This document shows, one piece after another, positions 1-13,718 of a stretch of DNA of 13,718 nt (its first letter is position 1; the number at the start of each line of letters is the position of its first letter). Origin of the DNA: Promethearchaeia archaeon. GTDB taxonomy: Archaea > Asgardarchaeota > Lokiarchaeia > Sigyniarchaeales > SOKP01. The notes under the pieces are model-generated. The model had not been told where the DNA came from, searched no databases, and saw only the letters and a list, made by a program, of their open reading frames with translations. The stretch lies in assembly GCA_029856105.1 (NCBI GenBank), contig JAHQWH010000228.1, positions 1 to 13,718 of the forward strand. Direction: 5' to 3'. A program made the position numbers and the translations under genes.

Positions 1-131
1 TGTAAATCAAAATCAAACTTATACCTAAAATAATTGTATAGATGTTAAAATGATCTTATAATTAAAATAAACTATGACCTATTTATTTATATTGTTTCTA
101 TTTTTATAGAAAAGTGTAAAAATTAGTCAAT

Positions 132-1727
132 TTAGGAGGGGAATTTGTATCCTTTAAACAATTTCAGAAGGTATTTTATGTCCTCTGAATTTTGAACGAT
201 TCTTTGTAAATCATATGGGAAATTTTTTAATTCGACTTCTTTTCCCTCTGATGCCCACTCTATAATCAATTTAACTAACTCTTTGTATTTATTTACCGTA
301 TTTCCCTCAAATTCGATTTCAGAAATGATATCTAACGCTTTATTAGGTTTACCATTAAGAATCGAAGAAATGGCTGCTAGAACATAAGATTGGACTATGT
401 GAGAATGGCGGATTTTTTTTAAATTAGCGGCTCTATAGTAATACCTGTAGACATTTTTCACCATTTCGTTAACAAGAAAATCTTTAGCGGTATCAAGTTG
501 TTGATAGAATTTAATGCTTTCCATAATCAGAGTAGCTGCAGTATAAAATTGTTTATTTTTCAATCCCTCTTTAGCTATTATGTTTAAGCCTCTAATAATT
601 TGATTGAAAATGCCAAATCTATTGTATTCTAAGCCTCCTTCAACTGCTATATCGTAGGCGTTTAAATAACTCTCCGTTGAATCGTTTACATTCTCAGTTT
701 TCCAGTAGTTATCTCCTGCTTTTACATAGTGCTTGTAGGTCATCTCTAAATTGTTTAATTTTTTAAAAGTCACCGCAGCATTAAAGAAATTTGTAGCAGC
801 TTCGTTAAAATCCTTAACCTTTTCAGAGTAGTTTCCAGCTAAAACAAAACAAGAAGCCGATTCAATTAAATTGTTGTTGATTTCTTGATAACATAACGCC
901 GCACCACGATAATACGTTGCTATTTTGTGATAATTCCCCTCGTTTTTCTCTAGTCTTAGTCTTTCTGCTAAATTAATATATGCTCCAGCTTCTTTTTTTG
1001 AATAACTAATGAATTGTTCTTCTTCATTTATGAGTTGATAGAGCGATTTTAATACTTGTGAAATTTGAGAAATTGCTAGATTATCATTTTTTTGTTCAAA
1101 AGTCTGAAAAAGGTTTGAAAAAAACTCGATTCCGTCGTAAATTATATCATTTGATTTATTTATCTCGTCTAATTCTTGGTAACACGACGCAATTTGCTTA
1201 TAAGAATACGAGAGCAAATCAAAATAATGATAATCCTTTGCTATATTTATAACATTTAAGTAATATTTTTTTGCATTTTTAATATCTTGGGTTTTTAAAT
1301 ACAACTCAGCGATGTTTTCGTAATTTTGAGCGAGCTTCCTAATATCATCGAAATCCTTTAATATTTTACTTTCCTGCTTTAAAAAATTGATGCTATTTAA
1401 AAGATTTTTTTTATATAATTTAGAATCGTTAAGCTTTTCGTAGAGTTCAGCAATTTTTAAGAAAGTTTCAGCAACCTCATGCAATTTTCCTTGAAGCTTA
1501 AAGGAACTTATCTGTTTTTCCCAGAATTTAATAGTTAATTTATTTAATTTGGTTGACTGAAAAGAGACTATGCTTTCTAATAATTCCGTTACGGAAAAAA
1601 GAAGTTCACCAGCTTCAAAAAATTCTCCTGATTCAGCGGTTTCATTCGCCATTATAATAGAATCATTTTGAATTTTTTGAATTATTTGGGTTTTTTTCTT
1701 CTCGTCCTTAAGATTTCCAAGTTCCAC
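132..1727 (-). CDS. TPR/alpha-solenoid repeat protein, alpha-SNAP (Sec17)-like
   Basis: 531-aa helical ORF with repeated A-x-x-(Y/F)-x-x-(A/I)-A motifs (LAQNYENIAELY, IATYYRGAALCY, SASCFVLAGNY, AATNFFNAAVTF, YKHYVKAGDNY). GTG start at 1727 has GAGG just upstream; the frame stays open to an ATT at 1790, so the start is uncertain. Confidence 0.8.
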   Translation of the reverse strand: MELGNLKDEKKKTQIIQKIQNDSIIMANETAESGEFFEAGELLFSVTELLESIVSFQSTKLNKLTIKFWEKQISSFKLQGKLHEVAETFLKIAELYEKLNDSKLYKKNLLNSINFLKQESKILKDFDDIRKLAQNYENIAELYLKTQDIKNAKKYYLNVINIAKDYHYFDLLSYSYKQIASCYQELDEINKSNDIIYDGIEFFSNLFQTFEQKNDNLAISQISQVLKSLYQLINEEEQFISYSKKEAGAYINLAERLRLEKNEGNYHKIATYYRGAALCYQEINNNLIESASCFVLAGNYSEKVKDFNEAATNFFNAAVTFKKLNNLEMTYKHYVKAGDNYWKTENVNDSTESYLNAYDIAVEGGLEYNRFGIFNQIIRGLNIIAKEGLKNKQFYTAATLIMESIKFYQQLDTAKDFLVNEMVKNVYRYYYRAANLKKIRHSHIVQSYVLAAISSILNGKPNKALDIISEIEFEGNTVNKYKELVKLIIEWASEGKEVELKNFPYDLQRIVQNSEDIKYLLKLFKGYKFPS

Positions 1728-2011
1728 TAAAGCCTCTCTTATTTTTTCGAGGTAATCGCCGTAATCGCTAAAGGTGTCCTCTTGAAGAATCTAAAATCAA
1801 CCCTATAAATAATATAACTAATAATTAGATTTATGCAATAAAATTTTTTGACACATAAAATTTTTATGGAAAATGGAAAAGTTTTTGGTTTTGTAATAAT
1901 AAAATCTATTATATCGGACACAAACCTAGAACCCCATTATAGCCATTAAGTTAAAAGCCTATTTTATTGAATCTTACTATTTTTTTGATTTCAGAATTAA
2001 TTATAAATAGT

Positions 2012-2030
2012 TGAAAGGTTTTATTTATAA
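2012..2030 (+). promoter_or_regulatory. Putative BRE/TATA element for the ThiS/MoaD-like gene
   Basis: TGAAAGGTTTTATTTATAA, a purine-rich run followed by a T/A box, about 40-60 nt before the TTG start. Confidence 0.4.
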
Positions 2031-2070
2031 TAGTTAAAATCAATAAATTAAAATTAGATGTGGTTTAAAA

Positions 2071-2280
2071 TTGAAACAGATTGCTGATCTTTTAGAAACT
2101 GGTATTATTGAGAATTATACCCCGAAGAGAAAGATGTTAGTTAAAGACCTCCTTAAAGAGTTAAACCTTGAAGGTAAATACTTTGGGATCCTCGTTGATG
2201 GCAAGAAAGCTAGCGAGGATACGGTTTTAGATGAGAAATCAGACATTATAATTCTTCCTCATATAGCTGGAGGAAAATAA
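2071..2280 (+). CDS. ThiS/MoaD/SAMP-family beta-grasp (ubiquitin-like) protein, probable sulfur carrier or protein modifier
   Basis: 69 aa, TTG start; the pattern VKDLLKELNL...ILVDGK...L...DIIILPHIAGG is typical of ThiS/MoaD; the terminal diglycine is followed by one Lys. Confidence 0.85.
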   Translation: MKQIADLLETGIIENYTPKRKMLVKDLLKELNLEGKYFGILVDGKKASEDTVLDEKSDIIILPHIAGGK

Positions 2281-2315
2281 ATTTCTTTTTGGTTACTTAT
2301 TTTATCTATCTATTC

Positions 2316-3296
2316 CTACTGTAAAGAGATTCTCATTAAGTCCTTTGCTAAAATAGTATTAGGGAATATCAGTTCTGCTTCTTGCAGCAATTGGTTAGCG
2401 TCCTCTTGATACCTCGATGAAATATGGGTTAAAATTAATTGTTTAGCGTTCATTTTTTTAGCATCGTTAGCTGCGTCAACAGAAGTGGAATGTTTCTTTT
2501 CAAGTGCGAGATCAGACAACTCTTTCGAAAAAGTTGCTTCATGAATTAAAACATCAGAATCTCTTCCTAATTCAATCAAGTTTTTACAAGGGATTGTGTC
2601 ACCCGAGTATGTCACTTTTCGACCGGGTCTCTTTGGACCAACTATCCCTTCTTTTAAAGGATCAATTGTTTTTCCTTCATATTCAATAATATCTCCTTCT
2701 TGAAGAGTTTTCCATAGATTACTTTTAGGAATTCCAAGTTCTTCTGCCCTTTCTGGATTAAATTTTCCATTACGAGGTTTTTCTATAAACGAATAGGCGT
2801 AAGTTAACACTGAATGTTCCACTAAAGCATATTTGAGAACATACCTTTTTCCATCAAAAATGACATTATCTTCAAAATTCAGTTCTCTTTTAGAGATTTC
2901 AGAATCTAAGCCTTCGAATTCTATTAGTTTTTTGTTGTCGTTATCAATTTCAACGATTTTAATCGGATAATTTGCTTTTAGTCCGAGAATTTTTCTATGG
3001 ACAAATAAATAAAGAAACAAATTCCGAGGTCCAAATATAGTAACGGGAGCCGTTCTTTCAATTAAACCAAACCTAAATAAAAGCCCTGGAAGACCTATGA
3101 TATGATCTCCATGAAAATGCGAAATTAATATTTTTAAAGGTTTATTAAACTTTAAACCCGCTTCAATTAGCCTTCTTTGGAGGTCTTCCCCACAATCAAA
3201 TAGAAAGAGTTCGTTTTTATATTTAAGAGCTGTTGAAGGAAGGTTCCTTTCGCGAACAGGAATCGCCGCGGAAGAACCTAGGATTATTAATTCCAT
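2316..3296 (-). CDS. rnz: Ribonuclease Z (tRNA 3' endonuclease, short form)
   Basis: N-terminal ILGSSAAIP, LFDCGE, metallo-beta-lactamase HFHGDH, flexible arm (GKFNPERAEELGIP...GPKRPGRK), YSGDT, HEATF, HST and LTHISSRY motifs. Confidence 0.96.
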   Translation of the reverse strand: MELIILGSSAAIPVRERNLPSTALKYKNELFLFDCGEDLQRRLIEAGLKFNKPLKILISHFHGDHIIGLPGLLFRFGLIERTAPVTIFGPRNLFLYLFVHRKILGLKANYPIKIVEIDNDNKKLIEFEGLDSEISKRELNFEDNVIFDGKRYVLKYALVEHSVLTYAYSFIEKPRNGKFNPERAEELGIPKSNLWKTLQEGDIIEYEGKTIDPLKEGIVGPKRPGRKVTYSGDTIPCKNLIELGRDSDVLIHEATFSKELSDLALEKKHSTSVDAANDAKKMNAKQLILTHISSRYQEDANQLLQEAELIFPNTILAKDLMRISLQ

Positions 3297-3316
3297 CGAA
3301 GTTCATTTAATATTAA

Positions 3317-4525
3317 TTATTTAGTTTTTCTTAACTGCGAGATTTCAAGCCGTTGTTCAATGTTTTGTTTGCTCAAATCGTCAACCAAACTTTCGAGCTC
3401 TTTAAACCTTAAATTAATACCTGGGTTTATTGTTTGTGTTGTATTTCCCTGAGTTTGAATCTGAATTCTTAAACTATCTAACTCTGTTTCTATTTTATTT
3501 AATTTTTGATCTTTTAGTTTGAGTTGGTTGTCTAAATCTTCGTATTTTCTTTTAATTCTTATAGCTTCGTTCTTAATCGTAGTAATTGCTTCTTCTTTCG
3601 TTTTTAACGCGTTTTTTGATTCAGCTAATTGTTTTTGCAAAAAGCTTGCCATTTCTCTTTGAATTTTCAATTTACCTTCAATTTCTCCTTGAGGGATGCT
3701 ATCAAGAGTATCTTCCTCATTTTGCCCTTCTTTAATTTGTCCTTGAAGATTTGCTATTTGTACTTTTGATTTACTTAATTCGCTTTGTAATTCTTCTACA
3801 ACTTCTTTTAAAGCAATTGGTTCTGGTTCTGCTTTACTTTTCTTGTCTTTTTCTTTTTTCTCGTGTTTAGTTATAACCTTTTTTAATTCTTCATTTTGTC
3901 TTTTTGCTTTATTAAGTTTTTTTTGCAGCTCTTGTAGTAGATTTTTCGTATTATTATTATCAACATGGTTAGTTCCTATTTGAGAAGAGCTATTCTCGAT
4001 CTTTTCCGTTAAATCCATAATTTTATCATTTAATAATTCAATTTTTTCGTCCTTTTCACTCATTTTTTCGTTATATTCGTCGCTTCCAAGATCTTTATTC
4101 TTCAACCGCCTAATTAAAGATTCTTGTTTATTTAATTTATCTTGTAATTCATGAAGCAAAATATTAAGTGGTGCTTTATCCTTTTCTCTTAGCTCTTCTA
4201 CGCTAATAACAGAAGAATCAGCTGTTCTCAAAAAGTTATCGTGCTTTTTTTGTAATTCCATTTTTTCTTTTCTTAAAAAACCCATTCGATTTTTTAGCTC
4301 TCGTACTTCTCTATCCTTAGCATCTAATTCAATATTTAATTTTTCTTCTTTCGCCTTTTTCATCTTTTTTTTCGGAGCCTTTTCATCGAACATTTCCTCG
4401 TATCTCATAACTTCTTCTTCAAAGCCATCAATTTTATCTAAGTAAAGACCAATTTCATTATCTTTTTTGTTCAATTCTAACTGTAACTCGTTAATTCTCT
4501 TGCGTAAGTTATCTTCTTCTGTCAT
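3317..4525 (-). CDS. Long coiled-coil protein of unknown function
   Basis: 402 aa, K/E/L/Q-rich heptad pattern throughout; no ATPase motif and no TM segment; AAGGTG upstream of the ATG. Confidence 0.8.
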   Translation of the reverse strand: MTEEDNLRKRINELQLELNKKDNEIGLYLDKIDGFEEEVMRYEEMFDEKAPKKKMKKAKEEKLNIELDAKDREVRELKNRMGFLRKEKMELQKKHDNFLRTADSSVISVEELREKDKAPLNILLHELQDKLNKQESLIRRLKNKDLGSDEYNEKMSEKDEKIELLNDKIMDLTEKIENSSSQIGTNHVDNNNTKNLLQELQKKLNKAKRQNEELKKVITKHEKKEKDKKSKAEPEPIALKEVVEELQSELSKSKVQIANLQGQIKEGQNEEDTLDSIPQGEIEGKLKIQREMASFLQKQLAESKNALKTKEEAITTIKNEAIRIKRKYEDLDNQLKLKDQKLNKIETELDSLRIQIQTQGNTTQTINPGINLRFKELESLVDDLSKQNIEQRLEISQLRKTK

Positions 4526-4618
4526 CTTCGCACCTTACTATTTATTTAGAAAAAATTAAATTATGTATAATATAATTCTAAATTCTACTTTTTTAATCTT
4601 TTTCTTTCAAAAAAATGA

Positions 4619-6532
4619 TTAATATATATCGAAGTCTTTGATGGTAAATTTCTTAATTTTTTTCAATATTGGATAAAGACTTAAATAATTAAAAGTTAAG
4701 AAAGCGACAAAAAGTAGGCCTATAATAGTGAAAGGCATTGAGATATGTGGTAAAGATACTCTTTGAAATAAAACGAGCGAATTTAATATCATTCCTATAC
4801 CTAAACTCAAAAAAAGTGATGGTATAATTACATAGAGAGCTTCCAAGAAAAGGATTTTCTTAATATTTTTATATTTCGAGCCAATAGCCTTCATTATTAG
4901 GAAATCTTTAGCTTTTTCTATAATGCTACCTTTTTGATAATTATATAAAGAAAGAATTGAAATGATGGCCATAGCAATAATTAAAAAAGCGGGATATAGA
5001 GTTAAATTATTTAAATATTGTAAATTTTCGTCGAAAGTTTGATTTAGGTTTATATAAGTGAAATTATCTCCAAGATTTCCACTAATAATTAATTCAATGT
5101 TGTCTATGACATTATTATATTCGCCTGGTCTTATTTTTAACAAAAGGAGATTAATATTCTGCTCAGTAAAATTCAAATCTTCTTGCATAACCTCTAAATC
5201 TACATATCCCGCAAAGCCGCTGTAAAAACTATCTAGGACAACCCCGGAAATGTGAAAGGTATGACCTAATCCTAATTCCTCAACTCTCAAACTCTGTGAT
5301 AATGGATAATCAAAAAAATTATAACCTAATCCGTCTCCAATTATCATGTTTACAGAATCTTCCGGAACAAAATATTCTCCTTCCAATTCAAAATTTTGTA
5401 TCATTTCGCTAATATTAACGCCTACAATCGGGAAAACCCCTGAACGTTGTTGACCTGCTACTAAATAACCTCCATCTGTTAGGTAATGATACCCATCAAG
5501 TTCAGTTAAATTAAAAAAATTTAACAAACGCTGATCTATGTTCTCAACTTCAGTAATACTACTTATTTCTTCAATATCAGAAAGGTTAAACATGTAATTT
5601 GGATTTAAAAAATCAAGGCTATTTTCATTTATAATAATGTCCGGATTAGAAAACATACTGTACATCAAAGTGTAGTTTTGAATAATGTCTCTATGACCAA
5701 TAGCGATGATATCTTCACCTTGAGACTTTCCTATCCATTCTTGGGAGGAATTGCTCAAAACGATATTCCCTAATCCTAAAGTAAAAATTACTAAAGAAAT
5801 TACAGAAAAAACTATAAAGTACCTCTTAAATTCCCCTTTTCTCCTGATTGTGTTAATAACGGAAATTTTAAAGTTAAATCCTATTGAGGACAACCATTTT
5901 GGAACTAACGTATATCCTCTTGAAGCGTCGTAATTATAGGGTATATCCTTTGAAAATAATTTTATGGTATTTTTATTTCCTAATTTCCTTAAAATTACGC
6001 CGGGCACGAAATAAATCCCCCCTAAACACGAGAAAAACAATATTGGAGTATAAATTAAATCAATTTGAAAAGAGGTTACAATTCCTAAAAGCGATGCAAT
6101 AAACGCGAAGATACCGTATGAAACAAAACCGATTATTAACCCTATCAAGAAACCAACGATAAACACTACATATACTTCGGTTAAATAAAAGTTATATAAT
6201 CTCCTTGGTAGCGTTCCTAAGGCTTTCATAATAGCAATATCACGTTTTTTATTAATAACTAGTGTGCTTGTCACGATTATAACAATAATAAAAGCCAAAA
6301 TAACTATAAGGCTCAGTATTAGAATCGTAAAATCTGTAAAGACTAAGCTTATACCTCCTTTAAAATAAAATTCATTTTCGTACTGATACGTTAAAAATCT
6401 ATTTAAGCCCATTGAAGATGTAAAATACGTTAAGAAAATTGTGAGCGCAATAACTAAAGCAATTATTACTACGTAAGGGAAAGTGACCTCCCTTTTTCTA
6501 AAGAAGTCTTTTAAGGCAAAATCTAAACTTAT
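4619..6532 (-). CDS. MacB/LolC/FtsX-family ABC transporter permease (two FtsX-like halves)
   Basis: Two FtsX signatures (KKRDIAIMKALG, KAKDFLIMKAIG) with flanking TM helices and one large extracellular domain. The ORF track starts at ATG 6412, but the frame is open to 6559 and the extension encodes the family's N-terminal helix and TM1, so the start is placed at ATA 6532 (or 6535) behind GGTGAG. Confidence 0.88.
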   Translation of the reverse strand: MSLDFALKDFFRKREVTFPYVVIIALVIALTIFLTYFTSSMGLNRFLTYQYENEFYFKGGISLVFTDFTILILSLIVILAFIIVIIVTSTLVINKKRDIAIMKALGTLPRRLYNFYLTEVYVVFIVGFLIGLIIGFVSYGIFAFIASLLGIVTSFQIDLIYTPILFFSCLGGIYFVPGVILRKLGNKNTIKLFSKDIPYNYDASRGYTLVPKWLSSIGFNFKISVINTIRRKGEFKRYFIVFSVISLVIFTLGLGNIVLSNSSQEWIGKSQGEDIIAIGHRDIIQNYTLMYSMFSNPDIIINENSLDFLNPNYMFNLSDIEEISSITEVENIDQRLLNFFNLTELDGYHYLTDGGYLVAGQQRSGVFPIVGVNISEMIQNFELEGEYFVPEDSVNMIIGDGLGYNFFDYPLSQSLRVEELGLGHTFHISGVVLDSFYSGFAGYVDLEVMQEDLNFTEQNINLLLLKIRPGEYNNVIDNIELIISGNLGDNFTYINLNQTFDENLQYLNNLTLYPAFLIIAMAIISILSLYNYQKGSIIEKAKDFLIMKAIGSKYKNIKKILFLEALYVIIPSLFLSLGIGMILNSLVLFQRVSLPHISMPFTIIGLLFVAFLTFNYLSLYPILKKIKKFTIKDFDIY

Positions 6533-6583
6533 TATTAACTCACCAATGTTAAATAATATTTAATTCAAAATCCAAAATCCTAA

Positions 6584-7330
6584 CTACTCTTCACTTATTA
6601 TCTTACCATCTTCAAAATTTATGACGCGATTTGCAAGTTTTATTAAAAAATCGTCGTGTGTTGCTATTATAATCGTTTTACCATCTTTTTTCATATCATC
6701 AAAGAGATCTCGTATAAACATACTTGTGTTTTTATCTAGGTTAGCTGTAGGCTCATCTGCCAAAATAATTGGAGGATCGTTTGCTAACGCTCTTGCTATT
6801 GCTACCCTCTGTTGTTCACCAGCCGAAAGTTGAAATGGTAAGTGTTCTCTTCTATCCCCCAAACCAATTTTTTTCAATAAACTTACTGCTTTCTCTCTTT
6901 GCTCTTTTAGCGTCATTCCAGCTAAATTCATTGGAAACATCACATTTTCTTCGGCAGTTAAAGTGCTAATAAGATTATAGTTCTGAAAAACGAATCCAGT
7001 GTTAACTAATCTAAATAAAGAGAGTGATTCTTCCTGTAAATTAGTAATTTTGACCCCACTTGAAAAAATTGTGCCTTTGTTAGGAGAATCTAACCCTCCA
7101 ATTAAATTTAGTAAAGTAGTTTTACCCGCTCCTGACGGACCTTTAATAACGATGAAATCTCTCTCTTTTATTTTCAGATTTACATCATTTACGGCTTTTA
7201 CAATAAAATTACCAATTTCATAATCTTTAAATAAATTTTTAGTTAAGATTACGATGTTTTCCTCTCTAATTTCATTTAAAATATCGGTATCCTCTAATTC
7301 AGTAGGCTCTTCAAGAAATTCTTTCTCCAT
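6584..7330 (-). CDS. ABC transporter ATP-binding protein, LolD/MacB (MJ0796) type
   Basis: Walker A GPSGAGKT, Q-loop GFVFQNYNL, signature LSAGEQQRV, Walker B ILADEPTANLD, H-loop ATHD; directly upstream of the permease. Confidence 0.95.
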   Translation of the reverse strand: MEKEFLEEPTELEDTDILNEIREENIVILTKNLFKDYEIGNFIVKAVNDVNLKIKERDFIVIKGPSGAGKTTLLNLIGGLDSPNKGTIFSSGVKITNLQEESLSLFRLVNTGFVFQNYNLISTLTAEENVMFPMNLAGMTLKEQREKAVSLLKKIGLGDRREHLPFQLSAGEQQRVAIARALANDPPIILADEPTANLDKNTSMFIRDLFDDMKKDGKTIIIATHDDFLIKLANRVINFEDGKIISEE

Positions 7331-7383
7331 TTTTATTTCAGCAACACATTCTTTTTCTAGTTCTCTTTTTTATAATCCTTAGT

Positions 7384-7463
7384 TATTTAAAATATTGTTC
7401 TATCGACTTCGTTTTAAAACTAATATTAAATTGTGTCGTTACGATCGAACAAAAGTTTAAATA
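7384..7463. promoter_or_regulatory. Divergent archaeal promoter pair arranged as a 22-bp inverted repeat
   Basis: TTTAAATA at 7456-7463 (+) and at 7391-7384 (-), each preceded by CGATMGAACAA; the arms 7384-7405 and 7442-7463 match at 19/22 positions. Confidence 0.65.
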
Positions 7464-7486
7464 TTGCCATGTTATAATTGAATATT

Positions 7487-7615
7487 AGAGGGAAAGCCGC
7501 AAATAAAAATATCCCCTAAATTTCCTAATTAAAATGGTAACGGAACTAAATTTTATCCCAAAATCTAACCTCATCTTGAGGTCAATTTCTGGCTTTCTCT
7601 CGTCTCTTCCTTTTT
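7487..7615 (+). ncRNA. Candidate structured small RNA or 5' leader, family unknown
   Basis: Starts about 25 nt after the TATA box; GAGGGAAAGCC (7488-7498) pairs with GGCTTTCTCTC (7591-7601), 11 bp with one G-U; internal hairpin ACCTCA-TCT-TGAGGT (7568-7582); ends in a pyrimidine run with T5. Confidence 0.4.
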
Positions 7616-7754
7616 GAAATAAAGTTAAGTAATTTGTGTTAAAAATTTAATTAATTAAAAATATTTATTTTAGTTAAGATATTTCATTATTAAAATTACA
7701 GCAGTTTTAAACTTTAAGCTAGTTCTTCAGAATAAAAAAAAAGGGGAAAAAAAT

Positions 7755-8390
7755 TTGGATTTTGAAAAATTAACAGAATTAATAATTGAGTTAGAAGTAG
7801 ACGATATTGAAGCTGCAGTGAAGGAAGCCCTAGAAGGGGATGGAAAGGACCCATTTGACATCTTAAGCGCTTTAACAAAAGGAATGGACGAAGTAGGAAA
7901 AAGATATGAAGAGAAGGAATATTATTTAACTGAGTTGGTATTAGCGGGGGAGACCATGAAAGAAGCGTTTAAAGTGCTCCAACCAGCCTTAGCAGCATCA
8001 GACAAGTCAGTAGATAAAACAAAAGTTATCATTTGTACAGTTAAGGGCGACAATCATGATATTGGTAAGAATATTTTAGGATCTCTGTTATTAAGCAGCG
8101 GTTTTGAACTGATCGACCTTGGCATGGATGTAGATGCAGATATAATTGTTAATAAAGTAAAGGAATCAGGAGCTACGGTAATTGCGTTAAGCTCGCTCTT
8201 AACAATGACTGTTGAGCAGATTAAAACCGTTCACGAAGCGTTAATCGCAGCGGGTCTTAGGGATAGTGTAAAATTAATCGTTGGTGGAGCTCCTTTGAAC
8301 ATGGAACTTGCTAAGCGGTTGGGTGCAGATGATTTCGCAGATGACGCTGTCGATGGAGTCAGGCATATAAAAAAGTTAGCAGGAAAATAA
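7755..8390 (+). CDS. Corrinoid (cobalamin-binding) protein of the methyltransferase-cognate MtaC/MtbC/MttC type
   Basis: N-terminal cap domain (LTKGMDEVGKRYE...YYLTELVLAGETM) and a B12-binding Rossmann domain with D-x-H-x-x-G (GDNHDIGKN), SSLLT and VGGA; TTG start after AAGGGG. Confidence 0.93.
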   Translation: MDFEKLTELIIELEVDDIEAAVKEALEGDGKDPFDILSALTKGMDEVGKRYEEKEYYLTELVLAGETMKEAFKVLQPALAASDKSVDKTKVIICTVKGDNHDIGKNILGSLLLSSGFELIDLGMDVDADIIVNKVKESGATVIALSSLLTMTVEQIKTVHEALIAAGLRDSVKLIVGGAPLNMELAKRLGADDFADDAVDGVRHIKKLAGK

Positions 8391-8648
8391 TACATTCATT
8401 CAATTTTTTATTTTTATACCTTTAATTTTGTAATTTTATAAGATACATTTTTTGATATTTATAATTTATAAAGTCGGTTTAAAAGAGATTCTATTTTATT
8501 CTTTTAGTTACTGAGAAACTTAACTAAAATATAATAAGAATATTTATTTTACTAAGGAAAGTATATCTCTTAGAACCAATCAAATAAAATTAATTCTGGA
8601 TATTACAAATTATTAAAAAATGTTTATAGGAAAAAGGAGGCTTTTTTA

Positions 8649-8903
8649 ATGACTGGTGGAAAAGACAAGGAAATAAAATACGATACGGAATTAGATACGA
8701 GGGGTTTATTTTGCCCAGAACCTCTTTTTGAATTAAGGACTTTTTCAGAATCATTAGATATTGGTCAATGTTTTAAAGTTTTAGCTGATGATCCGGCAGC
8801 AGAAGAAGATTTGACAAGGTGGGCAAAAAGAACTGGTACAGAGTTAGTTGAGTTTTTTAAAGATGGAGATGATCTAATATTTTACTTCAGAAAAAGGGAA
8901 TAA
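8649..8903 (+). CDS. tusA: TusA/SirA-family sulfur carrier protein
   Basis: 84 aa with LDTRGLFCPEP (CPxP) and VLADDPAAEEDL; AGGAGG ribosome-binding site. Confidence 0.92.
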   Translation: MTGGKDKEIKYDTELDTRGLFCPEPLFELRTFSESLDIGQCFKVLADDPAAEEDLTRWAKRTGTELVEFFKDGDDLIFYFRKRE

Positions 8904-8935
8904 TATTTAACATGGAATTAAGGAGGGATTAAGAT

Positions 8936-10126
8936 ATGAGTATATATCTAGACAATCAGGCTGCAAGACCCGTAGACACAAGAGTCGTGGATGAAATGCT
9001 CCTATACTTTAACGAAAAATTTGCAAATCCGGCTTCACTTCATTGCGATGGAGATATTGCTACAGATATTTTAGAGACATCACGAGAAAAAATTGCAAAG
9101 TTTGTGAATGCTCCTAATCCATCTGACATCTTATTTACTTCTGGCGCGACCGAGTCAAATAATTTAGCTTTAATTGGAGCTGCTATGAGACAGAAGAAAA
9201 AAGGGAACCACATAATTATTTCTGAAATCGAACATATATCTATCTTAAACCTTGGGAAATATTTAGAAAGACAGGGGTTTAGAGTAAGCAGAGTTTCTGT
9301 AGATCGGTTTGGTATCATTAAACTAGATAAGCTTGAGAAGCTAATAACAGATGAGACAATTTTAATCTCAATTTCAACGGCTAGTAACGAAGTTGGAAGT
9401 TTACAACCAACAGCTGAAATTAGTAGGATAGCGAGAGAAAAAGGAATATTATTTCATACTGACGCTGTTGCTAGTGAAAGCGTAGTTCCAATTGATGTTC
9501 AAAAAGTTCCGATAGATTTAATCACATTATCGTCGAACGATATTTACGGACCAAGAGGGGTTGGCGCATTATACTTAAAAAAAGGAGTACGAGTTAACCC
9601 TATAATAATTGGTGGCGGTCAAGAAAGAGGTATGAGGTCAGGTTCTGAAAATATAACTGGCATCGTTGGGTTTGCTAAAGCCGCAGAGATTATGAAGGAA
9701 GAAATGCCCAAAGAATCAGAAAATTTAAAAAAATTAAGAGATAAGTTGATTAAGAATATCTTGGAAACAATTCCTAAATCGTATTTAAACGGAGATCCCG
9801 TAAAAAGACTTCCTCACAACGCACATTTTCGGTTTGATTATATCGAAGGGGAATCGTTGATATTAACGCTGAAAGAACACAATATTGCTGCTGCTACGGG
9901 CTCAGCTTGTAGTTCAAAAACATTAGAGGCATCTCATACATTAATTGCAATGGGTCTTTTGCACGAAGAAGCACACGGTAGTCTACTGGTTTCTTTAGGT
10001 AGAACTACTCGCGAATCCGACATTGATAAGCTTATAGAAGTTTTACCAAACCAAGTAAAAAGGTTGAGAAAGTTATCTCCATTAACTCCTCCAGAATTAT
10101 TAAAAAAATATGATGAGGTAAAATAA
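8936..10126 (+). CDS. iscS: IscS/NifS-family (group I cysteine desulfurase-like) protein with the PLP lysine replaced by Asp
   Basis: YLDN, FTSGATESNN, EH, NEVG, FHTDA, GGGQERGMRSG and GSACSS (Cys325) are present; the canonical SxHK-x-YGP reads SSND-I-YGP. AGGAGG ribosome-binding site. Confidence 0.92.
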   Translation: MSIYLDNQAARPVDTRVVDEMLLYFNEKFANPASLHCDGDIATDILETSREKIAKFVNAPNPSDILFTSGATESNNLALIGAAMRQKKKGNHIIISEIEHISILNLGKYLERQGFRVSRVSVDRFGIIKLDKLEKLITDETILISISTASNEVGSLQPTAEISRIAREKGILFHTDAVASESVVPIDVQKVPIDLITLSSNDIYGPRGVGALYLKKGVRVNPIIIGGGQERGMRSGSENITGIVGFAKAAEIMKEEMPKESENLKKLRDKLIKNILETIPKSYLNGDPVKRLPHNAHFRFDYIEGESLILTLKEHNIAAATGSACSSKTLEASHTLIAMGLLHEEAHGSLLVSLGRTTRESDIDKLIEVLPNQVKRLRKLSPLTPPELLKKYDEVK

Positions 10127-10130
10127 TAAA

Positions 10131-10934
10131 ATGAAATCTACTACATATTCAGACAAGGTATTGGACCACTTCAAGAATCCTCGAAACGTTGGTGAAATTG
10201 AAAACGCAGATGGAGTTGGTCGAGTTGGAAACCCAGTTTGTGGAGATCTTATGTGGATCTACCTCAAGATTGCCAAAAATGAAAAGGGTGAAGAAGTAAT
10301 TGAGGATATTAAATTTAAAACGTTCGGCTGTGGTTCAGCTGTTTCTACATCATCAATGATTACTGAGATGGCAAAAGGTATGACACTTGATGAAGCGTAT
10401 AAAATCACGCGACAAAATGTTGCTAACGAATTAGATGGACTTCCTCCTATAAAAATGCATTGCTCTAATCTAGCTGCCGATGCTTTAAAAGCTGCTATCG
10501 ACAACTATCGTTTAGGTACAGAGCCAGAAATAGAGATCGTTACGTCTTGTCAATTAGATGTCAGGATAATCCTCGGAATCGATGACTTTCTTGGGAAAGG
10601 AGTTTATAAAGAAGTACCCGCGGATTTAGAAGAGTTTAGAGAAAAAAGAATTATTATAATCGACTCGGGAGACGAATCTTTAGAGCTCGCACTTAAACTA
10701 ACAGAATATACTGGAAGAGTAATTGTTGTAACTTCTGCAAAATCAGTTCCTGGCACTGTTGAATTGAGGAAAAAATTGAAGCATTCAGATGTAAAACTAT
10801 TACAAGAATCAGAATTGATTGAAATCAAAGGAGAGCTCGATGAAGTCGAAAAAATTGTTATACACGATTTCGATGAGGACGAGAATTACGAGCTATTCGT
10901 TGATGTAGTAATAGTTTTAGATTATCGCTTATAA
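10131..10934 (+). CDS. iscU: IscU/NifU-N Fe-S scaffold fused to a thioredoxin-reductase-like Rossmann domain
   Basis: YSDKVLDHFKNPRNVG, GNPVCGD (C37/D39), FGCGS (C67) and LPPIKMHC (H110/C111) occupy aa 1-128; a further ~140 aa resemble the TrxB NADPH domain. The gene starts 4 nt after the iscS stop. Confidence 0.92.
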   Translation: MKSTTYSDKVLDHFKNPRNVGEIENADGVGRVGNPVCGDLMWIYLKIAKNEKGEEVIEDIKFKTFGCGSAVSTSSMITEMAKGMTLDEAYKITRQNVANELDGLPPIKMHCSNLAADALKAAIDNYRLGTEPEIEIVTSCQLDVRIILGIDDFLGKGVYKEVPADLEEFREKRIIIIDSGDESLELALKLTEYTGRVIVVTSAKSVPGTVELRKKLKHSDVKLLQESELIEIKGELDEVEKIVIHDFDEDENYELFVDVVIVLDYRL

Positions 10935-10954
10935 AAAAAAAATTTATTCTAATA

Positions 10955-10991
10955 CTCTAATTTTTTCAATCTTTATTCTCTAATTTTTTCA
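10955..10991 (+). terminator. Tandem oligo-T terminator-like tracts within a 14-bp direct repeat
   Basis: CTCTAATTTTTTCA occurs at 10955-10968 and 10978-10991, just downstream of the iscU stop. Confidence 0.4.
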
Positions 10992-11098
10992 TAATTTATA
11001 ATAAAGAGGTTTAAAAAGCACAATTAATTCTATTTTTTTAAAGTAGTGATATAGTGCATCACGATCGCACAACTAAAAATAAATAAAAAAGTGATAAT

Positions 11099-13471
11099 AT
11101 GAAAAAAGTTATAATTGTAGGTGGAGTTGCTGGGGGCGCCTCGACGGCATCTCGACTTAGAAGGTTAATGGAAGATGTGGAGATTACAGTGCTTGAGAAG
11201 GGGGAGTATGTTTCATTTGCTAACTGTGGATTACCGTATTATATTGGTCACATCATAAAGGACCAAACTCAATTGGAACTAATGACGCCAGAAGAATTTT
11301 GGGATCGATTTAGGATTGACGTTAAAGTTAATCACGAAGCAATATCAATCAACAAGAAAAAGAAAACTGTTACGGTCAAAAACCTTGAAAATGATAAAGC
11401 TTTCGAATTGGACTATGATTACTTAGTACTTTCTCCTGGAGCTACCCCAATTGTACCTCCATTTGAGGGGATCGGTGATGTTCCCGTATTTACTCTGAGA
11501 ACAATTCCAGATTCCGTTAAGATCAAACAATTTGTCGAAAAGAATGATGTTAAACACGCAACCATCATCGGGGGCGGTTTTATCGGTTTAGAAATGGCTG
11601 AAAATTTGAAACACAGAGGTGCTAAGGTAAAAATCGTGGAAATGCTTGACCAAGTTATGGCGCCTATAGATAAGGAAATAGCACAATTTGTTCACCAAGA
11701 ATTACTACTAAATGGTGTGTGTTTACAATTAGAAGACCCTGTTGATTCTTTCAAATGTGATAGTGACAATTGTTTTTATGTTATTCCTAAAAGTGGGAAA
11801 AATATTAAGACTGACATGATAATTTTAGCAATTGGGGTCAAACCAGAAAACAAATTAGCTAAGGAATCTGATTTAGAAATTGGTCCGCGAGGTCATATTA
11901 TTGTAGACGAACAAATGAAAACCTCAGATCCTTCAATATTTGCTGTAGGTGACGTAGTCCAAGTAAAAAATTTTATAACCCAAGAACCCACTGGAATACC
12001 TTTAGCGGGTCCGGCAAATAAACAAGGGAGAATAGTTGCTGATGTCATTGCTGGCCGTGATACGAAGTATCAAGGAATTTTGGGAGCCTCCGTCGTAAAA
12101 GTGTTTGATTTAACTGTTTCAACAGTAGGCTTAACTGAAAAGCAATTAAAAAAAACCGATATTAAGTACGAAAAGATTTACATACACCCTAATAACCACG
12201 CAGGTTATTACCCTGGAGCTGTGCCAATAACTCTTAAATTGTTATTTGAAATTCCAAGTGGAAAAATACTCGGAGTTCAAGCAGCTGGAGGTCCAGGAAC
12301 AGAAAAAAGGATTGATGTAATTGCTACTGTAATTAAATTCAAAGGAACGGTGTTTGACTTAGAAGAGTTGGAACTTACTTACGCACCGCCTTTTGGTTCT
12401 GCTAAAGATCCTGTAAATATGGCGGGATTTGTTGCGGCTAACGTAATTAAAGGTGATATGCCAATTTGGCATTGGCACGACATTGAAAAAATAAAAAATA
12501 ATAATAGTTTTATACTTGATGTGAGAACACCCGAAGAATATCAAATCGGAACTATTGAAGGAGCTGTGAACATAAGCGACTTAGAATTAAGAAGTAGGCT
12601 GGATGAAGTTCCTAAAGATAAAAACATTTACATTCTCTGCGAAGTGGGGTTTAGAGGCTACCTTTCAACAAGATTATTAATTCAAAAAGGATATCACGTT
12701 AAGAATTTATCAGGTGGATACAAATTATTTAAAACAGCAGCAGCAACAACCGAAGAAATAGCCGCTGAGTGTGGAGCATCAGAAGAAATTATGGAAGAAC
12801 TAGTTGAAAGAAAAACTACAATTACGGAAGATTATATAGAAGTAGATGCGTGCGGTTTATCCTGTCCAGGGCCTTTAACTGCGCTCATTAAATCTCTTGA
12901 AGCACTACCGGAAAACAAAAAATTAAAAATTTATGCTACCGATCCAGGGTTTAAAGCGAGTGTAGAAGCTTACGCAAAATTGAATGATGCCGTTACTTTG
13001 TTATATTTAGGTAAAGAAGAAGGAAAATTGGTTGCGATGTTAGAAAAGGGACCTATAACCATCGAAGATGTTTCAGCACCGGTAAAAATTGCGAAGAAAA
13101 CGAGGAAACAATTGAGAAGTCCAGATGCACCTGCTCTATCTGAGATGAGGGCAGACGAGTTATTCGAAGCACTTGATACAGATGAATCGCCAGCACTAAT
13201 GATTGACGTTCGGACACCTCATGAATATCATAGTGGACATATTAAAGACACTAAATTAATGCCGTTAGGGGAATTGATGCATAATATTGATGCTTTAAAC
13301 AAATATAAGGATGAGGAAATTGTTGTAGTTTGCCATAGTGGGGCACGCTCGATGATGGCAGCCCAATTAATGGTCAGAGAGGGATTTAAAGATGTTAGAA
13401 ACTTAACAGGTGGCATGATTATATGGTACCGGAATGGTTACCCTGTGTTGCCACCTAAAAAAGAATATTAG
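11099..13471 (+). CDS. CoA-disulfide/persulfide reductase (CoADR/Npsr-like) fused to rhodanese, TusA and a second rhodanese domain
   Basis: FAD motif IVGGVAGG, SFANCGLPYY (C43), NAD(H) motif IGGGFIGLE...VE, IFAVGD, YYPGA and YAPPF; then DVRTPEEY...LCEVGFRG (C514), VDACGLSCPGP (C585/C589) and DVRTPHEY...VCHSGARS (C745). Confidence 0.93.
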   Translation: MKKVIIVGGVAGGASTASRLRRLMEDVEITVLEKGEYVSFANCGLPYYIGHIIKDQTQLELMTPEEFWDRFRIDVKVNHEAISINKKKKTVTVKNLENDKAFELDYDYLVLSPGATPIVPPFEGIGDVPVFTLRTIPDSVKIKQFVEKNDVKHATIIGGGFIGLEMAENLKHRGAKVKIVEMLDQVMAPIDKEIAQFVHQELLLNGVCLQLEDPVDSFKCDSDNCFYVIPKSGKNIKTDMIILAIGVKPENKLAKESDLEIGPRGHIIVDEQMKTSDPSIFAVGDVVQVKNFITQEPTGIPLAGPANKQGRIVADVIAGRDTKYQGILGASVVKVFDLTVSTVGLTEKQLKKTDIKYEKIYIHPNNHAGYYPGAVPITLKLLFEIPSGKILGVQAAGGPGTEKRIDVIATVIKFKGTVFDLEELELTYAPPFGSAKDPVNMAGFVAANVIKGDMPIWHWHDIEKIKNNNSFILDVRTPEEYQIGTIEGAVNISDLELRSRLDEVPKDKNIYILCEVGFRGYLSTRLLIQKGYHVKNLSGGYKLFKTAAATTEEIAAECGASEEIMEELVERKTTITEDYIEVDACGLSCPGPLTALIKSLEALPENKKLKIYATDPGFKASVEAYAKLNDAVTLLYLGKEEGKLVAMLEKGPITIEDVSAPVKIAKKTRKQLRSPDAPALSEMRADELFEALDTDESPALMIDVRTPHEYHSGHIKDTKLMPLGELMHNIDALNKYKDEEIVVVCHSGARSMMAAQLMVREGFKDVRNLTGGMIIWYRNGYPVLPPKKEY

Positions 13472-13593
13472 AATTTACAAATTTTCTTTAAATTATAAGT
13501 ATAAAATATAAAATTAGGGTACTAAATATATATTCAAATAAACATTCAATTTACAAGAAATTTCCAATAAATATATGAAAAAAAGGTGAGAAA

Positions 13594-13718
13594 ATGAAAA
13601 AAACAGTTAAAAACTTATTCGCCGCATTCTTGGGAGAATCTCAAGCGCGAAATCGATATACTTTGTTTTCAAAAATTGCTAAAAAAGAAGGTTATGTTCT
13701 AATTTCAAAGATTTTTGA
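13594..13718 (+). CDS. rbr: Rubrerythrin, 5' partial (runs off the window)
   Basis: Not in the ORF track. Manual translation gives MKKTVKNLFAAFLGESQARNRYTLFSKIAKKEGYVLISKIF, matching the rubrerythrin N-terminus NL-x-x-AF-x-GES-x-A-x-x-RY...A-x-x-EG; AGGTGAG upstream. Confidence 0.88.
   Translation, partial: MKKTVKNLFAAFLGESQARNRYTLFSKIAKKEGYVLISKIF

Follow-up and report, generated by a model that had tools for sequence, protein, structure and literature searches.

The closest described counterpart of the system considered here is the IscS–IscU pair of Archaeoglobus fulgidus (4EB5, 4EB7 and 4HVK; D199K variant, 4R5F), whose IscS has an SSND motif with aspartate at the PLP-lysine position, retains a loop cysteine and is encoded beside iscU. 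In PMC8918507 this IscS is reported to lack desulfurase activity and to bind PMP, its cysteine ligates the cluster on IscU, and the sulfur source is stated to be open, with free sulfide as the hypothesis; TusA or DsrE partners go unmentioned in this literature as relayed by a review and a citing paper. MIS systems (MisS/MisU), for example IscSU of Methanosarcina acetivorans (PMC7585200, PMC13066941), are also two-component pairs of an IscS-like and an IscU-like protein, with no chaperone, carrier or ferredoxin genes adjoining, and M. acetivorans IscS1 likewise lacks the lysine. MIS is defined by an active cysteine desulfurase without extras, whereas our IscS has lost that signature and the pair comes with sulfur carriers. 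In the E. coli IscS–TusA(–TusBCD) relay (3LVJ; PMC2854127), TusA takes sulfur from an active IscS and is displaced by IscU. That relay shares with ours a CPEP-type TusA with equivalents of R27, D45 and D51, an IscS and a DsrE/TusD-family gene, but here there is a single DsrE and no TusE or MnmA neighbour was recognised. The E. coli tusA and tusBCD genes are not known to be clustered with iscS.

DsrE–TusA cascades of sulfur oxidisers (Metallosphaera cuprina and sHdr systems) pair a single-cysteine DsrE with TusA, taking up polysulfide or thiosulfonate sulfur and then transferring it (PMC11094781); the sink there is the sHdr complex, whereas the genes linked here are lysine-less iscS and iscU, and the TusA has Glu rather than Leu/Ile in CPxP. 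For the large flavoprotein of the locus, B. anthracis CoADR-RHD (3ICR), Shewanella Npsr (3NTA), E. faecalis CoAPR (8A56) and B. fragilis BF638R_0572 (CoADR-Rhd-TusA-DsrE; PMC6158253) share Cys43 in SFANC, the first rhodanese cysteine and a stress-type context; the B. fragilis architecture also shares the internal TusA but has DsrE2 as its fourth domain, where ours is a second rhodanese. No link of CoADR–rhodanese reductases to Fe–S assembly is reported in the literature found.

The window (the whole 13,718-nucleotide stretch analysed, from a Promethearchaeia archaeon) ends in five genes that an earlier note had read as one sulfur relay. All five are co-oriented open reading frames on the + strand, as that note had them:

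8649..8903, + strand: tusA, 84 aa, PF01206 (E 1e-18), Cys22 in CPEP; core module
8936..10126, + strand: iscS, SSND, Asp202 at the PLP-lysine position, loop Cys325; core module
10131..10934, + strand: iscU with tail, NifU_N at aa 5-127, Pyr_redox-like tail at aa ~149-261; core module
10935..10995, + strand: T-rich tract 3' of iscU, a possible archaeal terminator judging by its letters
11042..11062, no strand: palindrome, candidate operator 5' of the reductase gene
11099..13471, + strand: CoADR–rhodanese–TusA–rhodanese fusion, 790 aa, domains from Pfam; lineage-specific neighbour
13594..13718, + strand: rubrerythrin, first 41 codons, PF02915, truncated by the contig end

These genes form two modules, not a single pathway: tusA–iscS(K→D)–iscU, and the CoADR–Rhd–TusA–Rhd fusion with rubrerythrin. 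The gap between iscU and the reductase gene is 164 bp and holds T-tracts and the palindrome.

IscS matches 4eb5 best, both by sequence (E 2e-129) and by fold (TM 0.92). The claimed loss of the PLP lysine is borne out: the Schiff-base SxHK motif reads SSND, placing Asp202 at a position that is Lys in 37/37 controls. This loss is not a sequencing error, because the motif recurs in orthologues from the relatives examined and all 93 sequences picked by it form one clade (SH-aLRT 100 in a quick tree search). Archaeoglobi IscS falls inside the clade, and the Archaeoglobus locus (L133/L280) also has tusA upstream; the lysine-less IscS is the already known A. fulgidus type, a precedent that the earlier note did not cite for this finding. 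Four positions are lost clade-wide, K202, H201, Q179 and R351, the last three being Asn, Ala and Leu in our protein. We take these to be, beside the lysine itself, the His preceding it, the DxxQ Gln and the Arg that binds the substrate carboxylate in active desulfurases. Among the signature features of active type I enzymes (IscS/NifS/MisS) that were compared, only the GSAC loop cysteine is retained (Cys325; 92/92 across the clade). The ring- and phosphate-binding residues H100, D176, T72 and S199 are invariant, and S102, R299, T329 and R85 are clade-typical and strongly conserved. From these residues, the lysine-less IscS of this genome would be catalytically inactive as a cysteine desulfurase and, other cysteine-binding residues being lost too, an outside sulfur donor can reasonably be proposed.

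IscU has its scaffold residues (Cys37, Asp39, Cys67, His110 and Cys111, plus LPPIK at the LPPxK motif) and matches TIGR03419 above the cut-off, as expected of an IscU/MisU scaffold. The TrxB-like fusion described earlier is real as a tail, which comprises no more than the NAD(P)H-binding domain of a TrxB/FNR-like flavoprotein of the kind lacking CxxC: the FAD domain is absent, the glycine loop is degraded to DSGDES and the score lies far under the TIGR01292 cut-off, so that the FAD domain, CxxC and glycine-rich NADPH loop of thioredoxin reductase are all missing. The tail aligns with the middle domain of full-length IscU–flavoprotein fusions at three other loci (L088, L126 and L169). Both this remnant and a lysine-bearing IscS elsewhere in the genome set the locus apart from that of A. 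fulgidus.

Operon TusA carries the sulfur-carrier residues C22, D48 and D54 and keeps the equivalents of E. coli TusA R27, D45 and D51 (in 93-100% of homologues), with a score that falls short of the NCBIfam equivalog cut-off for E. coli TusA. Cys22 is invariant (83/83 homologues), and CPEP is found in 65/84; the remaining TusAs of the genome are CPLP, CPIP and CPGP. A census spanning Bathyarchaeia, Hadarchaeota, Thermoplasmatota, Archaeoglobi, Methanosarcinales, Asgards and several bacterial phyla placed co-oriented tusA directly upstream of lysine-less iscS at 71/85 loci and dsrE, whose cysteine is likewise invariant (51/51), at 43/85. Either or both are present at 74/85 loci, an adjacent carrier being absent at the other 11, compared with 0/43 for lysine-bearing type I IscS controls from the same genomes; iscU follows lysine-less iscS in 86/95 loci. 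Since the sampled lysine-less IscS are monophyletic, this linkage stands for a single ancient event that has been kept and not for a series of independent events. A distant family of lysine-bearing desulfurases (L248, L267 and L271) has TusA-like genes beside it as well. The present locus has no dsrE; an operon-type dsrE lies in trans on another contig, C1 (80% identity), and is kept in trans in 4/5 congeners tested. Replacement of dsrE by the second rhodanese of the fusion was considered and ruled out by this orthologue and by the many congeners that have both. An apparent DsrE–IscS fusion at one locus (L073) was discarded, as the stretch overruns the locus in GC-rich DNA and is possibly read-through.

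Lysine-less IscS shows no clade-specific conservation at the acidic helix positions that IscS contributes to the E. coli TusA interface, and a predicted complex between dimeric IscS and two TusA molecules (score 0.05, mark 0.32) was counted neither way. Among RNA-derived contigs from mixed samples, pieces span tusA–iscS and iscS–iscU, and none of those listed spans iscU–reductase, although such contigs cannot show transcripts. No publication was found on the cassette, or linking TusA or DsrE to lysine-less IscS, in a search that covered mainly openly available papers.

The reductase fusion has the hallmarks of CoADR–rhodanese (Npsr/CoAPR) enzymes, namely SFANC with Cys43, GGGFIG with Glu181 and rhodanese Cys514, together with TusA Cys589 and a second rhodanese Cys745. 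The first, second and third of these cysteines are present in 21/21 aligned relatives and Cys745 in 20/21; the five persulfide sites proposed across the locus (two TusA, two rhodanese and the IscS loop cysteine) are all present, and conserved in relatives. With best PDB matches to 3icr, 3nta and 8a56, and 530.7 bits against TIGR03385 (below the 578.8 cut-off), it is probably an NADH-dependent CoA-persulfide/polysulfide reductase. Rubrerythrin begins an rbr–dfx–(fprA) oxidative-stress block in congeners. The palindrome occurs twice in the genome (reversed control, 0), its second copy preceding a thioredoxin and TrmB-family regulator operon, and is found in 11/25 genus genomes at the reductase or thioredoxin locus (for the latter, three sites were inspected). 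It is a candidate operator, suggesting that the reductase is regulated apart from the iscU operon. Matches to a conserved TATA element 5' of the reductase were patchy in two loose-pattern searches, and only the palindrome was retained; a sigma-70 promoter/terminator scan was set aside as the wrong promoter type for an archaeon. Opposite-strand genes lie between iscU and the reductase gene in seven loci.

We lean, with modest confidence, towards module 1 as an Archaeoglobus-type Fe–S assembly unit fed by DsrE/TusA persulfide and module 2 as a separate persulfide reductase. The tusA–iscS–iscU set would be a minimal unit in which IscS, unable to draw sulfur from cysteine, acts as a docking platform, its Cys325 shuttling sulfur and ligating the cluster temporarily. 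DsrE and TusA, co-inherited with it, would bring ready-made persulfide sulfur, most likely in the order DsrE, TusA, IscS (Cys325), IscU; the sulfur might come from inorganic polysulfide or thiosulfate, or from an ordinary IscS encoded elsewhere. The linkage is consistent with such a hand-over, and an IscU persulfide is able to support cluster assembly (PMC9769115), but carrier binding, transfer direction, sulfur source and regulation are all put forward from sequence. Module 2 would lie outside the relay: its reductase resembles a stress gene under regulation of its own, belonging with rubrerythrin to a thiol/oxidative-stress block, and it could contribute sulfide or reductant in this lineage but would not be required. 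A bolder version, in which inorganic sulfane sulfur, entering for example via the YeeE/YeeD importer encoded in the genome, runs backwards through the dead desulfurase into IscU as an old route, widespread among anaerobic archaea and some bacteria and needing no cysteine, with the fusion perhaps adding sulfide or electrons in this lineage, we regard as tentative and on balance doubtful.

How far the fusion belongs to the relay separates these readings from the proposal of the earlier note, a single five-gene, cysteine-free system in which the fusion takes up sulfane sulfur from the environment, or reduces it, and passes it through TusA and IscS Cys325 to IscU. Within the genus, a Lokiarchaeia lineage, the fusion does adjoin the cassette in 25/28 informative genomes and its four catalytic cysteines are conserved; electrons are required for persulfide assembly, and the flavin domain is gone from the IscU tail; SufB was not found in the 92%-complete genome; and in two deltaproteobacteria (L100 and L189) the gene immediately upstream of the cassette is CoADR-like and has no rhodanese. 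Yet corrinoid protein, ABC transporter and RNase Z genes are about equally syntenic in the genus, the fusion is absent beside all 16/16 loci outside it, and all eight linked loci of the pattern scan sit within a single 22-row subclade. The refutation test that the earlier note had set, conserved gene linkage, thus goes against the fusion beyond one lineage. Three congeners have the operon without an adjacent fusion (lost or moved), three genomes carry the fusion distant from iscS, only 5/50 more distant genomes have a CoADR–rhodanese match, none beside the cassette, and the cassette is present in one single-contig genome that gave zero rhodanese matches. Characterised homologues, moreover, reduce persulfide to H2S and thus consume it (PMC7969121, PMC9405070), and a normal IscS is encoded in the genome. 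We therefore drop the fusion as feeder and consider the five-gene system highly improbable; the part of the relay that stands is the link of tusA to lysine-less iscS, conserved across phyla, to which DsrE must be added as a second conserved carrier that had been missed.

The same carrier genes also fit outward flow, because E. coli TusA is an acceptor from IscS, and operon TusA is of its CPEP type. IscS would then be a ligand donor only on a sulfide-fed scaffold, in line with the free-sulfide hypothesis published for A. fulgidus (PMC8918507), while TusA and DsrE take sulfur from it, or buffer reactive sulfur, to serve tRNA thiolation, cofactor needs or detoxification, on the pattern of E. coli IscS–TusA–TusD. 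Against this, a dead desulfurase has no obvious means of making persulfide for export, and none of the recurring cassette neighbours was recognised as a gene for tRNA thiolation or molybdopterin; a flavodiiron protein (16 loci) and a ferredoxin (7 loci), assigned by sequence likeness, recur instead. DsrE is a TusD homologue, which we count for outward flow. In M. cuprina, transfer goes from DsrE to TusA only (PMC11094781), and overall we judge this explanation unlikely. Very unlikely, and speculative, is a lysine-free chemistry in which PMP-loaded IscS reacts with a keto acid that carries sulfur, 3-mercaptopyruvate for example, to give a ketimine, makes the Cys325 persulfide and, in the usual direction, supplies IscU and TusA/DsrE. 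PMP binding reported for the A. fulgidus protein (PMC8918507) and the conserved pocket described above would suit it, but the clade has lost the R351 arginine, the invariance of N201/D202 is partly imposed by the search pattern used to collect the sequences, and no publication reporting such activity was found.

Cysteine independence of the IscS–IscU pair is unproven, because this genome encodes, at other places, an IscS that has the lysine and a second IscU. Lysine-bearing desulfurases also occur in at least 36/50 other genomes with lysine-less IscS. Two genomes (G081 and G068) once thought to have the lysine-less enzyme alone proved in a family search to hold further desulfurase-like genes, including a SufS motif in G068; two incomplete Archaeoglobi bins are the sole cases in which none was found.

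The conserved link gives lysine-less IscS–IscU two candidate sulfur donors, TusA and DsrE, for a question described as open since the A. fulgidus structures (PMC8918507). Genes annotated 'cysteine desulfurase' in such genomes need checking for the lysine. Inward transfer, if true, would be a third mode of feeding Fe–S assembly, besides cysteine desulfurases and free sulfide, at work in abundant anaerobes such as Asgard archaea and Bathyarchaeia.

The five genes that the earlier note had joined into a single cysteine-independent, persulfide-fed Fe–S system are all present in the window:

8649–8903, co-oriented with the other four: tusA
8936–10126, co-oriented: iscS lacking the PLP lysine (IscS*)
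10131–10934, co-oriented: iscU with a C-terminal extension
11099–13471, co-oriented: CoADR–rhodanese–TusA–rhodanese fusion, 790 aa (the reductase fusion)
13594 to contig end, co-oriented: rubrerythrin, 5' part

A corrinoid (MtbC-like) protein gene upstream of tusA (7755–8390) is syntenic within the genus and not beyond it; 6 kb upstream lies a ThiS/SAMP-like ubiquitin-fold sulfur carrier with a GGK terminus (2071–2280). A SNAP/TPR-repeat protein (132–1727) and a long coiled-coil protein (3317–4525) have no clear family.

The loss of the PLP lysine is confirmed: the motif reads SSND, with Asp202 at the desulfurase lysine position, and Cys325 is kept. A. fulgidus IscS is both the top sequence match among solved structures (E 2e-129) and the best match to the predicted fold (TM 0.92); judged by both, lysine-less IscS is an already known type (Archaeoglobus). 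The A. fulgidus protein carries Asp199, binds PMP and lacks desulfurase activity; it may donate one cysteine to the cluster, its sulfur source being posed as an open question (review, PMC8918507). M. acetivorans IscS1 likewise lacks the lysine (PMC7585200). Between 92 lysine-less and 37 lysine-bearing sequences, K202, H201, Q179, the N-terminal Thr pair and R351 are lost together, while Cys325, H100 and D176 are retained. We take R351 to be the residue binding substrate carboxylate in desulfurases; with it gone, the cysteine site of IscS* appears dismantled as a whole. All 93 lysine-less tree sequences form a single clade (SH-aLRT 100, quick tree search), with Promethearchaeota (Lokiarchaeia) sequences nearest to the window IscS, which points to an Asgard archaeon as the most probable source. 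Two other IscS variants without the lysine keep the loop cysteine (locus L257, 1529–2842, AHHIHGP; L196, 3441–4604, APTFYGP), possibly through independent losses, and Bathyarchaeia loci L260–L262 and L264 hold in one row an SSYK variant, iscU and a SufS-type desulfurase.

A pattern scan of species-representative genomes found at least 120 lysine-less iscS loci. Among the loci listed, 85 have at least 900 bp upstream, and co-oriented tusA precedes iscS* in 71 of these, dsrE in 43 and either in 74, counts from a kin-rich sample that are not a statistical test; iscU follows directly in 86/95. These loci span Bathyarchaeia, Hadarchaeota, Thermoplasmatota, Archaeoglobi, Methanosarcinales and several Asgard groups, as well as Actinomycetota, Bacillota and deltaproteobacteria. 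Lysine-bearing type I iscS of the same genomes served as the control and has a tusA/dsrE neighbour in 0/43 cases. Given such kinship and the clade's single origin, this is one linkage long retained. Both carriers keep their cysteine without exception (TusA 83/83, DsrE 51/51). Operon TusA, mainly of CPEP type (65/84), keeps equivalents of E. coli TusA R27, D45 and D51, R27 being the central salt bridge to IscS (PMC2854127). Missing from the window, dsrE has an orthologue (80% identity) on contig C1 of the same genome and lies elsewhere in four of five congeners without operon dsrE; the conserved unit is thus tusA–dsrE–iscS*–iscU. Every single component is already known, and a literature search of limited coverage found no paper describing a TusA/DsrE link to lysine-less IscS.

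The tusA link proposed earlier therefore stands across these loci; that to the reductase fusion does not, being restricted to one subclade. The fusion is a separate module, adjoining the cassette in 25 of 28 informative genus genomes and lying nearby in 0/16 loci outside the genus (a few of which stop close to iscU). All eight fusion-linked cases among the listed loci of the wider scan fall in one 22-row Promethearchaeota subclade. Outside the genus, three genomes carry the same fusion distant from iscS*, and just 5 of 50 more distant genomes have a CoADR–rhodanese match, none adjacent to the cassette. Within the genus, unrelated genes such as that for the corrinoid protein are roughly as syntenic. 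Seven loci have opposite-strand genes between iscU and the reductase. One congener (G016) carries the fusion elsewhere, together with rubrerythrin; two others (G020 and G028, 91–92% complete) keep the locus intact except for the fusion, to which nothing in either genome matches. Structurally the fusion is closest to B. anthracis CoADR-RHD, Shewanella Npsr and E. faecalis CoAPR, enzymes with a link to detoxification that turn persulfides into H2S by reduction (PMC7969121, PMC9405070); a B. fragilis version, CoADR-Rhd-TusA-DsrE, serves thiol balance (PMC6158253).

The genome has exactly two copies of a 21-bp palindrome, one at 11042–11062 and the other 5' of thioredoxin and TrmB-family regulator genes. 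It is present in 11/25 congeners, with zero control hits, and none was found before tusA. In Haloferax, OxsR, also of the TrmB family, binds 5' of the genes for a CoADR homologue and for thioredoxins (PMC9426492), a parallel in function with a different motif. At the thioredoxin locus (L301, contig C158, 7768–8742), a candidate OxsR-like regulon, the regulator is a single-domain protein in which a cysteine precedes the helix-turn-helix.

The system need not be independent of cysteine. The genome also encodes a lysine-bearing IscS (contig C159) and a stand-alone IscU (C3), and of 50 further genomes that carry the lysine-less gene, at least 36 have a lysine-bearing IscS or SufS as well; only in two Archaeoglobi bins, both incomplete, was no lysine-bearing desulfurase found. 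Cysteine could thus serve to charge TusA in trans. An inorganic source is likewise at hand, since the genome has a YeeE-type importer together with TusA and DsrE genes; importers of this type bring in thiosulfate and break it down (PMC11073785). The importer's operon (L304, C19, 27606–29949) reads tusA-yeeE (Sulf_transp)-dsrE-dsrE-dsrH-like, a candidate thiosulfate import/relay unit; a second sulfur-relay locus, linked to heterodisulfide reductase, reads tusA (CPLP)-dsrE-dsrE-dsrH-like-dsrE2-hdrC-hdrB-hdrA-like (L303, C224, 8486–13980). No SufB was found in the window's genome (92% complete). Genus SufB matches are weak (E about 1e-15, frames ~328 aa, versus 1e-45 to 1e-50 in other families; for example, G029:C96:146752–147411 and G018:C7:25876–26535), several lying ~4 kb from lysine-bearing iscS, and are possibly a degenerate SMS scaffold.

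The TrxB-like tail of IscU aligns to the NAD(P)H-binding domain that lies in the middle of complete IscU–flavoprotein fusions (L088, L126, L169). The flavoprotein parts of these fusions lack CxxC and resemble TrxB-fold ferredoxin-NADP reductases; in the window's tail the FAD domain is absent and the glycine loop degraded, so that it cannot function as TrxB. Such complete fusions suggest an ancestral system with an electron supply of its own, which would fit sulfane-sulfur reduction on IscU. A similar fusion occurs in L247, a related free flavoprotein gene lies 3' of iscU in L152, and the window's genome has a third, divergent IscU-like protein (C94, 11106–11552).

We lean towards DsrE and TusA feeding IscS*/IscU with persulfide, while the reductase is part of a stress block. 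The two carriers would hand persulfide to IscS* Cys325, which would pass it to IscU and may also help to hold the nascent cluster; the reductase fusion would belong to the stress block. TusA and DsrE proteins take up polysulfide sulfur, with transfer from DsrE to TusA (PMC11094781), and persulfide-IscU with iron and reductant gives clusters (PMC9769115). Counting against inward transfer, E. coli TusA is an acceptor displaced by IscU (PMC2854127), and the IscS side of its interface lacks clade-specific conservation. A sulfide-fed scaffold, with carriers working outward or as a buffer, seems rather unlikely, and altered PMP chemistry of IscS* very doubtful. The five-gene system is equally improbable: in its favour, two deltaproteobacteria have a CoADR-like gene, without rhodanese, immediately 5' of the cassette; against it stands the fusion's absence nearby outside the genus.

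Beside a flavodiiron gene in congeners stands an acyl-CoA dehydrogenase–rubredoxin fusion (L052, 14327–15730). In other lineages the cassette repeatedly has flavodiiron and rubrerythrin genes nearby, neighbours that hint at its use under oxidative stress.

Follow-up and report, generated by a model that had tools for sequence, protein, structure and literature searches.

The window analysed here, a 13,718-nt stretch of DNA, carries a row of four co-oriented genes on the forward strand. The first, tusA (8649..8903, +), encodes an 84-aa protein with a CPEP cysteine motif (Pfam TusA, E 1e-18). It is followed after 32 nt by a gene for an IscS-like protein of the Archaeoglobus fulgidus IscS2 type that lacks the catalytic lysine (8936..10126, +; 396 aa from the ATG at 8936), and after a further 4 nt by iscU (10131..10934, +; 267 aa; Pfam NifU_N, E 2.3e-46). 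A gap of 164 nt separates iscU from the last gene (11099..13471, +), the 790-aa product of which is a CoADR-rhodanese-TusA-rhodanese fusion according to Pfam. Records of close relatives include named Promethearchaeota (Loki-type) MAGs, which points to an Asgard archaeon as the host.

The IscS-like protein matches Pfam Aminotran_5 (PF00266) over the entire profile (positions 1-371 of 371, E 1.5e-73) and has the type I IscS/NifS fold of class V aminotransferases. Its AlphaFold2 model has a mean pLDDT of 93.3 and a pTM of 0.91, with low pLDDT at the loop of Cys325, consistent with this loop being flexible. By sequence, the best match in the PDB is A. fulgidus IscS2 (4eb5/4eb7/4hvk, E 2.2e-129), followed by the D199K variant of the same protein (4r5f); Escherichia coli IscS is matched at 8e-94. 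A. fulgidus IscS2 is also the best match by fold (TM 0.93/0.97, rmsd 1.4 Å and 51% identity to 4eb5_A; rmsd 1.0 Å to 4hvk). The likeness to A. fulgidus IscS proposed in the first-pass annotation of this DNA is therefore borne out by sequence and fold, and extends to an identical SSNDIYGP motif.

Loss of catalytic residues and retention of the cofactor pocket

Residues were mapped by alignment to the sequence in the annotated record of E. coli K-12 IscS. The motif SSNDIYGPR (residues 199-207; 9530..9556, +) replaces the canonical S-x-H-K-x-Y-G-P-K, and is encoded by TCG TCG AAC GAT ATT TAC GGA CCA AGA in the frame set by the ATG at 8936, exactly as first read. Asn201 and Asp202 (codons AAC GAT, 9536..9541, +) had been placed at the His-Lys site of group I desulfurases, and in the alignment they fall on E. 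coli His205 and Lys206, the latter being the Schiff-base lysine. We refer to proteins with the two arrangements as ND-type and HK-type. Ala10 and Arg11 (8963..8968, +) take the place of E. coli Thr12 and Thr13, and Ala179 (9470..9472, +) that of Gln183. The motifs that hold these residues, NQAARP and DAVA, had been described as drifting; the changes are real and co-vary throughout the ND clade. A further substitution that the earlier list did not contain is Leu351 (9986..9988, +) for E. coli Arg354. Cys325 (9908..9910, +) in the mobile loop GSACSS is intact, as had been claimed; it aligns with E. coli Cys328, and GSACSS is found in 119/119 close relatives. The residue numbers given at the outset (N201, D202, C325 in GSACSS, DAVAS at 176-180 and NQAARP at 7-12) are all right. 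Residues of the cofactor pocket are likewise kept, namely His100 (9233..9235, +; E. coli His104), Asp176 (9461..9463, +), Thr72 and Ser199.

A column comparison of 19-20 Lys-less relatives with 52 Lys-bearing ones, in E. coli IscS numbering, brings out the same pattern. In seven columns (T12, T13, Q183, H205, K206, N302 and R354), conservation of at least 85% among the Lys-bearing sequences is accompanied by a different residue in the Lys-less ones, and six of these positions are lost together in the Lys-less clade (T12, T13, Q183, H205, K206 and R354). Position 206 is lysine in 52/52 Lys-bearing relatives and aspartate in 16/19 members of the ND clade, and position 183 is glutamine in 48/52 of the HK group and alanine in 16/19 of the ND clade. 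The paired threonines at 12 and 13 (49-50/52 in the HK group) give way to A, G or S at position 12 and mostly to K, S or R at position 13. Arginine is present at 354 in 51/52 HK-group sequences vs 0/19 in the ND clade. Because this is the only arginine column that is conserved among the Lys-bearing enzymes and lost from the ND clade, R354 is taken to be the substrate-carboxylate arginine of cysteine desulfurases, a role suggested by column conservation.

Other positions are retained without exception: T76, E77, N80, H104, E156, D180, S203, R240 and C328 are found in 19/19 Lys-less sequences, and the T243 column holds serine or threonine in 18/19. In E. coli IscS, we take T76, S203 and T243 to contact the cofactor phosphate, D180 the ring nitrogen, and the lost Q183 the O3´ atom. 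Among the 19 ND-clade sequences, no newly acquired, clade-wide lysine was found that could replace the one forming the Schiff base. The sole lysine typical of the clade sits at E. coli T13 in 9/19 sequences, and this position is arginine in the window protein.

According to a review (PMC8918507), His, Lys, Cys and Arg are strictly conserved in the active site of cysteine desulfurases, and it is the Arg that binds the carboxylate of the substrate. Set against these, the IscS-like protein lacks the lysine and the arginine of the R354 column and has His100 and Cys325. It thus carries Asp202 where a canonical type I desulfurase (EC 2.8.1.7) has the aldimine-forming lysine, and Leu351 in place of the putative carboxylate arginine. 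It scores below every NCBIfam desulfurase equivalog cut-off (465.7 vs 530.75 for TIGR03402 and 291.6 vs 304 for NF002806); the HK paralog encoded in the same genome exceeds both.

Conservation in close relatives and across Asgard archaea

Among 119 close relatives (87-100% identity) drawn from NCBI, JGI, ENA and Logan assemblies, ND is present in 118 and NE in the remaining one. Because 118/119 relatives from independent assemblies share it, the motif does not result from chance or from an assembly error, a concern raised in the first-pass annotation; the codons are real.

At the level of the phylum, 249/301 sampled genomes have a match to the window protein at E <= 1e-60. Top matches fetched from 48 other Asgard genomes, belonging to more than 10 families, have SSN[D/E]xYGP and D-A/G-V-A in 48/48 cases, and none has arginine at the R354 position where this could be read (4 unread). 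The ND type is present in every Asgard family sampled, and orthologues from many families share the same motifs and synteny at 52-89% identity. Its retention in both close and Asgard relatives shows that the ND type is under purifying selection.

The genome that the window comes from encodes a normal IscS (HK, DAVQ, Arg kept) on contig C159. It also has two IscU genes that stand alone (C3 and C94). In the genus, the HK IscS genes (L001 on C159; L139, G234:C71) have no IscU within the available sequence; contig C159 ends about 120 nt past the HK iscS, and in G234 there is no IscU within 2 kb. The ND type sits beside IscU in the sampled loci except in one genome (G012:C1:1442981-1445788; L134/L143), where the ND-type IscS is followed by a class V aminotransferase instead of IscU. 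The second class V protein of this genome matches PF00266 at E 5e-120 and is 29% identical to the window protein.

Some Asgard genomes seemed at first to have no class V enzyme besides the ND type, but this did not hold for most of them. Five candidate genomes looked ND-only in a first search (one of them, G038, with a weaker second match), and a Lys-bearing class V enzyme was read in 4/5 of them: G038 has a canonical HK IscS, and G075, G055 and G239 have SufS-like proteins; the other strong match of G012 is unread. Because Lys-bearing class V enzymes occur in these genomes, cysteine-derived sulfur could still be supplied by another enzyme. Two of the genomes also encode further divergent Lys-less IscS-like paralogs (L152 in G075:C2 and L158 in G239:C1), one with N-V at H205/K206, the other with H-R and a threonine at His104.

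Phylogeny and spread beyond Asgard archaea

About 20 sequences without the lysine are found among the best 150 representatives of 50%-identity clusters (from 1.84 billion proteins). A scan of species-representative genomes recovered 80 loci, of which 14 are ND-type and 66 HK-type. The 14, which are the closest to the window, have ND in all but one (WD), together with D-x-x-A and an altered N-terminal motif; the other 66 have HK and D-x-x-Q in all cases and A-T-T-P in most. The ND-type loci are hosted by Promethearchaeota, two "Actinobacteria" MAGs, Bathyarchaeia, Methanomethyliaceae, Methanoperedens, a Nitrospinota MAG, a euryarchaeote and an unclassified bacterium.

In a maximum-likelihood tree, the 20 Lys-less rows form a single group with an SH-aLRT support of 99. 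After removal of 28 columns at and near the trait sites, 19/20 of these rows still group at 98, under LG+G4 as well as under a C20 mixture, and one sequence with an SD motif (P0146) drops out. The Asp-type clade for which the first-pass annotation had proposed a phylogeny is, as far as these alignments tell, a real one. The tree was built without the A. fulgidus sequence; the comparison with that organism is by PDB sequence match and fold superposition.

The sister of the Promethearchaeota ND-type IscS, at a support of 100, is a pair from actinobacterial MAGs (L016 and L017), which share with the Promethearchaeota loci both the TusA neighbour and the C-terminal fusion of IscU. The placement of this pair points to interdomain transfer or to mis-binned contigs. 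A second group of Lys-less IscS-like proteins (P0155, P0184, P0206, P0243, P0245, P0266, P0180, P0196 and P0248; motifs QG, QQ, NQ, RS, NN, HR, HT, NT and QS) is separate from the ND clade, with an SH-aLRT support of 97. Because it lies outside that clade, the catalytic lysine was apparently lost on more than one occasion among IscS-like proteins.

TusA, IscU and the downstream fusion

In the species-representative scan, a TusA gene is present at 11/14 ND-type loci vs 0/66 HK-type loci, as detected by BLAST with the window's own TusA only, in a set where 2/14 ND loci have almost no upstream sequence and where the relatedness of the compared loci makes the counts overstate their independence. 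In the sampled Asgard loci, tusA is also upstream in most cases. Residues W45 and E49, by which E. coli IscS contacts TusA, vary in the ND and HK groups alike and are not conserved in the window protein, so that a contact between TusA and IscS would not be readable from the sequence.

The scaffold domain of IscU is complete, with the equivalents of E. coli C37, D39, C63, H105 and C106 all present and invariant. It is followed by a C-terminal extension of about 130 aa that matches the middle of thioredoxin reductase (TrxR-like); residues 149-261 align with positions 119-231 of TIGR01292 at E 5.6e-12, far below the cut-off, and Pfam Pyr_redox is matched at E 1.5e-4. This extension recurs beside the ND-type IscS in five Asgard families (f1, f2, f4, f9 and f21) and in the two "Actinobacteria" MAGs. 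The 790-aa fusion is syntenic with tusA-iscS-iscU in four Promethearchaeota species loci (L012-L015) and in most sampled genomes of family f1.

Discussion

We consider it probable that the product of the open reading frame at 8936-10126 is an IscS of the A. fulgidus IscS2 type without catalytic activity, and that it acts as a co-scaffold with IscU and obtains sulfur from outside, most likely by way of TusA. From homology to the A. fulgidus protein, we infer that it does not desulfurate cysteine and that it acts together with IscU. The protein has kept the dimeric IscS fold, the cofactor pocket and Cys325 in the mobile loop. Following the structures and assays from A. fulgidus, the IscS-like protein would bind the co-encoded IscU, on which the nascent [2Fe-2S] cluster would have Cys325 for its fourth ligand. 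The conserved gene linkage suggests that sulfur is supplied from outside the protein, and the likeliest route would be a TusA-borne persulfide, passed to Cys325 or to IscU. TusA itself may receive its sulfur from the Lys-bearing paralog of IscS in this genome or from the rhodanese/CoADR protein encoded nearby, and free sulfide may be an alternative source of sulfur. A pure scaffold role does not account for a cofactor pocket that is so strictly kept, which counts against the co-scaffold reading as stated.

A more specific proposal is that the Lys-less IscS receives sulfur through a dedicated relay, in which TusA, loaded by a rhodanese/CoADR protein or by a separate active desulfurase, passes a persulfide to Cys325 and from there to IscU, the vitamin B6 pocket having a structural or redox role. 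In Asgard archaea and in several other anaerobic lineages, Fe-S assembly on IscU would then normally run through this cassette. We put this forward as a tentative idea, and lean against it in this full form. We think it unlikely that the protein is purely a co-scaffold fed by free sulfide from an anoxic, sulfidic habitat, with TusA serving tRNA thiolation, Moco or another pathway. For A. fulgidus IscS, a sulfide-fed co-scaffold has been proposed in the literature (PMC8918507), sulfide use has been reported for minimal archaeal systems (PMC13066941), and TusA is missing from one ND locus (L023) although its upstream sequence is long enough. Against this stand the TusA genes at most ND loci of several phyla and at none of the HK loci, the upstream position of tusA in most Asgard loci, and the gap of only 32 nt between tusA and iscS, which suggests co-transcription.

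A further alternative is that the protein is still an enzyme, either holding PLP or PMP non-covalently and catalysing a different reaction without an internal aldimine, or using another lysine. PMP-dependent enzymes without the lysine exist, e.g. ColD and E1 dehydrase, and the equivalents of E. coli T76, H104, D180 and S203 are invariant in the clade. A. fulgidus IscS was moreover crystallised with bound PMP (PMC8918507). We nevertheless regard an enzymatic role as very improbable: the putative substrate-carboxylate Arg, His205 and Gln183 are gone together with the lysine, the clade has acquired no universal substitute (the lysine seen at the T13 site in some members is Arg here), and the D199K variant of A. 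fulgidus IscS is reported to still hold PMP, the aldimine not being regained (PMC8918507). A decaying pseudogene or a sequencing or assembly artefact can for practical purposes be dismissed, because motif and synteny are conserved: ND recurs in nearly all close relatives from independent assemblies, and in Asgard orthologues of down to 52% identity the motifs and the gene order are the same. The reading frame is in addition intact and its model is of high confidence.

Taken as a non-catalytic co-scaffold, the protein bears on the puzzle posed by the A. fulgidus IscS-IscU complex, namely how a [2Fe-2S] cluster is built when the "desulfurase" cannot supply the sulfur. The sampled Asgard families have all kept the dead IscS type, in which a whole set of catalytic and substrate residues is lost and the cofactor pocket spared. 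TusA regularly lies beside this type and, in the sampled loci, was not found next to normal IscS. Together, this conservation, the loss of a residue set and the linkage make TusA a testable candidate for the missing sulfur donor. The first-pass annotation also predicted that automated naming would miscall the protein, and public sources do call it "cysteine desulfurase IscS/NifS". Names of this kind in public records inflate the cysteine-dependent sulfur mobilisation that is inferred in Asgard reconstructions.

Comparison with known systems

The papers searched contained no description of a Lys-less IscS in Asgard archaea, nor of TusA as its partner; a 2026 paper merely calls NFS1 "Asgard-associated". 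Among archaeal systems, the MIS system of Garcia et al. comprises the IscS-like MisS and the IscU-like MisU, MisS being a cysteine desulfurase (PMC13066941). The window has in common with it an archaeal gene pair for IscS-like and IscU-like proteins without chaperones or A-type carriers. Unlike MisS, the window protein, judging from its residues, could hardly be a cysteine desulfurase. Methanosarcina acetivorans IscS1 (MA0808) is reported to lack the catalytic lysine and the PLP-binding residues and was insoluble; it is paired with an enlarged IscU1 (MA0807, 24.2 kDa), and four further genes of unknown function are clustered with them (PMC7585200). By description only, the combination of a Lys-less IscS with an enlarged IscU resembles the window; TusA is not named among the neighbours of IscS1/IscU1 as published (PMC7585200).

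With the E. coli IscS-IscU-TusA system (PDB 3LVL, 3LVJ), the window shares the fold of IscS (TM about 0.93), the loop cysteine and both partner families. The E. coli enzyme uses PLP, is active and hands sulfur on to TusA, whereas the window protein is without the catalytic set. Because that set is lost, the flow of sulfur would probably be reversed relative to E. coli if TusA is indeed a partner of the window IscS.

The closest system remains that of A. fulgidus. Its IscS has Asp199 and PMP instead of lysine and PLP and no desulfurase activity, and has been proposed as a scaffold partner, one of whose cysteines ligates the [2Fe-2S] cluster held by IscU; sulfide is the suggested source of sulfur (PMC8918507). 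PMP is found in IscS alone vs PLP modelled in the complex, and the cause of this is unsettled in the literature (PMC8918507). The absence of desulfurase activity and the cysteine ligand were already cited in the first-pass annotation, and agree with the published accounts (PMC8918507; PMC7585200). The window protein and A. fulgidus IscS2 (4EB5, 4EB7, 4HVK; D199K 4R5F) have in common the SSNDIYGP motif with Asp for the Schiff-base Lys, D-A-x-A for D-A-x-Q, A-K/R-P for T-T-P, Leu at the equivalent of Arg354, the retained loop cysteine and the IscU partner. They differ in that identity is only about 50% and that position 11 is Arg, not Lys, in the window protein. At the level of the locus, the window has the TrxR-like C-terminal extension of IscU, the upstream tusA and the downstream fusion gene, and the host is an Asgard archaeon that is not known to reduce sulfate. 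The window protein thus adds no new kind of protein; it belongs to the A. fulgidus type, for which structures are solved and biochemistry is published.

Follow-up and report, generated by a model that had tools for sequence, protein, structure and literature searches.

The window, a Lokiarchaeial (Asgard) stretch of 13,718 nucleotides, encodes a protein of 267 aa in which a complete IscU-type iron-sulfur (Fe-S) cluster scaffold carries as its C-terminal tail the relic of an NAD(P)H-binding-type domain, derived from a CxxC-less flavoprotein similar to thioredoxin reductase (TrxR). We hold this identity and descent of the tail domain with high confidence. Among IscU scaffolds of the A. fulgidus type, this domain architecture is new. 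A full-text search of mainly open-access literature found no description of this fusion or of the longer Jordarchaeial form described below.

The gene is located at positions 10131..10934 of the + strand, starting with ATG at 10131 and ending with a stop codon at 10932-10934, and its start lies 4 nt from the stop of the preceding iscS. The IscU scaffold domain spans aa 1-128 (10131..10514, +) and was delimited with Pfam, NCBIfam, Foldseek and invariant alignment columns. It is followed by an acidic linker, disordered according to pLDDT, at aa 129-146 (10515..10568, +), which holds the sole extra cysteine of the protein, Cys140 (codon 10548-10550, +). The relic Rossmann domain occupies aa 147-267 (10569..10931, +), as defined by TIGR01292, phmmer, AlphaFold2 and Foldseek.

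The head of the fusion is a complete scaffold of the IscU type, for which cluster assembly is predicted. The first-pass annotation, made from the sequence alone, had placed a complete IscU domain at the N-terminus, and the profiles place it above cut-off in both collections: Pfam NifU_N (PF01592) matches aa 5-127 with an E-value of 2.3e-46 (157.5 bits against a cut-off of 22) and NCBIfam TIGR03419 gives 194.4 bits (cut-off 187.9). The assembly-site set C37, D39, C67, H110 and C111, together with LPPIK, is complete and invariant in 24 of 24 aligned sequences. In Foldseek searches the head of the predicted model matches IscU structures, with A. fulgidus IscU (4eb5_C) being 68% identical. NifU, consisting of NifU_N, Fer2_BFD and Nfu, is likewise an IscU-type scaffold with extra domains, one of which is redox-active, but these added domains are unrelated to the tail of the window protein. 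The view that the architecture is unlike that of NifU is borne out by the profile of NifU proper, TIGR02000 (148.7 bits, below the cut-off of 273.3, with only profile positions 4-122 of 290 covered), and by the lack of any Pfam match to Fer2_BFD or Nfu in the window protein.

The tail had been recognised early on as a counterpart of the TrxB/AhpF middle domain, and the sequence searches agree with this. TIGR01292 (thioredoxin-disulfide reductase) matches aa 149-261 over profile positions 119-231 of 300 with an E-value of 5.6e-12, or 1e-12 if the tail domain is scanned alone; the score of the window protein, 45.1 bits, is under the cut-off of 343.45, and the FAD domain is unmatched. The AhpF profile matches the tail with an E-value of 8e-5, and phmmer against PDB sequences retrieved NADPH domains of TrxRs and of TrxR-type FNRs (best E-value 4.9e-7). 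Additionally, Pfam Pyr_redox was found on aa 173-245 with 22.6 bits, just over the cut-off of 22. A look-up of the tail in the ESM Atlas gave generic Pyr_redox fragment clusters only.

The AlphaFold2 model of the window protein, for which 24 homologues served as input, has a mean pLDDT of 86.8, with approximately 90 for the tail domain and less than 50 for aa 133-144 in the disordered linker. The tail is laid out in it as a beta-alpha-beta unit plus a beta-meander. Foldseek, the check that the first-pass annotation had proposed, recovered the TrxR NADPH-domain fold as predicted there: the tail superimposes on the NADPH domains of 3f8d, 4zn0, 2q7v, 2zbw and 1fl2 with an rmsd of 1.6-2.2 Å over ~118 residues (E-values of ~1e-10). 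As both the sequence profiles and the predicted fold match the TrxR NADPH domain, the resemblance is homology rather than chance. The boundaries of the tail coincide with the two hinge strands of low-Mr TrxR and TrxR-type ferredoxin-NADP reductase, which have the same domain fold; in TrxR, however, this domain sits inside a flavoenzyme, whereas the window tail sits on an Fe-S scaffold. The pTM of 0.50 indicates no fixed arrangement of IscU and tail; such loose packing in the model fits a tethered module and proves nothing.

Low-Mr TrxR has an FAD domain, CxxC, GxGxxA and HRR; the tail has none of these and is far more acidic. The reported absence of CxxC, the DSGDES loop, the TSA motif and the missing FAD domain were each seen in our alignments. 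KEVPA stands opposite the CxxC of TrxRs, within GKGVYKEVPAD (10593..10625, +), where it follows the GxGV motif; this region resembles GVY(Y/P)(Y/S)V of CxxC-less relatives. DSGDES (aa 178-183; 10662..10679, +) is aligned with GGGD(A/S)A and replaces the dinucleotide-binding GxGxxA, and TSA (aa 201-203), the beginning of TSAKS (10731..10745, +), is aligned with the 2'-phosphate motif HRR. The loss of both the GxGxxA loop and HRR is common to all fusions of this size, hereafter short forms. Their nucleotide loop retains only the middle Gly (G180), in at least 90% of members, and its first position is variable and unconserved (D, E, H, Y, F or N); after strand 2 the basic motif is absent and T-x-x replaces HRR. 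Invariant residues of the tail include R173 and R196, as well as E249, Y253 and D258 in an acidic beta-hairpin, HDFDEDENYELFVD (10863..10904, +).

Canonical NAD(P)H binding by the short-form tail is unlikely, judging from the loop, which keeps its middle Gly only, and from the disappearance of the basic motif. We infer a relic that would bind no FAD and, most likely, no NAD(P)H. The Gly-rich loop has likewise been lost in 5j60, a cyanobacterial TrxR-like protein that is among the best sequence matches of the tail (E-value 1.9e-6) and belongs to an NADPH-independent type; proteins of this type retain the FAD domain and CxxC, unlike the window tail.

We searched for the tail domain in 400 genomes of the phylum, counting matches by hand as strong at an E-value of ≤1e-15. 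Strong matches to the short form were found in 133 of the 160 genomes of the window's class (~83%) and in 73 of 86 (~85%) in family f31, which includes a Thorarchaeota MAG. All six genomes of family f21 gave strong matches to a long form, in which IscU is fused to a whole flavoprotein. Incomplete genomes are frequent among those lacking a strong match. The remaining families contain weak matches only, which are ordinary TrxRs, with the single exception of a match in genome G074 that is on a short contig and looks mis-binned. Open frames of the short form are 257-317 aa long. In a scan of 185,579 species genomes, the best 80 loci bear Asgard names, apart from 'uncultured archaeon' records and one contig that is recorded under an actinobacterial MAG. 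The architecture, which the first-pass annotation had suggested looking for in other genomes, is therefore widespread in two classes, and neither of the doubts raised there, a tail of unrelated fold or a fusion absent from relatives, was borne out. One candidate relative was discarded: P0122 (2038 aa), the top match of the representative search, is an insect titin hit through low-complexity acidic sequence.

The long form (L016:1501-2844 and P0225-P0237) is represented in a closed genome of family f21 (G117, 'Ca. Freyarchaeum deiterrae') by a frame of 448 aa. It consists of IscU at aa 1-128 and a complete TrxR-like flavoprotein, on which TIGR01292 is covered over positions 1-300 of 300 and in which the motifs GGGPAG, GNGDQA and GIYAAGD are present. 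We identified 11 further long-form clusters of 447-453 aa from independent sources, one of them named Jordarchaeaceae. CxxC is absent from every long form, with GV(Y/C)YYV found instead. The Jordarchaeial protein shares with the short form the IscU type, a neighbouring IscS with an SSND motif (see below), the VEKV and D-x-D-E-D-E hairpin signatures and a single hinge cysteine, but retains both segments of the FAD domain and the GNG(D/E)QA loop, which the short form lacks. With both FAD segments and the GxGxxA loop in place, the long form is probably an active flavoprotein. Its next relatives are free-standing flavoproteins of 308-327 aa from Thorarchaeota, Hodarchaeales and 'Ca. Pyrohabitans' (41-48% identity), which retain GGGD(S/T)A and HR(R/K) and have no CxxC.

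The relationships were analysed in an unrooted tree restricted to the NADPH-type domain (117 columns; supports are given as ultrafast bootstrap/SH-aLRT), for which comparison sequences were chosen by their similarity to the Jordarchaeial protein, a possible source of bias. The short forms are monophyletic (100/99), and so are the Jordarchaeial fused domains (100/98). Together they make up one clade with moderate support (89/93, on 117 columns) and group with CxxC-less proteins, apart from the CxxC TrxRs (100/99). A quick tree of 137 rows agrees with the careful run. With the Jordarchaeial NADPH domain as its sister group, the tail of Lokiarchaeia and Thorarchaeia is probably the relic of a fusion between IscU and a whole flavoprotein that is still present in Jordarchaeia. 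The FAD domain of the TrxR family is built from two separate segments flanking the NADPH domain, and hence the simplest history would be a single IscU-flavoprotein fusion, after which the Loki/Thor line lost both FAD segments. The direction from long to short is a matter of parsimony and not of proof, as the tree is unrooted and support for the sister relationship is moderate. On this history, the tail would clearly exemplify how an inserted enzyme domain can outlive the deletion of its host domain.

The grouping of the tail with CxxC-less flavoproteins, apart from CxxC TrxRs, suggests that the donor most likely never had CxxC, and that the FAD domain and the nucleotide motifs are what was lost. 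The term 'catalytically dead thioredoxin reductase', used for the tail in the first-pass annotation, thus holds for the missing motifs and for the homology but not for the origin, since the tree points to a CxxC-less TrxR-like flavoprotein as the donor. The tail is better described as an NAD(P)H-type domain left over from a TrxR-like flavoprotein that lacks CxxC.

The tail domain is under purifying selection. The median omega, calculated for 16 pairs of close relatives with unsaturated dS, was 0.096 for the tail and 0.046 for IscU; these pairs replaced more distant ones, in which dS was saturated and only 7 pairs were usable. Tail identity between the two classes is ~50%, and an alignment across both classes and the long form has a mean column identity of 59% and 11 invariant residues. 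The domain was noted as acidic from the outset: its net charge is -13 in the window protein, and the means are -10.9 for short forms and -8.6 for long forms, as compared with -3.5 for the same domain in free-standing CxxC-less relatives and -2.3 in canonical TrxRs with CxxC.

Outside IscU, exactly one cysteine is present in 164 of 165 fused proteins, the exception being the cluster representative P0123, in which it is absent. In the window protein this is Cys140, the extra linker residue already pointed out in the initial reading and the only cysteine besides the ligands C37, C67 and C111. Most fused proteins have it 9-19 residues before GxGV, by the N-terminal end of the domain: the distance is 9-10 residues in Thorarchaeota, 12 in most long forms (PLACGIPGE) and 15-19 in Lokiarchaeia, including C140 of the window protein. 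Three genomes of family f3 have no linker cysteine and carry one in the C-terminal tail, just past the last strand. Free-standing CxxC-less relatives lack a cysteine at the corresponding place. Both ends of the inserted NADPH domain lie side by side in the TrxR architecture, and therefore all these cysteine positions would be in one spatial region. Retention of number and neighbourhood, while the exact position moves, is in our interpretation of the alignments the mark of a functional flexible thiol. For Cys140 to reach the cluster site of its own IscU, the linker would have to be nearly fully extended, as estimated from helix and linker lengths.

The gene order in the window is tusA, iscS, tailed IscU and a gene for a CoADR-rhodanese-TusA-rhodanese fusion. 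The sulfur carrier TusA (8649..8903, +), encoded by the conserved first gene of the trio, has an intact DxRGxxCPxP motif with the CPxP cysteine retained. The partner IscS (8936..10126, +) has SSND (aa 199-202; 9530-9541) in place of the His-Lys PLP motif, with Asp replacing the PLP lysine, and keeps the loop cysteine (GSAC325). All IscS proteins encoded next to a fused IscU of either form have SSND, and HK is found in both IscS genes (n = 2) located directly beside a plain IscU. The order TusA-IscS-fused IscU was seen at all loci long enough to show it, in both classes.

The best PDB match of the window IscS is A. fulgidus IscS2 (E-value 2e-129), which has an identical SSND. PMC7585200 (citing Marinoni 2012, Pagnier 2014 and Yamanaka 2013) describes A. 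fulgidus IscS2 as being without desulfurase activity and as giving a Cys ligand to the IscU cluster; by this precedent, the window IscS would have no desulfurase activity and would supply a Cys ligand. The A. fulgidus IscS2-IscU complex (4eb5, 4eb7) corresponds to the window pair in the identity of IscU and the SSND of IscS, but its solved IscU chain has ~138 residues and no extra domain, whereas the window IscU is extended by a 140-aa tail that includes a Rossmann domain and one further Cys, and has TusA as a constant neighbour.

The CoADR-rhodanese-TusA-rhodanese fusion (790 aa; 11099..13471, +) is an accessory outside the core, as it adjoins the trio only at some loci of f1, the family to which the window belongs. 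Loci of f3, f4, f5, f7 and f31, all of which have the fused IscU, lack it. Elsewhere, the genome of the window encodes an IscS of the canonical HK type as well as a plain IscU and a third protein of the NifU_N type. Since an HK-type IscS and a plain IscU are also available, the tailed IscU belongs to a specialised paralogous system and is not the only Fe-S machinery of the cell. Two candidate partners for the tail were rejected. A split enzyme with a separate FAD-only protein was discarded after a search of the window's genome with the Jordarchaeial flavoprotein had given nothing but a canonical CATC TrxR (30% identity) and generic flavoproteins. The free-standing CxxC-less flavoprotein was discarded as a fixed partner: it is found in some Thorarchaeota genomes, 1.3 Mb from the fusion, and the Lokiarchaeial genomes checked have no close homologue.

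Being conserved and acidic and holding one mobile cysteine, the tail probably contributes to the working of a cysteine-independent system for Fe-S assembly. Our best overall explanation, to which we give an even chance, is an Asgard-specific paralogous version of the A. fulgidus-type IscS/IscU system, composed of TusA, a lysine-less IscS and a tailed IscU, in which the relic would serve for docking and as a cysteine arm. Cysteine is no sulfur source for a lysine-less IscS, and consequently sulfur must arrive as sulfide or as TusA persulfide. The ancestral IscU-flavoprotein fusion would have been the scaffold's own electron supply, and the flavoprotein on the Jordarchaeial IscU is best read as such a built-in supply. 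SufBC2D with bound FADH2 is also an Fe-S scaffold carrying a flavin, bound non-covalently by SufB, and may be compared with the long form, although its proteins are unrelated to the latter, which has a fused reductase. The built-in supply would reduce sulfane sulfur and couple [2Fe-2S] clusters, as ferredoxin does in bacterial ISC; ferredoxin electrons in bacterial and mitochondrial ISC turn persulfide sulfur to sulfide and fuse [2Fe-2S] clusters (see also PMC13066941).

In Lokiarchaeia and Thorarchaeia, the two FAD-domain segments, the nucleotide-binding motifs and the electron supply would have been given up. The relic may then act as an acidic docking module within the TusA/IscS/IscU complex and position the flexible cysteine, which could act as a fourth cluster ligand once IscU is released from IscS or, alternatively, as a persulfide relay from TusA/IscS to the assembly site. 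Docking plus a swinging cysteine is put forward only tentatively as the present role of the tail. We are more doubtful still of the fuller proposal that TusA, lysine-less IscS and tailed IscU constitute a cysteine-independent Asgard Fe-S machine with the relic as its arm, the cysteine of which would take sulfane sulfur from TusA or IscS, or cap the nascent cluster.

The invariant R173 and R196, the retained G180, the strong purifying selection and the Rossmann fold, intact in the model, could also be expected if the tail bound a (di)nucleotide in a non-canonical way and functioned as a redox or energy sensor gating the scaffold. This is unlikely, however, in view of the replaced and unconserved first Gly of GxGxxA, the change of HRR to T-x-x and a net charge of about -11, which would disfavour a ligand rich in phosphate. 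A role as an oligomerisation module, pairing two IscU for the reductive fusion of [2Fe-2S] to [4Fe-4S], appears similarly improbable. Excision of the inserted domain would expose its former interface with the FAD domain, and the dimer residues of Methanothrix IscU given in PMC13066941 (an N-terminal Tyr, an Asp39-type Asp and the Lys before His-Cys) are invariant here as Y6, D39 and K108, but such pairing leaves both the single conserved cysteine and the acidity unexplained.

The first-pass annotation had proposed that the tail recruits the neighbouring CoADR flavoprotein. The two genes are adjacent in the window and its close relatives, but with this adjacency restricted to part of f1, and the fused IscU being kept at loci of five other families without the CoADR fusion, recruitment is not a general role of the tail and we consider it very unlikely. 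That the tail is a functionless remnant heading for loss would agree with the absence of all of its family's motifs for catalysis and cofactors; it is contradicted by an omega of ~0.10, the identity retained across two classes, the invariant residues and a length that is stable across hundreds of genomes, and is accordingly given very little weight. An artefact of assembly or gene calling is a negligible possibility for the fusion, since the same open frame occurs in >200 genomes, closed single-contig ones included, and in >100 protein clusters of independent sources.

To our knowledge, no electron donor has been described for minimal archaeal IscS/IscU systems, nor a sulfur route for their lysine-less type. 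The whole-flavoprotein scaffold of Jordarchaeia and the conserved one-cysteine relic offer two testable handles on the electron and sulfur questions. If the fuller proposal of a cysteine-independent machine is true, its scaffold design would have no described counterpart in ISC, NIF, SUF, MIS and SMS. Among prokaryotes, the Asgard lineage is the one most closely related to eukaryotes. Asgard variants of IscS and IscU are of wider interest because a 2026 study reports an Asgard signal in eukaryotic ISCU and NFS1 (PMC12872458).

Proteins near-identical to the 267-aa fusion are recorded under the names Promethearchaeota archaeon Loki_b31 and Lokiarchaeota archaeon. In their source records, fused proteins are annotated as 'NifU-like', 'Fe-S cluster assembly scaffold protein NifU' or 'NAD(P)/FAD-dependent oxidoreductase'.

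The tailed IscU system is, on sequence comparison, a paralogue within its genome, because the same genome also encodes a canonical IscS with the AHK motif (G000:C159:2095-3258), 50% identical to the IscS of the window, a plain IscU (G000:C3:3292-3666), 66% identical to the IscU domain of the fusion, and a third NifU_N-type protein (G000:C94:11115-11471). In the partner IscS encoded between tusA and the fused iscU, Asn-Asp replaces the His-Lys PLP motif (SSNDIYGPR, window 9530-9556), the same substitution as in A. fulgidus IscS2. All 32 loci examined show this change together with a fused IscU.

The linker Cys is not a constant feature of the short form, in which IscU carries a relic NAD(P)H-binding-type domain. 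Three short forms of family f3, all from closed genomes of 4.3-6.0 Mb (L013:1501-2325, L014:1501-2340 and L015:1501-2310), have a linker devoid of Cys, and their Cys is placed in an additional C-terminal tail (ECSDD, QCADD and PVCENV). Should any of the three genomes come from a strain in culture, the f3 protein would be amenable to experiment.

The long form of Jordarchaeia is represented by a 448-aa protein of family f21 (genome G117, L016:1501-2844), in which IscU is joined to a complete TrxR-like flavoprotein without CxxC. One NCBI record (P0224) comprises the 326-aa flavoprotein portion alone, starting at an internal Met; the frame has a TTG start and is open across 448 aa, and the full length is annotated by other sources. 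Free-standing CxxC-less TrxR-like flavoproteins (P0238-P0248) occur in Thorarchaeota, Hodarchaeales and Ca. Pyrohabitans; they retain both the GGGD(S/T)A and HR(R/K) motifs and end in a conserved C-terminal PYW motif.

Two stray copies of the fusion, with 79% identity, were found out of place: one (G074:C463:2079-2471) in a genome whose family is otherwise without this fusion, the other (L079) on contig DATKTW010000107.1, assigned to an actinobacterial MAG. Both are probably mis-binned Lokiarchaeial contigs.

The trio is followed by a gene for a 790-aa CoADR-rhodanese-TusA-rhodanese fusion (window 11099-13471). Within the family to which the window belongs, only some loci have it behind the trio, and it is absent from the loci of other families and of Thorarchaeota. 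Upstream of tusA, a corrinoid (B12-binding) methyltransferase-partner protein is encoded (window 7755-8390), as it is at two further loci of the same family (L037 and L039). The gene cut by the window end (13594-13716) contributes its first 41 residues, which by eye make a candidate rubrerythrin N-terminus.
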